In this document: one piece after another, positions 1 through 64,000 of the stretch
Layout: each line of letters begins with the position of its first letter
Numbering within the stretch: position 1 is the first letter of the stretch
Origin: an uncultured Candidatus Saccharibacteria bacterium
GTDB taxonomy: Bacteria; Patescibacteriota; Minisyncoccia; Phycocordibacterales; CAIZLB01
Assembly (NCBI GenBank): GCA_964550955.1
Contig: CAZKAF010000001.1
Location: 393,920 to 457,919, forward strand
Reading direction: 5' to 3'
Length of the DNA stretch: 64,000 nt
Made by a program: the position numbers and the translations under genes
Notes under the pieces: model-generated
Database searches by the model: none
The model's input: the letters and a program-made list of their open reading frames with translations, nothing else
Told to the model about the DNA's origin: nothing

Positions 1-2
1 CC

Positions 3-539
3 GAAGAAGCGGCAAAGGCGGCTATCAGCTCCCCTCTCATCGACATTTCAATACACGGCGCGAAAGGCGTGCTCTTCTCCATCGCCGCAGGCGACGATCT
101 CACCATGTGGGAAATCCAGGAGGCAGCCAAGATCATTACGGATTCCGTCGATCCGAACGCCAAGATCATCTTCGGCACGGTAAAGGACGAGAAGCTCAAG
201 AAGAACGAGATCAAGATCACGGTCATTGCCGCGAACTTCCCCGACTCCCCTGTCACGCGGCGGGCGTTCTCGCTTTCTCCTGAACCGGCGCGAGGCGAGA
301 TAGAAGCTCCGGAACCGAGGCGAGGCATCTTCAACTCATTCGGCGGCGGCAACTCCGCTCCTCAGCAGCAGGCGCCGCAGCAGAGCATCCAGCAGCCCGC
401 TCCCCAGCCGCCTCAGCAAGCGCAGCAAGCTCCGGCCGAGCCGAAAAGGCAGGAGCCTCCGACTCCCATCCAGACGACAGAAGACGATGACGAATGGGGC
501 GCAGTTCCGGCATTTCTCCGAAGGAACAAGCTAAAATAG
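3..539 (+). CDS. ftsZ: Cell division protein FtsZ, C-terminal part (5' end lies outside the window)
   Basis: Frame 3 reads from the window edge as EEAAKAAISSPLIDISIHGAKGVLFSIAAGDDLTMWEIQEAAKIITDSVDPNAKIIFGTV..KITVIAANF (FtsZ C-terminal GTPase-domain motifs). A Q/P-rich linker follows, then the conserved C-terminal peptide DDDEWGAVPAFLRRNK. Confidence 0.8.
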   Translation, partial: EEAAKAAISSPLIDISIHGAKGVLFSIAAGDDLTMWEIQEAAKIITDSVDPNAKIIFGTVKDEKLKKNEIKITVIAANFPDSPVTRRAFSLSPEPARGEIEAPEPRRGIFNSFGGGNSAPQQQAPQQSIQQPAPQPPQQAQQAPAEPKRQEPPTPIQTTEDDDEWGAVPAFLRRNKLK

Positions 540-557
540 TCACAATTCTCATGAAAA

Positions 558-590
558 AACCGCATCACGAAAAATGCGGTTTTTGCTTTG
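558..590 (+). terminator. Rho-independent terminator after ftsZ
   Basis: Hairpin ccgcat(560-565)/atgcgg(575-580) followed by a TTTT run at 581-584. Confidence 0.6.
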
Positions 591-622
591 GCATTTTAAT
601 CGAAGTGCAGTAAAATCTACGC

Positions 623-1618
623 ATGAATACAATTTACGATCTCATCATCATCGGCGGCGGCCCGGCAGGAGTCGGAGCCGGAGTATACGCCTCGCGAAAG
701 CAGCTCAGGACGCTTTTCCTTACGGTAGATTTTCACGGCCAAAGCTCGGTTTCGGAAGGCATTGAAAACTGGATAGGCACGGTCAAGATCAGCGGAGAAG
801 ACCTGTCAAAAAGCCTCGAGAATCACCTCAAGGCATATGCCGGCGAGTTCGTGGATATCAAGACCGGAGCATGGGTAAGCAACGTGGAAAGCGTCGGAAC
901 GCCGGAAGCGCCATTGTTCAGGATCAGCGTGAAGTCGGGATCAAGCGGCCAGCTCGGACAAGCCGCGAACGTGGACGAATCAGGCGCCATGCAGACCTTC
1001 GAAGCCAAGTCAGTCCTCGTCACGACGGGAAGCACCCGAAGAAGGCTGCCGGCTATCGGCGCGGACATCTACGAGCACAAGGGCGTAACGTACTGCGCCA
1101 CATGCGACGGGCCGATCTTTAGCGGACAAGACGTTGCGGTCATAGGCGGAGGAAATGCGGCTTTCGAAAGCGCGGCGCAGCTGGCGGCGTACTGCAAGTC
1201 CGTAACCATCGTCAACAGAAGGGACGTGTTCCGAGCCGACCCGGTGACCGTAGCCAAAGTTTCAGCAAAGGAAAACGTGAAGCTTCTCACGAACGTCGAG
1301 GTCGTCGAAGTCAAAGGCGCGAAGTTCGCAAACGCCCTTGCATACAAGGAAAATGGATCGGAAGAAATCAAGGAATTGCCGGTAACCGGCATCTTTGTCG
1401 AGATAGGATTGATTCCCAACACCTCTTTCCTGAAAGACGTCGTTGTTCTGGACGAGCACGGAAAAGTCATCGTCGATCCGAAGACGCAGCAGACAAGGAC
1501 TCCGGGCATTTGGGCCGCGGGAGACTGCACGGACGGCTTGTACCACCAAAACAACATCGCGGTCGGCGATGCGGTCAAGGCATTGGAAGATATTTACATA
1601 AATCTCGCGAAGCGATAA
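623..1618 (+). CDS. trxB: Thioredoxin-disulfide reductase-like FAD/NAD(P) oxidoreductase
   Basis: N-terminal DLIIIGGGPAGVGAGVY FAD-binding motif, redox-active CATCDG, second dinucleotide fold VAVIGGGNAAFESA, and C-terminal GIWAAGDC. Has an insertion relative to the canonical TrxR. Confidence 0.65.
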   Translation: MNTIYDLIIIGGGPAGVGAGVYASRKQLRTLFLTVDFHGQSSVSEGIENWIGTVKISGEDLSKSLENHLKAYAGEFVDIKTGAWVSNVESVGTPEAPLFRISVKSGSSGQLGQAANVDESGAMQTFEAKSVLVTTGSTRRRLPAIGADIYEHKGVTYCATCDGPIFSGQDVAVIGGGNAAFESAAQLAAYCKSVTIVNRRDVFRADPVTVAKVSAKENVKLLTNVEVVEVKGAKFANALAYKENGSEEIKELPVTGIFVEIGLIPNTSFLKDVVVLDEHGKVIVDPKTQQTRTPGIWAAGDCTDGLYHQNNIAVGDAVKALEDIYINLAKR

Positions 1619-1680
1619 AAAAGCAACAAGAAGCAGAGTTTTATGTTTTGCCCTTAGTACGGGCATGATATAGTGTAGGC

Positions 1681-2568
1681 ATGAACATAGACCAACTTCA
1701 ACGAATGAAAATCGGACAAGGCTTCATAGCCGCGCTCGACCAAAGCGGAGGCAGCACGCCGAAAGCTTTGGCCGCTTATGGCATTACCGAAAACAGCTAC
1801 GCCGGCGAAGCTGAGATGTACGACCTTGTGCACCAGATGCGCTCGCGCATCATCACGAGTCCGGCTTTTGACAGCAAATACATCTTAGGCACCATTCTCT
1901 TCAAGCAGACGATGCGAAGCCAGATAGACGGCCTCGATACCGGAGACTTCTTGTGGCAGAGAAAAGGCATAGTTCCTTTTCTTAAGATTGACGACGGGCT
2001 GGCCGAACAAGCGGACGGCGTGCAGCTCATGAAGCCGATGCCCGCGCTGGCAGAACTTCTCGATGAAGCGCGCAGCAAGAACATATTCGGCACGAAGATG
2101 CGATCGGTCATCAAGGAATGCGACAGGGATGGCATCGCCAAAGTAGTCGATCAGCAATTTGAAATAGCGCGACAGATTATCGCCGCCGGGCTCGTGCCCA
2201 TCGTTGAGCCGGAGGTGGATATCAACGCAGCAGACAAGGCAAAGATAGAAGAAGTCCTGCGCGACCTGCTGCTTGCGTCGCTCGACACGCTCAGCCCTGA
2301 TCAGCTCGTCATGCTGAAGCTCACGATTCCAAGCGAAGACGACTTCTACGCGCCCCTCATCAGCCATCCAAATGTCGTACGGGTTGTCGCTCTCTCCGGC
2401 GGATACAGCCGTGAAGAAGCGAACGAAAAGCTCGCGCGGAACCGCGGACTGATTGCGAGCTTCAGTCGCGCCCTCAGCGAAAACCTGAGCGCCAGCCAAA
2501 CCAGCGAAGAGTTTGACGCGAAGCTCCAAGAAACCGTAGAAGGAATCTACAGAGCGTCGATATCATAA
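1681..2568 (+). CDS. fda: Class I fructose-bisphosphate aldolase
   Basis: N-terminus [35 protein letters not shown] closely matches bacterial class I FBA (Staphylococcus FdaB type). An extended -10 TGATATAGT sits 6 nt upstream of the ATG. Confidence 0.8.
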
Positions 2569-2590
2569 GAAATCTCTGATTAGCGCAATG

Positions 2591-2630
2591 AAGCCCTGCT
2601 TCGTTTCGAGGCAGGGCTTTTGCATTTCTC
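2591..2630 (+). terminator. Hairpin terminator between fda and the convergent antiporter gene
   Basis: aagccctgc/gcagggctt 9-bp stem, then a T-run. Confidence 0.6.
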
Positions 2631-2674
2631 AGGCGCCCGGCAAAAGAGGAATACCTCGCCCTCCTTCTTTTACT

Positions 2675-4042
2675 CTACTCCGCCACCTCAAGCTTCCGCG
2701 CCACCCATTGGGTAAGCGGAGGCTGTATTACGAGCGTAAGAATGATTACCCACATGCCGACGGATATGACCATGTTCGCGACGCCGTCATTCCCTATGAC
2801 CGAAAGGCCGCTGTATGCGACTTGGATAAGCAGGACGGCCGGAATCACGCCAGTTTCCCGAACCCATGACATGAACAGCAGCTCCTTGACCGTGAACTTG
2901 CTCTTGCCGAACAGGAAGCCGAGCGACGCGAAAACTGAAATCGGCCTGATGACGAATATGAAAACAAGCCCTGCCAAGATTCCGAACAGCGCGTAGTCCA
3001 AAAGAACCTTGACGTTCACTAGGGCTCCGAGAACGATGAAGACGCTCGGCTTCGCTATGCCCTCGATAAGCTGATTAAAGAAGGTCTCGGTCTTGTGAAC
3101 CCTCTCATTCAGCACGACCAAAAGCCCCGCGATGAAGCTGGCCAGATATCCGCTTCCTTCAAACAGCACCGCGAACGCGTAGGCCATGATGGGAATGGCG
3201 ATAAAGAAGCCGATGTCCGCATGACATTCGGCGCGCATGAGCCTTTGCCTGACGAAGAACCGTATCGCGTAGAACCCCATGACGCCGACTGAGGCGCCGA
3301 TAAAGATTTCCTTAAGGAGAAAATTCATTGATTCAACGGACAGCAACGCGCTGAATCCGCTCGAAAGCGAAGTGAATTCCCCTCCCCTCGTCAGGAATGT
3401 TATGAAAGCTACGGTTACGAGCGTTCCGACCACGTCAGTAAGCGCGCTTTCTGAAACCACGATGTCCTTGATTCGGTCTTTCTTGAACTTCAGATCCTTA
3501 AGCACCGGAATAATCGCTGCCGGATCGGTTGAAGCGAGTATGGCGCCCAAAAGGAGCGCCACTGAGATGCTCATGCCGAAGCCCGTCGCGACGCCAAGCG
3601 AGAACAGGCCTTGCGCGAACAGGAAGGTCGAAATGCCGAGACCGACAAACGAAAGGAGCAATGTCGGCAATACGATCTTGCGGAAGCTCGTAAACGATAT
3701 TTCGAGGCCTCCGCCAAACAAGATGTACACGGCTGAAATGGTAACGATCATGTTCAGTATGACCGAATTCTCGACTAACGGCTGCAGCAAATTATTCATG
3801 CTTATGCCGATGAACAGCGCGACGAGAAATGACGGAAAGATGGTGCCCCTTGAAAGCGAATGAGAAATTGTCCCTAACAAGAACATTCCGCCTACGAGAA
3901 AGAGCGGAATGACGGATGACAGTTCGTGCGAATGAGGAAGCGTTTCCGAAAACTGCACGAACAGCGCGTTAAAGACGGCAAAGCAGCCCACGCTCATGAT
4001 GAGCAGGAACAGGGGCGAATGATGCTTCAATTTTAAAAACAT
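2675..4042 (-). CDS. Cation:proton antiporter (CPA1/NhaP-type Na+/H+ exchanger)
   Basis: 455-aa polytopic membrane protein with the ILASTDPAAIIPVLKDL...SESALTDVVG motif typical of Na+/H+ exchanger family proteins. Confidence 0.65.
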   Translation of the reverse strand: MFLKLKHHSPLFLLIMSVGCFAVFNALFVQFSETLPHSHELSSVIPLFLVGGMFLLGTISHSLSRGTIFPSFLVALFIGISMNNLLQPLVENSVILNMIVTISAVYILFGGGLEISFTSFRKIVLPTLLLSFVGLGISTFLFAQGLFSLGVATGFGMSISVALLLGAILASTDPAAIIPVLKDLKFKKDRIKDIVVSESALTDVVGTLVTVAFITFLTRGGEFTSLSSGFSALLSVESMNFLLKEIFIGASVGVMGFYAIRFFVRQRLMRAECHADIGFFIAIPIMAYAFAVLFEGSGYLASFIAGLLVVLNERVHKTETFFNQLIEGIAKPSVFIVLGALVNVKVLLDYALFGILAGLVFIFVIRPISVFASLGFLFGKSKFTVKELLFMSWVRETGVIPAVLLIQVAYSGLSVIGNDGVANMVISVGMWVIILTLVIQPPLTQWVARKLEVAE

Positions 4043-4270
4043 GGAGCTTGATTAGTCTTGATAATGCCTGGCTGCCATGTGACGAACGTATCAAGTATGA
4101 AATGGATTCCCGCTTCCGGATTCGCTCCATTTGAACATGCCGACATACGGCCATCACACGAAAAAGTCAAAAAACCACGGAGTGCGCGCGGCTTTGTACC
4201 TTACTGAAGGCTAATCTGCATTAGTCGCATTCAGTACCAAGTCGTGGAGGCGAAGTTTTTCGGCTTCTTG

Positions 4271-4343
4271 TGGGCGATACAGGACTCGAACCTGTGGCAT
4301 CAACAACGTCAATGTTGCGCTCTACCAACTGAGCTAATCGCCC
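4271..4343 (-). tRNA. tRNA-Val (anticodon GAC)
   Basis: Reverse complement folds as a 73-nt cloverleaf: acceptor GGGCGAT/ATCGCCC, D-arm GCTC-AGTTGGTA-GAGC, anticodon stem CAACA/TGTTG with loop TTGACGT, T-arm ACAGG-TTCGAGT-CCTGT, discriminator A. CCA is not encoded. Confidence 0.85.
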
Positions 4344-4570
4344 GCATTAATTGTTTCCTGAGCATCCGTCCATCCAGGAAAGAATGAACGATTTATTAAA
4401 TCTACCAGACTTTCGGCGCTTTATCAACAGCATTTGCACATGCTTGCCCATGTCCCCGCCCTGATGCGGCCCATGGCCCGGAACCCTTAATATGCGCAAT
4501 GAAATGGCGCATGACGCCATGGGCACGGCTTTGCCTTTTCTGAACAAAAGTGTTATATTGCTCCCTACAT

Positions 4571-4642
4571 GGCCCTATCGTCTATCGGTTAGGACGAAAG
4601 CTTTTCAAGCTTTAAAGCCGGGTTCGACTCCCGGTAGGGTCA
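4571..4642 (+). tRNA. tRNA-Glu (anticodon TTC)
   Basis: 72-nt cloverleaf: acceptor GGCCCTA/TAGGGTC, anticodon stem AAAGC/GCTTT with loop TTTTCAA, T-arm CCGGG-TTCGACT-CCCGG. An extended -10 TGTTATATT lies 11 nt upstream. Confidence 0.85.
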
Positions 4643-4652
4643 CAAAACCGAA

Positions 4653-4690
4653 ACAGCTTCGCATTTCTTTGCGGAGCTGTTTTGCGTTTC
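4653..4690 (+). terminator. Terminator hairpin downstream of tRNA-Glu
   Basis: 10-bp stem acagcttcgc/gcggagctgt (one G-U pair), then TTTGCGTTT. Confidence 0.55.
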
Positions 4691-5381
4691 TAGTGGAACT
4701 AAGCAAGCCAACTGCTTGGCTTGCGTCCGGGAGTCGAAAGGGTTCTCCGTTATTTTCAAGAAATGAGCAGAGCGAATTTTGAGAAAATCGGAAACCCGTA
4801 CTGGTCCTGTAAGGACCGACGAGCGGAAGGATCACAATTCGCAACAAAACGGTTTTCAAAGGCCTCAAATCCGATTGTTTTTCACATTTTCAACCATTCA
4901 ACAAAAAAAGAGGAAGAGCCCGAGACGACATTGCGTCCCGGGCTCAAAAGGAAGAAGAAAAGACCTACCACGATGTCACATTTCTTGGTTGCCCAAGAGG
5001 ACGGCCTGCCGAACATTTAAGTCCGGCAGGAATCACTCCACGTTACATGAGGATACGCCTCATGGCTGCAAAGCTATAATCATTGAGAGCTTCGGTCTCG
5101 GTCGAGAAGGTTTTCCTTCCACCGTAGTCAGCGGCTTCTGCCACCTTAGCTACAAATCTGCGTTTGGATACGCTCTCGTCGTTCGACAGCTTGCGCCGCC
5201 TCGGCTTTCGGTCAAAACGAACTTCCTAGCCATAAGAATACGCCTATTAATATTTTTTGCAACCTTCGTTCACAAACCACCCAATGAACGCCATGCTTTT
5301 GAAAGAAAATATCGCTCCCGCAATCATCCGTCAGGAACAAAAACGGCTTTGCCATGCGTATATTTTGATATAATAGATATT

Positions 5382-6167
5382 ATGCCAATCCTCACATACG
5401 AACAGTATGCAGCAATCAAGCACAGGACTCCCTATGCCCTATCGCTGAAATCAGGCCCGAATTTTCTGTATTACTTTGGCGAACAGCACTCGTTCAAACC
5501 CGCGGATATGCAATGGGTTGCACTCAAGGAGTTTTGGAATGAATTTCTCGAAAAAACAAAAGGTCAAAAAAGAATAGTATTTACAGAAGGCGGAATGCGT
5601 CCCGTTGAACAAAATAAGGGACAGGCAATCCTTAAGCACGGCGGCATGGGCTTGGTCACGCATCTTGCGCACCAGGAAAACATAAAAATGCACTCGCCGG
5701 AGCCCGATGAAGCACACGAACGATCAGAACTTGAAAAGAGTTTCTCGAGGGATGTTATCCAATATTACTATTTTGCCCGAGTCGTTTTGCAATGGGGAAG
5801 AAAAACTGACCCTAAGCCTGATTTTGTAAAATACATCACTCGGTATCTGCAGAGTGATGAAAAAAGAAGCGGCTGGATTGGATACGATTTCTCGCTTGAG
5901 GCAATGAAGGAAATCCATTCGGAACTATTCCAAATTCCTTTTGATGAGAACGATATTGATTTCTTCTATGATACCTCAAATCCTGTCGTAATTAAATCCG
6001 AAATCAACAAAGTTTCCGCCGCCTCAAGCATGATACGAGATGAATATATTGTAAGCGAGATACAGAAATACATGAACGAAGGATATTCCATCTTTGCAGA
6101 ATACGGATGCAGTCACGTGGTGATGCAGGAGCCCGTCTTGAGGGAATTATTTGAATCTGAGGCGTAG
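5382..6167 (+). CDS. Hypothetical protein (orphan, AT-rich gene)
   Basis: The ORF track extends to 4779, but the upstream part is low-complexity read-through. Likely start MPILTYEQYAAIKHRTPY is preceded by TTGATATAATAGATATT-ATG (-10 TATAAT). No recognisable domain. Markedly lower GC than its neighbours. Confidence 0.4.
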   Translation: MPILTYEQYAAIKHRTPYALSLKSGPNFLYYFGEQHSFKPADMQWVALKEFWNEFLEKTKGQKRIVFTEGGMRPVEQNKGQAILKHGGMGLVTHLAHQENIKMHSPEPDEAHERSELEKSFSRDVIQYYYFARVVLQWGRKTDPKPDFVKYITRYLQSDEKRSGWIGYDFSLEAMKEIHSELFQIPFDENDIDFFYDTSNPVVIKSEINKVSAASSMIRDEYIVSEIQKYMNEGYSIFAEYGCSHVVMQEPVLRELFESEA

Positions 6168-6171
6168 TTTA

Positions 6172-6215
6172 TATTAAAAAGGCCTGGCAGTTCCGAAAAC
6201 TGCCAGGCCTTCCCT
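6172..6215. terminator. Bidirectional terminator between the orphan gene and pheA
   Basis: Perfect 12-bp stem ggcctggcagtt/aactgccaggcc (6181-6209), A-run before, T-rich after. Confidence 0.65.
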
Positions 6216-6238
6216 GTCACCGCCGGCCCTCCGACGGC

Positions 6239-6835
6239 TCATGACCCCGACTCAAGAAGAACGAACGTGGTCTTGTTGTCCGGATCGTCCTGAATTCCTT
6301 CAAGCAAGACCTTGAGGTCATAGCCCTCGGCAGCTTCCCTCGTGGAAATTGCCGCCGTGCCCGTGCCCGCGACGCCGAGGCCGGAGAGGAATTTTGCCGC
6401 TTCTCCGGTTGAGCCCCGTTTCAGATGATTCATCGGCAAGACCCCGATTCCCCCCAGGAAAACTGAGCACTGCTCAAACGCTTTCTCATGCGACAGTATG
6501 AACTTGACCTCGGTCGCGCATTGGACGAACGCGGGAACCAGAAGGCAATGCTCCACCGGGAGCTCGAGTCTTCCTTTTTCAGTAATTACCATTCCCCGCT
6601 TGCGCAGGCCGGAGAGAGCGTGAGTGACCTCCGCTATTTCCCCGACAGTCGAATTGAAGATCGGCACGACGGCCAATCCGTTCCCGGCAAGCTCCCGAAC
6701 AAGGAGCTCGTGCGTGTCGCGGAACGCGAATTCGAAATCAACGCCCTCGGTCCAGCCCCGCTCCTTGGCAAAAATTGCGGCAGCGCGGTGGCCATTGGTG
6801 AACTCTCCCAAGACAAGCAGATCTTTCTTTTTCAT
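6239..6835 (-). CDS. pheA: Prephenate dehydratase (catalytic PDT domain only, no ACT domain)
   Basis: LLVLGEFTNGHRAAA..., AVVPIFNSTVGEI, ILSHEKAFEQC and TAAISTREAAEGYDLKVL..NKTTFVLL follow the PDT domain consensus. 198 aa. Confidence 0.65.
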   Translation of the reverse strand: MKKKDLLVLGEFTNGHRAAAIFAKERGWTEGVDFEFAFRDTHELLVRELAGNGLAVVPIFNSTVGEIAEVTHALSGLRKRGMVITEKGRLELPVEHCLLVPAFVQCATEVKFILSHEKAFEQCSVFLGGIGVLPMNHLKRGSTGEAAKFLSGLGVAGTGTAAISTREAAEGYDLKVLLEGIQDDPDNKTTFVLLESGS

Positions 6836-6984
6836 GATGACGCAGAAATCCCTCCGGTTCGTTTGTTAGTTTGAAGTACGATGATTGAAAACCCGTTGAA
6901 AAAATACCATGACGGAAGCCTTAAGTCCATGCCGGACGCCTGTCGCCCGCGCGCCTGGACGATGGGCAGTTTCGGCCCGATTTG

Positions 6985-7013
6985 TTCACAAACCACCCCT
7001 AATCTGCTAGACT
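6985..7013 (+). promoter_or_regulatory. Sigma70-like promoter of nrnA (TTCACA-N17-TAGACT with upstream TG)
   Basis: TTCACA at 6985-6990, 17-nt spacer, TGC-TAGACT at 7005-7013, ATG 9 nt downstream. No Shine-Dalgarno. Confidence 0.5.
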
Positions 7014-7022
7014 CAACATGCA

Positions 7023-8057
7023 ATGAATTATTCTAAAATCAACGATGAGTCCGAGGCTCGAATCTGGAACCTGATTGCCGAGTCGGAGCGCATTTTCATA
7101 ACATCCCACAGGTCTCCGGACGGCGATTCCATAGCATCGACGCTCGGGCTCTATGCCGGAATCAAGAAGCGGCACCCCGAAAAGAGCGTGAGAATCGCTT
7201 ACTCAAATGAGCCTGTTCCGTTTTTCTCGCAATTCGAGAACTATGACAAGATCGAGTTCGTGGAAGAATGCGCGGCTGAAGCCGGCGATGCGGACCTCCT
7301 CGTCCTGCTTGATGCCGGGCAATGGAGCAGGGCAAGCAAAAGCCCCGAAAGCTTCCCTTCCGACAGGCGCACGCTATGCATAGACCACCACGTGTCAGCT
7401 CCTGACAAATTCACCCTCAGCCTCATCGACACCGACTCGCCAAGCTGCGCGCAGCTTGTATACAAGCTCATCGGACCGGAGAATGTCGACGAATCGCTGG
7501 CCAAGACATTCCTCGCGGGCATCCTTGGAGATACCGGATATCTTTCGTTTGTTCGGCCCCATCAAGGCGAGACGTTCCAGATCGTGCAGAGACTTCTGGA
7601 AATCTGCCAGCTGAGCATCGATCAATTCAGGTCTCGATTCGACGGCATGTCCAAGGACGAATTCGAAATCTTGCAGGAATACATACGAAACACGAAGTTT
7701 GAGGAAATTTCCGGATACGCGCCCTTTACATGGAGCTGCATAACTCGCGAGTATGCCGAAAAGCGAGGCTTCTCCGAATCCGAAATTACCGCGGCAAAAA
7801 ATATTTATACGGCAATGTTCATGAAAAGCATAAAAAATTACGATTGGGGCCTTACCGTCAGCCCCAGGAAGGACGGTTCCGCAAGCGTCTCGTTCCGCTC
7901 GGTCGCTCTGGGCGAAAATGTCAGGAAAATAGCCGAAGCCTTGGGAGGCGGCGGGCATGACGCCGCGGCAGGCGCCGGCCTTGCCGATATCCGCGACATG
8001 GACAAGGCATTCGAAATTGTCGTCGAGAAAATGAAGGAGCTCAAGGCGACAAGCTAG
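7023..8057 (+). CDS. nrnA: DHH/DHHA1 phosphoesterase NrnA (oligoribonuclease/pAp phosphatase)
   Basis: SHRSPDGDSIAS, the DHH motif CIDHH, and the DHHA1 GGGGH motif near the C-terminus. Confidence 0.75.
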   Translation: MNYSKINDESEARIWNLIAESERIFITSHRSPDGDSIASTLGLYAGIKKRHPEKSVRIAYSNEPVPFFSQFENYDKIEFVEECAAEAGDADLLVLLDAGQWSRASKSPESFPSDRRTLCIDHHVSAPDKFTLSLIDTDSPSCAQLVYKLIGPENVDESLAKTFLAGILGDTGYLSFVRPHQGETFQIVQRLLEICQLSIDQFRSRFDGMSKDEFEILQEYIRNTKFEEISGYAPFTWSCITREYAEKRGFSESEITAAKNIYTAMFMKSIKNYDWGLTVSPRKDGSASVSFRSVALGENVRKIAEALGGGGHDAAAGAGLADIRDMDKAFEIVVEKMKELKATS

Positions 8058-8097
8058 AAGGGCCCGGACAGGCAGGCTCAGCCAAGCGCATTCAAAC

Positions 8098-9477
8098 ATG
8101 ATCATCCTTTCCATAGAAACAAGCTGCGACGAGACGGCAATTTCCCTGCTCGAAGCAACCGGCGCCGAAGATTCTCCGGCATTTTCCGTTTTGGGAAATG
8201 CCCTTCACTCGCAAATCGACACCCACGCAGAATACGGGGGCGTTTTCCCCATGCTCGCCAAGCGCGAGCATGCCAAGAACCTCGTGCCCCTTCTCGGCTC
8301 CGCTATTTCGCAGGCAATGAGCGGCGGAAAAATCAAGACGTCCCTGAAGAAACTGGATGCTGAAAAGGAAGATCTGATCAGGACGCTCCTTGTTCGGGAA
8401 AATGACCTCGGAGAACAGCTGGTGAATTTCATGAAGGAAAGCAAGATGCCTGAAATCGATTTCATCGCGGTAACATCAGGACCAGGACTCGAACCCGCGT
8501 TATGGGTCGGCATCTCATTCGCAAAGGCCCTCGCAATTGCCTTGGACAAGCCGATCGTTCCCGTAAATCACATGGAAGGCCACATCGTCTCCGTCCTGCT
8601 GTCAGGAAGCGGCGAAGAAAAGGCTGCCGCTGACGAATCCGACGGATTCGCTGCACAGGTCTCATTGAAGTCCCGCGTGTCATTTCCTGCCCTGGCGCTT
8701 CTCATATCCGGAGGCCATACGGAACTCGTGCTCGCCCAATCATGGGATTCATGCAAGACCGTGGGTCAAACGGTGGACGACGCCATCGGAGAAGCGTTCG
8801 ACAAGGTCGCGCGCCTTCTGAACCTTCCGTACCCCGGCGGCCCGAAGATTTCAAAACTTGCTGACGAAAGCCGAAAGGCAGGACTGGCAAAAAAACATGC
8901 GGACGAAGGCGGCTCTCCGGCGTGGACCCTTCCTCGACCGATGATTCATTCGAAAGATTTGAATTTTTCATTTTCCGGCATCAAGACGGCCGTGCTTTAT
9001 GCAGTGAAGAAGAAGCTGGCGGAAAGAACCGAGCTCGCTGATACGGACGCGCCGCCAGAACTCGCGGAAGACGAGAAAAAGATGCTTGCCGAAGAATTTG
9101 AAAACGCAGTGACCGAGGTCCTGATTTCAAAGACAAGACGGGCGCTCAAGGAAACAGGCGCGAAATCGCTCATTATCGGAGGAGGCGTAATCGCCAACTC
9201 ATATATACGCTCTGAATTTGAAAAAATGATTAAAAATGAATTTGGGCCACAGGACAAATTCGAACCAAAGAGCGAATTCCTGACGGGAGAAAGTCCCGTG
9301 ACGCTTTTCACTCCTTCGCTTGACCTTTCGACGGACAACTCGGTCATGATAGGCATGGCGGGATATTTGCGCATAATTTCTGCCCAGAAAAGCGGCACCG
9401 AGAACGAAGTATTGTTTGACCCTTCTGAAACCGCTCGACTGGCAGAACTGAGGGCCGACGGAAACATGAGTTTTTAG
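8098..9477 (+). CDS. tsaD: tRNA N6-adenosine threonylcarbamoyltransferase TsaD (Kae1/YgjD family), with insertions
   Basis: MIILSIETSCDETAISLL N-terminus, HMEGH, and GGGVIANSYIR. 459 aa versus about 340 typical, with K/E-rich insertions. Confidence 0.8.
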   Translation: MIILSIETSCDETAISLLEATGAEDSPAFSVLGNALHSQIDTHAEYGGVFPMLAKREHAKNLVPLLGSAISQAMSGGKIKTSLKKLDAEKEDLIRTLLVRENDLGEQLVNFMKESKMPEIDFIAVTSGPGLEPALWVGISFAKALAIALDKPIVPVNHMEGHIVSVLLSGSGEEKAAADESDGFAAQVSLKSRVSFPALALLISGGHTELVLAQSWDSCKTVGQTVDDAIGEAFDKVARLLNLPYPGGPKISKLADESRKAGLAKKHADEGGSPAWTLPRPMIHSKDLNFSFSGIKTAVLYAVKKKLAERTELADTDAPPELAEDEKKMLAEEFENAVTEVLISKTRRALKETGAKSLIIGGGVIANSYIRSEFEKMIKNEFGPQDKFEPKSEFLTGESPVTLFTPSLDLSTDNSVMIGMAGYLRIISAQKSGTENEVLFDPSETARLAELRADGNMSF

Positions 9478-9572
9478 AAAAGATTCGGCTGAAATTCATG
9501 TCGTCCGGCCAGGATTCGCCTTATGGCGCAGCCCTTATCTAAAGCCCCGTTTTCTGCTAGACTGTCTGAATC

Positions 9573-11963
9573 ATGACACAAAATAATCAGAGTCAGGAAA
9601 GCCTGGCAAATCCTGGTCAGACATACCAGGAACCGGACATACCGAAAATCCTATTGTCGCCTTACAACCCTCAGGCAACCGAACCTGCAGTGATCAGCAT
9701 AGAAGAAAAAAGCGGCCTTGCAAATCCCGACGTCTGCATCAAGGAGGGACTGACTTCCGAAGACGCCGAGAGCTTCTCCATCATTCTCCCTCCCCCGAAC
9801 GTGACGGGAACGCTTCATCTCGGGCACGGCCTCATGGCGACGCTTCAGGACATCAGCATCCGCTTCGAGCGGATGAGGGGAAAGAAGACGCTCTGGATTC
9901 CCGGAACGGACCACGCGGCCATCGCGACGCAGTCGAAAGTGGAAAAGGACATTTCAAAGAAAGAAGGCAAGAACAGATATGACCTCGGGCGCGAAGAATT
10001 GCTCAACCGAATCAACGCATACGCCACGCAGAGTCACGACACCATCGTCTCTCAGATCAAGAGAATGGGCGCGAGCCTGGACTGGTCGCGAGAAGCGTTC
10101 ACGCTCGATGAGGCCCGCAACAAGGCGGTACGCACCGTATTCAAGCAGATGCATGACGACGGACTCATCTACCAGGGAGACAGAATCGTAAACTGGGACC
10201 CCAAAGGGCAGACGACCATTTCCGATGACGAAATAGTGCACGTGGAAGAAAAGACCAAATTCTACTATTTTAAATACGGGCCTTTTGAAATAGGCACTGC
10301 TCGGCCTGAGACAAAATTCGGCGACAAATACGTAGTGATGCATCCTGATGACAAAAGATATGCCGATTACGAGCACGGCCAAAAGATCAGCCTGGAATGG
10401 ATCAACGGCCCGATAACCGCCACGATCATCAAGGACAGCTCGATCGACATGGAATTCGGAACGGGCGTCATGACCATTACTCCATGGCACAGCGCCATCG
10501 ACTTTGAAATCGCGGAACGGCACAATCTTGACAAGGAGCAGATTATCGACAAATACGGCAAGCTCTTAAAGACCGACACGGTCGGCGAATTCGGCGGCAT
10601 GAAGATTTCCGAAGCGCGACAGAAAATAGTCGAAAAGCTCAGGGCAAAGAATCTTGTCACGAAGGAGGAAGATTACGTCCACAATATTGCCACCGCGGAA
10701 CGAACCGGCATGACAATCGAGCCCCAGATCATGAAGCAATGGTGGGTCGCCGTGAACAAGCCGTTCAAGATGCGGCATTCTCACATCGACGGAATCCGGA
10801 CGGGCGAGCAGGTTTCCCTCAAGGAAATCATGCAGAAGGCCGTGTCGGAAGGGCAAGTCTCTCTCCTGCCCGAACATTACGAGAAGACGTACTTCAACTG
10901 GATCAACAACCTGAACGACTGGTGCATTTCAAGGCAGATTTGGTATGGGCACAGGATTCCCGTTTGGTACAAGAAAGATGCCGAGGGCAACGTGCTGGAA
11001 ACTCGCTGCGAAATCCTTTCTCCCGAAGAAGCGGGCCTTCCTGACGCCGCGGAATGGATGCAGGACGAGGACACGCTCGACACCTGGTTCTCCTCGGGGC
11101 TTTGGACATTCTCGACCATGGGATGGCCCGACGCCTTTGACGGCGCGACCGGCAAGGCGAAGGCCGGAACGGACCTCGCAAGGTTCCATCCGACAAGCAT
11201 CCTCATAACCGGCCCGGACATCATCTTCTTCTGGGTTGCCCGAATGATTCTCATGACCGGCTACGCGCTCGGACAGACTCCTTTTGAAACGGTGTATTTC
11301 AACGGAATAATGCGGGACATGCAGGGCAGGAAAATGAGCAAATCGCTCGGAAACGGCGGAGATCCGATGGAAATCGCCGAAAAATATGGAGCGGATGCCC
11401 TTCGGATGTTTTATGCGATGGCAACGGCGCCCGGAACGGACACCCGCGTGGACGAAAACAAGATCAAGGGCTTCAAGAATTTTGCCAACAAGGTCTGGAA
11501 TATCACCAGGTTCGTGCTTACGGCCGTGAAGACAGCCGGACCGGGCGGGGCGGAAATCGCATACGATGCCGAATTCAGGGATTGGTCGGAGAGGGATATC
11601 GAGCGCATCAGCGAGCGCGACGAGGTTCTCAAGAACGTCACGAAAGAAATCGAGGAATACAAATACCATCTTGCTTCGGAAAAGATGTATCAGTATGCAT
11701 GGAGCGCGTTTGCGGACGTCATTCTCGAAGAAAGCAAGGCCATATTCAAGGGAGAAAGCGGCATAACCGAAGAGGACAAGGCGTCCCGCGCGCAGTTTCT
11801 CCTTCACACGCTCAGAATCCTCGTGACCGCGCTGCATCCGTTCATGCCGCATGTCACGGAAGAAATCTGGTCGCTCCTGGGCACGGCCCGAAGCCTGACT
11901 GAAAAGAATCATGCTACAATAAGACCGACCGATCTTTTGATGGCGCAAAAATGGCCGTACTAA
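9573..11963 (+). CDS. valS: Valyl-tRNA synthetase (short form, no C-terminal coiled-coil)
   Basis: PPPNVTGTLHLGHG (HIGH region), WIPGTDHAAIATQ, KMSKSLGN. 796 aa. Preceded by TTTTCTGCTAGACT-N9-ATG. Confidence 0.8.
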   Translation: MTQNNQSQESLANPGQTYQEPDIPKILLSPYNPQATEPAVISIEEKSGLANPDVCIKEGLTSEDAESFSIILPPPNVTGTLHLGHGLMATLQDISIRFERMRGKKTLWIPGTDHAAIATQSKVEKDISKKEGKNRYDLGREELLNRINAYATQSHDTIVSQIKRMGASLDWSREAFTLDEARNKAVRTVFKQMHDDGLIYQGDRIVNWDPKGQTTISDDEIVHVEEKTKFYYFKYGPFEIGTARPETKFGDKYVVMHPDDKRYADYEHGQKISLEWINGPITATIIKDSSIDMEFGTGVMTITPWHSAIDFEIAERHNLDKEQIIDKYGKLLKTDTVGEFGGMKISEARQKIVEKLRAKNLVTKEEDYVHNIATAERTGMTIEPQIMKQWWVAVNKPFKMRHSHIDGIRTGEQVSLKEIMQKAVSEGQVSLLPEHYEKTYFNWINNLNDWCISRQIWYGHRIPVWYKKDAEGNVLETRCEILSPEEAGLPDAAEWMQDEDTLDTWFSSGLWTFSTMGWPDAFDGATGKAKAGTDLARFHPTSILITGPDIIFFWVARMILMTGYALGQTPFETVYFNGIMRDMQGRKMSKSLGNGGDPMEIAEKYGADALRMFYAMATAPGTDTRVDENKIKGFKNFANKVWNITRFVLTAVKTAGPGGAEIAYDAEFRDWSERDIERISERDEVLKNVTKEIEEYKYHLASEKMYQYAWSAFADVILEESKAIFKGESGITEEDKASRAQFLLHTLRILVTALHPFMPHVTEEIWSLLGTARSLTEKNHATIRPTDLLMAQKWPY

Positions 11964-12709
11964 ATTCGCTTTTACAATTCATCCAATCGCCCTCGGTAGT
12001 AGTTGAAATCTTTTTCATCTCCTTTTTGGGCGGGCTTCTGCCGGCGCTCGTCTGGCTTTGGTTCTGGATGCACGAAAGCCACGATCACAAGGAACCGAAA
12101 AGCATACTTTGGATGACGTTCCTGGCAGGCATGGTCGGAGTCCTTTTCGTATTTCCGCTTCAGGCAATCATCGGGTATGCCACGGGAATACCGTTCGATT
12201 CGACCGACAAGACCAACATCTTCATATGGGCTGGAATCGAGGAAATAATCAAATACTACTGCGCGTATGCCGTGGCGCTCAGGCTCAAGCCGAACGTCTT
12301 CGACGAGCCCATAGACGCCTTCGTGTACCTCATGACGGCGGCCCTCGGATTCTCGGCCCTCGAGAACATGCTGTTCCTGATCGGGCCGCTTCTGCAAGGA
12401 GAAACGCTCGTGACGCTCATGACCGGCAACCTCAGGTTCATGGGCGCGAACCTGCTCCACGTCGCGTCCTCCGGCGTCCTTTCCCTTTTCATCGCATATG
12501 CATACTACAAGCCGATATATCTCCAGCGGATATGGACATTCGCGGGACTTGTGACGGCCACCCTGTTGCATGCGCTCTTCAACTTACTTATAATACTACT
12601 AACGGAGGTGCAGAAAGGAATGATTTTCGTCGCCTTCTCATATGTCTGGATTACGCTGATTATTCTCATCCTTGCACTTGAAAAGGTAAAAACTATTAAA
12701 GAATTTTAA
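11951..12709 (+). CDS. PrsW-family intramembrane metalloprotease-like membrane protein
   Basis: Polytopic protein with EExxK (GIEEIIKYY) and HxxxN (LHALFNL) motifs characteristic of the PrsW/CPBP protease family. Overlaps the valS stop by 13 nt. Confidence 0.5.
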   Translation: MAVLNSLLQFIQSPSVVVEIFFISFLGGLLPALVWLWFWMHESHDHKEPKSILWMTFLAGMVGVLFVFPLQAIIGYATGIPFDSTDKTNIFIWAGIEEIIKYYCAYAVALRLKPNVFDEPIDAFVYLMTAALGFSALENMLFLIGPLLQGETLVTLMTGNLRFMGANLLHVASSGVLSLFIAYAYYKPIYLQRIWTFAGLVTATLLHALFNLLIILLTEVQKGMIFVAFSYVWITLIILILALEKVKTIKEF

Positions 12710-12719
12710 TTATTACATT

Positions 12720-13205
12720 ATGAAAAAGCGATCTTTTTTTGAACGACTAACCGGAAGCGTGAACATGGACGAAGACGATTTTTTCCAGCCCGAAGAAGTG
12801 GTGGAAGAAGTTCAGGAAATCCGAAGGCCGAACATCCAGTCCGGAAAATCATCATGGATGGAGGAACAGGCCGGCGAAGGAGAGCTTTCGGTGGATGTCT
12901 ACCAGACTCCGGATGACATCATCGTCCGAACGCTCGTTCCTGGAGTCAGGAAGGAAGACATGGACATTTCCATCTCGCGAGATTCCATCACGCTCCGAGG
13001 CTCAAGACGGGAAGAAAAGACAATCGCCGATCAGGACTACATGGTCCAGGAGCTCTATTGGGGCTCATTTTCGCGCACCGTGCGGCTTCCCCACGAAGTC
13101 GACATCGAGCGGGCCGAGGCCGTCGAAAACCAAGGGGTCCTCACCATCAAGCTTCCGCGCATCGACAAGGACAGGCAGACAAAGCTCAGAATCAAGTCCA
13201 TCTAA
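12720..13205 (+). CDS. Small heat shock protein, Hsp20/alpha-crystallin family
   Basis: Alpha-crystallin domain: VDVYQTPDDIIVRTLVPGVRKEDMDISI...GSFSRTVRLP...NQGVLTIKLPR. Confidence 0.85.
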   Translation: MKKRSFFERLTGSVNMDEDDFFQPEEVVEEVQEIRRPNIQSGKSSWMEEQAGEGELSVDVYQTPDDIIVRTLVPGVRKEDMDISISRDSITLRGSRREEKTIADQDYMVQELYWGSFSRTVRLPHEVDIERAEAVENQGVLTIKLPRIDKDRQTKLRIKSI

Positions 13206-13273
13206 AGGAGACCCGCCCGTCTTCCTGCTTGGAGCCTCTTTTGCTGCAAATCCTCCCCGCCCCCCCCTGCATC

Positions 13274-13308
13274 AAAAAAAACACCTTGCCGAAGCGAGGT
13301 GTTTTTTA
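13274..13308. terminator. Bidirectional terminator between hsp20 and rpsP
   Basis: A8 run, stem acaccttgc/gcgaggtgt with loop cgaa, then a T5 run. Confidence 0.65.
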
Positions 13309-13319
13309 AGTAAGGAGAT

Positions 13320-13619
13320 TTAAGCCGCGACTTCTTCTTTCTTCGGAACGGACTTTTTAGGGAGAACGTTCTTTTTCTTTCCTTCGAGAACCTTGTTCGT
13401 GACAAGAAGGTTGTGAGCCGTGTCGGAGACCTGAGCGCCCATTGAGACCCAATGCTTGATTCGGTCCGCTTTCAAAATGGTACCGTCCTTTCTGAAGCTG
13501 TGAGAGCCGAGGATTTCTAAGAATTTGCCGCTCTGAGCAGCGTTTTTTGAGTCAGTAAGGACCAACCGGAATGAAGGCTCGTTCTTTCGTCCAACTCGTT
13601 GTAGTCGTATCATTAACAT
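13320..13619 (-). CDS. rpsP: 30S ribosomal protein S16 (with K-rich C-terminal tail)
   Basis: MLMIRLQRVGRKNEPSFRLVLTDSKNAAQSGKFLEILGSHSF...HWVSMGAQVSDTAHNLL matches S16. Start chosen at MLMIRL rather than the longer ORF-track start at 13709. Confidence 0.8.
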   Translation of the reverse strand: MLMIRLQRVGRKNEPSFRLVLTDSKNAAQSGKFLEILGSHSFRKDGTILKADRIKHWVSMGAQVSDTAHNLLVTNKVLEGKKKNVLPKKSVPKKEEVAA

Positions 13620-13730
13620 AAGTGCGTAGATAGTATCAAAAAAGCCCCAGGGCGTCAATCTCGGGCTCTGCAGCCTGAAAATAACGCTCTGGGGCCTCCG
13701 GGGGCACATGACGCCTGCAAATGAACGGCT

Positions 13731-14480
13731 TCAGATGTGCGGGAAACCCTCCCCTTCGGTCTGATCGTCAGGGTCAGAATCAGCATCTTTCATTTCTTCC
13801 AGATACTTTTTGCCATGCCCAATATCCGTGCGGACAGGGCGCGACCGGAGCCAGCCGGGGACCTCGGACTCCTTCCAGCTTCGCGCCTCGAGAGTCATGA
13901 TCGACCGCAAGTGCTCGACGCCGAGCATTTCCGCCGTGACTCCTCCGCGGTTGCAGACAGCGACCACTCCGCGAACGAAGCCTCCTGCTTCGCGGACCGC
14001 TTCGGCGGTCTGGCGAACCGAACCGCCGGAAGTGATGACGTCCTCAACGACGATGACACCCTTTCCCTTGACCAAGGCATCGTAACCGCGTCCGAGGGCA
14101 AAATCATCTCTGATTTTTTCAGCAAAAAGCGTTGACACCTCGGAGCCTGAAAGGCGGCAGTATGCCGAAGCGGTGACATGGCTGAGGATGATTCCGCTGA
14201 CTGCCGGTCCGACAATGCATGACGGGCTGCCGCAGTTATCCTGAGGACTGCACATGTCGGCAATTTCCTTTGCCGACTCCGCCATCATGCGTCCGACAGC
14301 CTCGCTGTCAGTCGGATAAATGAAAAGCTTATTCTTATTGAAATATGTGTCAGAATGCATCCATTCGCCCGTGACTGGATCTTTTTTTGACAAAATCACG
14401 TGCGTGTCCGTCACGAGCACGCCTCTTCGTTCGCAGATTTCGCGAAGAGCTTTTTCCCTTGCTTCTTGGTCTGGGTACAT
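13731..14480 (-). CDS. pyrE: Type I phosphoribosyltransferase, orotate PRTase-like
   Basis: PRPP-binding motif VIVVEDVITSGGSV and IVGPAVSGIILSHVTA resemble PyrE. Acidic C-terminal tail. -10 TAGACA 9 nt before the ATG. Confidence 0.5.
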   Translation of the reverse strand: MYPDQEAREKALREICERRGVLVTDTHVILSKKDPVTGEWMHSDTYFNKNKLFIYPTDSEAVGRMMAESAKEIADMCSPQDNCGSPSCIVGPAVSGIILSHVTASAYCRLSGSEVSTLFAEKIRDDFALGRGYDALVKGKGVIVVEDVITSGGSVRQTAEAVREAGGFVRGVVAVCNRGGVTAEMLGVEHLRSIMTLEARSWKESEVPGWLRSRPVRTDIGHGKKYLEEMKDADSDPDDQTEGEGFPHI

Positions 14481-14622
14481 GGGTCAATGTGTCTATTGGT
14501 TTGGTATTTGTTTGGTGCAAGCTTCCAGAAATGGCCGCTATGCGAGAACGGGTCCTTATGGTCCGTAAATAAAGTACTCCATTATGCAGTCTTGTCAATT
14601 TCTGGTAGCATATAGGCTATAT

Positions 14623-16737
14623 ATGAACAATAAACTCATAGGGGCAATATCCCTGAACGCCAAAGGAAAGGGCTTCGTGCAAGTGGAAGGCCGGGAAGAA
14701 GACGTGCCGGTAGAAGCGCAGGACATAGCCACTGCCCTGCCCGGCGATACCGTTGAAATAGAGCTTTACAACGGCTTTAGGGGCGCTGAATACGGCAGAG
14801 TGACGAAGGTCATGGAACGACGAAAGCTGCAGTTCGTGGGAACGATCATGAAGGGCGAAAACACCTCCTGGTATATTCAGGACCCTGAAGGATATGGAGA
14901 TATCAAGGATACGCATGTCCTGGCTCCGGACGACCGACGGGCAAATATCATCATTAAGATTTCTTCCCCTGACGCGCGGGAAAGCGTGAAGGCCCTTGCG
15001 GCAATTGACGCGGAAAACTGGTCCGAACGAGACGGACGAGTGCCTCCGGGATCGCTTGTCCGCGTAATAGGCGAGAAAGGCGAGAACAATGCCGAGATGG
15101 AATCCATCGTGCTCGAACGCGGGTTCGACACGACATTTGACGACGAAGTCGTCGCTCAGGCAGAAGATGCTGCCAAGGAATACAGCTCCCTCGCCCCTTC
15201 GGCGGAAGAGCTGGCTTCTCGCCGAGACATGCGAGGCGTATTCACCGCAACCATCGACCCGTTCGATGCGAAAGACTTCGACGATGCCCTTTCCATCCGA
15301 CCGCTCAAGCCCGAGGAAAGGCGCGCCTGGTCGCATGAGACAAAAAGCTACGGCGGCGAGGCGCTGCCGGAAGCATTTTATGAAGTAGGCATCCATATCG
15401 CGGACGTGGCGCACTATGTCCGCCCCGGAACGGCGCTGGACATCGAGGCCCGGAAGCGCGCCTTTTCCGTATATCTCGTAGACCGAACCATTCCGATGCT
15501 TCCTTCGGTTCTCTCGAACGGCATGTGCAGCTTGAACCCGCACGAAGACCGATTCGCCTTTTCTGCCATTTTTACCATGACAAGAGACGGCCATATTTTA
15601 GACAAATGGTTTGGCCGAACGATAATACATTCGGACAAGCGATTCTCATATGAAGAGGCGCAGGAGGTTCTCGACAAGGTGACGCTGAAAAAGCCCCTCG
15701 CGGAAAGCGACGCCGTTTTCAATGAAGACACGGTGAACCCGGACAATCCGGCGGCTTGGCAGGTCGCGCCATATGCCGTCGAGCTCGTCGAATTCAACAG
15801 GCTGGCAAAGCAGATGCTCAAGGGCCGAAAGGAAAAAGGCTCAATAGACTTCGAAACGACCGAAATCAAATTCAAGCTCGATGAGCTCGGACGACCCATC
15901 GCCGTATATAAGAAAGAAAGGCTTGATGCCCACAAGCTCGTGGAGGAATACATGTTGCTCGCGAACAGAGAAGTGGCAGAGTTCGTATCAAAAAAGAATA
16001 AAGAAATAAAGACTGAAAAGTCCGGGGTATATCGAGTTCACAATACGCCGGACATGGAGCGGCTGCAGGACCTGGGCATATTCGTCCGCGCGCTCGGATT
16101 CGAATTCCATCCGCACAAGAACATTTCCCCGAAAGACATTCAGAAGCTTTTGCATGAAATAGAAGGATCGCCTGCCGAGCCGATCATCAAGATAGCGACG
16201 CTTCGCTCAATGGCCAAGGCAACCTACTCGACAGCAAACACAGGGCACTTCGGCCTCGCTTTTGACTATTATACGCAGTTCACGTCCCCTATCCGACGAT
16301 ACCCCGACCTCATGGTTCATCGCATTCTCGCACTTCTGCTTGAAGGCAAGACTGTTCCGCAGCATATGGCCGTGACGCTTGAGCGAATCTGCATGGACTC
16401 ATCACGCCGGGAAGTTGAAGCGGCTGACGCGGAGCGAGCTTCCGTGAAGTACAAGCAGGTAGAATACATGATGAGCAAGATCGGACAGACATTCGAAGCT
16501 ACAGTTTCCGGCGTTGCCGAATGGGGCATGTACGTCGAAGAACCTGAAGCCAAGGCGGAAGGACTTATCCGGCTCAAGGACCTGAAACCGGACGACTTCT
16601 ACAGCGTCGATCAGAAGAACTACCGCGTAGTCGGGCAGAACACGAAAACGCAGTTCAACATCGGCGACAAGATCAAGGTAAAGCTCGTCAGCGCGGACCT
16701 CGACGCCAAGATGCTGGATTTTCAGCTGGTGGCGTAG
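14623..16737 (+). CDS. rnr: Ribonuclease R (RNB family 3'-5' exoribonuclease with C-terminal S1 domain)
   Basis: RNB active-site region FTIDPFDAKDFDDALSI, HIADVAHYV, C-terminal S1-like GDKIKVKLVSAD. Start taken at MNNKLIG (14623), directly after TGGTAGCATATAGGCTATAT; the ORF-track start at 14584 has no promoter context. Confidence 0.8.
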   Translation: MNNKLIGAISLNAKGKGFVQVEGREEDVPVEAQDIATALPGDTVEIELYNGFRGAEYGRVTKVMERRKLQFVGTIMKGENTSWYIQDPEGYGDIKDTHVLAPDDRRANIIIKISSPDARESVKALAAIDAENWSERDGRVPPGSLVRVIGEKGENNAEMESIVLERGFDTTFDDEVVAQAEDAAKEYSSLAPSAEELASRRDMRGVFTATIDPFDAKDFDDALSIRPLKPEERRAWSHETKSYGGEALPEAFYEVGIHIADVAHYVRPGTALDIEARKRAFSVYLVDRTIPMLPSVLSNGMCSLNPHEDRFAFSAIFTMTRDGHILDKWFGRTIIHSDKRFSYEEAQEVLDKVTLKKPLAESDAVFNEDTVNPDNPAAWQVAPYAVELVEFNRLAKQMLKGRKEKGSIDFETTEIKFKLDELGRPIAVYKKERLDAHKLVEEYMLLANREVAEFVSKKNKEIKTEKSGVYRVHNTPDMERLQDLGIFVRALGFEFHPHKNISPKDIQKLLHEIEGSPAEPIIKIATLRSMAKATYSTANTGHFGLAFDYYTQFTSPIRRYPDLMVHRILALLLEGKTVPQHMAVTLERICMDSSRREVEAADAERASVKYKQVEYMMSKIGQTFEATVSGVAEWGMYVEEPEAKAEGLIRLKDLKPDDFYSVDQKNYRVVGQNTKTQFNIGDKIKVKLVSADLDAKMLDFQLVA

Positions 16738-16866
16738 TCGGTGTTCAGGTTGACATTTCTTTTGCCACGATTATCTTGCAATAAAAAAACAGGCGTCACG
16801 GCGCGCATGAGAGACCGAAGTCAAACATGCGAACCATGACGCCCGCGTCGGGAACAAGCCCGTCCT

Positions 16867-17358
16867 TTACGCCGCCGTTGCCTGCCTGAGCACGAGTTCG
16901 GCTTCCCGCAGGTCGGGACGAGAGTCGAAGCTTTCAACGACAGGGTCATTATGCGGCTTGAAGCCTTTTTTGCCCGCGCCCTTTTCCGGAAGCGGCTGCG
17001 AGGAACTCGTTTGACCCAGGAAATGCTCGAGCTGCGACCCCTGAACGACAAGCTGGAGAAAAATTATCCCCTTTTTCTTGTCGGCAATTGCCAAGCCGTG
17101 CATCTTGTCGGCTTTTTCCAACTGGCACATCTCGCCGCCGGCCCGGTATTCAAACGGGAGCTTCGCTTTTTTCTTCGAAGCCGCGACCACGGCAAGCGCC
17201 TGGCAGCAGGGAGTCGTAATCTTTCTCCCTGTCATCCATTCATCATCGGCATCTTCCACCGACGTGATCCTGACAAGCGCTTCGCCGCTTTTGCCGATCT
17301 CCTCAACGACGAAGTTGAGCGAGACGGCGAGGTATCCTTCAATTGCATGTTTCTTCAT
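16867..17358 (-). CDS. Hypothetical protein (163 aa)
   Basis: ORF with normal codon composition. No motif I can assign with confidence. Confidence 0.35.
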   Translation of the reverse strand: MKKHAIEGYLAVSLNFVVEEIGKSGEALVRITSVEDADDEWMTGRKITTPCCQALAVVAASKKKAKLPFEYRAGGEMCQLEKADKMHGLAIADKKKGIIFLQLVVQGSQLEHFLGQTSSSQPLPEKGAGKKGFKPHNDPVVESFDSRPDLREAELVLRQATAA

Positions 17359-17578
17359 ATCGCATTATCCCTATCACATCTTGGACTACTGCTTCTGCCA
17401 ACTCACGAATGACAGGAGAGTTCGGACGGTTTCAAGGCGCCCGCTTGTTTGAATGACGCATGAGGCCTCGCGGCGGCATGCGCGTGAATTCGTCCATGTT
17501 CTTAAACACGTTTCGGACAACCAACCCTGACTGCCCGGCATTTGCTTAAAGACGATGAGAATCGGAACTCCGGTGATT

Positions 17579-17606
17579 ATTATATAATATTATCCTATAA
17601 TGTCAA
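17579..17606 (-). promoter_or_regulatory. Strong minus-strand sigma70 consensus promoter (TTGACA-N16-TATAAT), about 225 nt upstream of the 16867-17358 gene
   Basis: Reverse complement reads TTGACA ttataggataatatta TATAAT. Overlaps the smc terminator hairpin cagcggaag/cttccgctg. Confidence 0.45.
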
Positions 17607-17692
17607 ATCAGCGGAAGGCTTCTTCCGCTGTCTCGAAACTGCGATTCCGCAAAAAATTCGAAGCGCAATTAAGAAGGGGCCGGAAAGGAGGC

Positions 17693-20068
17693 TTACTTGG
17701 CCACCGCTACCGCGTCATCGAAGGCGATGGAGAGCGTCTTCGAGTATCCTTCCCCTCCCATCGTCACGCCGTAGATGACGCCGGCGCGGGACATCGTCTC
17801 CCGATTATGAGTTATCAAAATAAGCTGCGAGTGCTTTGAAAGCGCCTCGATCATGTCGCCGTACTTTCGCGAGTTTGCCTCGTCGAGGGCAGCATCCGTC
17901 TCGTCCAAAATGACGAATGGCGGCGGATTGACCTGGGACATGGCAAAAAGGAGCGCGATGGACGTGAGCGCCCGCTCTCCGCCCGAAAGCATTGTCAGGC
18001 CCTTGATCCGCTTATGAGGCAATGAGACATGGATGTCAATTCCCTCTTCGGCCGGCGCGTCATCCGCAAGCTCTTCTTGAAGCGCCAGGGACAAGTCGCC
18101 TCCTTCGTCAAACTCGCCGGACCCGGCCTTTTTCCTCCGCCTTCGCTCTTCGCGAATCAATTTCAGCTCGGCCGTGCCGCCGCCGAACATGAGCCCGAAG
18201 AACTTATTGAATTCCTTGTTGATTTTTCCGATGCCCTCCTTGAACAGCCCGTCGAGCTTCTGATTGAGCTCGGCTATGAGATTCTTGAGGGATTCCGAAG
18301 AAGTTATGAGATCCTGCAATTCTCGCGCCAGGAACGCGTCTCGCTCCTCGGCTTCCTTGAACTCGCGCATGACGTCGTCGCCTCCCGCTCCGCCCATTTC
18401 CTCAAGGCGAATCTTGGTCTTCTCAATGGCCCTGCGCTTTTCAACCTGGACAGACCGGGGCTCTCTTTCAGGAGACGCGGAGGAAGAGTCCCCGGCGTCG
18501 TTTCCCGCGTCAGCCCGCTGATAGTCAACGGCATCGCGCCCGACAAGCATTCCCGCCTCATAGACCTCCCGCTTGAAATCCTCTTCCTCGACTCGCACGC
18601 GCTCTTCCTTGGCCTTGATCGTTTCCAAGTAACTGTGGAGCTCGTTTTGCCGAGACATTATGACCAGAACGGCCTTTTCGCTTTCAACATTTTTGTCTCG
18701 CTCTTTGTCAATATCAACCTTGATGCTTGAATATCGCTCAGACTGGGCAATCTCTTCCTCCGAATACACCTTCATCCTTTCTTCAAGAACCGCCATCTCT
18801 TCCGTGACTCTCCTGATTTCAGATTCCTCAGCCGCCGTATCGACGACATGAATCTGTTCGGCGTCCTTATGATGCGCGACGAAGCCGCCGATGCTTTCCT
18901 TGATCTCGCCGAGCATCTGCTTGACGTATTCGAGGCGATTCTCAATGCTTTCATTTCCATGCTCCCCCTCTCCGTTCAGGGCCTCGACGGCAACGGTCGC
19001 TTTCACGTCGATGTCGCGCTGTATCCGCTCGACGTCCCGCAGGTAAACCTGCTTCGTGCTGACGGCCGGCTCCGAATGTTCCTTGAGCTTCTTGTCGATT
19101 GCCCTCTTGAGGTACGAGACCTCTCCCTCCAGCCTGCCGAGCTCGCGCGTGCATGAATCTTTCTTGCTTCGAGTATCGCGCATCTCCTGCTCAAGCGACA
19201 GCAAGTCGGACATCTTCGAGCTCTGTCCCAGATTTGCCTTGGCCTCGTCGAGAATCTTCTTGTGATGGGCCAAATCCTTATGAAGCGAATCGAGCTCGGC
19301 CTGCGGAGCTTTCTTTTCCTCGGCAAGCATCGTCTTCTCGGCCTTCAGATATGCGTCTTCTTTTGCAAAATATGCCTTATACAGCTCTATGAGCTCCTGT
19401 CTCAAGGCGACGGACTTCTCGACTTTCTCAACTTGCTTGCGCAAGAATTTTATATGCGGGGCAATTTCGCGACGGAGCGATTCAAGCTCCTTGACATGGT
19501 TCGCGGTCTTGTCGAGCTTTTTCTCGCTCTCTTCCTTTTTATATTGATAGACCTTGAGGCCGAGCGCGTCCTCTATCATTTCCCGCCTGTCCTTGGGCTG
19601 GGCGGAAAGAAGCCGATCAGCTTCGCCTTGCGAAATGATGTGGTGGCCGGACGAGCCGATGTTCGCATACGCCAAAAGCTCGACGACATCCTTGAGCCGC
19701 ACGAGCGTTCCGTTTATGAAATACTCGTTGACGCTGTCCCGGTGCACCACGCGCTCGATGGATATCTCGTCGAAATCCATGTTGAACATCCTGTTCGTAT
19801 TATCAAAGACAACTTTCACCGAAGCCCTGTTCGCGCGGGCGCTGTCCTTCCCGCCGTTGAAAATCAGGTCTTCGCCTTTCTTGCCTCGCATGGACTTGAG
19901 CGACTGCTCGCCGAGCACGAACCGGAAAGACTCCGCGACGTTCGACTTGCCCGAACCGTTCGGACCGACGATGGACGTGATGGGAGAAGAGAACGTCAGG
20001 GAGCTCTTTTTCGCAAACGACTTGAAGCCGTTTATTTCCAGGGATTTGAGGCGGGACACGAATGACAT
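17693..20068 (-). CDS. smc: SMC-like chromosome segregation ATPase (short, 791 aa)
   Basis: Walker A GPNGSGKSN, long coiled-coil, ABC signature LSGGERALTSIALLFAM, Walker B FVILDETDAALDEAN. About two-thirds the length of canonical SMC. Extended -10 TGATAGAAT 7 nt before the ATG. Confidence 0.75.
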   Translation of the reverse strand: MSFVSRLKSLEINGFKSFAKKSSLTFSSPITSIVGPNGSGKSNVAESFRFVLGEQSLKSMRGKKGEDLIFNGGKDSARANRASVKVVFDNTNRMFNMDFDEISIERVVHRDSVNEYFINGTLVRLKDVVELLAYANIGSSGHHIISQGEADRLLSAQPKDRREMIEDALGLKVYQYKKEESEKKLDKTANHVKELESLRREIAPHIKFLRKQVEKVEKSVALRQELIELYKAYFAKEDAYLKAEKTMLAEEKKAPQAELDSLHKDLAHHKKILDEAKANLGQSSKMSDLLSLEQEMRDTRSKKDSCTRELGRLEGEVSYLKRAIDKKLKEHSEPAVSTKQVYLRDVERIQRDIDVKATVAVEALNGEGEHGNESIENRLEYVKQMLGEIKESIGGFVAHHKDAEQIHVVDTAAEESEIRRVTEEMAVLEERMKVYSEEEIAQSERYSSIKVDIDKERDKNVESEKAVLVIMSRQNELHSYLETIKAKEERVRVEEEDFKREVYEAGMLVGRDAVDYQRADAGNDAGDSSSASPEREPRSVQVEKRRAIEKTKIRLEEMGGAGGDDVMREFKEAEERDAFLARELQDLITSSESLKNLIAELNQKLDGLFKEGIGKINKEFNKFFGLMFGGGTAELKLIREERRRRKKAGSGEFDEGGDLSLALQEELADDAPAEEGIDIHVSLPHKRIKGLTMLSGGERALTSIALLFAMSQVNPPPFVILDETDAALDEANSRKYGDMIEALSKHSQLILITHNRETMSRAGVIYGVTMGGEGYSKTLSIAFDDAVAVAK

Positions 20069-20262
20069 ACGTGGTCACATTCTATCAGATTTTCATCTTT
20101 TATTCACGGAACAATTCACATGATTGCAGGAGCTTCAGGCTCTTGCAAAAGCGCCTCAAGAGCGGCGAATCGCTGCTTTCCGCGCAATGACCTCCGCCCC
20201 AAGAAAGCGGCTTCCTGAATCAGGAAGCCGTTTTTTACTTGGTTCCTTCTCAGCACGCAACA

Positions 20263-20958
20263 CTACTCATTCCCCCACTTCTTCAGCTCAAGCGCCTTGT
20301 GCGCCGCATTTTGCTCGGCTTCCTGCTTTGACTTCCCTTCGCCCGTGACGACCAAGTCGTCTTTCAAATACACGCCGACAGTGAAAACTTTGTTATGGTC
20401 AGGGCCGATTTCCTTGATTATCTTGTACGAAGGCGTGATGCCCGTCTTTTCCTGCGCGGCTTCCTGGAAAAAGCTCTTCGAATCGATGAACTTTTTATTT
20501 TCAACGATGTCGTCGATGAGGCCGAAAAGCTGCGACGATATGAACTTCGATGCCGCGTCATATCCCTGATCAAGATAGATTGCTCCGACGACGGCCTCGA
20601 ACGTGTTCGCGAGGATGTATTGCCGAGCTCGGCCGGTGTCCTTGGCTTCGCCTTTCGAGAGAAGGAGGAACGCGTTCGCGCCCATCTTTTCCGCGGCGGC
20701 GGAAAGCGTGTTCGAGTTCACGAGCGACGACCGGTATGCCGTCAGGTCGCCCTCCGCCTTTTCAGGATATTTCTCGTAGAGATATACCGTGATGACGAGC
20801 TCGAGGACCGCATCGCCAAGAAACTCGAGGCGTTCGTTGTGCTCGAGCTTGAGATTCTTGTTTTCATTGAGATATGACCTGTGAATGAAGGCCTGCTTGA
20901 GCAAGTCCTTATTCCTGAATTCTACCCCGATGCTTGCTTCGAATAGATGAAAGTCCAT
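20263..20958 (-). CDS. rnc: Ribonuclease III
   Basis: RNase III signature ERLEFLGDAVLELVIT plus a C-terminal dsRBD (KDDLVVTGEGKSKQEAEQNAAHKAL). Confidence 0.9.
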   Translation of the reverse strand: MDFHLFEASIGVEFRNKDLLKQAFIHRSYLNENKNLKLEHNERLEFLGDAVLELVITVYLYEKYPEKAEGDLTAYRSSLVNSNTLSAAAEKMGANAFLLLSKGEAKDTGRARQYILANTFEAVVGAIYLDQGYDAASKFISSQLFGLIDDIVENKKFIDSKSFFQEAAQEKTGITPSYKIIKEIGPDHNKVFTVGVYLKDDLVVTGEGKSKQEAEQNAAHKALELKKWGNE

Positions 20959-21030
20959 TGCTTTTGATTTAATCCTTATTTTGTATGTATATAATCCTGA
21001 CCACGCCGCAGGGAGAGCTCCTATTGACCC

Positions 21031-21951
21031 TTACGCTACCACATTTTGCTTTTTTAGCAATATCTGAACCGACTTGGTCACGATGGGCAGAATGTCGTTA
21101 TAAAAATTCAAGGTGAGGAGGTCTTTCGCGTTAAACCACTTGGCGTCGTCCAGCCCGCCGCTCTCTCCCAAAGTAAGCGGCACGTACTCTCCTTTTGCCA
21201 GGAAATACGTCACCTGCTTTCGCATCTTGCCCTCTTCGGGATGCGACGCGATATACTCGTTATGCGCCAGCTCCTCCTCGATGGAAACGTCGATGCCCAT
21301 TTCTTCCTTGACCTTCTGAGCGGTGCCGGCTGAGACGTCAAGCGTCTCGTCCAGCTTGCCCTTTGAAAGCGTCCAATGGCCGAACACGTCATGCACGAGC
21401 GCGAAATATATTTCGCCGTCATGGAATGCGTAGACGACCGCGCCGCCGAGCTTCTTGATCGGCATTTCTTCATATGGTACCTCCTTCTTCTCGGCCTTCG
21501 CCTTTCGGGTCGACACCTCTTCCTTGCCCGGCTCGCCCATTTCCTTGTAAACCGCGCCGAGCACGCCGTTCACGAACTTGCCCGATGTCTCGCCGCCGAA
21601 AGACTTGGCAAGCTCGATAGCCTCGTTGATGGCGACTTTTGCCGGAACCTCCTTCCTGTCGCCGAAGATGAGCTCATAAAGGCCGATGCGAAGCACGTTC
21701 CTGTCCACGATGGCAATCTTGGGAATCGGCCATTCCGGAGCGGCCTTCTCGATGATGAGGTCGATGTCCTGCCTTTTTTTCAGGACCCCGTCAGCCAGGT
21801 TTTTTATAAAAGAAAAATCGCCCATGCCAGGAGCGAACTCTTCCGTGTTTTTGTGGAGGATGTCAGAAATAGCAGTCTCAGGGAGATTTCGAAAATCCCA
21901 TTCAAAGAGTGATTGCAGAGCTATTGATCGTGAAAGGTGCCTGTTGGCCAT
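21031..21951 (-). CDS. nusB: Transcription antitermination factor NusB fused to a C-terminal NUDIX-like hydrolase domain
   Basis: N-terminal about 140 aa match NusB (MANRHLSRSIALQSLFEWDF..., AIVDRNVLRIGLYEL). After a K/E-rich linker, the C-terminal about 140 aa show a NUDIX fold with a degenerate box GKLDETLDVSAGTAQKVKEEMGI. Confidence 0.65.
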   Translation of the reverse strand: MANRHLSRSIALQSLFEWDFRNLPETAISDILHKNTEEFAPGMGDFSFIKNLADGVLKKRQDIDLIIEKAAPEWPIPKIAIVDRNVLRIGLYELIFGDRKEVPAKVAINEAIELAKSFGGETSGKFVNGVLGAVYKEMGEPGKEEVSTRKAKAEKKEVPYEEMPIKKLGGAVVYAFHDGEIYFALVHDVFGHWTLSKGKLDETLDVSAGTAQKVKEEMGIDVSIEEELAHNEYIASHPEEGKMRKQVTYFLAKGEYVPLTLGESGGLDDAKWFNAKDLLTLNFYNDILPIVTKSVQILLKKQNVVA

Positions 21952-22060
21952 ATCAAAGTTATATTTCTTGCTGTCCTTAAGTGTACACTAAATAATCGAA
22001 GCGCTCAACATGCGAGTAAAAATAAAAAGCGCAGGCCTCCGATGAGGAACGCGGCTTTTA

Positions 22061-22291
22061 TTATTTGCTTCGAGTTGATTTTTTAGACTTGTCCGCTGCC
22101 TGAGCCTTGTCCGCCTTAGCTGACATTTCGAGTACGTCGTTTCCTTTGTACTGTCCGCAGTGCGAACATGCGATATGCTTGAGCTTAGGCTGACCACAGT
22201 TAGCACACAAAATAGAGCCTACGCCGGCTAGGGCGTGATGACTTCGCCTATTCCGAGTATGACCTCGGGTATGTCGCATATGATTTACCAT
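22061..22291 (-). CDS. rpmF: 50S ribosomal protein L32
   Basis: MVNHMRHTRGHTRNRRSHHAL...CANCGQPKLKHIACSHCGQYKG matches the L32 N-terminal motif and zinc-ribbon cysteines. -10 TATACT 8 nt upstream of the ATG, no SD. Confidence 0.85.
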   Translation of the reverse strand: MVNHMRHTRGHTRNRRSHHALAGVGSILCANCGQPKLKHIACSHCGQYKGNDVLEMSAKADKAQAADKSKKSTRSK

Positions 22292-22399
22292 AGGGCTTCA
22301 GTATACTCATTTTTTGAATATTGGCAACATGGCGAAAGGGTTCCGGATGATCTTCCGTGCCGGCTTCCGGCCCTGCGGCCCTGCAAGCCCCGGACTCCG

Positions 22400-22765
22400 T
22401 TATTTCTTTTCGGCAAGCTGATGAATGAGGACCGCATTGCCTTCAGAATCCTTTATGGAAGCCATCTGGCAGGTCGGATAGCTTTGAGGCTCGATCAGGA
22501 ATTCCACGCTTGCCGACTTGAGCTTGTCTATGACCTCTTGGAAGTCGGCCACCTCGAGCGCCATCGAGGGACCCTGAGTAGTGGGCTCCCAGCCGGGCAT
22601 CTTTCCAAGACTGAGGGCGCTGTCGCCTATCAAGAATTCCGTCCAGCTTTCGCTCGCCTCGTCAAACTCCGGATTCAGGGCCAACCCGAACATCTCCTGA
22701 TAAAACTTCCGGGCACGCGCCATGTCTGTCACGGGGTATGCCACGAAACCGATTGACTTGATCAT
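22400..22765 (-). CDS. Glyoxalase/VOC-family protein
   Basis: MIKSIGFVAYPVTDMARARKFYQEMFGL is a typical VOC beta-alpha-beta-beta-beta module start. Start chosen at MIKSIG rather than the longer ORF-track start at 22924. Confidence 0.5.
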   Translation of the reverse strand: MIKSIGFVAYPVTDMARARKFYQEMFGLALNPEFDEASESWTEFLIGDSALSLGKMPGWEPTTQGPSMALEVADFQEVIDKLKSASVEFLIEPQSYPTCQMASIKDSEGNAVLIHQLAEKK

Positions 22766-22877
22766 GTTATTTTCATTAAGTTGTAATGAAGAAATCATAG
22801 CATATGGCATCCTTGCCATACAGGATGCCGGCTTAAGTAAACATTCATGTTGGTCTTTTTTTTGCAAAGATGAATCC

Positions 22878-22911
22878 ATGAAAACAGCGCAGAGTACGGG
22901 ACTCTGCGCTG
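22878..22911 (-). terminator. Terminator of purK
   Basis: 10-bp stem cagcgcagag/ctctgcgctg, with a T-run on the minus strand. Confidence 0.65.
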
Positions 22912-22947
22912 CAATTTCCAACACGGCTTCGGCCGGGCTTAAGGGGC

Positions 22948-24123
22948 TTAAGACTTTACGACCCGGCCGATTGATTCGCGGCGAGGAACGAGACGGGCTT
23001 TCGGCTTGCCGGGCATGCCGATCGAATCATATTCGACGATGTGCCCGAGCTTGCGTCCGGGCTTGGGGCCTTTTCCGTACCAATGGAATGATTTCCGAGG
23101 ATCATTCTCCAAGCTTCCGTGAACCGCTTCGTCCAAGGAACCGATGATATTAGTCATCATCCCGAAGCAAACCGCTTCCGGCGAGCCGAGCGGCAGGCCG
23201 GCAACGGCCCGGATATGCTGCTCGAACTGCGAAGTCCGGGCGCACTCGATCGTGACATGTCCGCTGTTATGAGGACGAGGCGCGATTTCGTTGAAGAGCA
23301 CGGCGCCGTCCTTCAGGACGAACATCTCCACTGCCAGAAGGCCGACAATGTCGAGATCCGACGCGATCTGAGAAGCCATTCCGACGGCCTGCCTGATTAC
23401 GTCATCCCTGTGCGTCCCGCAAAACGTCCGACCGAGCGGCCAGCGCGTCGTGCGCAGGATTCCTCCTTCATGATGATTTTCGAACGGATCGTACGCGACA
23501 ATTTCCCCGTCCTGATCCCGGGCCAAAATGACCGAGATTTCATGACTGAAATTGACGACCTCTTCCGCGACGCAGGGGACGTTCCCGAAAGATTCGAAAG
23601 CTTCCCCCAGCTCTTTTGCCGAGGCGACCCTTCTTTGCCCCTTGCCGTCATATCCGCCTGTAGCAGTCTTGATGATCGCCGGATACGCATTGACCTGAGA
23701 CAGGTCATCGGCGCGTTCGATAATCCAAAACTCGGGAGTCTTGATTCCGAGCCTCCGTGCCATCTTTTTCTCGGATGCCCGATTCTGCGATGTTTCCAAA
23801 GCCCTGCGTCCCGGATAGAACGAGGGAGCCTCGTCATCGGACAGGCTTTCGAGAAAGTCCAGAACCGAAAGCGGGATGCTTTCGAATTCCAGCGTGACGA
23901 CGTCCAAGTCTTGGAAAAACTGCCAGAGCATGTCCTCGTCGTCATACGGAGCGATGATGTGCGGCGAAACGTCGCATGCGCATCCGTGCGCGTCGGTGAA
24001 GACCATGGTCTGAAATCCGAATTTGTGAGCGGCCTGAGCCAGCATCTTGCCGAGCTGGCCTCCGCCCAAAATGCCGATTTTCAATCTGCTGCCAAATAAG
24101 CCTGATCCTGAATTCATTTTCAT
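22948..24123 (-). CDS. purK: N5-carboxyaminoimidazole ribonucleotide synthase (ATP-grasp)
   Basis: KIGILGGGQLGKMLAQAA N-terminus, ATP-grasp core, C-terminal GKGPKPGRKLGHI. Unlike most genes here, it has a Shine-Dalgarno-like AGGAAAGGA 10 nt upstream. Confidence 0.7.
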   Translation of the reverse strand: MKMNSGSGLFGSRLKIGILGGGQLGKMLAQAAHKFGFQTMVFTDAHGCACDVSPHIIAPYDDEDMLWQFFQDLDVVTLEFESIPLSVLDFLESLSDDEAPSFYPGRRALETSQNRASEKKMARRLGIKTPEFWIIERADDLSQVNAYPAIIKTATGGYDGKGQRRVASAKELGEAFESFGNVPCVAEEVVNFSHEISVILARDQDGEIVAYDPFENHHEGGILRTTRWPLGRTFCGTHRDDVIRQAVGMASQIASDLDIVGLLAVEMFVLKDGAVLFNEIAPRPHNSGHVTIECARTSQFEQHIRAVAGLPLGSPEAVCFGMMTNIIGSLDEAVHGSLENDPRKSFHWYGKGPKPGRKLGHIVEYDSIGMPGKPKARLVPRRESIGRVVKS

Positions 24124-24402
24124 GAGCTGATTCCTTTCCTGGTTGGTTTGTATTCTGTTGTCTGAGTTGAACTGACCTGACCGAAATCGTACCCCGCCGA
24201 GGCTCGATTTGCAAGATTGCTAATGATAGCTTATTTCAGCTCCATCTTCAAAATGTCGACGGCATCCTCCAAAGTCGAGTATTCGCAGACTTTTATGTAC
24301 GAATTTCCGGAAACCATCGCCGACAACCTCTTTCCTTCCGACCTTCTGTACAGGCACAATATTCTTTTGCCCATCGCCTGCGCCTGGCCGAGCATGCCGT
24401 GA

Positions 24403-25206
24403 CTACTTCAGATGTTCCTCGAGAAAAGCGAGCGTCTTGTCCCACGCGTCCCGCGTTTCATTCGGCGCATAGCTCATTCCGGACGGATTCGCAAATGCAT
24501 GGCCCACCCCCTTGTACATGTGAATTTCATTTTGTACTCCGAGTTCGTCAAGGGCGGATTCGAACTGACTGACGCTCTCGACGGAGATGACCTGGTCCTG
24601 ATCCCCGAAGATTCCGAGAACCGGCCATCCGATAGGTTCCAGGGCTTGGGTCGTTGTCGCCAGCCTTCCGTAGTAAATGACCGTCGCGTCAAGCGGTTCT
24701 GACAAGGAGAGCTGGAGCGACTGAGCGCCGCCGAAGCACCAGCCGAGCGAGGCGATCTTGACCGCGCCCTTCGCCTTCAGAAACTTGACCGCGGATTTCA
24801 TGTTTGCAAGGCCGGCTTCCTGCTTGAAAGCGGCTGACAGGGCACGAGCCTCTTCCTGCGTTTCGACGGGCCCGCCCAAGAGGTCGACCGCGAGAACCAT
24901 GTATCCTTCTCGCGCCAATTGCTCGGCCGCGGCCTTCGTCTCAGGGCGAAGTCCCCTGTTCTCGTGAATCATGACGACGCCCGGATATTCGCCGGGAGCT
25001 TCAGGCCTCGCGAAATGCCCTTTCGCGCCGGCAAAATATTCAATGTCAGATTCGATGACGATAGGCAGGTTATTCTCGGTCCGCAGCGCCTCGACATTTT
25101 TTATCTGAGAAATCTCTTCGATAGTTTTCCTGGCTTGTAAATCATATGCATAAATTCCTCCGGCAATTATCAAGACCGCCGCAAGCATGTACGTTATTTT
25201 CTTCAT
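24403..25206 (-). CDS. Dienelactone hydrolase-family alpha/beta hydrolase (membrane-anchored or secreted)
   Basis: N-terminal hydrophobic anchor, HENRGLRPETKAAAEQLAREGYMVLAVDLL, and nucleophile elbow ASLGWCFGG. Start at MKKITYM, following extended -10 TGCTAATAT. Confidence 0.65.
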   Translation of the reverse strand: MKKITYMLAAVLIIAGGIYAYDLQARKTIEEISQIKNVEALRTENNLPIVIESDIEYFAGAKGHFARPEAPGEYPGVVMIHENRGLRPETKAAAEQLAREGYMVLAVDLLGGPVETQEEARALSAAFKQEAGLANMKSAVKFLKAKGAVKIASLGWCFGGAQSLQLSLSEPLDATVIYYGRLATTTQALEPIGWPVLGIFGDQDQVISVESVSQFESALDELGVQNEIHMYKGVGHAFANPSGMSYAPNETRDAWDKTLAFLEEHLK

Positions 25207-25328
25207 ATAGAACATATTAGCATTTTTTAAAAATTACTACATGAATTTATGCTCAACTCCTCAAGCTGGCGACCCGCCGAATCTCATGCGAAGAGCCTCC
25301 GAAGCGGTTTTCTTTCCAGACCTGCCGC

Positions 25329-26114
25329 TTACAGCTGCACGGTCGTTGTCGGCCTGCCGCCCTGCGGCTGCGCCTTATTGAATCCCGAAAATGCCTGCAG
25401 CGTCTCGAGCGGAACCGCAAAGACGACCGTATTCGAATGATCGGAAGAAATGTCGTTCAGGGACTGCAGCGTCCTGAGATGAAGCGCTCCGGGAACCGCC
25501 GAGAGGACGGAAGCGGCCTGAGCCATGTTCTGAGAAGCGGCGAGCTCTCCTTCCGACGTGATGATGACGGCCCGCTTCTCCCGTTCCGCTTCGGCCTGCT
25601 TCGCGATCGTTCGCTCCATGTTTTCAGGAAGCTTCACGTCCTTGAGCTCGACGCTCGACACGTCGATTCCCCACGAAGCGGATACTTCTTCCACAAGCTG
25701 CTCGATTCTCGTCGCAACCCTGTCTCTGCTGGCAAGAAGCTCGTCGAGCGAGACCTCTCCAACAACGTTTCGCATGGTCGTCTGCGCGTACTGCATGATG
25801 GCCTGCTTGAAATTTTCTATTTCAAGAATCGCCTTCTCGGCAACCGCGACCCGGTAGTAAATAACCGCGTTCACATTTACCGGCACGTTGTCCTTCGTGA
25901 TGGCATTCTGATCGGGCACGTCCACCGCCTTTGTTCGAAGGTCTATTTTCTGATACGTCTGAATAATCGGCCAGACAAGCCTCCAGCCCGGATTCATCAC
26001 CTGATGAAATTTTCCGAACATGAACTTTACGCCTTTTTCATATTGATTGATCTGCCTGATGGAGATGAGGATGACGAAAAGCACTATCCCGAGCGCGGTT
26101 AAGATGTAAATCAT
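25329..26114 (-). CDS. SPFH/band-7 (stomatin/prohibitin-like) membrane protein
   Basis: N-terminal TM helix followed by a band-7 domain (IDLRTKAVDVPDQNAITKDNVPVNVNAVIYYRV...). Start at MIYILTALG. TATAAT about 45 nt upstream. Confidence 0.75.
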   Translation of the reverse strand: MIYILTALGIVLFVILISIRQINQYEKGVKFMFGKFHQVMNPGWRLVWPIIQTYQKIDLRTKAVDVPDQNAITKDNVPVNVNAVIYYRVAVAEKAILEIENFKQAIMQYAQTTMRNVVGEVSLDELLASRDRVATRIEQLVEEVSASWGIDVSSVELKDVKLPENMERTIAKQAEAEREKRAVIITSEGELAASQNMAQAASVLSAVPGALHLRTLQSLNDISSDHSNTVVFAVPLETLQAFSGFNKAQPQGGRPTTTVQL

Positions 26115-26520
26115 GGTAGTAGTGAAATTAAGATAAATTGTTAATGCTTGTATGCCGCAATTATAGCATTTTATATGGAAATCCGAGGCGGAAAAAAGGG
26201 TGCCTGCGCGCATGGCACAGACACCCTGGGGGTTTTTGAGAGGCAGGTCATTAGCAATGACAGACCCGATGATTTTTGGGCGGGCCAGACGGCGGCTTGC
26301 GGCCGGCACCTCCCTTTTCACGATTTGCTGGGCTCTTCGGTTTGCCTCGCGGCGGCTGTTTCATTGCCATGCTTTGTACCTCGATTTGATGTTATCTCTG
26401 AATGCCCAGGCACGTCGGTGCGCCTGGACCATATTAATATACAACTGTTTTTAAATCAGTCAAGCTCGGCTCATGCCGAGTATCGCCCCTTCCGGCTTTG
26501 CCTGTCATGGCGCAGCGCGC

Positions 26521-27339
26521 TCAAGCTTTGACAGCCCTTCTCTCGGATTTAAAATGCTTCAAGTACGCGACGATGATGAAGCTTATTATCACCATCAGGA
26601 ACCACGAGGTTATCTTGTGAGTCGATACGGCGGTCCATTCATGAATCTGATCGGGATACTTCCATGCGCCCAGATACGTCGAAATATTCTCAGCAATCCA
26701 TATGAAGAACGCGATGAGCATGAACGCCACATTCATGCTCATGGAGCGGCGGATATCGGTGACCGTAAAGTACGCCCGAGCCTTCCAAAACAGCATGAAG
26801 ATGGCGGCTATCAGAAAGAGGCGGAAATCGTATATATAGTGATTGGTGAAGAAGTTCAGATAGATGAGAAAGCCCAGAATCACGCTGGCCGCATAGTTGT
26901 CATAATGAGTGAGCTTGAGCTTCATCACTTTCCAGGCTTGGCTGATATAGCTTCCGACAGCCGCATACATGAAGCCGCTGTAAAGAGGAACGGTGGCAAT
27001 CTTGAAGAAGCCTTCTTCGGGATAGCTCCACGACCCGACGCCGGGACTTGTCTTGTAAAGTTCCAAAACCAGGCCGATGATGTGAAACAGAAAAATGACC
27101 TTGACCTCGTCTTTCGTTTCAAGCTTCGTGACATACAGGACGGCTTGTATGAGAATCGCGAACACGAACAAGAAGTCGTACCGCGCCATGCCGAAGACTG
27201 AAACATAATTCGAGACAAAAAGCAGGGCGATGAATGATCCGGCAAAAATGGCCGCCCGGGCCTGCTTCAGCCCGAAGATGATGAATTCCGCAAGGCCCAG
27301 ACCGAACGCGCGATTTAAAATTTTAGTCAGAGATTCCAT
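26521..27339 (-). CDS. Integral membrane protein (DUF817/YoaT-like, tentative)
   Basis: 272-aa protein with about 8 predicted TM helices. Family call is from memory only. Confidence 0.35.
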   Translation of the reverse strand: MESLTKILNRAFGLGLAEFIIFGLKQARAAIFAGSFIALLFVSNYVSVFGMARYDFLFVFAILIQAVLYVTKLETKDEVKVIFLFHIIGLVLELYKTSPGVGSWSYPEEGFFKIATVPLYSGFMYAAVGSYISQAWKVMKLKLTHYDNYAASVILGFLIYLNFFTNHYIYDFRLFLIAAIFMLFWKARAYFTVTDIRRSMSMNVAFMLIAFFIWIAENISTYLGAWKYPDQIHEWTAVSTHKITSWFLMVIISFIIVAYLKHFKSERRAVKA

Positions 27340-27372
27340 GATGCAATCAATATTATCATTATTTGCGCCTGA

Positions 27373-28149
27373 TCAGATAAGCCGGCGCAGAAAGGTCTTT
27401 CTGTGCTCTTTGCAAATTCCGTGCCTTGAAATCGCGTTCCGATGCCTCTGCGTCCCATACCCCTTATGCGCGCCGAACTCATACGCCAGATATTCAGCTT
27501 TTCCTGAAAGCTTCTTCATGTAGGCGTCCCTGCTGACTTTTGCAAATATAGAAGCGAAAGAAATTACCAGCTCCTTCTCATCCCCCTTGATGATCGTATG
27601 CTGATTCCCAAAGATTTGCGGAGCTTTCAGGCTGCCATCCAGCAGCACCAGGCATTCGTCTTCGGTCGCGCCGGCCAGCGCGCAATGCTTCTTGAGCAGA
27701 ATTTCGATGGAATCCCTGATGCACGCGCTGATTCCCTTCGAATCTATTTCCCGCGCCGACTTCGACGCGTATAGAAAATTTACGGCGCGATGCCCCGGAT
27801 TGCGGCCATTGCCGGAAACGCTCGAGTTGCCGGCGAGCCCGGCACCGAACATGCCATTCGGCTTAAACGCGCCTTTATTTATTTTTGAGAAAAATTTGAA
27901 CCATTCTTCGCGCACGGCTTCCTTGATCTTCTTCGAGTCCTTCCCGAGCGCATACTCAAGCGACGATTTCTTCATTTCTTTCTTATAGAGACTTAACAGC
28001 TGCTCGTATGACCGAGCAACGGTTCCCTTGTACGAAACGGCGCACAGGCCGATGCCGACGGGACCGGCCAGCGGACCGCGCCCGACCTCGTCAATGCCGA
28101 TGAGCCATTTTATCTGTCTTTTTGGGCGTTTCCTCGCATGAGCGCTCAT
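27373..28149 (-). CDS. rnhB: Ribonuclease HII
   Basis: IGIDEVGRGPLAGPVGIGLCAV active-site region, with internal insertions. Confidence 0.8.
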   Translation of the reverse strand: MSAHARKRPKRQIKWLIGIDEVGRGPLAGPVGIGLCAVSYKGTVARSYEQLLSLYKKEMKKSSLEYALGKDSKKIKEAVREEWFKFFSKINKGAFKPNGMFGAGLAGNSSVSGNGRNPGHRAVNFLYASKSAREIDSKGISACIRDSIEILLKKHCALAGATEDECLVLLDGSLKAPQIFGNQHTIIKGDEKELVISFASIFAKVSRDAYMKKLSGKAEYLAYEFGAHKGYGTQRHRNAISRHGICKEHRKTFLRRLI

Positions 28150-28224
28150 ATGCGCACATTGTACAACATATTAAATTCGCGCAAGGCTTTATAATTTTTA
28201 ATTTAAATTTTATACTGTATTCAT

Positions 28225-31200
28225 ATGGCAAAGGCTCCAGCTAAAGACATCGTCGCGCCGGAACACGCTGATCCGAAAAGCGCGCGCCGCTACGTGCACT
28301 TGCATACGCACACTCACTATTCGCTCCTTCAGGCGCTGCCGAAAGTTCCGGACTTGGTCAAGAAATGCAAGGCGTACGGCATGGACGCCTTGGCAATCAC
28401 GGACAACGGAAACATGTATGCGACCATCGAATTCGTAAAGGAAGTCGACGGCACCGGAATCAAGCCTATCATCGGGGTTGATTTCTTCGTTGCCATTCGA
28501 ACGAGGCATGACAAGGAGCCGCGAATCGACAACAAGACGAAGAAGCTCGTCCTTTTGGCGAAAGACAGCGAGGGATATCAGAACCTGGTAAAGCTCGTCA
28601 CCCGCTCGAACTTCGAAGGCTTCTACTACCGGCCGCGAATCGACAAGGAACTGACAGAGCAGCACTCGGAAGGGCTCATTGCCATACTTCCCTCTTTCGG
28701 AGGCGAAGCGGCAGCGCATGCGCGAACGGGAAATCTGGAAGAAGCGAAGAAGGTCGTCGAGTACTACAAGTCGATTTACAAGACATCGCTTGACCCGAAA
28801 GAGAGCAACCTGTTCATAGAGATTTCAGTTCACGACGACGTCGAGGATCACAAGCAGACGATGGAGAGAATGATCCAGGTTGCCAGGGAATGCGAAGTTC
28901 CGATCGTTGCGGGCCATAACATTTTCTATACGAACCCGGATGACAAGAAAGCCAGGACGACGCTTCTCTCGGTTCAGAAAAGCTTCTCAAGCGGGCCGGT
29001 GGAAGATGCCGAGGGCGATTTCTCGTTCAAAAGCAAAGAGGAGATGTTCATGCTTTTCCGCGACTTGCCGGAAGCCATAGACAACACGGCCGTCATCGCG
29101 GACCGATGCACGCTTGAGATTCCGCTTGGCAAATGGGTGTTCCCGAAAATGGAAGTCGATGAGAAGTTCAAAGATTCTGAAAAGCCATATGACGAGCAGC
29201 TTCGGGACATCGTCTACAAGGGATTTGAAATAAAAAATGTCGAAAAGACTCCCGAAACTTTGAAGCGAGTCGAGTACGAGCTCGAAGTGATCAGGAACAA
29301 GGGGTACGCGCCGTACTTCCTCGTAGTGGCGGACCTCCTCAGGTATGCGAAAGAAAACGGAATTCTCTCGAACATTCGAGGGTCCGTATCCGGCTCGATG
29401 GTCACGTATCTTTCCGGCATCACCAAAATCGACCCGCTCGAATACGAGATTCCGTTCGAGCGATTCTTGAACCCCGACCGTCCGTCCGCGCCCGACATCG
29501 ACATGGACTTCGCCGATAACCGCCGAGACGAGATGGTGGAATACACCCGAAACAAGTATGGCCGGGACAAGGTGGCCCAGATCGGAACGTTCGGAACGAT
29601 GGCCGCAAGAGGCTCGGTGCGCGACGTGACGCGAGCGCTCGGCTTCCCTCTCGCGCTCGGCGATCAGATTGCCAAGATCATTCCGATGGGCAAGCAAGGA
29701 TTTCCGATGACCATCGACCTGGCGCTTCAGACAGTTCCCGAGCTCAAGGACCTGTACAACACGAACCCGGACGTCCAGAAGGTCATCGACATGGCGAAGA
29801 AAATCGAAGGCTGCGCGAGGCACATCTCCATCCATGCGGCAGGCGTCGTCATTTCCCCTACGGAAATTACCGACTACACCCCGCTTCAGTACGATCCCAA
29901 AGGCGAGATGAAAATCATCACGCAGTACGACATGTATTCGATCGAGGATGCAGGCCTCTTGAAATTCGACTTCCTCGGACTGAAGAACCTTTCCATCATC
30001 GCCGACGCGGTCGAGATTGCCGAAGCCCGAAACAAGGACAAGGGCCTGAAGATCGACATCGACACCATCCCCCTCGATGACATGAAGACATATGAAATGC
30101 TTCAGCGAGGAGAGACTGAAGACTTGTTCCAGCTGAACGGCGACGGCATGACGCGCTTCCTCAAGGAGCTCAAGCCGAACTCCATCCATGACATCAACGC
30201 CATGGTTGCCTTGTACCGACCGGGACCGCTCCAGTTCATCCCGGACTACATCGCCCGAAAGCATGACCCTACGAACATTCCGGACATGGACCCGGCCGTA
30301 TATGAAATTCTCAAAAAGACGTTCGGGGTGCTCGTATACCAAGATGACCTCTTGATGATGGCGCACCTCCTCGCGGGATATAGCTGGGGAGAGGTAGATA
30401 AATTCCGAAAAGCCGTAGGTAAGAAAATTCCGGAGGAAATGGCATTGCAGAAAGAAAAATTCATCAAGGGCTGCATGACGCATAGCGGCTGGACGAAGGA
30501 ACGTGCGCAGGACGTATGGGTGAAAATCGAGCCGTTCGCCTCATACGGCTTCAACAAGGCCCACTCGGTGTCATACGGGCGAGTGGCGTACATCACCGCA
30601 TACCTCAAGGCCAACTATCCGGCCGAATACATGAGCTCGGTCCTTACCCATGAATCAGGCGACGTCGAGAAAGTGTCAGTCTCAGTACAGGAATGCAAGC
30701 GAATGGGAATCCAGGTGCTCGCTCCCGACGTCAATGAAAGCTATGGAAACTTTACCGTAGTCGACGGCAAGATTATCCGATTCGGGCTCTACAGCGTGAA
30801 GAACTCCGGAGAAGGGATTGCCGATGCCATCATCAATGAGCGGAAGAAGAACGGGCCGTACAAGCATCTTGAAGATTTCCTAAACAGGGTGAAGGACAGG
30901 AATTTGAATAAAAAATCGATGGAATCGCTGATCAAGGCCGGCGCCTTTGACATGTTCGGAGACCGAGGAGTTCTCCTGGCCAATCTTCCAGACCTTCTCG
31001 AATACAACAAGGAACAGGCTCGAATGCCGGAAAACCAGGATTCCCTCTTCAGCATGTTCGGGGAAATGACGACGGCATCCGACGGAACGAGCGCGCCGAC
31101 GCAGCACCTGAAGCTTCAGGACGCCGCCAAGGCTGATCCGACGGAAAAGCTCCTTTGGGAAAAGGAGCTTCTGGGCTTGTACATCTCGGGACATCCGCTC

Positions 31201-31761
31201 GACAAATATCGCGAAGCCATGGAAAGGCGCGACCAGTCCGTCGCCAAAGTCAAAAGCATCATAATGCAGGATGCGGAAGCGTTCGAGACGCAGCAGCTTC
31301 GCAAGGCCGAAAAGGAAGCGCTCAGGCAGGCGCAGGCCGAGCAGTTCCGGCGCGAGCGGGGCATCGTTTCCAAGGAACTCACGGATGAAGAGAAGCTGAA
31401 GCAGGCCGAAGAGGAGGAAAAGAAAAAGAAGAAAGCGACTGCGGATGGCGGACGAAAGCTCAGCAAGGAAGAGTACAGAAAGAAGATGGAAGAGGAGCGG
31501 CCCAAGGAGCGGCTTCTGGGCATCGTGGGAATCATCGAGTCGGTCAAGGAAATTCCCACCAAAAAGGATCCTGCGGTAAAGATGATGTTCCTGAACGTCG
31601 CGGACTTCACGGGCATGATCGAAGTCGTCGTGTTTCCAAAGGCCTACGAGCTCCATAAGGACAAGCTCAAGCCGGACGCATGCGTCGCTATCAAGGGCAA
31701 GACTTCAAGCAGAAATGGCACGCCGAGCCTCATGCTCGAGACGGTGAATGTGTTGAAATAA
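28225..31761 (+). CDS. dnaE: DNA polymerase III alpha subunit
   Basis: PHP domain YVHLHTHTHYSLLQAL, polymerase core and fingers, C-terminal OB fold. A K/E-rich insertion (EEKLKQAEEEEKKKKK...) precedes the OB domain. TATACT 10 nt upstream of the ATG. Confidence 0.9.
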   Translation: MAKAPAKDIVAPEHADPKSARRYVHLHTHTHYSLLQALPKVPDLVKKCKAYGMDALAITDNGNMYATIEFVKEVDGTGIKPIIGVDFFVAIRTRHDKEPRIDNKTKKLVLLAKDSEGYQNLVKLVTRSNFEGFYYRPRIDKELTEQHSEGLIAILPSFGGEAAAHARTGNLEEAKKVVEYYKSIYKTSLDPKESNLFIEISVHDDVEDHKQTMERMIQVARECEVPIVAGHNIFYTNPDDKKARTTLLSVQKSFSSGPVEDAEGDFSFKSKEEMFMLFRDLPEAIDNTAVIADRCTLEIPLGKWVFPKMEVDEKFKDSEKPYDEQLRDIVYKGFEIKNVEKTPETLKRVEYELEVIRNKGYAPYFLVVADLLRYAKENGILSNIRGSVSGSMVTYLSGITKIDPLEYEIPFERFLNPDRPSAPDIDMDFADNRRDEMVEYTRNKYGRDKVAQIGTFGTMAARGSVRDVTRALGFPLALGDQIAKIIPMGKQGFPMTIDLALQTVPELKDLYNTNPDVQKVIDMAKKIEGCARHISIHAAGVVISPTEITDYTPLQYDPKGEMKIITQYDMYSIEDAGLLKFDFLGLKNLSIIADAVEIAEARNKDKGLKIDIDTIPLDDMKTYEMLQRGETEDLFQLNGDGMTRFLKELKPNSIHDINAMVALYRPGPLQFIPDYIARKHDPTNIPDMDPAVYEILKKTFGVLVYQDDLLMMAHLLAGYSWGEVDKFRKAVGKKIPEEMALQKEKFIKGCMTHSGWTKERAQDVWVKIEPFASYGFNKAHSVSYGRVAYITAYLKANYPAEYMSSVLTHESGDVEKVSVSVQECKRMGIQVLAPDVNESYGNFTVVDGKIIRFGLYSVKNSGEGIADAIINERKKNGPYKHLEDFLNRVKDRNLNKKSMESLIKAGAFDMFGDRGVLLANLPDLLEYNKEQARMPENQDSLFSMFGEMTTASDGTSAPTQHLKLQDAAKADPTEKLLWEKELLGLYISGHPLDKYREAMERRDQSVAKVKSIIMQDAEAFETQQLRKAEKEALRQAQAEQFRRERGIVSKELTDEEKLKQAEEEEKKKKKATADGGRKLSKEEYRKKMEEERPKERLLGIVGIIESVKEIPTKKDPAVKMMFLNVADFTGMIEVVVFPKAYELHKDKLKPDACVAIKGKTSSRNGTPSLMLETVNVLK

Positions 31762-31911
31762 TCTCAGGAAAAATTGGGGTTTTATGGTGTTTTTTCACAG
31801 AAAATGCAGGTCCTCGTCAGGCAATATAGCAAAAATGCTATATTGCCTGAGAACAGAATCAGCCTTTTTCTCATGGTGCGACGCGTCATTTTTTCTGCTA
31901 TCATAGACTTC

Positions 31912-33744
31912 ATGAAAAACGATACCCAATCATTAGAACATATCAGACATTCGCTCGCTCACCTGCTTGCGACCGCCACCCTGGAGGTCTTTCCTGATAC
32001 GCTTCTTACGATTGGTCCGGCAGTGGACGACGGATTTTACTACGACATGGACTTCCAGGCTCCGCTTGCAGAAAAAGATCTCGAAACTATCGAAAAGAAG
32101 ATGCGAGACATCCTGAAGTCTTGGTCAAAACTTCCTGAAGGAGAGCGAGGCTTCAGACATAAGGAAATCAGCGTCGAGGAGGCTCGGGCGCTTTTCGCGA
32201 ACAATCCGTACAAGCTAGAACTCATCGAAGAAATCGCTGCCAAAGGCGAAGCCATCACCCTATACACATGCGGACATACGCATGCAACTTCAAAGCAGCC
32301 CGCGAATCCCGCGCGACATATTCCGGAATTCACCGATCTCTGCCGAGGAGGACACGTTGAGGACTTTGCGTCTATCGACCCGGACTCATTCAAGCTTACT
32401 CGAATCGCCGGCGCATACTGGCGAGGCGACGAGAAGAACAAGATGCTCACGCGAGTATACGGACTTGCCTTTGCAACCAAAGACGAGCTGAAGGCATTCA
32501 TGACGCAGCAAGAAGAAGCGAAGAAACGGGACCACAGGAAGCTTGGGAAAGATTTGGATCTTTTTGTATTTTCAGACGTTGTCGGAAAAGGACTTCCGTT
32601 GTGGACCGAGAAAGGCGCAACGGTTCGAAGGGAGCTGGAACGATTCATTACAGACGAAGAATTGAAGAGAGATTACAAGCACGTCTACACGCCGGATATT
32701 GCTAAAATAGACCTTTATAAAAAATCAGGGCATTATCCATATTACAAAGACTCCATGTACTCGCCTATCGACATTGACGACGAGCAGTTCATGCTTCGAC
32801 CGATGACATGCCCTCATCACTTCGAGCTTTATTCTTCAAAGCCGAGAACATACAAAGAATTGCCGATGAGAATCGCGGAGCTTGCAAAGCTCTACAGATA
32901 CGAGCAGTCCGGCGAACTTTCCGGACTCATTCGAGTCAGAAGCTTCTGCCTTGCTGATGCGCATATTATCTGCGCAAGCCCGACGCAAGCTGCCGAAGAA
33001 GTTAATCAAGCGCTAGACCTCATAGAGCACATATCGTCAGTTTTCGGTCTCAAGATGGGAGAAAATTATTCATACAGACTTTCACTTGGCGACAGGTCCG
33101 ATGAGGGCAAATATTACAAAGATGATGCAGCTTGGGATGAAGCCGAGGACAGGCTCAGGCAGGTGCTCAAAGCAAGAAACGCGACGTTTATCGAGGCTCC
33201 GCAAGAAGCCGCGTTTTATGGACCAAAGATCGACATTCAAATGAAGGACGTGCGAGGAAAGGAAAACACCGCCTTCACTGTTCAGTATGATTTCGTAATG
33301 CCCAAGCGATTCGATCTCAAATACAAGGACAAGGACGGCATGGAAAAGGAAGCTCTCGTTGTTCACAGGTCATCCATCGGCGCCATCGAACGAGTGGTGG
33401 CATTCCTCATTGAACATTTTTCTGGAGCCTTTCCGTTGTGGCTTTCGCCAACCCAGGCAACCATCGTCCCTATCGGCGAGCGGCAGTTCGAGTACGCGGA
33501 AACAGTTTTCAAGGCGCTCAAGCAGGCCGACATCAGAGTCGAGCTCGACAACTCGAATGACAGCCTCGGCAAGAAAATCCGAAACGCGAAGACGGCCAAA
33601 GTCCCGTATGTGCTCGTCATCGGCGACAAGGAAATTGAAACAAGCACAGTGACCATTGAAAGCAGAACTGGCAATGAAGGCGCCGTTGCCGTTGAGGCGC
33701 TTATCGAAAGGCTGCAAGCTGAAATCAAGAACAGGACTCTTTAA
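31912..33744 (+). CDS. thrS: Threonyl-tRNA synthetase lacking the N-terminal TGS domain
   Basis: Begins at the N2 editing-domain motif HIRHSLAHLLA. Class II catalytic core and C-terminal anticodon-binding domain present. Start MKNDTQ follows TTTTTCTGCTATCATAGACTTC-ATG. The ORF-track start at 31774 lies upstream of that promoter element. Confidence 0.8.
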   Translation: MKNDTQSLEHIRHSLAHLLATATLEVFPDTLLTIGPAVDDGFYYDMDFQAPLAEKDLETIEKKMRDILKSWSKLPEGERGFRHKEISVEEARALFANNPYKLELIEEIAAKGEAITLYTCGHTHATSKQPANPARHIPEFTDLCRGGHVEDFASIDPDSFKLTRIAGAYWRGDEKNKMLTRVYGLAFATKDELKAFMTQQEEAKKRDHRKLGKDLDLFVFSDVVGKGLPLWTEKGATVRRELERFITDEELKRDYKHVYTPDIAKIDLYKKSGHYPYYKDSMYSPIDIDDEQFMLRPMTCPHHFELYSSKPRTYKELPMRIAELAKLYRYEQSGELSGLIRVRSFCLADAHIICASPTQAAEEVNQALDLIEHISSVFGLKMGENYSYRLSLGDRSDEGKYYKDDAAWDEAEDRLRQVLKARNATFIEAPQEAAFYGPKIDIQMKDVRGKENTAFTVQYDFVMPKRFDLKYKDKDGMEKEALVVHRSSIGAIERVVAFLIEHFSGAFPLWLSPTQATIVPIGERQFEYAETVFKALKQADIRVELDNSNDSLGKKIRNAKTAKVPYVLVIGDKEIETSTVTIESRTGNEGAVAVEALIERLQAEIKNRTL

Positions 33745-33802
33745 GGACGGGCGCTTTGAGCCCAAGTCTCGGCAAGCGCAAGCAAGATACAAATCAAAAA
33801 GC

Positions 33803-34498
33803 ATGTCTGACAAGAAAATACAAATCGAAGCATCATGGAAAAAAGCCCTAGAGGGAGAATTTTCCAAGGCATACTTCAGGCAGCTTGCGGAATTCGTCAG
33901 AAGCGAATATTTGAGTCAGACAATATTTCCCAAGCCTAAAAATGTCTTTGCGGCTTTCGAAGCCTGTCCGTTCGGCGACGTGAAAGTAGTCATTCTCGGA
34001 CAAGATCCCTACCATGGCATCGGCCAGGCAACAGGCCTGAGCTTCGCCGTTCCAGAAACGGTTCCTCTTCCTCCATCGCTTCAGAATATTTTCAAGGAAA
34101 TAGAGAGTGACTTTGCCGAACAGGACGCCGAGCAAAGCATCAAGCCTGTGCAAAACGGCGACCTGACTCGCTGGGCAAAGCAAGGAGTGCTTCTGCTTAA
34201 TGCTACCCTGACGGTACGGGCAAGCACTCCGGGCTCGCATCAGAAAAGGGGCTGGGAGGAATTCACGGACGCCGTCATCAAGGCGCTTTCCGACCAAAGA
34301 GAGGGCATCGTGTTCATGCTTTGGGGAAATTATGCGAAGAACAAGGGCGCTCACATAGACAGGACCAAGCACCTCGTCCTTGAAGCGGCCCACCCTTCCC
34401 CGTTCTCAGTTCATAACGGCTTCTTCGGCTGCAGGCATTTCAGCAAGGCGAACAAGTACCTGAAAGAGCGCGGCCTGCCTGAGATAGATTGGAGGTAA
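33803..34498 (+). CDS. ung: Uracil-DNA glycosylase (family 1)
   Basis: GQDPYHG water-activating motif, LLLNATLTV, and HPSPFS/HNGFFGC region. Start at MSDKKIQ. Confidence 0.85.
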   Translation: MSDKKIQIEASWKKALEGEFSKAYFRQLAEFVRSEYLSQTIFPKPKNVFAAFEACPFGDVKVVILGQDPYHGIGQATGLSFAVPETVPLPPSLQNIFKEIESDFAEQDAEQSIKPVQNGDLTRWAKQGVLLLNATLTVRASTPGSHQKRGWEEFTDAVIKALSDQREGIVFMLWGNYAKNKGAHIDRTKHLVLEAAHPSPFSVHNGFFGCRHFSKANKYLKERGLPEIDWR

Positions 34499-34673
34499 TC
34501 AAATTTCATGCGGCACGCGGCCTTTATAATTTAAGGAAGCATATCGAATACAAAGCAGGCAAATGACGCAATAAGGCCGCGAAAAAAACACCCGCCCTGT
34601 TACGGACGAGTGTTTTTTTGTTTGTCCCGATTACCAAGAGCGGCAACCGAGGCCGGAAGATTGGATTCCTGAT

Positions 34674-35999
34674 TTACTCAGCGAGACCTTTCTTCTGCAT
34701 GTTGGCAAGCTTGAAAGCCTGAGCCTTTGTCATGATGCCGGCAACCGCTGATTCAGAAACTGAACCGATCGCCGAGACACCGTTCGCAACTGCCATGTTC
34801 TTGGACTTTCGAGTAAGAACGTACGCCGCGAAGATTGACCAGAGCACGAGACCGACCGAGAAGAGCGTCATCTTGAGGCCGAAGCTGATTCCTGTCGCAG
34901 GCACCTGATTAAGGAATACGCCTGAAACCGGAGTACCAAGATTCTGATCTCGGATAACTGTTACGTTTGAGCCGATCACCGCGCCGATGTTAACCGCGCA
35001 TGTGCCCGTGACTGTCTGGCCGTTCACGTATGCCGTGAATGTAGCCGTCTTGTATCCCGGAGTCGAATACGCTCGTGAGACCGTATGAGAATTTCCGTAG
35101 AGCCCGTCCGTGCCTGACCATGAGAATGAGGTCGCGCCGTAAACTGAACCGTTTATGTATGCTGTCCAAACCACTGTCTGATTGATAGTCACGTTTGCAG
35201 GAGTGGCAACACAGTATGCGTTGACAGGAGTGACAGGCGGATAATATGTATCCTGCTGAACTGTTACTGAGCATGTCTTCGTAATTGACTGCGAACCTGA
35301 AGTGATTACGACCGTTACGGACTTGACGCCCGCATATGAGAATCGTCCGGTGAATGACTGGCTTGAGGCATTGATGCCGTCAGCGCCTGACCACTGGTAC
35401 GTATATGAGCCTGAACCGCCAGTCGCATGCGCGGAGAAAGTCACATCCTGGTTGACTCGAACTACTGAAGGAGAAATAACACAATATCCGTCAAGATTCT
35501 GCTGGTTGTTCGTATTGGTGCCGGAACCGCCGCCGAGGACCACGATGTTGATGTCGTTGTTGTTCGTCGGGTTGAACGTGTTGCTGATCACGTTCGTGTT
35601 GCTGTTAGAGTTGGTGTTCGTATTCTTGTTAGAATTCGAGCTGTACACGTACGTCAGCTGGCCTGCAGTCGCGGATGATCCGCCCCCTCCGCCAGTTGGC
35701 GTGTTGTAGACGTATCGCTGCGCAGGCGCAGGGATGTATGATCCGCCGCCGTAAGAAGGCTGGTAAGAATAAGTCGATACTGGAGTGGAAGTGTAATACG
35801 AACTTCCGCCAGAACCGTATGAATACGTGGATACTGGAGTGGAAGTGTAATATGACCCGCCGCCGATACCTCCCGAAGGACTGTAATCGGAAGTCTTGCC
35901 GGCAGCAGACGCAGAAGTTGGAATTGTTGAAACAACCAACGACATAGCAAATACAGCCACCGAGAAGACCTTTGCGATTGTTTTAATTGTGTTTTTCAT
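34674..35999 (-). CDS. Secreted surface protein with two PKD-like repeats and a C-terminal (V)PATG sorting-signal-like anchor
   Basis: Signal peptide, G/S/Y/T/N-rich low-complexity region, two PKD-like modules (YCVISPSVVRVNQDVTFSAHATGGSGSYTYQWSGADG and FSWSGTDG), then NQVPATG, a hydrophobic helix, a basic stop-transfer and a 45-aa tail. Confidence 0.6.
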   Translation of the reverse strand: MKNTIKTIAKVFSVAVFAMSLVVSTIPTSASAAGKTSDYSPSGGIGGGSYYTSTPVSTYSYGSGGSSYYTSTPVSTYSYQPSYGGGSYIPAPAQRYVYNTPTGGGGGSSATAGQLTYVYSSNSNKNTNTNSNSNTNVISNTFNPTNNNDINIVVLGGGSGTNTNNQQNLDGYCVISPSVVRVNQDVTFSAHATGGSGSYTYQWSGADGINASSQSFTGRFSYAGVKSVTVVITSGSQSITKTCSVTVQQDTYYPPVTPVNAYCVATPANVTINQTVVWTAYINGSVYGATSFSWSGTDGLYGNSHTVSRAYSTPGYKTATFTAYVNGQTVTGTCAVNIGAVIGSNVTVIRDQNLGTPVSGVFLNQVPATGISFGLKMTLFSVGLVLWSIFAAYVLTRKSKNMAVANGVSAIGSVSESAVAGIMTKAQAFKLANMQKKGLAE

Positions 36000-36120
36000 A
36001 GTGTTATCATTATATACCGATAAGTATATTTAGTCAAGTACTGATATTGATTCCTTTCATTTCTTGTGTTATGGAAAATTCAGCTTATTTACCATACTAT
36101 AACTTATTTATATCATAGTA

Positions 36121-36149
36121 TTGACAATCTGTAAATACTAGTATATAAT
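36121..36149 (+). promoter_or_regulatory. Consensus sigma70 promoter (TTGACA-N17-TATAAT) upstream of the lipoprotein gene
   Basis: TTGACA at 36121-36126, TATAAT at 36144-36149. Confidence 0.55.
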
Positions 36150-36292
36150 GCTTATGTAACAGTTCTTTACAGGTTGAGTTTGCAGGGAGATATAGAAAAG
36201 CGTTCAGGTGGAGCAAATAAGGCTTAAACAAAGGATTTAAGCATTGCTTGCTCTATCTCGAGCACTTCAAACTCTATCCCCTAAGCACACAC

Positions 36293-36709
36293 ATGAAAAC
36301 GCAACTTATCATCGCCCTTATCCTGACCTCACTCCTGTCCTCCTGCGTCGTTCCTCCCCCAAGGAGAAACATGGGTCCGCCCCCAATGCCAATGGTTCAT
36401 CAGCAGCAAATGATGATGAACCCTGGACTCAGGCCCGGGCCCGGGATGCAACAGCATCCTGGCATGCCCCACGCAGGGGCCGGCAGAGGACAAAGGATCA
36501 ACCACGGCGTTCAGGGCCGTTTTGTCCAGAAATGGACGAACGGCCAGAAAGATGGGCCGCCCATCTGGATTCCAGCCGACGAGGACTCTGATCCCCAGGG
36601 AAAAACCTACAACGGCCTGGAGGTGAAACACCGGGCCGGAACTCAGATTGAAAAAGCTGAGTTGGACAGAATCCTTAACCAGATTATTGGAGGGCCCGAG
36701 GAGGCCTGA
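36293..36709 (+). CDS. Small Pro/Met/Gln-rich lipoprotein
   Basis: MKTQLIIALILTSLLSSC signal peptide with a lipobox cysteine, then a P/M/Q/G-rich low-complexity mature part. Confidence 0.45.
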   Translation: MKTQLIIALILTSLLSSCVVPPPRRNMGPPPMPMVHQQQMMMNPGLRPGPGMQQHPGMPHAGAGRGQRINHGVQGRFVQKWTNGQKDGPPIWIPADEDSDPQGKTYNGLEVKHRAGTQIEKAELDRILNQIIGGPEEA

Positions 36710-36756
36710 GGGAAACCGAGCTATATGCTCAAACGCCGCCATGACGCATCATGGCC

Positions 36757-36795
36757 AAGGCGCTCGAATCAAATCGAGCGCCTTTTCTTGTTTTC
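36757..36795 (+). terminator. Rho-independent terminator of the lipoprotein gene
   Basis: 11-bp stem aaggcgctcga/tcgagcgcctt, then a T-rich tract. Confidence 0.7.
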
Positions 36796-36936
36796 ATAAA
36801 TTAAATAACGACATTAAAAACGCTGGATCGTGGCGGGAACAAGACGCCCGCCAATATATTTCATTGCAATAAAAAAGCGGCACCATATTTCAGGTGCCGC
36901 CGAAGCGTCCAAAGACGCAGTCTCATCGTATCAATC

Positions 36937-37749
36937 TCAATCTTGGAGCTCCACCCCATCGCCAAGGGTCAGCCTCAGGCCTCGAGCCTTTTCGTCATGG
37001 GTGAGAATCACCTGTTCGAATTGGCTCAGCGGCATGCGGCTGGTTTCGGGCATGAATGGAAAGCGCACGAAGCACCTTGACCGAACTTTGGTGCCCCTTG
37101 GTCTTTCGACCAGGAGCCTGCCCTTGAGCCATGCCTCACGAGCTTTCGCTACGTGATTCTGATCATAGCCAGGCGAGGCCACGTAGAACCGGACCTTGTG
37201 CAGGTCTGACTCTTTGGTGAAGAGGTCCCACACCCCAAGACTTTCAACGTACCTGACCGGGTTTCCGACGATGACGACCTTGTCACCATTTTTGACCATG
37301 TCGTACACTGTCTTGGCGTTTGTGGTGCTAAGACGGACGCAGCCTCCCGACTGAGGTATCCCTTTTTCCTCATACACGACGAAATTGTCGTTGCCGTGTA
37401 TGAAGTATCCCTTTTCAGGGATAAGCCGGAGGGCGTACGGCATCGGAACGCCGTCGCGGTTCACATAACCCGGATCCTTTTCGCAGATCACGAAGGGTTT
37501 TCCGGGAGTGCTGTTTGGGGTGGTTTGATCTCCTTTTTTAGGATCGACGAAAATCGACCCGGTGCCGCAGATGGCGTGGAAGACGTTTTCTCCGTCTTTG
37601 TAGACGGTCAGCGTCTGCACGTCCTGGTTGACGTAGATGTAGGTTCCGTCGTAACCCACGTCAGTGGGCAATCCCTGAGCCTCTGCAGGCTGCACGGCGA
37701 TAAAAAGGAAGACGATTGATACGATAGCAAAGAACAGTTTCGTTGTCAT
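36937..37749 (-). CDS. L,D-transpeptidase (YkuD domain) with signal peptide and a roughly 70-aa C-terminal extension
   Basis: Signal peptide MTTKLFFAIVSIVFLFIAVQPAEA, then the catalytic region FIHGNDNF...SGGCVRLSTTNAKTVYDMV with HG and SGGC(V)R motifs. The C-terminal tail ends ...ARGLRLTLGDGVELQD. Terminator hairpin gcggcacc/ggtgccgc at 36877-36900. Confidence 0.7.
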   Translation of the reverse strand: MTTKLFFAIVSIVFLFIAVQPAEAQGLPTDVGYDGTYIYVNQDVQTLTVYKDGENVFHAICGTGSIFVDPKKGDQTTPNSTPGKPFVICEKDPGYVNRDGVPMPYALRLIPEKGYFIHGNDNFVVYEEKGIPQSGGCVRLSTTNAKTVYDMVKNGDKVVIVGNPVRYVESLGVWDLFTKESDLHKVRFYVASPGYDQNHVAKAREAWLKGRLLVERPRGTKVRSRCFVRFPFMPETSRMPLSQFEQVILTHDEKARGLRLTLGDGVELQD

Positions 37750-37929
37750 AATTTCTGGTATCTGAATTGTTGAATTTCTGGGTTTAAATGACTATATTAT
37801 TATATCATAGTATATAGACAAAAGCAAGTACTTTGTACGCAAAAACCACCCCGCCGCGAAGCAAAGGTGGCTTAATTTGTTGGGCATTGAAGCCCTGGAT
37901 GGGGGCCTCGGGAGGAGGCCTTTTTCTTT

Positions 37930-38352
37930 TCAGAAGAGGCTCCCGCCCTGCCAGCCGTCCCGGTGGCCCTGGTTATAGATGTACTTGAGCTGGCCGGTCG
38001 GATTGCTGTAAAGCGACCCATCCGGACCATGCCCGGTTTCGTAAAAATGACCGGACCGAGACTGACGCCCAGAAAGGGGCAGTCCGTTCATGTCATAACC
38101 AGTATGTTCGAAAGGCGGACCGAAGTCCTGTACACCGCCATTTCCCCAGTTTTGACCCCAACCCGGACCATATGACTGAGGTACGAAACCATTACCGACT
38201 CCGCACGCTCCACCAGCAAAAACTGGTTCGAAGTAGCCGTAGCTGCAATAGTTACCGTACGCATCGTAGTACCCAGCACAAGACGTGAGGGTTCCGATGC
38301 ACGCAAAAGCAAGGGTGAGCATTTTGAGATGCCCGAGTAGTTTAGCTTTCAT
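37930..38352 (-). CDS. Small Gly/Tyr-rich lipoprotein
   Basis: MKAKLLGHLKMLTLAFACIGTLTSC signal peptide with a lipobox, then a G/Y/N/W-rich mature region. Confidence 0.4.
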   Translation of the reverse strand: MKAKLLGHLKMLTLAFACIGTLTSCAGYYDAYGNYCSYGYFEPVFAGGACGVGNGFVPQSYGPGWGQNWGNGGVQDFGPPFEHTGYDMNGLPLSGRQSRSGHFYETGHGPDGSLYSNPTGQLKYIYNQGHRDGWQGGSLF

Positions 38353-38576
38353 GAGAAGAACTGATTTAGGGTTACTGAATTTTGATTTATCTGAGATTTC
38401 AAAAAGTGATAGACCTATGCAGAATATCAACAATTTAACCTACCACAATGGTGCATTATTTTTTTGAATCAGTCAAGTACCATACAGCGAGACCGGGCAC
38501 CTTCGACGTACCTTGAGTAATGAAACCACGTACGCAATCACATCCCCCTCAATAGTTCGCATATCACAACGCAGTG

Positions 38577-39395
38577 TTACCTCACCCCGACATAATCCGC
38601 CTCCACCACGTACCGGTCGCTCTTTGAGCCGAAGCTGTCGCATGTCGAGATAGTAAGCATGTTCGTGGCCGTATCGAACTTCACGAGCGTGTCGTTCTTG
38701 TCTACCTTGCTTACCGATCGAACCTTGTATACAAAAGTCGTGGAACCCGAAGTCAGGAGAATCTCATCCCCTTTTTTCGTCTTGTGCAATTCATTGAAAA
38801 TGCGGTATGCCTGGTTTTGAACCACGCTCAGGCCGGTGCTGTGACCGAATATGAACATGTTCCCCTTGCCGATAGTTCCCGATCCGGGATATCGGACGGC
38901 ACCCTTCGTGAGCTCGCTGTCCAGATGACTGATGCTTGTCGAAGTCGGATTTCGGACTACGGCGTTTATGCCGAGCGAAGGAACCATAATCCGGTCAGGA
39001 ACGATGAGCCGATTGTCAGCTATCGAAGGATTTGAACCGGGACCCGCATTCCCGTTTGCGCCCGTGCCTCCAGTTCCCGCCGCATTTGACCCAGAATTCG
39101 CCGTGCCGGAACCCTGCCCTGTCGCGTTCAAGATTCCGAGAGCAGAGTTTTGTCCCACCGGACCCATCCCTCCGGACGAGCCGGACGGCGCAGTGCCGAC
39201 TGGCAAGGAACCGGCCGGAGCCGATGTGCCGAGGTTTTCCTTGAGCTCGCTCGGAAGAAGCCCGATGCCGGCCAGAAGGCCCGCTGTGCCGAGGAAAATC
39301 AATGCAAAGAACCCCAAGAAGCGCGTCTCGTTCTTGGAAAATAGCGTTTTAAAGCCGCTTTCGAGCCTTTGTTCAAGGCGTTCCAGGTCTTTCAT
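38577..39395 (-). CDS. Sortase-family transpeptidase (membrane-anchored)
   Basis: N-terminal TM helix, G/S/A/N-rich linker, catalytic domain with His (MFIFGHSTG), the TLxTC-type cysteine motif (MLTISTCD) and a conserved Arg (SDRYVVEA). Extended -10 TGGTATACT 6 nt before the ATG. Confidence 0.7.
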   Translation of the reverse strand: MKDLERLEQRLESGFKTLFSKNETRFLGFFALIFLGTAGLLAGIGLLPSELKENLGTSAPAGSLPVGTAPSGSSGGMGPVGQNSALGILNATGQGSGTANSGSNAAGTGGTGANGNAGPGSNPSIADNRLIVPDRIMVPSLGINAVVRNPTSTSISHLDSELTKGAVRYPGSGTIGKGNMFIFGHSTGLSVVQNQAYRIFNELHKTKKGDEILLTSGSTTFVYKVRSVSKVDKNDTLVKFDTATNMLTISTCDSFGSKSDRYVVEADYVGVR

Positions 39396-39423
39396 GACAT
39401 GAGTATACCAGACCGTGCATAGA

Positions 39424-39451
39424 TTGACAATCTACATGAGTATGATATAAT
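39424..39451 (+). promoter_or_regulatory. Consensus promoter TTGACA-N16-TGATATAAT driving the CARDB protein gene
   Basis: TTGACA at 39424-39429, TATAAT at 39446-39451, ATG at 39461. Confidence 0.55.
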
Positions 39452-39460
39452 TTATCCAAT

Positions 39461-40678
39461 ATGAAAAACGTAATTCGAGTCATCATAATTATCGCAATAT
39501 TACTCATTCTCGTCTTCTTGAGCGTGGGCATCGTTCGGATAGTTCCAAAAGCCCTCTCTTCCCTTGCCTCTGCAACTGTTTCCATCGGTTCAATCTTCAG
39601 CGGAAACGATTCGAGCGCGACTTCGACCAGCGGAGTGGCCGGAAACAATCAAGGCACGACCATCGTTCCTGACGGAAACGGTTTTGTTATCGTCGGTTCT
39701 ACCTCGACAAGCCCTACGGCGACATCGACTTCCATTATTGATATCCTAAAATCCAAGCCGACGGATTCGAACGTCAACTATATTCCTGCGCCCGGAAGTC
39801 CGGTTCAAAACGCCGGGAACACAGGAACAATTAATACGGGCTCGCAGGCAAGCACGCAGGCATGCGTAAGCGGACGAAGTCCCGATCTTGCCGTGACCAT
39901 CCTTTCAAAGGGCGTCATCAACAAATCGACCGGGCTTTTCGTCGAGACGAACACGTTCACGACAGCTGACACCGTTTCGATCAGATTCAAGGTAAGCAAC
40001 CTCGGAACATGCGCCTCGGGCTCATGGAATCTCAAGGTCGTCATGCCATCGCAGGACGCGTCGGACCAGCTCCGGGACGTCATGAACGTCAATCCTCTTC
40101 CGGCGGGAGCCTCCGTTACGGGACAGGCAAACTTTGATAACCCGAGAATCACGAACCCTGTCTTCACCCTTGTCGTCACTGACAGAAGCGGACGGGACGC
40201 CAACGCATCCAACAGCGCGCTCTCCGTCAGCCTTCCTGTCGTGCAGGCCGGACCCGGAACGAACCCGGGAACGGTTCCAGTGTCAGGCGACGGCCGAGCG
40301 GACCTTGCAGTCCGAGTTCTCCAAGTAGGAACGCTCGACATCTATAACAGATTCGTGCCGCGAGCTCAGGGCTCATACGGAAACTTCAGGGCCGGCGAGC
40401 GAGTCGCGGTGCAGTTCGAAGTCATCAATCAGGGACGAATCGCGTCCGGACCGTGGAACTTCAGCGCGCAGCTTTCAAATTCTGCCAACGGCCAGTATCA
40501 GAATCCGCAATACGAGGCATCGATTCCATCAGGAGGAAAATCAACGTATACAATCGCGTATGACAACCTCGCGATCGGCTCGAATACCGTTTCCATCTAC
40601 GTGGACAACATGAATCAGGTAAACGAATTCAACGAGACGAACAACAGCGCGGCAGCAGGATTCAATGTGAGCTATTAA
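39461..40678 (+). CDS. Membrane-anchored surface protein with two CARDB-like domains
   Basis: N-terminal signal anchor, S/T-rich linker, two modules beginning PDLAVTIL.../ADLAVRVL... and ending ...NEFNETNNSAAAGFNVSY (the usual CARDB ending). Confidence 0.55.
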   Translation: MKNVIRVIIIIAILLILVFLSVGIVRIVPKALSSLASATVSIGSIFSGNDSSATSTSGVAGNNQGTTIVPDGNGFVIVGSTSTSPTATSTSIIDILKSKPTDSNVNYIPAPGSPVQNAGNTGTINTGSQASTQACVSGRSPDLAVTILSKGVINKSTGLFVETNTFTTADTVSIRFKVSNLGTCASGSWNLKVVMPSQDASDQLRDVMNVNPLPAGASVTGQANFDNPRITNPVFTLVVTDRSGRDANASNSALSVSLPVVQAGPGTNPGTVPVSGDGRADLAVRVLQVGTLDIYNRFVPRAQGSYGNFRAGERVAVQFEVINQGRIASGPWNFSAQLSNSANGQYQNPQYEASIPSGGKSTYTIAYDNLAIGSNTVSIYVDNMNQVNEFNETNNSAAAGFNVSY

Positions 40679-40785
40679 GCTGTCCCCGCGACCCAAGAAG
40701 GCAAGCCCATCGCAAGACTGCCTGCCTCGAGGAGGACGCGCGGACATAAAAGCTCCTGTCCCACGAACTTCTTAAGCCGGCTTGT

Positions 40786-40811
40786 TGCATATAGCAAATT
40801 TGCTATATGCA
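40786..40811. repeat. Perfect 26-bp AT-rich palindrome (TGCATATAGCAAA|TTTGCTATATGCA)
   Basis: Read directly from the sequence. Lies between the CARDB gene stop and the next plus-strand gene, upstream of two TATAAT boxes. Confidence 0.6.
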
Positions 40812-40980
40812 TAAAGTAAGCGCAAAGGAGAATGCCCTCGGCGGAAACGCCAGGGTATTTCTTTTTTTATAATTCTATGGTATAATTATATACGGAAATA
40901 CGCTTCGATGTTTCCTGCATTGCGCACCCAGTTATCGGTGCCTATGCGGGCATCGAAACGGCACACGGCGTGCTTGCGCA

Positions 40981-41793
40981 ATGCACTTTCAAAATCGCTC
41001 AGCGATGTTCGAAGAAGAGACAGAAAGACACAGAACCATGCAACAGCATATCAGCACTGAAAAGACAGGCGCAAACGCAGCCGGAACAGCAGAAGCGCTT
41101 CCCCGCGGAGCCGTGACCCGGCCTCCCGTCGGGCGCGATACCGCAGAGGCAAAGGCTTGGGGGAAACTTTCCTCCCAATTCAGCAACTGCTGGCCAATGA
41201 GGAACGGGTTTCCCCACCTCAGCCGCGATGCCGACTCCTACACAGGCGTCGTCCAGAAGTACAAGGAAAGCAAGCGGCTGCTGTGGGTCGGAATCATCAT
41301 CGGCATCGCGGCATTCGCCTTGATGGCTTACAACCTGTATGCCGCCCCGGCCGACATGCCGGTCGTTGACGCGATCATTCCAAGCGTTTTCATCGCGCTC
41401 GTTTCGTTCTTGATTATCACCGCGGCTTCCTGCGGCGTCATCAAATTCGGATGCGAGGACGGCCTCGCCGAAATGGTCGAGTCGTGGAACAAGGCAAAAG
41501 GAATAATCATCGGCACCGAAACCTGGAAATACCTGGTGGACGAAATCCACCAGCACTATTACGACAAGGACAGATGTGCCGAGCTCAACGCCGAATGCGC
41601 GGAGACATGGAGAGCTGAGATGTCAGGAATCTGCGTTCAAATTCATTTCTGCGAAGCAAAGCGGGACATGAAAGGAAAGCGGCAGCTTCGCGGCAGCCTG
41701 AACTCGATGCTCCAGGTCGGGCGAGACCTCGGCTTCGTCACCAACAACGAAGATTTTAAAACCTTCTTCCAAATGGCGGCAGGGACCAGGTAA
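40981..41793 (+). CDS. Hypothetical membrane protein with two TM helices and a Cys-rich C-terminal part
   Basis: ORF with plausible composition. Two hydrophobic helices (LLWVGIIIGIAAFALMAY and IIPSVFIALVSFLIITAA). Start codon uncertain. No recognisable domain. Confidence 0.3.
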   Translation: MHFQNRSAMFEEETERHRTMQQHISTEKTGANAAGTAEALPRGAVTRPPVGRDTAEAKAWGKLSSQFSNCWPMRNGFPHLSRDADSYTGVVQKYKESKRLLWVGIIIGIAAFALMAYNLYAAPADMPVVDAIIPSVFIALVSFLIITAASCGVIKFGCEDGLAEMVESWNKAKGIIIGTETWKYLVDEIHQHYYDKDRCAELNAECAETWRAEMSGICVQIHFCEAKRDMKGKRQLRGSLNSMLQVGRDLGFVTNNEDFKTFFQMAAGTR

Positions 41794-41822
41794 ACTGAGA
41801 CCGAAAAGGCACAGCGCAATCA

Positions 41823-41856
41823 ACGCCGCAGAGAGCAATCTCTGCGGCGTTTTTAT
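41823..41856 (+). terminator. Rho-independent terminator
   Basis: 12-bp stem acgccgcagaga/tctctgcggcgt with loop gcaa, then TTTTT. Confidence 0.75.
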
Positions 41857-41916
41857 ATTGCCTATTTTATGCGCACCGGCGCCTCCCCTTTTTGCCCCGT
41901 CGATGGCCTTGTCTGA

Positions 41917-44094
41917 CTAGATGTCGATGTTCGCCATTCGGGCGTTCGTCTGGATGAACGTCTTTCGCGACGGAACGTCATTGCCCATGAGCACCTCGAT
42001 GATCTTGCTCGCCTCGGTGGCATCCTCGACGGCAACCTGCTTGAGTACGCGCTTGCTGATATCCATGGTGGTCTCGCCGAGCTCTTCCGCGTTCATTTCT
42101 CCGAGACCCTTGTATCGCTGGATGTGGATCTTGGCAGACTTGGCAGGGGCAGCTTTGCCCTTGCCTTTCTTGCCGGCCGCCCCAGCCTCTTCCTCTTCGG
42201 GCTCTTCGACTTCCAGCTCGGCATCCGAGTCGCCCGACTCGTCTATCTCCTGGACCGCATTCATGTCCACGCCCTCCTTCTTGAGGAAGCTGTTCTTCTC
42301 TTCATCGTTATAGAAATAATAGACTTCCTTGCCCTTCTTCACCTTGTAGAGCGGCGGCTGGGCGATATAGACGAAGCCTCCGTCGATAAGCGGCCGGAAG
42401 TATCGGTACATGAGCGTCAGGATAAGCGTCCGGATGTGGGCGCCGTCCACGTCGGCATCGGTCGCGATGATGATCTTGTGGTATCGGAGCTTCGAAAGGT
42501 CGAACGTGTCGCCGATGGCAGTACCGAGCGCGATGACCAGGTTTCGGATCTGTTCCGATGCGAGCATCTTGTCGAGCCGCGCTCGCTCGATGTTAAGGAT
42601 CTTTCCTCGAAGCGGAAGGACCGCCTGAGTTCGTCGGTCTCGTCCCATCTTGGCCGTGCCTCCGGCTGAGTCTCCCTCCACGATGAAGAGTTCTGATTCC
42701 TCCGCCTTTCGCGTCTGGCAGTCAGCCAATTTTCCAGGAAGCGTCATCCCCTCAAGCGCGCCTTTCCGAAGAACCGAGTCCTTGGCAGCCTTGGCAGCCT
42801 TTCGAGCCCTGAGAGCGAGAAGACCCTTGTTGATGATGGCCTTTGCATCGTCAGGATTCTCTTCCATGAACTCGGAGAAGGCCTCCGCGAATACCGAAGC
42901 GGTAGCAGCCTGAGCCTCGGTCGATCCGAGCTTGGCCTTAGTCTGTCCTTCGAACTGAATTTCAGGAAGCTTTACGGATACCACAGCCACGAGGCCTTCG
43001 AGCACGTCATCGCCGGTAAGGTTATCCTCGGAATCCTTGATGATGTTGTTTTTCTTGGCATACTGGTTCAGCGTTCGAGTCAGCGCCATCCTGAAACCGG
43101 CAACATGGGTGCCTCCTTCGGAGTTATACGTATTGTTGGCAAAAGCGACGATCTTCGAGTTCATTTCGTCGACATACTGGAGAGCCAGCTCGACATACAC
43201 GCTTTTGTTTCGCGCCTGTCCCGCTTCAGTGCTCCCTTTTTCGAGAACATACTCCTTGTCAATATGGAAAATATTCCTATGAACCGGCTTTTGAGTTCGG
43301 TTATAGAACGCGACGAGCGACCGGAGTCCTCCTTCGAAATAGAACGACATGGAAGGGACATCGAGTCCCGCTTCCTTCAGGAAATAGATGTCGCTTGTCT
43401 TCGGATCGAGAAGGTCCTCCATTTTTTTCTGGTCATAGCCGCGCGCGTCGACGACGTTGATTTCGACTCCCTTGACGAGATAGGCCTGCTGCCGAAGATG
43501 ATTGACGATCTTGTTCCAGTCGAAGTTTATTCCCTCCTTGAATATTTCGACGTCAGGCTTGAACATGACAATGGAACCATGAGTCTTGGTCGTGCCGATT
43601 TTCTTCGTCGGAGCTTTCGGGATGCCGATATTGTACTCCTGCATGTGGAGTCCGCCGTCCTGATGAACGATGACCCGGGTATGCACCGAAAGGGCGTTCA
43701 CTACGGATGCGCCCACGCCGTGAAGGCCTCCGGATACCTTGTACGCGTTGTTGTCGAATTTGCCTCCGGCATGGAGAACGGTCATGATCGTTTCGAGAGC
43801 GGAAACCTTCGTCTTAGGATGAATGCCTACCGGAATGCCGTTACCGTCATCCACCACTCGCACATATCCGTCAGGAAGAAGCGCGACCTCGATATGCGAG
43901 CATCGTCCGGCCATGGCCTCGTCTCGGGCGTTGTCGAAGATTTCCCAGATAAGGTGGTGAAGACCCTCGGGGCCCGTCGTGCCGATGTACATGCCGGGTC
44001 GCTTTCGGACCGGTTCAAGACCTTCGAGAACGGTGATTGACGACGCGTCGTACACGTCCTTATTTTTCGGTTTTTTGGTTTCTTCTTTGGCCAT
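41917..44094 (-). CDS. gyrB: DNA gyrase subunit B (type IIA topoisomerase ATPase subunit)
   Basis: GHKL ATPase motifs (LHHLIWEIFDNARDEAMAG, GLHGVGASVVNALS), TOPRIM EGDSAGG, and C-terminal DADVDGAHIRTLILT. Acidic/K-rich insertion near the C-terminus. 725 aa. Extended -10 TGGTATAAT about 45 nt upstream. Confidence 0.85.
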   Translation of the reverse strand: MAKEETKKPKNKDVYDASSITVLEGLEPVRKRPGMYIGTTGPEGLHHLIWEIFDNARDEAMAGRCSHIEVALLPDGYVRVVDDGNGIPVGIHPKTKVSALETIMTVLHAGGKFDNNAYKVSGGLHGVGASVVNALSVHTRVIVHQDGGLHMQEYNIGIPKAPTKKIGTTKTHGSIVMFKPDVEIFKEGINFDWNKIVNHLRQQAYLVKGVEINVVDARGYDQKKMEDLLDPKTSDIYFLKEAGLDVPSMSFYFEGGLRSLVAFYNRTQKPVHRNIFHIDKEYVLEKGSTEAGQARNKSVYVELALQYVDEMNSKIVAFANNTYNSEGGTHVAGFRMALTRTLNQYAKKNNIIKDSEDNLTGDDVLEGLVAVVSVKLPEIQFEGQTKAKLGSTEAQAATASVFAEAFSEFMEENPDDAKAIINKGLLALRARKAAKAAKDSVLRKGALEGMTLPGKLADCQTRKAEESELFIVEGDSAGGTAKMGRDRRTQAVLPLRGKILNIERARLDKMLASEQIRNLVIALGTAIGDTFDLSKLRYHKIIIATDADVDGAHIRTLILTLMYRYFRPLIDGGFVYIAQPPLYKVKKGKEVYYFYNDEEKNSFLKKEGVDMNAVQEIDESGDSDAELEVEEPEEEEAGAAGKKGKGKAAPAKSAKIHIQRYKGLGEMNAEELGETTMDISKRVLKQVAVEDATEASKIIEVLMGNDVPSRKTFIQTNARMANIDI

Positions 44095-44224
44095 TTGATT
44101 TGCAAAAATATGCGCTGATATATGTATTAAATTACCTGATTATTATACCAAATTTTGGGCTCCTAGGCGGTATTGACAGCAAGCCCACATATTGTGCCCT
44201 TTAGCGTCAGGGCCCTATTTCTAG

Positions 44225-45763
44225 CTATATAATTTCGCGCACGACGTCCTCCATCTTTGAACTCCTGCTCCCTTTTACCAGCACGACCGTCTTCCCCGCT
44301 TTCAGCTTTCTTTCGGACAGAAACGTCGTCAGGATGTCCGCGCAAAGCTGCTTGCTTGAAAAGTAATGAGTCCGAGGGAGAGAAGCAGACGCAGGAACCG
44401 ACCCGGGTGCCGGAACCGACGCGTCCGCGGAGGCGGTATCGTCGGAATGGATGCCGACCAAGAAGACTTCGCTTACATCAAGGCCTGCGGCAGTTTCCAA
44501 AATTTTCCTATACCCCTGCTTTAAAAAATCCCCCTGTTCCTTGAGAGACCCGAGGACCAGGACCAGCGCGGAATCTTCTTCGGGAAACATCGCCCGCGCA
44601 GCTGACAAGGAAGCGCAGACGGAGTCAGGGTTTGCATTGTATGTGTCATCTATGACCGCAAGCGAATCATTCACCGCATGAATATCGAAACGGCCGGCCT
44701 CAAGTTTTGCAGACAGGATGCCCTCGACAATTTCTTCGGATGAAAGACCATGCGCCAAGCCAACTTCGGCAGCCAGCGCAACGTCCGTCATGACATGCGA
44801 TGCGTTTAAATATTTGTACTGGCGGGCGGCAAGCTTGCTTAGAATCTCCAAAATTTCCTTCTTTTCAGATTCAACCGGAACCACGGCTACGTCCGCCCGG
44901 TTCATCTTATGCGCGACGGCCTCTTTTATTTTTTCCAGACATTCTTCTCCGGCAGGCGCGAAAAGTTTGGCATCATGCGCAGAATGCTCCGCAAGCATTG
45001 CCTTCTCTTCCGCAATGACATTCTTTGAGCCGAGAAACTCGATATGGGCCGTGCCGATATTCGTAATCACGACATCGGTCGGCTTCATGACCGAAGAAAG
45101 CAATGACATCTCGCCGACATGATTTATGCCGGCCTCGAAAACGGCCATCTCGGTTTCAGGCTCCATCGCCAAGACGGACAGCGGCACGCCGATATGATTG
45201 TTCAGGTTGCCCTTGGTTGAAGCGACTTTATACTTTCGGGACAGCACGGATGCGACCAGGTTCTTGGTCGTTGTCTTGCCGTTGCTGCCCGTCACGCCGA
45301 TAACCGGAATATTGAACGACTCTCGATACGCCCGTGCCAAATCTTGCAAGAAAGCAAGGGTCGATTCAGCTTGCACGAACGTGATATTTGGAAATTTTGC
45401 GCAAAGCTCCTCGAGGCTTTTTGCGGCGCCGCTGCCTCCTATTTCGGAACCCCCTTCCTTTTCCGTCCCTATTTGCGCCGCGCCTTGTATCACGACCGCT
45501 GAGGCGCCTTTTTCAATGGCGCTCTCGATAAATTCGCGGCCGTCCACGACCTCGCCGGCCAGCGCGACGAACATTGCAAGCGGCGCGAGAGTCCTCGTAT
45601 CAGTTGAGACAGAATTTATGGAAATTTCATGCTCGGCCGAATCAGCATTTTGATCAATATTTTGAGAAGCCGAATCCGCCCCCGCCTTCCTGCAGGCAAT
45701 GCAATTCACGCTCAGTTTTTTTCCCTTGTACTCGATTTGAATTGTCGCGGATCTCGTTTTCAT
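44225..45763 (-). CDS. murF: UDP-N-acetylmuramoyl-tripeptide--D-alanyl-D-alanine ligase
   Basis: ISTDTR motif (SVSTDTRTL) and ATP-binding GVTGSNGKTTTK. Start at MKTRSAT; the upstream part of the ORF-track entry is excluded. Confidence 0.75.
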   Translation of the reverse strand: MKTRSATIQIEYKGKKLSVNCIACRKAGADSASQNIDQNADSAEHEISINSVSTDTRTLAPLAMFVALAGEVVDGREFIESAIEKGASAVVIQGAAQIGTEKEGGSEIGGSGAAKSLEELCAKFPNITFVQAESTLAFLQDLARAYRESFNIPVIGVTGSNGKTTTKNLVASVLSRKYKVASTKGNLNNHIGVPLSVLAMEPETEMAVFEAGINHVGEMSLLSSVMKPTDVVITNIGTAHIEFLGSKNVIAEEKAMLAEHSAHDAKLFAPAGEECLEKIKEAVAHKMNRADVAVVPVESEKKEILEILSKLAARQYKYLNASHVMTDVALAAEVGLAHGLSSEEIVEGILSAKLEAGRFDIHAVNDSLAVIDDTYNANPDSVCASLSAARAMFPEEDSALVLVLGSLKEQGDFLKQGYRKILETAAGLDVSEVFLVGIHSDDTASADASVPAPGSVPASASLPRTHYFSSKQLCADILTTFLSERKLKAGKTVVLVKGSRSSKMEDVVREII

Positions 45764-45800
45764 GCTGGTTGTTTTTCGCGTAAGCCGTTCAAGCCGCGGG

Positions 45801-46766
45801 TTATTTGAGCAATATAGCCTCAATGCACATGAAGAGCGGAATTTCCTTTCGAGCGGCATCTTCTATTTTGGCTTTCGGGCCGGGCTGGCTCTTCTTATGC
45901 GAAGACCATTCCTCGATGCGCGTTACCGCGAAGCCGTGCTTCGTCAGCCACTTGACGAAAACCTGAAGCGGCCGGTGATATGAGATGGTGTATTTTTTAT
46001 GAGAAGAGCCGCTCGGCGTGCCCGGATTCATGTCTATCTGCATGGTGCCCTCGCTCAGATATTGATACACGACTCGCCCCTGCTTGCCGACATTCGGATC
46101 GTGCTCTTTTCGAGCAATATTCTCATTAAAATACCAATCGGAATTTTGGGGAACGCGAAACGACGGATGGTTCAGGACGAGCACGAACTTGCCGCCTTTT
46201 TTCATCGCGCGCGAAGTTTCCTTGAACATTTCATCAAGTTCTTTTATGTTCTGAGCAGCAAGAATGCACGTTGCCTTGTCCGCTGTCCCGTCTTCAATGA
46301 AAGAGAGGTCGTTTGCGGGCTTAACGAAAAACGAGACGTTGCCGACTTTTTCCTCCTTGAGGCGCTTTTCCGCTTTTTGGACAAGCTCATGGGAAATGTC
46401 CGACGCGAAGACGTTGTACGCATGCCGGGCGAATCGCTCGGTGAAGAAGCCTTGTCCGCATGCGATATCGAGAACCGTTTCAGTTTTTTGAATGTCCAGG
46501 ATTCGAATGAGATTCGGCAGGACAACGGCTTTCTGATACGAGTCATCGCTGTCGAGATATTCATCGTACCAGTCCGCGACCTTGCCCCAAGATGAGCTTT
46601 TCACGAATCCTTTAGCGGCCCTCCTGGCGGCATTCTGCGGATCGCGAGGGTTTCCCTGAGAACCGCCCTTTCCTGCCTTTTGAGAATCGCTCCGTTGAGG
46701 TTTCTGGAAACTGCCCTGCTCCCGCTTTCCGTTTCCGCCTTGATTCGAATTTGAGCCGTTTTTCAT
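45801..46766 (-). CDS. Class I SAM-dependent methyltransferase with a basic, disordered N-terminus
   Basis: Motif I VLDIACGQGFFT. Gly/Lys/Gln-rich N-terminal 60 aa. Confidence 0.6.
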   Translation of the reverse strand: MKNGSNSNQGGNGKREQGSFQKPQRSDSQKAGKGGSQGNPRDPQNAARRAAKGFVKSSSWGKVADWYDEYLDSDDSYQKAVVLPNLIRILDIQKTETVLDIACGQGFFTERFARHAYNVFASDISHELVQKAEKRLKEEKVGNVSFFVKPANDLSFIEDGTADKATCILAAQNIKELDEMFKETSRAMKKGGKFVLVLNHPSFRVPQNSDWYFNENIARKEHDPNVGKQGRVVYQYLSEGTMQIDMNPGTPSGSSHKKYTISYHRPLQVFVKWLTKHGFAVTRIEEWSSHKKSQPGPKAKIEDAARKEIPLFMCIEAILLK

Positions 46767-46869
46767 AGAACTACCATAGCACGAAAACGGCCTTTTAAAA
46801 ATCGATTGCGCCCGGCCTCTCCATTGAAAAGCAAGCTATTCCAGACGCCGTTCCCGCATGCATGTGTAA

Positions 46870-46898
46870 TTGACATATTTATTTATATATAGTATAAT
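46870..46898 (+). promoter_or_regulatory. Consensus promoter TTGACA-N17-TATAAT with a roughly 145-nt leader to the 47049 gene
   Basis: TTGACA at 46870-46875, TATAAT at 46893-46898. Confidence 0.55.
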
Positions 46899-47048
46899 AA
46901 AACAGATATTTGGTCCTTTGAAATGCCTCGCTTGACTGCATCCTTTAGGGAAACTTGAGCTCGCTCGAGCCTTGAAAGATGCAGTCAACATATTGCCTGC
47001 CTCATCAGCTCAACCAGAACACCAACACCCAGCAGAGGAATACAGAAC

Positions 47049-47801
47049 ATGAAAAAATACATTGCAATCGCCCTTCTCGGGATTCTCACGACCTTTGTCG
47101 TGGCCAACCCTGCCAGCCTCAACGAAGCCGTCAATCGGCTCGTCGGCCTCGGCATCGAGCAGATTCTCACTCAGGAGCTTGGCGACAAGCTCATGGACGA
47201 GGCCGTCAAGCAAGCCGGGAATTATGATGACATTTCCTTTCATCGGATTTACTACGACGCCAGGGACGAAACGTATACCCGAGCATTCGCCGGGAACGGC
47301 GGCCAGTCGTTTGACGAGTACGTCGCTCTCAGGACGATCGTCGTCTCGAAGCTCAAGGAACACCTGCATTCGGGAGACACCCTGATGCGGACCTATCTGG
47401 CGGAACGGGAACGGTTCGCCAAGAAAGTGAAGGACGCAGACGCTCAAACGTACAGGAAGATTCGAAGGAAAATTACTGACGGAATCGCCTGCCTCACGGC
47501 TTTCAAAAATCCTGAGATAAAAGAGCGCTACGACGCTCTTGAATCGGCGGAACGGACCAGGAACAGGTTTCCTGATCTGGCCCTGCTGCAGGAAAACCTG
47601 TCAGCAAAGGAAACGGCAGAGAAAATCCTGGCCGGCGGGCTGAGGACGAAGGAAGATGACAGCGCGGAGGAGAAATTCTTTGCCCAGTTCAATGACCCAG
47701 ACCTTGCAAAGTTTGCGGGCCGAAGGTCTGCAGAGGGAGGAGACGAGCTGGTTGAAAAATACCTGCAAGTCCTCAAGCTCATGATTGAAGACGCGTTCTG
47801 A
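47049..47801 (+). CDS. Secreted hypothetical protein
   Basis: Signal peptide MKKYIAIALLGILTTFVVA. Otherwise no recognisable domain. Confidence 0.4.
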   Translation: MKKYIAIALLGILTTFVVANPASLNEAVNRLVGLGIEQILTQELGDKLMDEAVKQAGNYDDISFHRIYYDARDETYTRAFAGNGGQSFDEYVALRTIVVSKLKEHLHSGDTLMRTYLAERERFAKKVKDADAQTYRKIRRKITDGIACLTAFKNPEIKERYDALESAERTRNRFPDLALLQENLSAKETAEKILAGGLRTKEDDSAEEKFFAQFNDPDLAKFAGRRSAEGGDELVEKYLQVLKLMIEDAF

Positions 47802-47892
47802 GCCCTTAAGCAAGAGGCCTGACGCTCTTCCGAATGGCAGTATCCCTGCCCGATGCAAGTGCTCGCAGGCTTTGCCTGACGACTTGCAACCG

Positions 47893-47925
47893 GCGCCGCC
47901 TCGACAAACGAGGCGGCGCTTTTTA
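47893..47925 (+). terminator. Rho-independent terminator
   Basis: Perfect 11-bp stem gcgccgcctcg/cgaggcggcgc with loop acaaa, then TTTTT. Confidence 0.8.
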
Positions 47926-48031
47926 TATTTCATGCCTGAACGCGCCGCATTAATTTTTTCCAAGTAAACAAGGCGCATCGAAAGATGCGCCTTGTTCGTA
48001 TTGATCAATTGCCGATGGGCTGAATGTCTTG

Positions 48032-48463
48032 CTATTCAGTGATAGCCTTCACCGCATCTTTGGTCACCTTCTTCGCAACCTTGGCAGCGGTTTTGCCGGA
48101 CTTCTTGGCCGCGCCCTTGCCGGCGGAAAGCTCCTTCTTGATAGCTTTCCAATGGCCTTTCATTTCCTTCGCGAGCTTCGCGACTTCGGACACGTCGATG
48201 TTCTTTACGTTCTCGTATTTTCTCATGACCGCGTCGACGGCGTCCTGATACAGCTTCTCGTCGATTTCCTTTATCTTTTCAATTTTCTCAAGCACCTCGC
48301 CCTTGGCCCGAAGCGCCCAGCCTTTTACCTGCTTGACCTTCTTCTGGACATTCTTGTTTCCATAGATGAAATATGCGCCTGCTGCCGCAGCGGCGGCGAT
48401 TCCAAGGATAGCGAGACCGTGTCCTGAAGCTTCATTCTTTTTCTTTGAATTATTTTTTGCCAT
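48032..48463 (-). CDS. Small Lys-rich protein with one TM helix
   Basis: TM helix GLAILGIAAAAAAGAYFIY, then a K/A/E-rich helical region. Confidence 0.35.
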   Translation of the reverse strand: MAKNNSKKKNEASGHGLAILGIAAAAAAGAYFIYGNKNVQKKVKQVKGWALRAKGEVLEKIEKIKEIDEKLYQDAVDAVMRKYENVKNIDVSEVAKLAKEMKGHWKAIKKELSAGKGAAKKSGKTAAKVAKKVTKDAVKAITE

Positions 48464-48649
48464 AAATATTTTAGATTATTATCGAAACTGAATATCTGCC
48501 TGAATAATGGGAGCCAATTAAGTATACCACGTAAGCAGACCTGCAACCTGGCGTACGCATATAGAGACGCCGAAACGGCCGCTTTCTTACATCGCCAGCA
48601 TCTCGAATCGGGCAACTCTCAATCGGCGCGGAACCGGACGGAACCCGTC

Positions 48650-48967
48650 CTATTCGGCATCAGAATGCTTCGAGCTCTTCCTGCCGCCCCTGGCTTTTCT
48701 CATGACCTGTCCCAGCATGAACGAAGCGATCCATTTGCCCAAGCCTGAAACTTTCGTGCCTTCCTCCTTGATTCTTTCTCGAAGCCCGTCGATGTCATCC
48801 GCGACCTTCACGCTCTCGGCCTCGACTCGCTCCATGATGCGCGAAAAGGCGCGAGCGGATTTCGCGAGGTAGTACAGCACGAAAACCAGCAAGATTCCCA
48901 GGAAGACGACGACTATCGTGGTGATGAAAAAGAAGATGTCCGCATGTATTAAATTTGGCGTGTTCAT
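48650..48967 (-). CDS. Small membrane protein
   Basis: N-terminal TM helix and a charged C-terminal half. Confidence 0.35.
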   Translation of the reverse strand: MNTPNLIHADIFFFITTIVVVFLGILLVFVLYYLAKSARAFSRIMERVEAESVKVADDIDGLRERIKEEGTKVSGLGKWIASFMLGQVMRKARGGRKSSKHSDAE

Positions 48968-48992
48968 GGTTTGGGCTGTTTGCTAGGCATTA

Positions 48993-49703
48993 TTAATGGT
49001 TAAATATTCTCCTGAAAAATGACCCCTTGCTGCTTGGCAGCGGGCCGTGCTTGTTAGCTTTCGGATTTCCCTTTTTGGTCATCAGGACGACGAACAGGAT
49101 GGCCAAGGCGACGTATAGCGCCCAATAGCCGATATCGAACATGTTGCCTGCCGGCGGAATGAAGAAGGCGAGAAACAGAAGGCTGAGCACGCCGGGCAAT
49201 TCGAGATTGTGGAGCCTCCTCGTTATGAGCGAGAGCATCATGACCGTCACGGGAGCCAGGACGAAGGGAATGGCCATTATGAAAATGCCCTCCTCGTCGC
49301 GGCTTATGAACTTCATCATCGATTTATAGAACCCCGGAGTCGAGAGCGACAGGAGAAGCGAGCCCAGCGAAAGGACGACGTACCCTATGCCGAAGAAGAA
49401 AAGGAAGCCGAGAATGAAATCTTTCCTCCGCAGCCGGCCGGAAAAGAGCCCGTGCTGGATTTTTCCGATGGCGGAATCGTGATAGCGGTCCAGATGGAGC
49501 ACCTTGCTCAGGGGAGGAAGGAAGCCGTTATGCGCGACGATGTCCTGATGCACTTCCCGGTAGCTTCTCTTGATGGACTCGAATCCTTCCCGTATGTGCT
49601 CCTCGGAGAATCCCGCGCGATGAAGCATGCTCTTTATGTCGTGAGGATGAACCGCGTGCTCAAGCTTCATTTTTATGAAAGAGACTATTCCGTGATTGCT
49701 CAT
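48993..49703 (-). CDS. Membrane protein, DUF805-like
   Basis: The RLRRKDFILGFLFFFGIGYVV region resembles DUF805. Start MSNHGIV follows extended -10 TGGTATTAT. Confidence 0.4.
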   Translation of the reverse strand: MSNHGIVSFIKMKLEHAVHPHDIKSMLHRAGFSEEHIREGFESIKRSYREVHQDIVAHNGFLPPLSKVLHLDRYHDSAIGKIQHGLFSGRLRRKDFILGFLFFFGIGYVVLSLGSLLLSLSTPGFYKSMMKFISRDEEGIFIMAIPFVLAPVTVMMLSLITRRLHNLELPGVLSLLFLAFFIPPAGNMFDIGYWALYVALAILFVVLMTKKGNPKANKHGPLPSSKGSFFRRIFNH

Positions 49704-49723
49704 AGTGTTAGTATAATACCAAA

Positions 49724-50224
49724 CTAGCTCTCCAACAATGAGGTTATGTACGCGTAATGCTTTTCCGAGACCGGCTGGATGGAAAGACGGCTCCCCTTTT
49801 GGCACACCATCATGTCGGCAAGCTTCGGATCTTTCTTTATTTCCGCCAAGGGCAGAGGACGCTTGAATTTTTTCACGAAAGCGAAATCGACAAGGAACCA
49901 GACGGAATCGTATTCGACGCCATTTTGTTCCGCCTCGGCCTTGCGCTTGGCAGACTTCGGATCATAATGCTCGTCCTTGGGATCAAGGGCCGTCGGATCG
50001 GGATACGGCTTGGTAACGACTTTTGCCAGCCCGTATATGCCATTCGGAAATTCCTTCGAAGCGGAGCTTGAATGGTAAAAGAAAGCCAGGTCTCCGACTT
50101 TCATCTGATTTTTCATGTAATTTCGAGCTTGGAAATTCCTCACGCCGGACCACGGGGTTCTCTTGTCCCTCTTAAGGTCGTCAATCGAGTAGCAATCCCC
50201 TTCGGACTTTATGAGCCAGTGCAT
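49724..50224 (-). CDS. EVE (PUA-like) domain protein
   Basis: MHWLIKSEGDCYSIDDLKRDKRTPWSGVRNFQARNYMKNQMKVGDLAFFYHS matches the EVE-domain N-terminal consensus. Confidence 0.8.
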   Translation of the reverse strand: MHWLIKSEGDCYSIDDLKRDKRTPWSGVRNFQARNYMKNQMKVGDLAFFYHSSSASKEFPNGIYGLAKVVTKPYPDPTALDPKDEHYDPKSAKRKAEAEQNGVEYDSVWFLVDFAFVKKFKRPLPLAEIKKDPKLADMMVCQKGSRLSIQPVSEKHYAYITSLLES

Positions 50225-50230
50225 GCGCTT

Positions 50231-51658
50231 TTATTTTTCAAGGATAACGAAGCTTAGAATCTGGACCGAGTTCGATTCGCCTATCGCGAAGACGACCGCG
50301 GCAGTATAGGAAATGCGACCGTTTGTATAGTCCACAAGCGCCCGATCGACGCCGTCAAACGAGACGTTGGTTACCCTGAAGACAGGATTCCCCTTCTTCG
50401 GCGACAGCGTATTTATGTTCTGAACGATATGCCGAGTGACAGCATCCCTGACTTCTTTCGAGAGAGTGCTTACCGAAGTCGAGGTAGAAGGACGAGCGCC
50501 TGCAGGAAGGCTGGAGCCGTTCGTGGAAGTGCCGGAACTTGTCGGCGGAGTGACAACAGGACGGTTCGCCGCAGGAGTCATGCCCAGATAATAATACGCA
50601 TAGCCTCCTCCCGCGAGCAGGAGAACGAACACTATGCTGATTGCAATCCAAATCTTCTTCATGGCGCCTCCCGACTGATGAACCACGGTCCTCTGGGAAG
50701 CGTTCGGAGTGGTATATGGGGTACTTGGCGGAGCATAAACCGGAGGGGATACAGGCGGGACATTCGGAGAGGATCCGTACGGCGCATTTTGTCCGGACGG
50801 CGCGGCGTATGAGGAATATTGACCAGGACTGCTTGGCCTGGCTGCCGGAGCCGCAGACGACATGCCGCTAAAGCCGACAGGGGCATACCCTGATCCGAAA
50901 GAAGCGCTTGCAGGTTCGCCCGCATAAGGGGTCGCGGAAGGAGCCTGATTTCCTGCCGGAGCAGCGGAAGGAGCAGTGGGCTGCGCCGGCGATGCGGGAT
51001 TTGCATTCATGCTCGTTGGCGCCGGAGAAAATCCGGACGGAGCGGCAGGAGACGGACTTTGCGCGGAAGCGGATGCGATGCTTGAAAAAGATTCCGCGCT
51101 TTGCATCGTACGCACGGTTTCAGACGAAGGCGACACGACGGAAGAATAAGAAACGACCGGAGGCAGGTCAGAAACAGCATTTGAAAAATTCGAGACGGGA
51201 GACGGAGCGGGCGCCGATGCTGGCGCGGCGGACGCTCGGACTGGAGAAAACTCGGGTACGGGCGGCGGTGCAACAGGTGCGCGCATGGGCGAGAATTCGG
51301 GAGCCGGCGAGGACGATGACGGCGAAGCGCTTTTCGGCATTCCGATAAACTGAGGATTTTCGCTTGGGCCAGATGCGCCGGGAACGGCACTTGAGGCATT
51401 CGCAAAGCCGGGATTTGCCGAGGGGTTGGCGGCAGGCATGCTTGCCCCAGAATTATTCATGATGTCGCCGAAGCTGACCGGAGAAGACGTAACGTCCAAT
51501 GATCCGGGCAAGTTCGTCGGCGGCACGGCCTGCGACGGGACAGAGGCGCCCATGCTGTTATTTTGAAAATTTCCGCCGGCAGGATTGCCCGATCCGTACG
51601 CCGGATTGCCGTTGGAAGAATTATTAACTGAACCATCTGGAATAATGTTTTTGTCCAT
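50231..51658 (-). CDS. Bitopic membrane protein: about 330-aa Pro/Ser/Ala-rich disordered N-terminal (predicted cytoplasmic) region, one TM helix, about 125-aa C-terminal extracytoplasmic domain
   Basis: Low-complexity N-terminus, TM helix KKIWIAISIVFVLLLAGGGYAYYYL, globular C-terminus. Start lies 21 nt after the lexA stop on the same strand. Confidence 0.5.
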   Translation of the reverse strand: MDKNIIPDGSVNNSSNGNPAYGSGNPAGGNFQNNSMGASVPSQAVPPTNLPGSLDVTSSPVSFGDIMNNSGASMPAANPSANPGFANASSAVPGASGPSENPQFIGMPKSASPSSSSPAPEFSPMRAPVAPPPVPEFSPVRASAAPASAPAPSPVSNFSNAVSDLPPVVSYSSVVSPSSETVRTMQSAESFSSIASASAQSPSPAAPSGFSPAPTSMNANPASPAQPTAPSAAPAGNQAPSATPYAGEPASASFGSGYAPVGFSGMSSAAPAARPSSPGQYSSYAAPSGQNAPYGSSPNVPPVSPPVYAPPSTPYTTPNASQRTVVHQSGGAMKKIWIAISIVFVLLLAGGGYAYYYLGMTPAANRPVVTPPTSSGTSTNGSSLPAGARPSTSTSVSTLSKEVRDAVTRHIVQNINTLSPKKGNPVFRVTNVSFDGVDRALVDYTNGRISYTAAVVFAIGESNSVQILSFVILEK

Positions 51659-51679
51659 ATGCCTATAAGTATACCACTT

Positions 51680-52255
51680 TTAAATTTTTCGGATAACAGC
51701 CTTAACAACAGCCGCTATCTTCAGGTCATACTCAGGATAGATGTTCTTGAAATTTTTATTTGCAGGCTCGAGATACGGCCGACCCTTCTTGTCCACGCGA
51801 TAATATTTCATGGTCCAGCCGCCATCAACTTCGGCAATGACGATGTCGCCGATTTTGGCCTGATGCCCTTTTTCAACCAAGACCATGTCCCCTTCGGCGA
51901 TATGCGCCTCTATCATTGATTCCCCTTTCACTTCCAGCATGAAGGTAGAGCCCTTAACGTCTCCCAGCAGCATGTCCTCGATGCTTGTCATGTCGAGCAT
52001 TTCTTCCTCCGCAGTTGTCGGCATGCCGGCTTCGACAAGTCCGAGCACAGGTATCTCGCCCGCAAGCCTCTGCGGGATGAGTCGGCCCCGAGAGTCTTTT
52101 TCGAATATGCCATCCTCGACGAGCTTGTTCAGCAATTTATAAACCGCGTTCTTTGACTTGAAGCCGACAAGCTTCATTATTTCGTTATAGCCGGGAACGC
52201 GACGGTTCTGCTTGTAGAAATTAACGATTTTCTGCTTGTAGTCCTGATAGTTCAT
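51680..52255 (-). CDS. lexA: LexA repressor (S24 peptidase)
   Basis: N-terminal winged-helix DNA-binding domain, cleavage region, catalytic Ser (GESMIEA) and Lys (TMKYY) motifs. Confidence 0.85.
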   Translation of the reverse strand: MNYQDYKQKIVNFYKQNRRVPGYNEIMKLVGFKSKNAVYKLLNKLVEDGIFEKDSRGRLIPQRLAGEIPVLGLVEAGMPTTAEEEMLDMTSIEDMLLGDVKGSTFMLEVKGESMIEAHIAEGDMVLVEKGHQAKIGDIVIAEVDGGWTMKYYRVDKKGRPYLEPANKNFKNIYPEYDLKIAAVVKAVIRKI

Positions 52256-52275
52256 TTATATATAGTGATTCTATC

Positions 52276-52473
52276 TTAGAACAGGAACGAAGCCAATGAA
52301 AAGGTTCGGGCGAGCGAAGCTTCGCTTTCAAGCCTTCGAAGCTGCGACACGAGATCCTTGTGCTTCTTCGCTTCCCGATCATAACTTTCCCCTCGCACGA
52401 TCTTGTGATCGATCTTGCTGTTAAGCTTTCCGAGCTCCCTTCTAATCGCGAACATAAGTGTCATTTTTCTCAT
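52276..52473 (-). CDS. Small ORF between the SOS promoter and lexA (65 aa)
   Basis: ORF only. No homology recognised. May be part of a long leader rather than a gene. Confidence 0.2.
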   Translation of the reverse strand: MRKMTLMFAIRRELGKLNSKIDHKIVRGESYDREAKKHKDLVSQLRRLESEASLARTFSLASFLF

Positions 52474-52544
52474 GGTTTTTTTATTTAATTTATTGATTGC
52501 TAATTGTTTTTTTACTGCGGTTCCTAATTTCCGTATGTATTTTT

Positions 52545-52573
52545 AGTATAGGTGAACCATAGTTCACTGTCAA
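52545..52573 (-). promoter_or_regulatory. SOS promoter: TTGACA (-35), 17-nt spacer carrying a LexA box, TATACT (-10)
   Basis: Minus-strand reading: TTGACA GTGAACTATGGTTCACC TATACT. The box at 52552-52567 (GTGAACCATAGTTCAC) is a perfect GAAC-N4-GTTC palindrome of the Cheo-box type. Confidence 0.6.
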
Positions 52574-52631
52574 TAAATTCCCTATCGAAACCTGTGTATA
52601 ACTTTAATGAGCTTGGACGCTTAGGCTGATC

Positions 52632-54113
52632 TTATGTTCGACTTGAGAGAAAGTTTATGATTCTTTCATCTACCTGAACGTCTCTCGGCGACAGCGGCGT
52701 GAGCAGCGTGATGCCTTCCATGCTTCTCACTCGGCTGAGCGCGACATATGCCTGGCCGTGAGCGAACGTGCCCTTGCCGAAATCGATGACGGCCTTGTCA
52801 AACGTCTTGCCTTGGCTCTTGTGAATGGTTACTGCCCAGGCCAGCTTGACCGGAAGCTGAACGTACTTGCCCACGACTTCCGACGAGACGGCATTGCTCA
52901 TGTCGTCGTATTCGTATCGGACCGACTCCCAGCTCTCGCTCTCCACCTCTTCAGTCTTGCCGTTCTCAAGCAATACGTGTATCGAGGTCGAGCCCATCTT
53001 CTTGACGACTCCGATGTCGCCGTTCACCCACCGGCCCACCGCGTCATTCTTTACCATCATGACCTGTGCGCCGGTCTTCAGGACAAGGGCGCTGGGGACC
53101 GGCGTATTTTTCTGATCGAACGTGCCGACGAGAGACCCCTTGTACGTCTTTGACGGAGAGTCTATTTTCTTGAGTTCTTTCTCGTTGATGGAGTCAGCCA
53201 TGGCATTCGTCGTAACCAGATGAATAACCCTGGCAGCAGAATTCCCAACATCGTTCTTGCCGGAAAAGCCGTTCGCGCTTTTGGAGCCCGCCTTGCTTCC
53301 GCCGAACTTGCCGGACCTCGAACCCGCAGATTCTTCCGCATCCAGGCTGATGATAGTTTCAGACCCGTCGCCGTCGAAGACGTCTATGCCGTCGTACTCG
53401 CCGCCGTAGCCCCCCTCGGAATACTGAGGCGCCCCCCGGGCATTTTTTTTGTCGAACGAGCCGTTCGTGCAGCAGATAGAATTTATCTTATATATGTGGT
53501 TCGGCTCTATCTGTCCGATGCGCATCTTGTCCAGGATGCTGATGAATTCGTGATCGCTTTGCCGATATACTTCGGTCAGCTCGGCGACCTGGAACTCGCC
53601 CCTCTGATACGCTTTCGAATCGAAAAAATAAGGACTCTCATACTTGCTCGTGAACAGGTATTGTTCGTGGGGAGAAACGATGGGCGGAAGCTGAAACAGG
53701 TCGCCGATGACCACGATCTGCACCCCTCCGAACGGCTCCCCGGGAGTCGGTCCGTTGAGCCTCAGGAACTTTTCAATGCAATCGAACAGGTCCGCGCGAA
53801 CCATGGATATCTCGTCGATGACAAGAATGTCTATCTTCTTGTACAGCTTCGCGAGCTCCGCATTCGTCGTGACATGCATGTCCTGCTCGCTTACTCCGAT
53901 CTTGAATTTGAAAAAGCTGTGAATGGTCTGCCCCTTCACGTTCAGCGCCGCGATGCCCGTCGGAGCGACGACAGCGACGTTCTTTTTCGTCGTATCCCTG
54001 AAATGGCTGAGAAGGGTCGACTTGCCAGTGCCGGCCCGGCCCGTAATGAACAGATTCTGCTTCGATCCTTCTAAAATTTCAATGACATCTTGAGCTTCCG
54101 CGGATAATTTCAT
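52632..54113 (-). CDS. Pif1/RecD-family 5'-3' DNA helicase
   Basis: Walker A ITGRAGTGKSTLL, VVAPTGIAA, Walker B VIDEISMV, and C-terminal VTIHKSQGKTFD...AYVALSRVRS. A G/S-rich insertion is present. Preceded by TTTTTCTGCTACTATGTAGCC-ATG. Confidence 0.75.
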   Translation of the reverse strand: MKLSAEAQDVIEILEGSKQNLFITGRAGTGKSTLLSHFRDTTKKNVAVVAPTGIAALNVKGQTIHSFFKFKIGVSEQDMHVTTNAELAKLYKKIDILVIDEISMVRADLFDCIEKFLRLNGPTPGEPFGGVQIVVIGDLFQLPPIVSPHEQYLFTSKYESPYFFDSKAYQRGEFQVAELTEVYRQSDHEFISILDKMRIGQIEPNHIYKINSICCTNGSFDKKNARGAPQYSEGGYGGEYDGIDVFDGDGSETIISLDAEESAGSRSGKFGGSKAGSKSANGFSGKNDVGNSAARVIHLVTTNAMADSINEKELKKIDSPSKTYKGSLVGTFDQKNTPVPSALVLKTGAQVMMVKNDAVGRWVNGDIGVVKKMGSTSIHVLLENGKTEEVESESWESVRYEYDDMSNAVSSEVVGKYVQLPVKLAWAVTIHKSQGKTFDKAVIDFGKGTFAHGQAYVALSRVRSMEGITLLTPLSPRDVQVDERIINFLSSRT

Positions 54114-54142
54114 GGGCTACATAGTAGCAGAAAAAGCAACGC

Positions 54143-54176
54143 AAAACCCCTTGACCGCTTGAGGCCGAGGGGTTTT
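54143..54176 (-). terminator. Terminator downstream of surface protein B
   Basis: aaaacccct/aggggtttt stem with flanking A and T runs. Confidence 0.6.
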
Positions 54177-54223
54177 AGTCAAGACGGCGATGCCGCTTGA
54201 AGCGTGCGAGCCGGAACCCGTCC

Positions 54224-55504
54224 TTAAAGACCTTTCCTTTGCCTCTGCATTTCCTTGAATCTTTCCGCGATATTCGCGCTCATGCCCGCGCTTGCGGCAT
54301 TGCTGCCGGCGCTTCCCCTTAATGCAGCCGAGGACTCTTTGGCTCCGTAATTCTTATGAAGCACGTATGCCGCGAAGAGGCTCCAGAGCGCAAGAGCGAA
54401 CGTGAAAAGCGTCATCTTGAGGCCGAAGCTGATGCCGGTTGCCGGAATCTGATTGAGAAATACTCCTGACACCGGCTGACCGACCGTCGGAGCGTACGTC
54501 GTAGGCTGGACATACGTATATGTCGGCTGAACATATTGCGACTGGTACGGATAGTAGTAGTTATGGTCATAATAATTTGACCCGTAGTACGTCGAGCCGT
54601 ATCCATAGTATGAAGTTACCGTCACAAGAAGGCTCGTGCACGCATAGCTGAGGGATGTCGAGCAGATGCTGAACGAGACGGTTCCCGGATTCGTAGCGGT
54701 GACCTGGACGGTATTGTTGTTGACGATGCTCGCGGACGCGATGTTCGCTCCCGGGCTGTTTGAAATGTAATAAGAACCGGATCCGCCGTAAATCGTGACG
54801 GACTGAACCTGGCCCTGCTGAAGCGTGACGGAACTCTGGCTCAAAGTCACCGATGACGAGCCTCCCCACCACGTGCTGTTCACCGTCACGAAAAGATTGG
54901 CGCAGCCGCCGGACGAAGCCTGGGAGCAGACGCTGAAAGTCATCGATCCTTGAGACACGCCGGTTACCGAAATCGCGTTTCCGACAATGTTTGCCGTCGC
55001 GACATTCGAATTAGAATTTGAAGAAATATAATAGCTGCCGCTGCCGCCATATATCTGAGTCGAGGCGGTCTGGTTCGAGTTCACGCTCAGCGAGGACTGG
55101 CCGAAGTAAATTTGCCCGCCCGTCGATCCGCCTGATGACGGCCACGTGGCGCTCATGGATTGGAAGCCGTTCACGACGACGTAGACGATGCTGCCGCTTT
55201 GGATATTGTATTGGCCCGAAGAAACCGTAGTCGAAAATGATCCTGCATAGTTTGTCGTGCCGATAGTGCCCGCATAAACGGCGTTGCCGGAACCGGAAGG
55301 ATAATAATAAAGAAGGACGCTCGCATTCGGATCGGCGTTCACTCCGATATGGACCTGATTGCCGCCGACAGATGACACGGAAAGATGCGCCGTGGCTGCG
55401 GCAGCCTGGCCCGGAACGGCCACGGCCGCCAAGGCGACTGAAAATAACCCTATGAATAAGGATGCGACGAGACCAGCCGTGAAAAGGTTTTTTATGTTCT
55501 TCAT
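54224..55504 (-). CDS. Secreted surface protein with tandem roughly 90-aa Ig-like repeats and a C-terminal (I)PATG sorting-signal-like anchor (paralog of 34674-35999 at the C-terminus)
   Basis: Signal peptide, two repeats beginning IYGGSGSYYIS, Y-rich region, then PVSGVFLNQIPATGISFGLKMTLF...AAYVL, a basic stop-transfer and a 44-aa tail. Confidence 0.6.
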   Translation of the reverse strand: MKNIKNLFTAGLVASLFIGLFSVALAAVAVPGQAAAATAHLSVSSVGGNQVHIGVNADPNASVLLYYYPSGSGNAVYAGTIGTTNYAGSFSTTVSSGQYNIQSGSIVYVVVNGFQSMSATWPSSGGSTGGQIYFGQSSLSVNSNQTASTQIYGGSGSYYISSNSNSNVATANIVGNAISVTGVSQGSMTFSVCSQASSGGCANLFVTVNSTWWGGSSSVTLSQSSVTLQQGQVQSVTIYGGSGSYYISNSPGANIASASIVNNNTVQVTATNPGTVSFSICSTSLSYACTSLLVTVTSYYGYGSTYYGSNYYDHNYYYPYQSQYVQPTYTYVQPTTYAPTVGQPVSGVFLNQIPATGISFGLKMTLFTFALALWSLFAAYVLHKNYGAKESSAALRGSAGSNAASAGMSANIAERFKEMQRQRKGL

Positions 55505-55609
55505 GATAGGCGTACTATACGCCTATCAGCAGGCAAATTCAAGCATTTGCAAGCCGCGAGGATTCCGCAGACTTTGACTGCCGAGGACTTCAGACAAGAG
55601 TCAGAAAGG

Positions 55610-57505
55610 CTAGGAATGCTTCGAGCTCGTGCCGATGAGCCGCACGGCCTCGTCGAAATCTCCGGCAAACACAACATGCGACTTGTTTACGAAAAGTATC
55701 TCATCCGCATCCTTGATAGTATTGAGCCTATGGGCAATTATCACTTTGGTCGTATCCGAACTCAATACAGCAAGCGCCTTGGTAAGAAGATTCTCAGTAA
55801 TGGTGTCAATGTTCGCGGTCGCCTCGTCGAGTATCAGGAGCTTCGGCTTTCTGAGGACCGCTCGCATGAACGAGATAAGCTGCTTCTGCCCGATGCTCAG
55901 GCCCGAACCTTGGGTAATTTTCGTCGCGAGGCCGTCAGCAAACCGCTCCATGATTTCGGCGAGTCCTTGTTTCCTCAGCATGCCCGATAATTCCTCATCA
56001 GTAAGATTGGCAAGAGCGTCATTTCCGTATTTTATATTTTCCGCGACAGTGCCAGTGAACAAGACGGGATCTTGCAGGATGACGCTTGTCAGGCTCGTTC
56101 TCTCATGTACCGCATAGCTTCGTATGTCCCTTCCGTTCAGATAGACAGTACCGGAAGTCGGGTCATACAAACGTGCCATAAGGCTGGCGAGAGTCGATTT
56201 GCCTCCGCCCGTCGGGCCGACAAGCGCATATGTCTTCCCCGGCTCAAAACGAAAATTAACCTCTTCGAGAACATTCGCCCCGTCTTCATATCCAAAATAA
56301 ACGTCCCTGAACGAGAGGATGCCGAGACCGTCAGTCGCGCCGGCCTTTTGCGGCCCTGAGCCATGCAAGCGTGCTTCCGAGCTTAGGTGAATTTCCGCGC
56401 CCTGCTTGTTTGTTGCGCTTGATGCGGCAGGTTCTGGAATCACTTCCATGGAATTCTCCAAATTGAACAGGATGCGCAGCCTTGACCATGCAGCCAGGGC
56501 GACCTCGATAGTTCCGAAAATAGTTGCCAGAATTCGAAGCGGATCATAAAACCGCTGCGTGTAGCTGACATACGCGATCAAAAGGCCGACAGTCAGCTGC
56601 CCGACCGTAATCAGATGAAATCCGTACAGAAGAACGAGCGCGAGCGCGATGAAGCCGGCGAAGTCATAGATGGGCTCGAGTATCCTGTTCATGACATCGG
56701 CCCGATAGGCGTTCTTGAACGTGGACAGGTTCACTTTCTTGAGATGATCCTTGAAATAATCTCTTTTTCCGTATGCCGCGATTACCCTGAAGTTCGACAG
56801 ATTCTCCTGCATTGACGAAGACAGCCTTCCGACCACCTCGAGATTCTTCTTGTTGAATCGCTCGAGAAACGGCGTGAGGAGCAAAGTTGCCAAGAAGATG
56901 ATGAGAAGGCCGGAGAGCATCACCAGCCCCAGCTTCCAATTCAGGCTGACAGCGAAGACGGCGATGCCGAATATCACGAAGAAGCTTCCGACGAAGCGCG
57001 GCAACCCTTCGGACAGGAACTGGTTCAGCTTGTCCGTGTCATTGTTGATTCTCGATATCAGGTCGCCGACCTTGTTCTGATTGAAAAAGGCGATGGGCAG
57101 ATCCTGTATCTTCTTGAACAGCTCGGAACGCAATCTGAAAAGCGTTCTCTGGGACACTCCCCCCACGATTCTCGACTGGGCATATCCGAACGCGGTAGTG
57201 ACGAGATACAATCCGAAAAGCCCCGCAAGCATCCATGCCAATCCGGCCTTGTCGCCCTGAACGATATACGTGTCGACGGCATGCGCTACCAGGAAAGGAG
57301 TGATCACTCCGGCGACCGAATTCAAGACTATGAAGAAGAATGACACGAGCAGCACTTTCCCCTCGCCTCTCAAGTACTGATAGAATTCTTTCGCGCCCCT
57401 CAGAACATCCTTTCTGGAAGCGGAAACCTGCTCATGAAGAAGGTCTTCGTCGGTCTTCGCCAAGGCATAGCTTATTCTCTTGTTGGTTTTATTGGTATCG
57501 GTCAT
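55610..57505 (-). CDS. ABC exporter permease/ATPase, heterodimer half with degenerate signature motif
   Basis: Six-TM domain plus NBD. Walker A GPTGGGKST, signature LSIGQKQ (degenerate), Walker B ILDEATANID, H-loop AHRL. Confidence 0.85.
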   Translation of the reverse strand: MTDTNKTNKRISYALAKTDEDLLHEQVSASRKDVLRGAKEFYQYLRGEGKVLLVSFFFIVLNSVAGVITPFLVAHAVDTYIVQGDKAGLAWMLAGLFGLYLVTTAFGYAQSRIVGGVSQRTLFRLRSELFKKIQDLPIAFFNQNKVGDLISRINNDTDKLNQFLSEGLPRFVGSFFVIFGIAVFAVSLNWKLGLVMLSGLLIIFLATLLLTPFLERFNKKNLEVVGRLSSSMQENLSNFRVIAAYGKRDYFKDHLKKVNLSTFKNAYRADVMNRILEPIYDFAGFIALALVLLYGFHLITVGQLTVGLLIAYVSYTQRFYDPLRILATIFGTIEVALAAWSRLRILFNLENSMEVIPEPAASSATNKQGAEIHLSSEARLHGSGPQKAGATDGLGILSFRDVYFGYEDGANVLEEVNFRFEPGKTYALVGPTGGGKSTLASLMARLYDPTSGTVYLNGRDIRSYAVHERTSLTSVILQDPVLFTGTVAENIKYGNDALANLTDEELSGMLRKQGLAEIMERFADGLATKITQGSGLSIGQKQLISFMRAVLRKPKLLILDEATANIDTITENLLTKALAVLSSDTTKVIIAHRLNTIKDADEILFVNKSHVVFAGDFDEAVRLIGTSSKHS

Positions 57506-57514
57506 ATGTTCGGA

Positions 57515-59257
57515 TTAATGCTGCGTCGTCTGCTGCGATTCGAATATTTGCCTATACTCGAACGATGCCGCCAGCAGCTCGGCATGCGTGCCCTGCGCGA
57601 TCATCTCGCCTTCCATGACGACGATTATCGAATCGTAGTCCGTGACCTGATTTATCTTTTGCGTAATGGAAATCAAGGTGACGTCCGGGTACATGGCCTT
57701 GACGTTGCCCAGGATAGTTTTCTCCGTCGCCTGGTCGACCCGCGCCGTGAAGTCGTCGAGAAGAAGAACTTTTGGATTTCGAGCCAAGGCTCGCGCAAGC
57801 ATGATTCTCTGCTTTTGGCCTCCTGAAAGGCTCGTACCTCGCTCGCTGACCAGCGTATCGAGCCCTTTGGGCAAAGTCCGTATCAAGTCTTCGAGCTCGG
57901 CCGCCTTTATGGCCTTGGACAGGACATCTTCAGTCACGTCGCCCGACAAGGCGATGTTTTCCCTGAACGTCGTGTTGAACATGAGGCTGTCCTGAAAGAC
58001 CAGGCCGATCTGGGACAGAAGCGAACTCTGGTCATGCTCGTTTATGTCGCGCCCGTCGATGCTGACCGCGCCCGCAGTCGCGCGCACGAGTCCGGTAAGC
58101 AGATAGAATATCTGGGTCTTGCCGCCGGCCGTCGGACCGACTATGGCAGTCCGCGTTCCCGACCGTATCCTGAAGGAGATGCCGTCGACTACGGTCTTCT
58201 CGACGCCGGATTCGTCCGCGTACGACAGGCTGACATTCTCAAACGCGATGTCGCCCTTGATCGGACCAGCATGCGATCCTCCGACGTGATCCACCTCGGC
58301 AGTCAGGACGGAGTTTATCCTTTTCAGGGAAACCGCCCCTCTCGAAATGGACGTACCGACGAACGCGAGGACGAAGAGCGGCCAGATGAACAATGCGGAA
58401 TAAGAGATGAAGGCGCTGAAGTTTCCGATGCTCAAGGTTCCGTCAATCGCCTGGACCCCTCCGAACCATATGATCATCATCACCGACAAGTTTGAAAGGA
58501 AGGTAATGATGGGAATCAGGGCGGAAATGTTCTTGACGATCGCGAAGCCTACGTCCTTCGACCGATTGTTTATGACGGCGAATTTCTCTATTTCGCTTGT
58601 GCCCGATCCAAGGACCCTGACCAACGCCGAGCCGCTGATTGTCTCGTTCATGAGGCTGTTTATTGATTCCAGGTTCTCCTGCGCCTTGTTGAAAAACTTC
58701 GAGAGCGTGGCGAACACGAAAAATATTACGATGACGATAATCGGAATGATCGAAATGGTAATCAGCCCGAGCCTCAGGTTGATGCTCAGGAGTATGACAA
58801 TCGTTCCGACGAGCACTATGAGCGCCCCGAGAAGCGTCGAGAGACCTTGCGCCAGAACCTGCTTGACCGCCTCGACGTCGGAGGTGCTGTTCGTGAGCAA
58901 TTTTCCCGTGCCCGTCTTCGAGATGTAATTGAACGTCTGATCGCCCAGCTTGTCGATCAATCTTCCCCTGAGATCCAAGGCGATTTTTTCGGAGAAATAT
59001 CCGGACACGAGAACCTGGACTGTCGTGATTGCGAGCGCGGAGACCGCGACTCCGAGCAGCACGAGCAGGCTTCCGTATGCCGAAGAGACCGTCCCACCGG
59101 CGACCGCGCGGTCGATGACGTTCGCCGAGAGCTTCGGTATGTACACGTACAGGCCGTTCGCCAGCAATGTCAAAAGCACCACGGCCGCGAAAAGCCATTT
59201 GTACAGCTTTACGAGCTGAACGAAGGACAGGGATTGATTTTCAGGTTTTGATCTCAC
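57515..59257 (-). CDS. ABC exporter permease/ATPase, heterodimer half with degenerate Walker B and H-loop
   Basis: Walker A GPTAGGKT, canonical signature LSGGQKQ, Walker B LLLDDFTARVD (Glu replaced by Asp), H-loop position ISITQK (His replaced by Gln). GTG start. 9-nt gap to the downstream partner gene. Confidence 0.85.
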   Translation of the reverse strand: MRSKPENQSLSFVQLVKLYKWLFAAVVLLTLLANGLYVYIPKLSANVIDRAVAGGTVSSAYGSLLVLLGVAVSALAITTVQVLVSGYFSEKIALDLRGRLIDKLGDQTFNYISKTGTGKLLTNSTSDVEAVKQVLAQGLSTLLGALIVLVGTIVILLSINLRLGLITISIIPIIVIVIFFVFATLSKFFNKAQENLESINSLMNETISGSALVRVLGSGTSEIEKFAVINNRSKDVGFAIVKNISALIPIITFLSNLSVMMIIWFGGVQAIDGTLSIGNFSAFISYSALFIWPLFVLAFVGTSISRGAVSLKRINSVLTAEVDHVGGSHAGPIKGDIAFENVSLSYADESGVEKTVVDGISFRIRSGTRTAIVGPTAGGKTQIFYLLTGLVRATAGAVSIDGRDINEHDQSSLLSQIGLVFQDSLMFNTTFRENIALSGDVTEDVLSKAIKAAELEDLIRTLPKGLDTLVSERGTSLSGGQKQRIMLARALARNPKVLLLDDFTARVDQATEKTILGNVKAMYPDVTLISITQKINQVTDYDSIIVVMEGEMIAQGTHAELLAASFEYRQIFESQQTTQH

Positions 59258-59366
59258 GGAAGTTTGCGTCTAAGCCTGCTTCGCGGAAAGCGAATGAATT
59301 AGCACACAAGTATACAACAGGATGCGCCTTGCTGTACAATGTATGCAAATAATCGCATCGCATGTC

Positions 59367-60239
59367 ATGAAAATCTTCAGAGCACTCAAAAAGCATGTCG
59401 CGATTCCGGCGCTGATCCTGGTCGGAGGAACGATCGCCCTGTACTTCGCATCATACGGAATCGTCACTCTCTTTACGGCGCCTTCGAATGACCGGGACTG
59501 GGCCGGCGACCAGGCAATGCTTCCTTACGCCGAATATTCCGAAGATCGGACAAGGGTCACGATTCGCAATATTCGAAATTTTACATACGCGAGCGCCGAC
59601 GAATATGCGCCGGGCTATTATGACAAGACATTTGACCTGAATGCCCTGAGAAAGGTGTACTACATCGTCGAGCCGTTCAAGGGCTTCAAGGGATCGGCCC
59701 ATGCGTTCCTGAGCTTCGAATTCGAGGACGATGACGGCGAGAAGGACTACGTGTCGATATCCGCCGAGATTCGAAAGGAAAAAGGCGAATCATTTTCTCC
59801 CATCAAGGGCCTGTTCAACAGATATGAAATCATGTATGTCATCGGCGACGAGAGGGACCTGGTGAAGCTCCGAACGAACTACAGGAAAGACGACGTGTAC
59901 GTATATCCGGTAAGGACCACCGAGCAGAAAGCTAGGCAGCTTTTCACGAGCATGCTGGACAGGGCCAATGAGCTCAAGGACGGCCCCGAGTTTTACAACA
60001 CCCTGTTCAACACCTGCACGACGAACATTCAGCGGCACACGAATGCCGTTACCGAAGGCAAGATTCCCTGGAGCTACAAGATACTTTTCCCGGCATATTC
60101 GGACGAGCTCGCCTTCGACCTTGGCATGATAGACACGGAAGCCGCCACCTTGGAGGAAGCCCGCGCGAAATTCAAGATAAACCAGAAAGCCGAGCTGCAC
60201 GCCGACTCGCCCGATTTCTCGGAGCGGATCAGGGAGTAG
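59367..60239 (+). CDS. Membrane-anchored protein, DUF4105/Lnb N-terminal domain-like (tentative)
   Basis: N-terminal TM helix. The conserved-looking YNTLFNTCTTN motif is recalled from the DUF4105 family, memory only. Confidence 0.35.
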   Translation: MKIFRALKKHVAIPALILVGGTIALYFASYGIVTLFTAPSNDRDWAGDQAMLPYAEYSEDRTRVTIRNIRNFTYASADEYAPGYYDKTFDLNALRKVYYIVEPFKGFKGSAHAFLSFEFEDDDGEKDYVSISAEIRKEKGESFSPIKGLFNRYEIMYVIGDERDLVKLRTNYRKDDVYVYPVRTTEQKARQLFTSMLDRANELKDGPEFYNTLFNTCTTNIQRHTNAVTEGKIPWSYKILFPAYSDELAFDLGMIDTEAATLEEARAKFKINQKAELHADSPDFSERIRE

Positions 60240-60257
60240 GCGTTCGCGGAAGCAGGT

Positions 60258-60776
60258 TCATTGTTTCTTCGAGAAAATTTCCACGGTCTTCCTGATCTCA
60301 TCCTGAATGCCGTCGATGCATTCGTAGCTCATGGCCTCTTCGGCATTTACCCATGCGAAGTCCGTAAACGAGCCCTCTTCGAGCTTCACCTCGCCTGTCT
60401 CGTATTTGGCCGCGAACTTCACCAGAATGACAGGCGTCTCGTCGGGCCGTATGAATGCCACGCTGTTTATGTATGCGAGCGCCGGCTGGATTTCAATGCC
60501 CGCCTCTTCGAGCGTTTCCCGTCTCAGCAAATCCTCAACCGCATCCTGATAGTCGAGGACGTCGCCATTGATTCGAGTCGGACGCGCCACGTCCATGTCT
60601 TTCCACTCAAGCTTTCCGCCAGGCACCGCGTACCTTCCCGGATGCACTTTCTCGCGCATGTCCCTTTTCAGGATCAGGCACCGTCCGTCCGATTCCCTGT
60701 AGACCACCACATTCGCCACGAAATAAAAGAGCTTGTCTTGCTTGGCATTATCAATGCTTATTTTTGTTGCTGGCAT
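60258..60776 (-). CDS. NUDIX hydrolase
   Basis: Canonical Nudix box GGKLEWKD...EDLLRRETLEEAGIEI. Confidence 0.85.
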   Translation of the reverse strand: MPATKISIDNAKQDKLFYFVANVVVYRESDGRCLILKRDMREKVHPGRYAVPGGKLEWKDMDVARPTRINGDVLDYQDAVEDLLRRETLEEAGIEIQPALAYINSVAFIRPDETPVILVKFAAKYETGEVKLEEGSFTDFAWVNAEEAMSYECIDGIQDEIRKTVEIFSKKQ

Positions 60777-60872
60777 GTTTTGCAGTTAGATTGCTATGCA
60801 GGAAGTATAGCACTGCGCCGAGCCGCTTCAAGCGCGATTTTGCCGTCCTATTCCGCCTGGCATTCCTTCCTC

Positions 60873-62039
60873 TTACATGACCCTGTCGACAATGGTCTCC
60901 CGCCGTTTCTGAATCATTTTCAGGAACGGATGCTCTATGTATTTATACGTGACCGCCGAGACGAGGACCGTGACGATGCCGGAAAGAAGTATCAGGCCCC
61001 AGAACTGCTGAGGGGACGTGTTCGCGATCGGCAAAAGCAAATTCGCGATGTTAAGCACGGCGTACAGGATGATGCCATGGATAAGATAGATGCTGTAACT
61101 GAGCGTTCCGAGAAATTTCGCGGCTCGCGTCTTCAGAAGGCCGAACAGGTCGTTTCCGTAAATGAAGCATAGGAAGATTCCGAGCGAGACGCAATATTGA
61201 AGGAACGAATACGGCTTGTACTGTATCGAGTACACGAGGAAAAGCCCGAGTACGGGCAAGATTCCCGCCCAAAAGCGGCTGGCAAGGCTCCATTTCGGAA
61301 TCTTATGAACAATGTGCGCGGCCAGGATGCCGAACATGAAAATCATCCAGTAGCCCCGATCGGCCGACGTGAACGCGAATGCGAGTATCGGTATGAGCAT
61401 GATGCGAGCCTCGACGCTTTTCAGCGCAAGGGCCGATACGGGAAGGAACAGATAGAAGATCCATTCGAAATGAAGGGTCCAGTGGATGCCGGCGTTAATC
61501 GGAATGATCGTGTCGCCGTTGACCGTCGTCGTGGTATGAAGGCCGAGCGTCAGCCAAGAAAGCACATCCCGCACGAGCGTTCCGACTGAGGCAAAAGAAA
61601 ATCTCGTTTCGATTAATGCAGCGATGGTCACGATGGCTGCCGAAACGAGGTACATGGGAGCGAGTCTCAGGAATCTGCTGCGATACAGGCCCATGATGTC
61701 CACTTCTCCTTTTTTGGCCATCGCCTTGGACCAATAGAGGAAGCTGGTGATGATGAAAAAGAGAATGACCGACTCGCCTCCCAAATGCCTGTAGAAGCGT
61801 ATGTCGGTAATCTGCCAGATGCCGGTCGAGAAGTACGCGAAGTTCGTGACGGCATGCTGAAAGAACACGCCGAAGGCCAGGAATCCCCGAAGCCCGTCCA
61901 GGCTTTCATAGCGGCCGCCCGCCTCCGAATCCGCGATTTTCTTATAGAAAGGAATGTACCGGACGAGAACTGACGCGAAAACCGTAATGATGAGCATCAC
62001 GACGAAGAATGGCAAAATGCTGGTATGACTGAATTGCAT
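60873..62039 (-). CDS. Acyltransferase family 3 (OafA/YrhL-like) membrane O-acyltransferase
   Basis: LDGLRGFLAFGVFFQHAV motif and a 10-TM topology. Start at MQFSHT. Confidence 0.75.
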   Translation of the reverse strand: MQFSHTSILPFFVVMLIITVFASVLVRYIPFYKKIADSEAGGRYESLDGLRGFLAFGVFFQHAVTNFAYFSTGIWQITDIRFYRHLGGESVILFFIITSFLYWSKAMAKKGEVDIMGLYRSRFLRLAPMYLVSAAIVTIAALIETRFSFASVGTLVRDVLSWLTLGLHTTTTVNGDTIIPINAGIHWTLHFEWIFYLFLPVSALALKSVEARIMLIPILAFAFTSADRGYWMIFMFGILAAHIVHKIPKWSLASRFWAGILPVLGLFLVYSIQYKPYSFLQYCVSLGIFLCFIYGNDLFGLLKTRAAKFLGTLSYSIYLIHGIILYAVLNIANLLLPIANTSPQQFWGLILLSGIVTVLVSAVTYKYIEHPFLKMIQKRRETIVDRVM

Positions 62040-62238
62040 GGATAGATATCGGTCTGATTTTAGTAAAGGGAATTTCCGAGTCCAATTTCCAGACTCCGCG
62101 AATCCGTCAATCATTCCATTGTAGCACGCCATGCCCGGCGATTTATGAATTTTTTATGATATCTTCCGCGCCCCCGCCAATTATTTGCCGTCGTCGGTTG
62201 CTTTCTTTGCCCCCTGTTCAGCTCACCCCCGGCGCGCC

Positions 62239-62634
62239 TTAGCCAATCAGGCATACCGCATTCAGGCAGTATCTCTTTCCCGTTTCCGTCGGTCCGTCCT
62301 CGAACATGTGGCCTAGATGGGATCCGCACTTGGTGCAGACCGTTTCGGTGCGAGTCATGCCATGCACCGTATCGGTCACCTCCCTGACGGAGCCGTCGAT
62401 AGCCTGGTCGAAGCTCGGCCAGCCCGTGCCCGAATCGAACTTCGCGTCTTCCTTGAAAAGAGGATTGCCGCATGCCGCGCATTTGTAAACGCCGTCAGCG
62501 GCAGGGCTTAATTTTCCGGTAAACGGAGCTTCGGTTCCCTTTTGCCGAAGAACCCTGTATTGCTCGGGAGTGAGCCTTGTCTTCCACTCTTCTTCCGTCT
62601 TCGGCACGTCTGCGGGCAAGTCGTTTTGCGTCAT
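62239..62634 (-). CDS. msrB: Peptide methionine sulfoxide reductase MsrB
   Basis: Two CxxC pairs (CAACGNPLF and CTKCGSHLGHMF) and GWPSF; the SelR/MsrB fold. Confidence 0.9.
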   Translation of the reverse strand: MTQNDLPADVPKTEEEWKTRLTPEQYRVLRQKGTEAPFTGKLSPAADGVYKCAACGNPLFKEDAKFDSGTGWPSFDQAIDGSVREVTDTVHGMTRTETVCTKCGSHLGHMFEDGPTETGKRYCLNAVCLIG

Positions 62635-62682
62635 ATGCTTTTGCTTACATTAAATTTAGTAAATTTTGACGAGAAGCCGGAA

Positions 62683-63234
62683 TCAGCTCGATTTCAGCAA
62701 TTCGGCGAACGCATGCTGAATCTTCTCAAGCTTCGGATTGATGACGACCTGGCAATACCTGTTTCCGGGATTGTTCGCGAGATAGTCATGATGATAATTC
62801 TCCGCTTCGTAAAATTCCGCAAGAGGAACAACTTCCGTCACGACAGGGTCGCCCTCCGAATTTGAATCGTCAATTTCCTTTATCATCTCTTCGGCTTCCG
62901 CCTTCTGATTCTCATTCGCGTAAAAGATGACCGAGCGATACTGCGTCCCGACATCGGCTCCTTGCCTGTTCGGCGTCGTCGGATCATGGCTTGCGAAAAA
63001 TACGGTCAGCAGCGTCCTGTATGAAACTGACGCCGGATCATATTCGACGGAAATGACTTCAGCGTGACCGGTCGTTCCGGCAGACACCTGCTCATAGGTC
63101 GGATTCGCGACAGCGCCTCCCGCATAGCCGGGCTTCGCGGCTGACACGCCCTTAAGCATCTTGAATACCGCCTCGGTGCACCAGAAGCATCCTCCGCCAA
63201 AAACCGCCTTTTCTGTTTTTTTCGTATCAGTCAT
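62683..63234 (-). CDS. msrA: Peptide methionine sulfoxide reductase MsrA
   Basis: Active site GGGCFWCTEAVF. Confidence 0.9.
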   Translation of the reverse strand: MTDTKKTEKAVFGGGCFWCTEAVFKMLKGVSAAKPGYAGGAVANPTYEQVSAGTTGHAEVISVEYDPASVSYRTLLTVFFASHDPTTPNRQGADVGTQYRSVIFYANENQKAEAEEMIKEIDDSNSEGDPVVTEVVPLAEFYEAENYHHDYLANNPGNRYCQVVINPKLEKIQHAFAELLKSS

Positions 63235-63256
63235 GCTGCTTGCGTCGAGGCTAATT

Positions 63257-63847
63257 CTAATTCAGCGCGACGCAATTCTGATATGTCATCACGCCGGACT
63301 GCTCGATCATCGCGCCCTCTCCTTTTGACCAGAACTTGAACGACGCGTCGGAATCAGAGTGAAAGGCGCCTGAGGCTGACATCGCGGGATTTAACGCGAA
63401 GGATTTGCCCGTGTCCAAAGTCACGGTCACGGTCGATACGGTATTGGAGGTCGCCTCGCGCGAAGCGCCGCCTGAATTCAAGGGCACGGGTATCGAAGTG
63501 TTCGCGTATGTCTCGACGAAGCTCTTGCCTCCATCGCACATGTATTTAAAAGACATCACTTCCACGACATGCCCTTCCCTTGTCGTAGTCGAATAATTCA
63601 GCAGCGCGGCATCGAGGTTCCCCCGATTCGAATCAGGAAAACCGTCCCGTCCTGCATCTGCATCATTGCCGTCCAGGGGATGTCCGACCCCGCATCTGCC
63701 GTCGCGTTCGCAGCCATGCGGCCTCAGTCCGGCATTCGGATCATATTTTTTCGATCCGAGAGCGTATCCGACAAAGAATACCGCCACGAAGAGGACTACG
63801 GCCAACGTCTGCGAATACCAAGTAACCTTTTTGAATTCAATAGCCAT
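63257..63847 (-). CDS. Membrane-anchored secreted protein, MliC-like (tentative)
   Basis: N-terminal anchor, with FKYMCDGG...SASGAF...FWSKGEGAM...C resembling the MliC lysozyme-inhibitor fold. Memory-based call. Confidence 0.4.
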   Translation of the reverse strand: MAIEFKKVTWYSQTLAVVLFVAVFFVGYALGSKKYDPNAGLRPHGCERDGRCGVGHPLDGNDADAGRDGFPDSNRGNLDAALLNYSTTTREGHVVEVMSFKYMCDGGKSFVETYANTSIPVPLNSGGASREATSNTVSTVTVTLDTGKSFALNPAMSASGAFHSDSDASFKFWSKGEGAMIEQSGVMTYQNCVALN

Positions 63848-63871
63848 GTGAATATTTATGATTGCTAATGA

Positions 63872-64000
63872 CTATATTTTACCACAAGCGGAAGAATCCC
63901 AAAGGCCGTTCGAATGATATTTCGCATACGCCTCGGCCTGCTTGAAGCTGGCCTGATACGCATACGGCTTGTCATGCGTGTACTCATGCCCGTAGCCTTC
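63872..64000 (-). CDS. 3' end of a CDS continuing beyond the window
   Basis: Minus-strand frame reads ...EGYGHEYTHDKPYAYQASFKQAEAYAKYHSNGLWDSSACGKI-stop. Product unknown. Confidence 0.3.
   Translation of the reverse strand, partial: EGYGHEYTHDKPYAYQASFKQAEAYAKYHSNGLWDSSACGKI

What the first reader, a model, noticed from the sequence alone, without database searches (positions are those of the whole stretch)
50231..51658. Large Pro/Ser/Ala-rich bitopic membrane protein cotranscribed directly downstream of lexA; candidate SOS effector
Its start is 21 nt after the lexA stop on the same strand with no intervening terminator, so it is predicted to be SOS-controlled. Architecture: about 330-aa disordered P/S/A-rich cytoplasmic region, one TM helix, about 125-aa extracytoplasmic globular domain. 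This recalls divisome-linker proteins (ZipA/FtsN-like linkers) and SOS cell-division inhibitors (YneA/SulA analogues are often membrane proteins encoded beside lexA). No known inhibitor family matches, so it could be a lineage-specific SOS division checkpoint factor.
Basis: inference. Interest (0 to 1): 0.6.

Follow-up and report, generated by a model that had tools for sequence, protein, structure and literature searches.

The report
Fast-evolving membrane protein beside lexA
The gene after lexA in this candidate-phyla-radiation bacterium encodes a real, unnamed single-pass membrane protein with a long disordered inner tail, but it has its own promoter, so its proposed role as a DNA-damage-induced division brake is plausible and unproven.

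Summary
ORF 50231-51658 (-) encodes 475 aa and starts 21 nt after a bona fide lexA, with no terminator between them.

Its parts are a 330-aa S/P/A-rich disordered cytoplasmic region, one TM helix, a 45-aa S/T/P linker and a 76-aa C-terminal domain. AlphaFold2 models that domain confidently as a cystatin/NTF2-like fold (one helix, four strands). No Pfam, NCBIfam, PADLOC or PDB sequence family matches.

It belongs to a small Patescibacteria (Paceibacteria) family of 57 representatives among 1.84 billion. Wherever upstream sequence exists, the long, disordered-tail forms sit between lexA and an EVE-domain gene.

A conserved LexA operator (GGTGAAC-N4-GTTCACC, between -35 and -10) exists. It lies 0.9 kb upstream, ahead of a conserved 65-aa ORF plus lexA.

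The 21-nt spacer holds a conserved extended -10 promoter (TGGTATACT, 9 nt before the ATG). It is present in 13 of 13 orthologous loci and has no LexA box. Short homologues in two genomes lie upstream of the LexA box, and distant homologues are not near lexA.

Verdict: a new membrane-protein family, probably expressed constitutively and at most boosted by SOS read-through. A YneA/ChiZ/SosA-like division-checkpoint role is an analogy, not a finding.

The parts
50231..51658 (-). Target CDS, 475 aa: bitopic membrane protein (N-in disordered tail, TM, linker, C-out domain)
   Evidence: ORF list. The same gene was called on an independent assembly of the same organism. 57 family representatives.
50675..51658 (-). 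Cytoplasmic intrinsically disordered region, aa 1-328, S/P/A-rich and almost uncharged
   Evidence: AlphaFold2 pLDDT below 50. Composition. Positive-inside count.
51335..51358 (-). Conserved short linear motif NPQFIGMP (aa 101-108); family pattern [ND]P.F.GM[PNS]
   Evidence: An F.GM-type motif is present in the cytoplasmic tail of 30 of 32 long forms, although the tails otherwise cannot be aligned.
50588..50659 (-). Transmembrane helix (aa 334-357, KKIWIAISIVFVLLLAGGGYAYYY); conserved GGG.YYWY at the outer end
   Evidence: AlphaFold2 helix 329-357. Hydropathy and family alignment.
50495..50515 (-). Extracytoplasmic linker motif SSLPAGA (aa 382-388); family pattern S.FP.[GA]V, 25-45 aa after the TM
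   Evidence: Present in about 27 of 32 long forms.
50234..50461 (-). C-terminal 76-aa domain (aa 400-475): one helix packed on four antiparallel strands, cystatin/NTF2-like, ending SF.ILEK at the C-terminus
51668..51676 (-). Extended -10 promoter element TGGTATACT in the lexA-target spacer, 9 nt before the ATG (leaderless-type geometry); no LexA box
   Evidence: Conserved in 13/13 orthologous loci at 7-10 nt from the true ATG. Genome-wide enrichment, 12/57 genes against 0.25 expected.
51680..52255 (-). lexA (191 aa)
   Evidence: Pfam S24. NCBIfam TIGR00498 above its cut-off. 316 relatives in Patescibacteria genomes.
52276..52473 (-). Conserved 65-aa ORF, first gene of the LexA-controlled unit
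   Evidence: Found upstream of lexA in 68 of 81 loci. Alignment of 71 copies. 49 clusters, all 'hypothetical'.
52545..52573 (-). Sigma-70 promoter TTGACA-17-TATACT (11/12), with the LexA operator in its spacer
   Evidence: Promoter scan. The same layout occurs in 64 loci.
52550..52569 (.). LexA operator, core GAAC-N4-GTTC (52554-52565), family consensus AGGTGAAC-N4-GTTCACCT
   Evidence: PWM score 28.2, next best in the 64 kb is -0.7. Conserved in 64 related loci. One box per locus.
52593..52601 (-). DnaA-box-like motif TTATACACA just upstream of the -35
   Evidence: TTATCCACA-type motif in 71 of 78 LexA-box promoters against 0.54 expected.
49724..50224 (-). EVE-domain gene, starts 6 nt after the target's stop codon (probably translationally coupled)
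   Evidence: Pfam EVE 1.7e-49. It follows lexA directly in relatives that lack the target at this position.
47892..47920 (.). First strong terminator hairpin downstream of the gene string (12-bp stem, 10 G-C pairs)
   Evidence: Terminator scan. Apart from one weak 5-bp match inside the target ORF, no minus-strand terminator-like site lies between 52573 and 48032.

Best explanation
The gene encodes a lineage-restricted bitopic membrane adaptor. A 76-aa cystatin-like domain sits outside the cell on an S/T/P stalk. A long, uncharged, flexible tail hangs into the cytoplasm and presents one conserved short linear motif (NPxFxGMP) to an unknown cytoplasmic partner.

It is transcribed mainly from its own extended -10, leaderless-type promoter in the 21-nt spacer after lexA. 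Because no terminator follows lexA, it also receives read-through transcripts from the only LexA-repressed promoter, 0.9 kb upstream.

The protein would therefore always be present and be raised, not switched on, by DNA damage. Its most plausible job is to couple an event at the cell envelope or septum to a cytoplasmic machine, in the manner of the lexA-adjacent bitopic proteins of monoderm bacteria.

Shown: the gene, its topology, its fold class, its family, its conserved motifs, its conserved position, the LexA operator, the private promoter motif and the absence of a terminator.

Inferred: promoter activity, read-through, the partner, and any effect on division.
For: - Real gene and family.
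- Topology: and the signal-anchored homologues.
- Domain model at pLDDT 89.8 and fold class.
- Conserved motifs inside otherwise unalignable low-complexity sequence, which argues for a binding function.
- Private promoter: TGnTAnnnT at 7-10 nt before the ATG in 13/13 loci regardless of spacer length. The same geometry occurs at 12/57 genes of the window against 0.25 expected. It occurs at only 8/88 lexA genes.
- LexA operator: one per locus, embedded between -35 and -10, conserved in 64 loci.
- No terminator between the LexA-box promoter and the target.
- Conserved position after lexA in every long-form context that includes upstream sequence.
- Precedent that lexA-adjacent single-pass proteins with extracellular C-termini are SOS division inhibitors with little mutual homology: PMC6851548, read.
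Against: - No expression data, so both the promoter and the read-through are sequence inferences.
- The private promoter has no LexA box. Known inhibitors (YneA, SosA, ChiZ) are LexA-controlled (PMC6851548).
- Short homologues in L008 and L010 lie outside the LexA-controlled unit.
- The wider domain family is extracellular, often tandemly repeated and unlinked to lexA. This fits a generic surface module.
- All lexA-linked cases share one syntenic block, so they amount to one evolutionary event.
- The more widely conserved lexA partner is the 65-aa ORF, not this gene.
Confidence: 0.45

Rival explanations
1. This is the first reader's reading: a dedicated SOS effector. The gene is expressed essentially as part of the lexA transcript, is derepressed after DNA damage, and blocks septation as a lineage-specific analogue of YneA, ChiZ, SosA or DivS.
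For: - The gene is adjacent to lexA with no terminator.
- There is a genuine conserved LexA operator upstream.
- It has a single TM with an extracellular C-terminal domain and evolves fast. The C-domain is 33-57% identical where LexA is 70-88% identical. Both features are typical of that class (PMC6851548).
- The position is conserved in all long-form contexts.
Against: - A conserved private promoter without a LexA box lies in the spacer.
- The short form in L008 and L010 lies upstream of the operator.
- There is no LysM domain and no homology to any inhibitor.
- It is 3-6 times larger than known inhibitors.
- A potent inhibitor made from an unrepressed promoter would be harmful.
- The 65-aa ORF is the older and more widespread lexA partner.
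Confidence: 0.2
2. The gene is a housekeeping cell-envelope or cell-surface protein with no functional tie to SOS. It landed between lexA and the EVE gene in one ancestor, brought its own promoter, and has stayed there because these small genomes keep local gene order.
For: - It has its own promoter.
- In outgroups and in L008/L010, EVE follows lexA directly, so the target is an insertion.
- The whole block up to DUF805, DUF948 and the YtxH-like gene is syntenic.
- Domain relatives are plain secreted or anchored proteins, sometimes in tandem arrays or with Cys-rich modules, and are not near lexA.
- Fast evolution suits a surface-exposed protein.
Against: - Two different arrangements, upstream of the small ORF in L008/L010 and downstream of lexA elsewhere, both keep it next to the small ORF-lexA pair.
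- Gain of the cytoplasmic tail coincides with the position inside the lexA gene string.
- Read-through from the LexA promoter is hard to avoid without a terminator.
- The EVE gene, coupled to lexA in outgroups, is now coupled to the target by a 6-nt gap. SOS transcripts that reach EVE must therefore cross the target.
Confidence: 0.3
3. The protein modulates the SOS switch itself. A membrane-tethered tail would bind LexA, RecA or the 65-aa protein and tune repression, for example by sequestration at the membrane.
For: The only support is the persistent adjacency to the small ORF-lexA pair in two arrangements, plus a conserved cytoplasmic peptide motif with no assigned partner.
Against: - I recall no precedent for LexA.
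- Most Paceibacteria with the same lexA operon lack the protein nearby.
- The extracellular domain would be unexplained.
Confidence: 0.05

Closest known systems
YneA (Bacillus, Listeria) and ChiZ/Rv2719c (Mycobacterium): SOS-induced bitopic division inhibitors encoded beside lexA
   Same: - Encoded next to lexA.
- Single TM with an extracytoplasmic C-terminal domain.
- Poorly conserved in sequence (PMC6851548).
- ChiZ also has a disordered cytoplasmic N-terminus. That point comes from my own knowledge and was not checked here.
   Different: - The known genes are divergently transcribed and LexA-controlled (PMC6851548). Here the gene is co-directional, its own promoter lacks a box, and the only box is 0.9 kb upstream.
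- Their outer domain is LysM. Here it is a cystatin-like helix plus four strands.
- The tail here is 117-335 aa.
- No functional test exists.
SosA (Staphylococcus) and DivS (Corynebacterium): lexA-adjacent bitopic inhibitors without LysM
   Same: - lexA-adjacent.
- Single TM with an extracellular C-terminus and no LysM.
- Lineage-specific sequence (PMC6851548).
   Different: - SosA is 77 aa with essentially no cytoplasmic part and is LexA-controlled.
- The target is 475 aa with a long cytoplasmic tail and its own unrepressed promoter.
lexA-dinF (E. coli) and lexA-sulA (Pseudomonas) operons
   Same: A gene sits directly downstream of lexA on the same strand and is reached by the autoregulated lexA promoter. 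This comes from my own knowledge and was not checked in the literature here.
   Different: - DinF is a polytopic MATE transporter and SulA is a cytoplasmic FtsZ binder.
- Neither resembles the target, and no Pfam match was found.
Cystatin / NTF2-like superfold, including VirB8-type bitopic proteins
   Same: - VirB8 is also a bitopic N-in/C-out protein.
   Different: - Sequence identity is at most 16%.
- Foldseek found nothing significant (best E = 0.23).
- The domain has one helix and four strands, not the full NTF2 cone.
- There is no VirB8 or cystatin Pfam match and no type IV secretion genes nearby.
ZipA / FtsN-type divisome linkers
   Same: Membrane anchor plus a long low-complexity tether plus a small globular domain.
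   Different: - In ZipA the tether and the domain are both cytoplasmic. In FtsN the tether and the SPOR domain are periplasmic. Both statements come from my own knowledge.
- Here the tether is cytoplasmic and the domain is outside.
- There is no ZipA_C or SPOR match.

Membership tests
LysM-type SOS division inhibitors (YneA/ChiZ) | C-terminal LysM peptidoglycan-binding domain | tested here: not met
   No Pfam hit at E<=0.01 for the protein, and none at E<=1 across 56 domain homologues. The predicted fold is a helix plus four strands, cystatin-like.
LysM-type SOS division inhibitors (YneA/ChiZ) | Single TM with extracytoplasmic C-terminus | tested here: met
   AlphaFold2 helix 329-357. K+R are 67 against 23 across 32 members. 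Signal-anchored homologues exist.
LysM-type SOS division inhibitors (YneA/ChiZ) | Promoter directly repressed by LexA (operator at the gene's own promoter) | tested here: not met
   The only operator in 64 kb is at 52550-52569, 0.9 kb upstream. There is one box per locus in 12 of 14 related loci, and the other two do not reach the promoter region. The spacer promoter has no box. Read-through control remains possible.
LysM-type SOS division inhibitors (YneA/ChiZ) | Overproduction blocks cell division | not testable with these tools
SulA | Cytoplasmic SulA domain that binds FtsZ | tested here: not met
   No Pfam or NCBIfam match. The protein is membrane-bound.
ZipA / FtsN divisome linkers | ZipA C-terminal FtsZ-binding domain or SPOR domain | tested here: not met
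   [not shown]
VirB8 / NTF2-like | Full NTF2 cone (three helices plus a curved sheet) and the VirB8 sequence family | tested here: not met
   [not shown]
Cystatin-like fold (structural class only) | One helix packed across a four-stranded antiparallel sheet | tested here: met
   [not shown]
LexA (the neighbouring gene) | S24 autopeptidase with Ala-Gly site and Ser/Lys dyad, N-terminal winged-helix DNA-binding domain, autoregulatory operator | tested here: met
   TIGR00498 at 111.9 against 110.95. S24 at 2.3e-22. VEAGMP, GESM and TMKYY are read in the sequence. The operator is conserved in 64 loci.
Anti-phage defence systems (PADLOC) | Match to a defence-system protein model | tested here: not met
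   No hit for the target, the small ORF or EVE. Only the upstream PIF1-like helicase gives generic helicase hits.

The most novel reading that the evidence does not exclude
A Patescibacteria-specific DNA-damage checkpoint module in which the conserved 65-aa helical protein, LexA and this tail-bearing bitopic protein work together. After damage, read-through raises the membrane protein. Its NPxFxGMP motif captures a cytoplasmic division or replication factor such as FtsZ, FtsA or the sliding clamp. Its outer cystatin-like domain engages the septal wall machinery, pausing division. This would be a new structural solution, with an outer cystatin-like domain instead of LysM and a disordered tail bearing a linear motif, in a phylum where cell-cycle control is essentially unknown.
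Probability: 0.15. Interest if true: 0.65.

Novelty: new variant of a known kind. Interest (0 to 1): 0.4.

Why it matters
Patescibacteria (the candidate phyla radiation) make up a large share of bacterial diversity. They are almost entirely uncultured, and nothing is known about how they couple DNA damage to division.

If this protein were the checkpoint effector, it would extend the rule 'the bitopic gene beside lexA is the division brake' from Firmicutes and Actinobacteria to this phylum. It would also add a new domain solution and a peptide motif that could be used to fish for the target.

Even if it is not, the work gives four concrete and testable features:
- an unnamed extracytoplasmic domain family;
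- a conserved small ORF-lexA operon whose promoter combines a LexA operator with a DnaA-box-like site;
- evidence that this organism mostly uses extended -10, leaderless-type promoters, which changes how operons should be read in such genomes;
- a caution that 'short gap, no terminator' does not imply co-regulation there.

Tried and rejected
- Word-indexed homologue search with the C-terminal 154 aa found nothing. With the domain profile it found only 2 proteins. The exhaustive phmmer search was needed.
- A scan of JGI metagenome contigs with a domain alignment failed first for lack of a conserved stretch and then confirmed no relative.
- The AFDB50 fold library was not available. Foldseek against PDB gave no significant match.
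- Profile search against PDB sequences gave only chance-level hits. The BamA POTRA-like 'FyVxxIxFxG' strings had E about 0.4. POTRA is rejected because the predicted topology is helix-strand-strand-strand-strand.
- Pfam, NCBIfam and PADLOC gave nothing for the target.
- The simple GAAC-N4-GTTC count in the window was not significant on its own: 3 matches, and 17 of 100 shuffles did as well. It became decisive only with the extended matrix and the cross-genome comparison.
- The weak terminator-like hairpin inside the ORF at 51170-51154 is within chance expectation and was discarded.
- The weak promoter-like site inside lexA at 51828-51800 (9/12) was not pursued.
- P0055 looked like a second 'short form'. 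Its reading frame is open to the contig edge, so it is probably a truncated call.
- The one paper on the Patescibacteria SOS network (Sanchez-Osuna, Barbe and Erill 2017, cited) is not held, so I could not check whether it lists this gene.
- No paper in the library links EVE domains with LexA.
Full report
**1. What is there**

The window carries an ATG-initiated ORF of 475 codons on the minus strand at 50231-51658.

Immediately upstream, 21 nt away on the same strand, lies a 191-aa protein at 51680-52255.
- It matches Peptidase_S24 at 2.3e-22 and weakly matches the LexA DNA-binding domain.
- It passes NCBI's lexA equivalog model TIGR00498, 111.9 bits against a cut-off of 110.95.
- It shows the Ala-Gly cleavage site (VEAGMP) and the Ser (GESM) and Lys (TMKYY) of the catalytic dyad in its sequence.

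The terminator scan finds nothing in or near the 21-nt gap. The junction RNA folds no better than shuffles, z = -1.1.

**2. The protein**

Single-sequence AlphaFold2 leaves residues 1-328 without structure (pLDDT below 50). It places a helix at 329-357 and gives a helix plus four strands at 401-474.

The N-terminal 333 residues are S (69), P (60) and A (53), with only 18 charged residues.

In 32 family members the 15 residues before the TM carry 67 K+R in total, against 23 after it. Relatives that lack the tail have the domain directly behind an N-terminal signal anchor. The topology is therefore tail inside, domain outside.

The outer part is not a 125-aa globule. It is a 45-aa S/T/P stalk followed by a 76-aa domain.

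With a 56-sequence alignment the domain is modelled at pLDDT 89.8 as one helix packed on four antiparallel strands.
- Foldseek gives nothing significant.
- Pfam, NCBIfam, PADLOC and a profile search of PDB sequences give no family.

**3. The family**

The word-indexed search found nothing. The only other contig with the identical protein is from the same organism.

The exhaustive search of 1.84 billion representatives found 57 proteins at E<=1e-3, of which 22 at E<=1e-10. They fall into three architectures.
- (a) About 30 long forms like the target, with a disordered tail of 117-335 aa, a TM, a stalk and the domain.
- (b) Short forms of about 146 aa, with only a TM, a short stalk and the domain.
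- (c) More distant secreted or anchored proteins, with the domain single or in two to four tandem copies ('YEDGH' type), sometimes with other extracellular modules.

Within the long forms the tails cannot be aligned, but four elements are conserved.
- A cytoplasmic motif [ND]P.F.GM[PNS], with an F.GM-type match in 30 of 32. In the window it is NPQFIGMP, aa 101-108.
- A TM that ends GGG.YYWY.
- An outer motif S.FP.[GA]V, 25-45 residues after the TM, in about 27 of 32.
- The C-terminal SF.ILEK.

Conserved islands in low-complexity sequence argue that the tail is translated and that the motif is a binding site.

**4. The SOS operator is real but distant**

The best sigma-70 promoter of the region is TTGACA-17-TATACT (11 of 12) at 52573-52545, upstream of a 65-aa ORF that precedes lexA. 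It has the palindrome GTGAAC-TATG-GTTCAC in its spacer.

I fetched lexA loci from 80 Patescibacteria genomes. The same layout, TTGACA-GGT-GAAC-N4-GTTC-ACC-TATA(C/A)T, is present in 64 loci, including extra loci fetched later.

A matrix built from the other genomes scores 28.2 at 52550-52569. The next best site in the 64 kb scores -0.7.

This is a Firmicutes-type LexA box placed between -35 and -10, so the small ORF-lexA unit is almost certainly autoregulated. A comparative study of the Patescibacteria SOS network exists (cited) but could not be read.

**5. Synteny, tested from both sides**

Starting from lexA: the domain is found only in the closest clade.
- Seven of the eight genomes whose LexA is 70-88% identical to the window's and whose small ORF-lexA pair is not preceded by a short form (L002-L007, L009) have a long form 19-60 nt after lexA, by the raw ORF calls.
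- Two (L008, L010) have the short form upstream of the small ORF.
- 71 more distant lexA loci have no copy within 6 kb.

Starting from the protein: six diverged long-form representatives (P0010, P0028, P0041, P0026, P0003, P0024) all sit directly after an S24/LexA gene and before an EVE gene. A seventh contig (P0046) begins at the gene and continues with EVE-DUF805.

Two distant 'YEDGH' relatives with usable contigs are not near lexA.

In outgroups, and in L008 and L010, the EVE gene follows lexA directly. The long form is therefore an insertion between lexA and EVE in one subclade. The many linked cases go back to one event within a conserved block: small ORF, lexA, X, EVE, DUF805, DUF948-like, YtxH-like.

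**6. The spacer is a promoter**

I aligned the lexA-target spacers of 13 loci. All of them have an extended -10 element: TGGTATACT, TGATATACT or TG.TACAAT. It lies 7-10 nt, mostly 9, before the family's true ATG.
- The spacer length varies from 19 to 81 nt (start codons re-set).
- The motif keeps register with the ATG, not with lexA.

This geometry is the norm in this genome. Twelve of 57 genes in the window have TGnTAnnnT ending 6-10 nt before their ATG, against 0.25 expected from the motif's density.

It is not a feature of lexA itself, where it occurs in 8 of 88 loci.

No LexA box overlaps it, and each locus that reaches the promoter region has exactly one box, about 1 kb upstream.

The short forms in L008 and L010 also have a TATAAT 6 nt before their ATG. 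They lie upstream of the LexA box, so that box cannot repress them.

The target therefore very probably has its own, unrepressed, leaderless-type promoter. SOS control can come only through read-through, which the missing terminator permits.

The first strong terminator after the LexA-box promoter on this strand is at 47892-47920. The EVE gene starts 6 nt after the target's stop codon, so transcripts that serve EVE must cross the target.

**7. Interpretation**

The architecture and position match the class of lexA-adjacent, single-pass, C-out proteins that act as SOS division inhibitors in monoderm bacteria. These are YneA, ChiZ, SosA and DivS, and they share little sequence with each other (PMC6851548).

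Against membership:
- there is no LysM domain;
- the gene's own promoter has no operator;
- the protein is much larger;
- short forms lie outside the SOS unit;
- the domain family looks like a general extracellular module.

I therefore favour a constitutively made membrane adaptor that SOS read-through can raise (0.45).
- A housekeeping envelope protein with only historical linkage comes next (0.30).
- A dedicated SOS division inhibitor follows (0.20).
- An SOS-switch modulator is least likely (0.05).

What the tail motif binds, and what the outer domain binds, are both unknown.

**8. Novelty and score**

The protein family and its domain are unnamed in the libraries searched, and I found no paper on it. 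As a kind it is a variant of the known 'bitopic gene beside lexA' theme with unproven function.

Interest is moderate at 0.4. The finding is real and gives testable handles. Its headline claim of SOS control is weakened by the private promoter, and no function can be shown.

The by-products may be of equal or greater interest. They are the conserved small ORF-lexA operon, the DnaA-box-like site, the leaderless-type promoters, and the link between the SOS unit and the EVE gene.

Noticed in passing
window 52276-52473 (-); L002-L081 just upstream of lexA: A 65-aa ORF is the first gene of the LexA-controlled unit. It precedes lexA in 68 of 81 loci, far more widely than the target. Its consensus is MSK..IR.E...LN..ID.KIIKG.SY.REA.RHK.L..QL.RL...SF.F, which looks like a basic helix with a short hydrophobic C-terminus. 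All database copies are 'hypothetical' with no Pfam family. It is at least as good a candidate SOS effector as the target.
   Followed up: partly
window 52593-52601 (-); the same position in 71 of 78 related LexA-box promoters: A DnaA-box-like motif (TTATCCACA; TTATACACA in the window) lies 13-15 or 24-25 nt upstream of the LexA operator, just outside the -35. The count is 71 of 78 against 0.54 expected. This suggests that the lexA operon also responds to DnaA or replication status.
   Followed up: partly
window, whole; examples at 1681, 5382, 7023, 9573, 17693, 38577, 39461, 52632: Twelve of 57 genes have an extended -10 motif TGnTAnnnT ending 6-10 nt before the ATG, against 0.25 expected. 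Almost no gene shows a Shine-Dalgarno sequence. This organism seems to rely on leaderless or near-leaderless mRNAs, so short intergenic gaps do not imply co-transcription.
   Followed up: partly
window 49724-50224 (-); L008 6578-7081, L010 6575-7093, L011, L012: An EVE (PUA-like) domain gene is the gene coupled to lexA in relatives that lack the inserted target at this position, with gaps of 1-4 nt in L008 and L010. In the window it follows the target by 6 nt. No paper in the library links EVE domains with LexA.
   Followed up: partly
L008 5184-5624; L010 5154-5594: These are short 146-aa homologues of the target, with a TM plus the domain and no disordered tail. They sit upstream of the small ORF-lexA pair, right after an NRAMP-like transporter-sized gene, and have their own TATAAT 6 nt before the ATG. 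Gain of the tail coincides with the move to the other side of lexA.
   Followed up: partly
P0002, P0014, P0021, P0023, P0035, P0044, P0045, P0049, P0056: The same 76-aa domain occurs in two to four tandem copies. It also occurs next to a Cys-rich C-terminal module (C.DMCGDG.CQE..C.G.GCPC) in other secreted proteins returned by the same search (source organisms not named). This points to an unnamed extracellular domain family.
   Followed up: no
window 52632-54113 (-): A PIF1-like helicase (Pfam PIF1 3.3e-33) lies immediately upstream of the LexA-box promoter and has its own extended -10 motif. A PIF1 helicase is also near lexA in L084.
   Followed up: no
window 48032-49703 (-): The gene string continues with DUF805, a DUF948-like protein and a YtxH-like 143-aa protein, all small membrane proteins. 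It is conserved in the same order in relatives. A strong two-way terminator hairpin lies at 47892-47920.
   Followed up: no
window 54224-55504 (-): A 426-aa protein has a signal peptide, Ser/Gly/Tyr-rich repeats with a faint Ig-like match, and a C-terminal TM. It is probably a surface protein.
   Followed up: no

What the first reader, a model, noticed from the sequence alone, without database searches (positions are those of the whole stretch)
51680..52573. lexA operon driven by a promoter whose 17-nt spacer is a perfect SOS (Cheo-type) box
On the minus strand, TTGACA-GTGAACTATGGTTCACC-TATACT places a perfect GAAC-N4-GTTC palindrome exactly in the -35/-10 spacer. This is an ideal repression geometry. 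It is followed by a 65-aa ORF (or a leader), then lexA 20 nt later. The upstream Pif1/RecD helicase and the downstream membrane protein sit in the same co-directional array. I found only this one box in 64 kb, so it is probably autoregulatory, and it defines which genes this organism places under SOS control.
Basis: partly seen in the sequence, partly recalled or inferred. Interest (0 to 1): 0.7.

Follow-up and report, generated by a model that had tools for sequence, protein, structure and literature searches.

The report
Self-repressed lexA operon promoter, Paceibacteria
This is the self-repressed promoter of the DNA-damage (SOS) repressor gene lexA in an uncultured Paceibacterota bacterium: ordinary in principle, but in this lineage it also carries a conserved DnaA-box-like site and co-transcribes an uncharacterised 65-residue protein.

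Summary
On the minus strand, TTGACA(52573-52568)-GTGAACTATGGTTCACC-TATACT(52550-52545) is an 11/12 sigma-70 promoter. Its 17-nt spacer is filled by the 16-bp palindrome GTGAAC-N4-GTTCAC. The gene 51680-52255 is a genuine LexA.

The same layout, -35 / palindrome / -10, precedes lexA in nearly all Patescibacteria loci examined. The palindrome's flavour co-varies with the LexA recognition helix, so LexA autoregulation is well supported by inference.

- There are three literal GAAC-N4-GTTC matches in the window, not one. The other two lie inside coding genes and lack the flanks.
- The 65-aa ORF is a real, conserved gene, not a leader. It is a helical hairpin with 376 cluster representatives and no annotation, and it is linked to lexA in both gene orders.
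- The Pif1 helicase lies upstream of the promoter and is not conserved there.
- The internal TAGAAT element is not conserved.

One new feature: a DnaA-box-like 9-mer (TTATACACA, 52601-52593; TTATCCACA in relatives) sits upstream of the -35. It is present in 23 of 29 lexA promoters against 0.6% of control windows, in two spacing classes 10 bp apart.

The Patescibacteria SOS network has been published (Sánchez-Osuna et al. 2017), but I could not read that paper. I judge this a known kind of system with new lineage-specific additions.

The parts
52593..52601 (-). DnaA-box-like 9-mer TTATACACA (matches TTATNCACA), 19 nt upstream of the -35 hexamer
   Evidence: It is the only TTATNCACA in the 64-kb window. 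The homologous position in relatives reads TTATCCACA. 23 of 29 lexA promoters have at most 1 mismatch, against 0.6% of control windows (binomial 2e-46). Binding by DnaA is inferred, not shown.
52568..52573 (-). -35 hexamer TTGACA
   Evidence: TTGAC is conserved in the alignment of 18 promoters.
52552..52567 (.). LexA operator (SOS box), the 16-bp palindrome GTGAACTATGGTTCAC. It occupies 16 of the 17 spacer positions, starting directly after the -35 and ending 1 nt before the -10.
   Evidence: PWM score 25.9 bits, unique in the window. The same element sits in the same place upstream of lexA in relatives. It co-varies with the LexA recognition helix.
52545..52550 (-). -10 hexamer TATACT
   Evidence: TATA(A/C)T is conserved 0-1 nt after the operator in relatives.
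52474..52538 (-). Predicted 5' untranslated region. The transcription start is inferred about 7 nt after the -10, within a conserved ACATAC.
   Evidence: The position is inferred from promoter geometry. The ACAT block is conserved. No Rfam family matches 51500-52800.
52276..52473 (-). First gene of the operon: a 65-aa basic (pI 10.4) helical-hairpin protein of an unannotated, Paceibacterota-restricted family
   Evidence: 49 close homologues, 336 by profile and 376 cluster representatives at 50% identity, all stand-alone at 48-147 aa. Codon-position entropy is 1.28/0.95/1.65. AlphaFold2 pLDDT is 90.8, with two helices. There is no Pfam, PDB or PHROG match. It is found next to lexA in both gene orders.
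51680..52255 (-). lexA (191 aa): N-terminal winged helix-turn-helix, Ala76-Gly77 cleavage site, Ser113/Lys150 dyad
   Evidence: TIGR00498 scores 111.9 bits against a cutoff of 110.95. Peptidase_S24 E = 2e-22. A76, G77, S113 and K150 are invariant in 33 homologues. The best PDB matches are LexA repressors.
50231..51658 (-). 475-aa low-complexity membrane protein, 21 nt after lexA; possibly co-transcribed
   Evidence: A variable protein of 340-405 aa occupies this slot in close relatives only. No intrinsic terminator was found between the genes.
49724..50224 (-). EVE-domain protein, 6 nt after the previous gene; possibly co-transcribed
   Evidence: Pfam EVE E = 2e-49. It lies downstream of lexA in close relatives, but in none of the 49 more distant lexA-containing loci with at least 2.5 kb of downstream sequence.
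48993..49703 (-). DUF805 membrane protein (first ATG taken as the start), the next gene in the same-strand array
   Evidence: Pfam DUF805. It is syntenic in close relatives.

Best explanation
This is the autoregulated promoter of a small SOS operon in a Paceibacterota (Parcubacteria) genome.

A near-consensus sigma-70 promoter (TTGACA-17-TATACT) has its spacer filled by a 16-bp palindrome, GTGAAC-N4-GTTCAC. A LexA dimer bound there would lie between and against both hexamers and exclude RNA polymerase. That is an inference from geometry and from how LexA operators work elsewhere.

After DNA damage, RecA-stimulated self-cleavage of LexA would free the promoter. The Ala76-Gly77 bond and the Ser113/Lys150 dyad are present; the cleavage itself is inferred. 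The transcript encodes first a conserved 65-residue helical-hairpin protein and then LexA. New LexA then shuts the promoter again.

Transcription may run on into the membrane-protein, EVE and DUF805 genes. This is not shown, and it is conserved only in close relatives.

A conserved 9-mer identical to the DnaA-box consensus sits 9 or 19 nt upstream of the -35, that is, on one face of the helix. I infer, with a probability of about 0.6, that DnaA binds there. That would add a replication-status input to the DNA-damage input.

The role of the small protein is unknown. My best guess, at about 0.3, is an SOS effector such as a division or replication checkpoint protein. A modulator of LexA or RecA is the other possibility.
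For: The sequence and geometry are as stated, and the promoter is among 7 near-consensus promoters in the window against 0.3 expected.

LexA identity rests on TIGR00498 above its cutoff, the S24 domain, the invariant A76-G77, S113 and K150, and the closest solved structures all being LexA.

Footprinting:
- 24 of 30 Patescibacteria genome loci carry an exact GAAC-N4-GTTC between a TTGAC-like and a TATAAT-like hexamer upstream of lexA.
- L014 and L021 carry GTGTAC-N4-GTACAC in the same place.
- The same holds in close relatives and in the alignment of 18 promoters.
- It is the only strong site in each locus, and essentially the only one in 0.93 Mb of neighbourhoods.

Evidence that LexA is the binder comes from co-variation with the recognition helix:
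- GTGAAC/GTTCAC goes with KSKNAVYKL.
- (T/C)AGAAC/GTTCTA goes with K(S/T)K(S/A)AVxY.
- GTGTAC/GTACAC goes with KSKNAAVKI or KSKTSAVRI.
- One genome carries two lexA paralogues, each preceded by its own flavour.

The small gene is supported, and by the swapped order promoter-lexA-small in L090, L164 and L185.

The DnaA-like box is supported as follows:
- It is unique in the window.
- 10 of 22 strict boxes in 203 kb lie 10-28 nt upstream of the operator.
- 23 of 29 promoters have at most 1 mismatch, against 0.6% of controls.
- 100 of 120 metagenome hits to the composite pattern are followed by the small gene, lexA or both. Their spacings peak at 14-16 nt and 24-25 nt.
- Non-Patescibacteria lexA loci are at chance.
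- DnaA and LexA jointly control uvrB, recN and dinJ in E. coli (PMC6015884).
Against: Nothing here is experimental: no binding, no transcript ends, no induction data.

- The Pfam LexA_DNA_bind hit is below its cutoff (17.4 against 23.7 bits), and TIGR00498 is passed by only 1 bit.
- No terminator separates the helicase from the promoter, so read-through could contribute to lexA expression.
- DnaA's sequence preference in Patescibacteria is not established. No dnaA gene or oriC-type box cluster lay in the sequence I held, so I could not check it.
- The link between box quality and presence of the small gene (18/18 against 5/13) is not corrected for shared ancestry.
- The small protein has no transmembrane segment or LysM domain, unlike the known lexA-adjacent division inhibitors.
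Confidence: 0.85

Rival explanations
1. The promoter and operator control only the small gene. lexA is mainly expressed from the internal TTGGCT-17-TAGAAT element (52296-52268) or by read-through from the helicase.
For: A 9/12 promoter-like match sits just upstream of the lexA ATG. No terminator-like hairpin lies between the helicase stop (52632) and the promoter.
Against: 9/12 matches occur at the chance rate (6 found against 4.6 expected). The small-gene/lexA junction is completely unconserved among relatives at 75-88% LexA identity. In loci without the small gene, the operator-bearing promoter sits about 30 nt before lexA itself. In three loci lexA comes first after the same promoter. The upstream gene differs between relatives.
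Confidence: 0.08
2. The palindrome is the site of some other dimeric regulator, and its resemblance to a LexA box is coincidental.
For: The bare GAAC-N4-GTTC 12-mer is not rare (3 in the window; 17 of 100 shuffles reach that number). No binding data exist.
Against: The full 16-mer is unique. It is always in front of lexA. Three operator flavours track three versions of the LexA recognition helix, including two paralogues in one genome.
Confidence: 0.03
3. The 65-codon ORF is a non-coding leader or attenuator rather than a protein gene.
For: It has no Shine-Dalgarno sequence and no annotation. It is short and lies between the promoter and lexA.
Against: There are 376 cluster representatives of conserved length. 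Third-position variability exceeds first and second. Polar residues are invariant. The AlphaFold2 model is confident. There is no Rfam hit. The gene also occurs downstream of lexA. lexA itself lacks a Shine-Dalgarno sequence here.
Confidence: 0.02
4. The TTATCCACA-like element is not a DnaA site. It would be a promoter-proximal site for another factor (possibly the small protein itself) or a lineage-specific upstream promoter element.
For: DnaA specificity in Patescibacteria is untested, and I could not examine an oriC from these genomes. A single box, rather than a pair or cluster, is present in most loci. Box quality tracks presence of the small gene.
Against: It is identical to the DnaA-box consensus TTATCCACA (PMC8203912; TT(A/T)TNCACA in PMC6015884). 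It is asymmetric, as expected for a site bound by a monomer. It is not A/T-rich, as UP elements are. It is not a general promoter feature, with one copy in 64 kb that holds 7 strong promoters.
Confidence: 0.3

Closest known systems
LexA autoregulation through a Gram-positive-type (Cheo) SOS box, as in Bacillus subtilis lexA/dinR and recA. The Patescibacteria SOS network was described by Sánchez-Osuna, Barbé and Erill, Environ Microbiol 2017;19:3465 (reference seen; the paper itself is not held).
   Same: An S24 self-cleaving repressor; a palindromic GAAC-N4-GTTC core; the operator overlaps the core promoter of its own gene; negative feedback.
   Different: The flanks are GT...AC rather than C...G. 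There is a single operator placed exactly in the spacer. lexA is the second gene, behind a small unknown gene. A DnaA-like box lies upstream. I could not check whether the 2017 paper reports the small gene or the DnaA-like box.
Joint DnaA and LexA control of SOS promoters in Escherichia coli (uvrB, recN, dinJ; PMC6015884)
   Same: DnaA box(es) and LexA box(es) occur in one promoter region. DnaA is proposed there as a second controller of SOS genes.
   Different: In E. coli the boxes overlap or are scattered over three promoters, and lexA itself is not reported as a target. Here a single consensus box sits at a fixed helical phase upstream of the -35 of the lexA operon and is conserved across a phylum-level group. 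DnaA binding is untested here.
Small SOS-induced cell-division inhibitor genes next to lexA in Gram-positive bacteria (yneA, sosA, chiZ/Rv2719c, divS; PMC6851548)
   Same: A small, poorly conserved gene sits directly beside lexA and is under a LexA operator.
   Different: Those genes are divergently transcribed from lexA. They encode membrane-anchored proteins, several with a LysM domain. This gene is co-transcribed with lexA, is predicted to be a soluble two-helix hairpin with only a short hydrophobic C-terminus, and has no sequence similarity to them.
Sda of Bacillus subtilis, a small checkpoint protein whose promoter DnaA binds directly (PMC8203912); that it is 46 residues long and a helical hairpin is from memory.
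   Same: A small helical-hairpin protein expressed from a promoter carrying DnaA boxes.
   Different: There is no sequence similarity. Sda targets sporulation kinases that Patescibacteria lack. This is an analogy only.

Membership tests
LexA repressor (TIGR00498 / Peptidase S24) | C-terminal S24 self-cleaving domain with a Ser-Lys dyad | tested here: met
   Peptidase_S24 E = 2.3e-22 over residues 69-184. Ser113 (GESM) and Lys150 are invariant in 33 homologues.
LexA repressor (TIGR00498 / Peptidase S24) | Ala-Gly cleavage site in the linker | tested here: met
   VEA76-G77 is invariant in alignment A1.
LexA repressor (TIGR00498 / Peptidase S24) | N-terminal LexA-type winged helix-turn-helix | tested here: inconclusive
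   Pfam LexA_DNA_bind scores 17.4 bits against a cutoff of 23.7. The full-length equivalog TIGR00498 passes, 111.9 against 110.95. Thermotoga LexA 3K2Z aligns from residue 11.
LexA repressor (TIGR00498 / Peptidase S24) | Binds a palindromic operator in its own promoter | tested here: met
   This is comparative evidence only: the operator is conserved upstream of lexA and co-varies with the recognition helix. Physical binding is not testable here.
LexA repressor (TIGR00498 / Peptidase S24) | RecA-stimulated cleavage after DNA damage | not testable with these tools
   No recA gene was identified among the window genes that I annotated.
Cheo box / Gram-positive SOS box (CGAAC-N4-GTTCG) | GAAC-N4-GTTC inverted repeat | tested here: met
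   Exact match at 52554-52565.
Cheo box / Gram-positive SOS box (CGAAC-N4-GTTCG) | C/G flanks (CGAAC...GTTCG) | tested here: not met
   The flanks are GTGAAC...GTTCAC in the window and in most relatives. A minority subfamily has TAGAAC...GTTCTA. This is a variant of the motif. The Cheo consensus is quoted from my own knowledge.
DnaA box | 9-mer matching TTATNCACA / TTATCCACA | tested here: met
   TTATACACA at 52601-52593. TTATCCACA at the same place in relatives. The consensus is taken from PMC8203912 and PMC6015884.
DnaA box | Bound by DnaA of the organism | not testable with these tools
   No dnaA gene or oriC-type cluster lay in the held sequence to check the lineage's own consensus.
lexA-adjacent SOS cell-division inhibitors (YneA, SosA, ChiZ, DivS) | Small gene directly next to lexA under a LexA operator | tested here: met
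   The synteny rule is taken from PMC6851548.
lexA-adjacent SOS cell-division inhibitors (YneA, SosA, ChiZ, DivS) | Transmembrane anchor, with or without a LysM domain | tested here: not met
   The AlphaFold2 model is two long helices (residues 3-27 and 32-64) with no membrane-spanning stretch. There is no Pfam domain. Only the last 5-15 residues or so are hydrophobic.
lexA-adjacent SOS cell-division inhibitors (YneA, SosA, ChiZ, DivS) | Blocks division when over-produced | not testable with these tools
   This needs an experiment.

The most novel reading that the evidence does not exclude
In Paceibacterota the lexA promoter is a two-input switch. A high-affinity DnaA box at a fixed helical phase upstream of the -35 reports replication-initiator status, and a LexA operator in the spacer reports DNA damage. 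The first product of the operon, a lineage-specific 65-residue helical hairpin always linked to lexA, would be the effector of this checkpoint, for example a division or replication inhibitor, or a partner that tunes LexA or RecA. That would be a previously undescribed wiring of the SOS system in a very large uncultured group with minimal genomes.
Probability: 0.35. Interest if true: 0.7.

Novelty: new variant of a known kind. Interest (0 to 1): 0.5.

Why it matters
Patescibacteria are a huge, almost wholly uncultured group with reduced genomes. Very little is known about how they regulate anything.

A promoter that can be read directly from sequence gives a concrete handle on their transcriptional logic. 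Here the -35, operator and -10 are conserved across hundreds of metagenomic contigs.

The LexA part confirms that the SOS circuit works there in the ordinary way.

The two additions are specific and testable. A DnaA-type box is tied to lexA, and an unannotated small protein is co-transcribed with the repressor. If they hold up, they would show that this lineage couples replication status and DNA damage at a single promoter. They would also give a function to a protein family of several hundred clusters that currently has none.

Tried and rejected
- **Reading the 2017 Patescibacteria SOS paper.** It is not held in the library. What it reports about motif and regulon is therefore quoted only as a reference.
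- **Defining the regulon.** Only one operator is present in the window. There are essentially none besides the lexA promoters in 0.93 Mb of related neighbourhoods. The rest of the 696-kb source contig could not be fetched.
- **Finding a function for the small protein.** Pfam gave only sub-threshold coiled-coil noise from TSC22 and Dad3. The PDB profile search gave nothing below E = 1.5. Foldseek against the PDB returned only generic helical hairpins with E above 0.6. PHROGs gave nothing. An exhaustive HMMER search found no domain fusions.
- **Checking the lineage's own DnaA-box consensus at an origin.** No dnaA gene and no box cluster lay in the held loci.
- **Testing whether the EVE gene is a general partner of lexA.** It is so only in close relatives, and in none of 49 lexA-containing loci from the wider metagenome set.
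- **Looking for an RNA element in the leader.** There is no Rfam hit.
- **Identifying the source organism by cluster look-up.** No name was given. NCBI calls the small gene as 62 aa on a 696-kb contig.
- **Rejected readings.** The helicase as part of the operon, because it lies upstream of the promoter and its synteny varies. The oriC reading of the DnaA-like box, because it is a single box and is not next to dnaA.
Full report
**1. What is in the sequence**

Read on the minus strand, the intergenic region between the helicase gene and the 65-codon ORF runs as follows:

...AAAG TTATACACA GGTTTCGATAGGGAATTTA TTGACA GTGAACTATGGTTCACC TATACT AAAAATACATACGG...

The -35 hexamer is at 52573-52568, the 17-nt spacer at 52567-52551 and the -10 hexamer at 52550-52545. 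The scan tool scores this 11 of 12, the best in 49-55 kb.

Across the whole window there are 7 promoters at 11/12 or better, against 0.3 expected from Markov-resampled sequence. The organism therefore uses canonical sigma-70 promoters, and this is one of its strongest.

The spacer holds the 16-bp palindrome GTGAACTATGGTTCAC (52567-52552). Seven of its eight positions pair.

- a 65-aa ORF at 52276-52473;
- a 20-nt gap;
- a 191-aa ORF at 51680-52255;
- a 475-aa ORF, an EVE-domain ORF and further same-strand genes downstream;
- a PIF1-family helicase (Pfam E = 3e-33) upstream at 52632-54113.

**2. Is it more than chance?**

The bare GAAC-N4-GTTC is not. It occurs three times in the window, and 17 of 100 shuffles do as well.

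The other two copies lie inside an Hsp20 gene and an RNase R/II gene and lack the outer GT/AC. With a weight matrix built from 24 related lexA promoters, the site at 52551-52568 scores 25.9 bits. The runner-up scores 10.7, which shuffled sequence reaches. A 16-mer matrix gives 24.1 bits, with nothing else above 10.

**3. The repressor gene**

The 191-aa protein passes the NCBIfam LexA equivalog, though narrowly (111.9 against 110.95 bits). It has a clear S24 domain.

Its Pfam LexA DNA-binding hit is below threshold. Even so, solved LexA structures align from residue 11 to the end.

In an alignment of 33 homologues, Ala76-Gly77, Ser113 and Lys150 are invariant. These are the cleavage bond and the catalytic dyad.

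Its relatives are annotated as Candidatus Paceibacterota, Taylorbacteria or Pacebacteria, and one 100%-identical copy lies on a 696-kb contig. The window is therefore a Paceibacterota (Parcubacteria) genome.

**4. Footprinting**

A scan of one genome per species returned 80 lexA loci, about 30 of them Patescibacteria. The results were:
- In 24 of those 30, an exact GAAC-N4-GTTC lies between a TTGAC-like and a TATA(A/C)T-like hexamer upstream of lexA.
- Two more, L014 and L021, carry GTGTAC-N4-GTACAC in the same place.
- The promoter is about 30 nt before lexA, or 250-450 nt before it when a small ORF intervenes.
- Close relatives fetched by exact protein look-up show the same layout.
- It is the only strong site in each locus.
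- In 0.93 Mb of Patescibacteria sequence around lexA, only two further 16-mer palindromes turned up. One of them is in front of a second lexA paralogue.
- The alignment of 18 promoters shows conserved blocks separated by unconserved sequence. The blocks are a 9-mer, TTGAC, the operator arms, TATAMT and ACAT at the expected start.

**5. Is LexA the binder?**

Operator flavour tracks the LexA recognition helix:

| Operator | Recognition helix |
|---|---|
| GTGAAC...GTTCAC | (F/Y)KSKNAVYKL |
| (T/C)AGAAC...GTTCTA | YK(S/T)K(S/A)AVxY |
| GTGTAC...GTACAC | KSKNAAVKI or KSKTSAVRI |

Locus L002 holds two lexA paralogues, one of each of the first two kinds, each preceded by its own flavour. This is the strongest computational evidence available that the palindrome is the LexA operator. 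Binding itself remains untested.

**6. The 65-aa ORF is a gene**

It has 49 close homologues, 336 by profile and 376 representatives at 50% identity in an exhaustive HMMER search. All are stand-alone, 48-147 aa long and without annotation.

Over 84 distinct genes, nucleotide entropy by codon position is 1.28, 0.95 and 1.65. That is the pattern of coding sequence.

The conserved core is E-x4-N-x2-ID-x-KI-x2-G-x2-Y-x2-EARRHK-x-L, followed by a variable tail that ends in hydrophobic residues. AlphaFold2 gives a confident two-helix hairpin (pLDDT 90.8).

No function could be attached to it.

It sits immediately upstream of lexA in 13 of 27 genome loci. Among 120 metagenome hits, 86 carried both the small gene and lexA downstream of the promoter. 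In three of these, L090, L164 and L185, the order is reversed to promoter-lexA-small gene. That argues for a functional link rather than mere adjacency.

**7. What is and is not part of the unit**

The gene upstream of the promoter varies between relatives: Pif1 helicase, UvrD helicase, a peptidoglycan-binding protein or others. The helicase is therefore a neighbour. A Pif1 gene does recur near lexA in several arrangements.

Downstream, a variable low-complexity membrane protein, EVE and DUF805 follow lexA with gaps of a few bases in close relatives. In the wider set the EVE gene is absent from all 49 lexA-containing loci with enough downstream sequence.

No intrinsic terminator is predicted within the array, so co-transcription is possible but unproven.

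**8.

Nineteen nucleotides upstream of the -35 lies TTATACACA (52601-52593). It is the only TTATNCACA in the window. The homologous position in relatives reads TTATCCACA, the DnaA-box consensus (PMC8203912; PMC6015884).

The evidence for conservation:
- In 27 genome loci, 10 of the 22 strict boxes found in 203 kb lie 10-28 nt upstream of the operator on the gene strand.
- In an unbiased set of 29 lexA promoters, 23 have at most one mismatch within 44 nt upstream, against 0.6% of 9,984 control windows (binomial 2e-46).
- The rest carry degenerate versions at the same place.
- lexA loci from other phyla are at the chance level, 2 of 52.
100 of them carry the small gene, lexA or both downstream, and most of the rest are truncated.
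- The distance from the box to the operator is 13-17 nt in 101 contigs and 24-25 nt in 9. The window and four relatives are in the 25-26 nt class.

Two classes 10 bp apart, with unconserved sequence between them, point to a requirement for one face of the helix.

Box quality is higher where the small gene is present (18/18 against 5/13 with at most one mismatch, Fisher 1.6e-4). This is not corrected for shared ancestry.

I infer that DnaA binds here. I could not check the lineage's own origin boxes, so I put this at about 0.6.

**9. Mechanism**

What is shown: the sequence elements, their conservation, and the co-variation with the LexA helix.

What is inferred from established LexA biology:
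- a LexA dimer on the spacer excludes RNA polymerase;
- RecA-stimulated self-cleavage relieves this;
- the operon then makes the small protein and fresh LexA, which closes the loop.

What is inferred with less confidence:
- DnaA at -54 to -46, or one helical turn further upstream as in this window, modulates the promoter. The sign of the effect is unknown.
- The small protein is an SOS effector or a modulator of LexA or RecA.

The closest analogies for the small protein are the small lexA-adjacent division inhibitors of Gram-positive bacteria (PMC6851548) and Sda, whose promoter DnaA binds directly. The protein fails the structural criteria of the former, and it shares no sequence with either.

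**10. Novelty and verdict**

LexA autoregulation through a GAAC-N4-GTTC-type box is textbook. A comparative study of the Patescibacteria SOS network exists (Sánchez-Osuna et al. 2017; cited, not readable here). As submitted, the finding is correct but ordinary.

The conserved small gene and the DnaA-like box are, as far as I could search, not described. No paper in the library pairs 'DnaA box' with 'lexA promoter' or with Patescibacteria.

I rate the whole as a new variant of a known kind, with interest 0.5.

Noticed in passing
window 52593-52601 (minus strand); L001-L016, L081-L087, L088-L207: A DnaA-box-like 9-mer (TTATCCACA; TTATACACA in the window) is conserved upstream of the -35 of Patescibacteria lexA promoters, in two spacing classes 10 bp apart. 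It is absent from lexA promoters of other phyla.
   Followed up: yes
L090, L164, L185 (metagenome contigs): The same composite promoter is followed by lexA first and the small helical-hairpin gene second, the reverse of the order in the window.
   Followed up: partly
L002 3710 and 8387; L011, L023, L024, L031; L014, L021: There are three operator flavours: GTGAAC/GTTCAC, (T/C)AGAAC/GTTCTA and GTGTAC/GTACAC. Each goes with a distinct LexA recognition helix. L002 carries two lexA paralogues with different flavours, which suggests two non-cross-talking repressors in one cell.
   Followed up: partly
L177 (metagenome contig): A complete DnaA-box / -35 / GTGAAC-N4-GTTCAC / -10 promoter is followed not by lexA but by a DNA methyltransferase with a DPPY motif. 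It is a possible further SOS target, or a rearrangement.
   Followed up: no
window 52632-54113; L005, L081, L084 and three of the metagenome loci: A Pif1/RecD-type helicase recurs near lexA in different arrangements: directly upstream, one gene removed, or downstream of lexA. It has no operator of its own in the window.
   Followed up: partly
window 48993-50224; L001, L002, L081, L082, L084, L086: EVE-domain and DUF805 genes follow lexA with gaps of a few bases in close relatives. In L086 EVE starts 2 nt after the lexA stop. This linkage disappears in more distant Paceibacterota.
   Followed up: partly
L081 about 3557-3600 and the small-gene/lexA junction at about 3890-4000: The closest long relative has two tandem DnaA-like boxes (TTATGCACAgTTATACACA). 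It also has an inverted repeat of about 45 nt (ctatttaattctga...tcagaattaaatag) between the small gene and lexA, which is absent from the window.
   Followed up: no
window 52474-52480 and 52256-52275: Neither the small gene nor lexA is preceded by a recognisable Shine-Dalgarno sequence. The small gene has three in-frame ATGs (M1, M4, M7), and NCBI calls it from M4 as 62 aa.
   Followed up: no
window 17606, 26528, 36037, 36121, 39424, 46870 (position of the first base of each -35 hexamer): Six further near-consensus TTGACA-16/17-TATAAT promoters (11/12 or better) are present, against 0.3 promoters of that quality expected by chance in the whole window. This organism's promoters can be read directly from sequence.
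   Followed up: no
window 54224-55504: A 426-aa Ser/Gly/Thr-rich repetitive protein with an N-terminal signal-like segment and a C-terminal hydrophobic segment has no Pfam match. It looks like a cell-surface protein.
   Followed up: no
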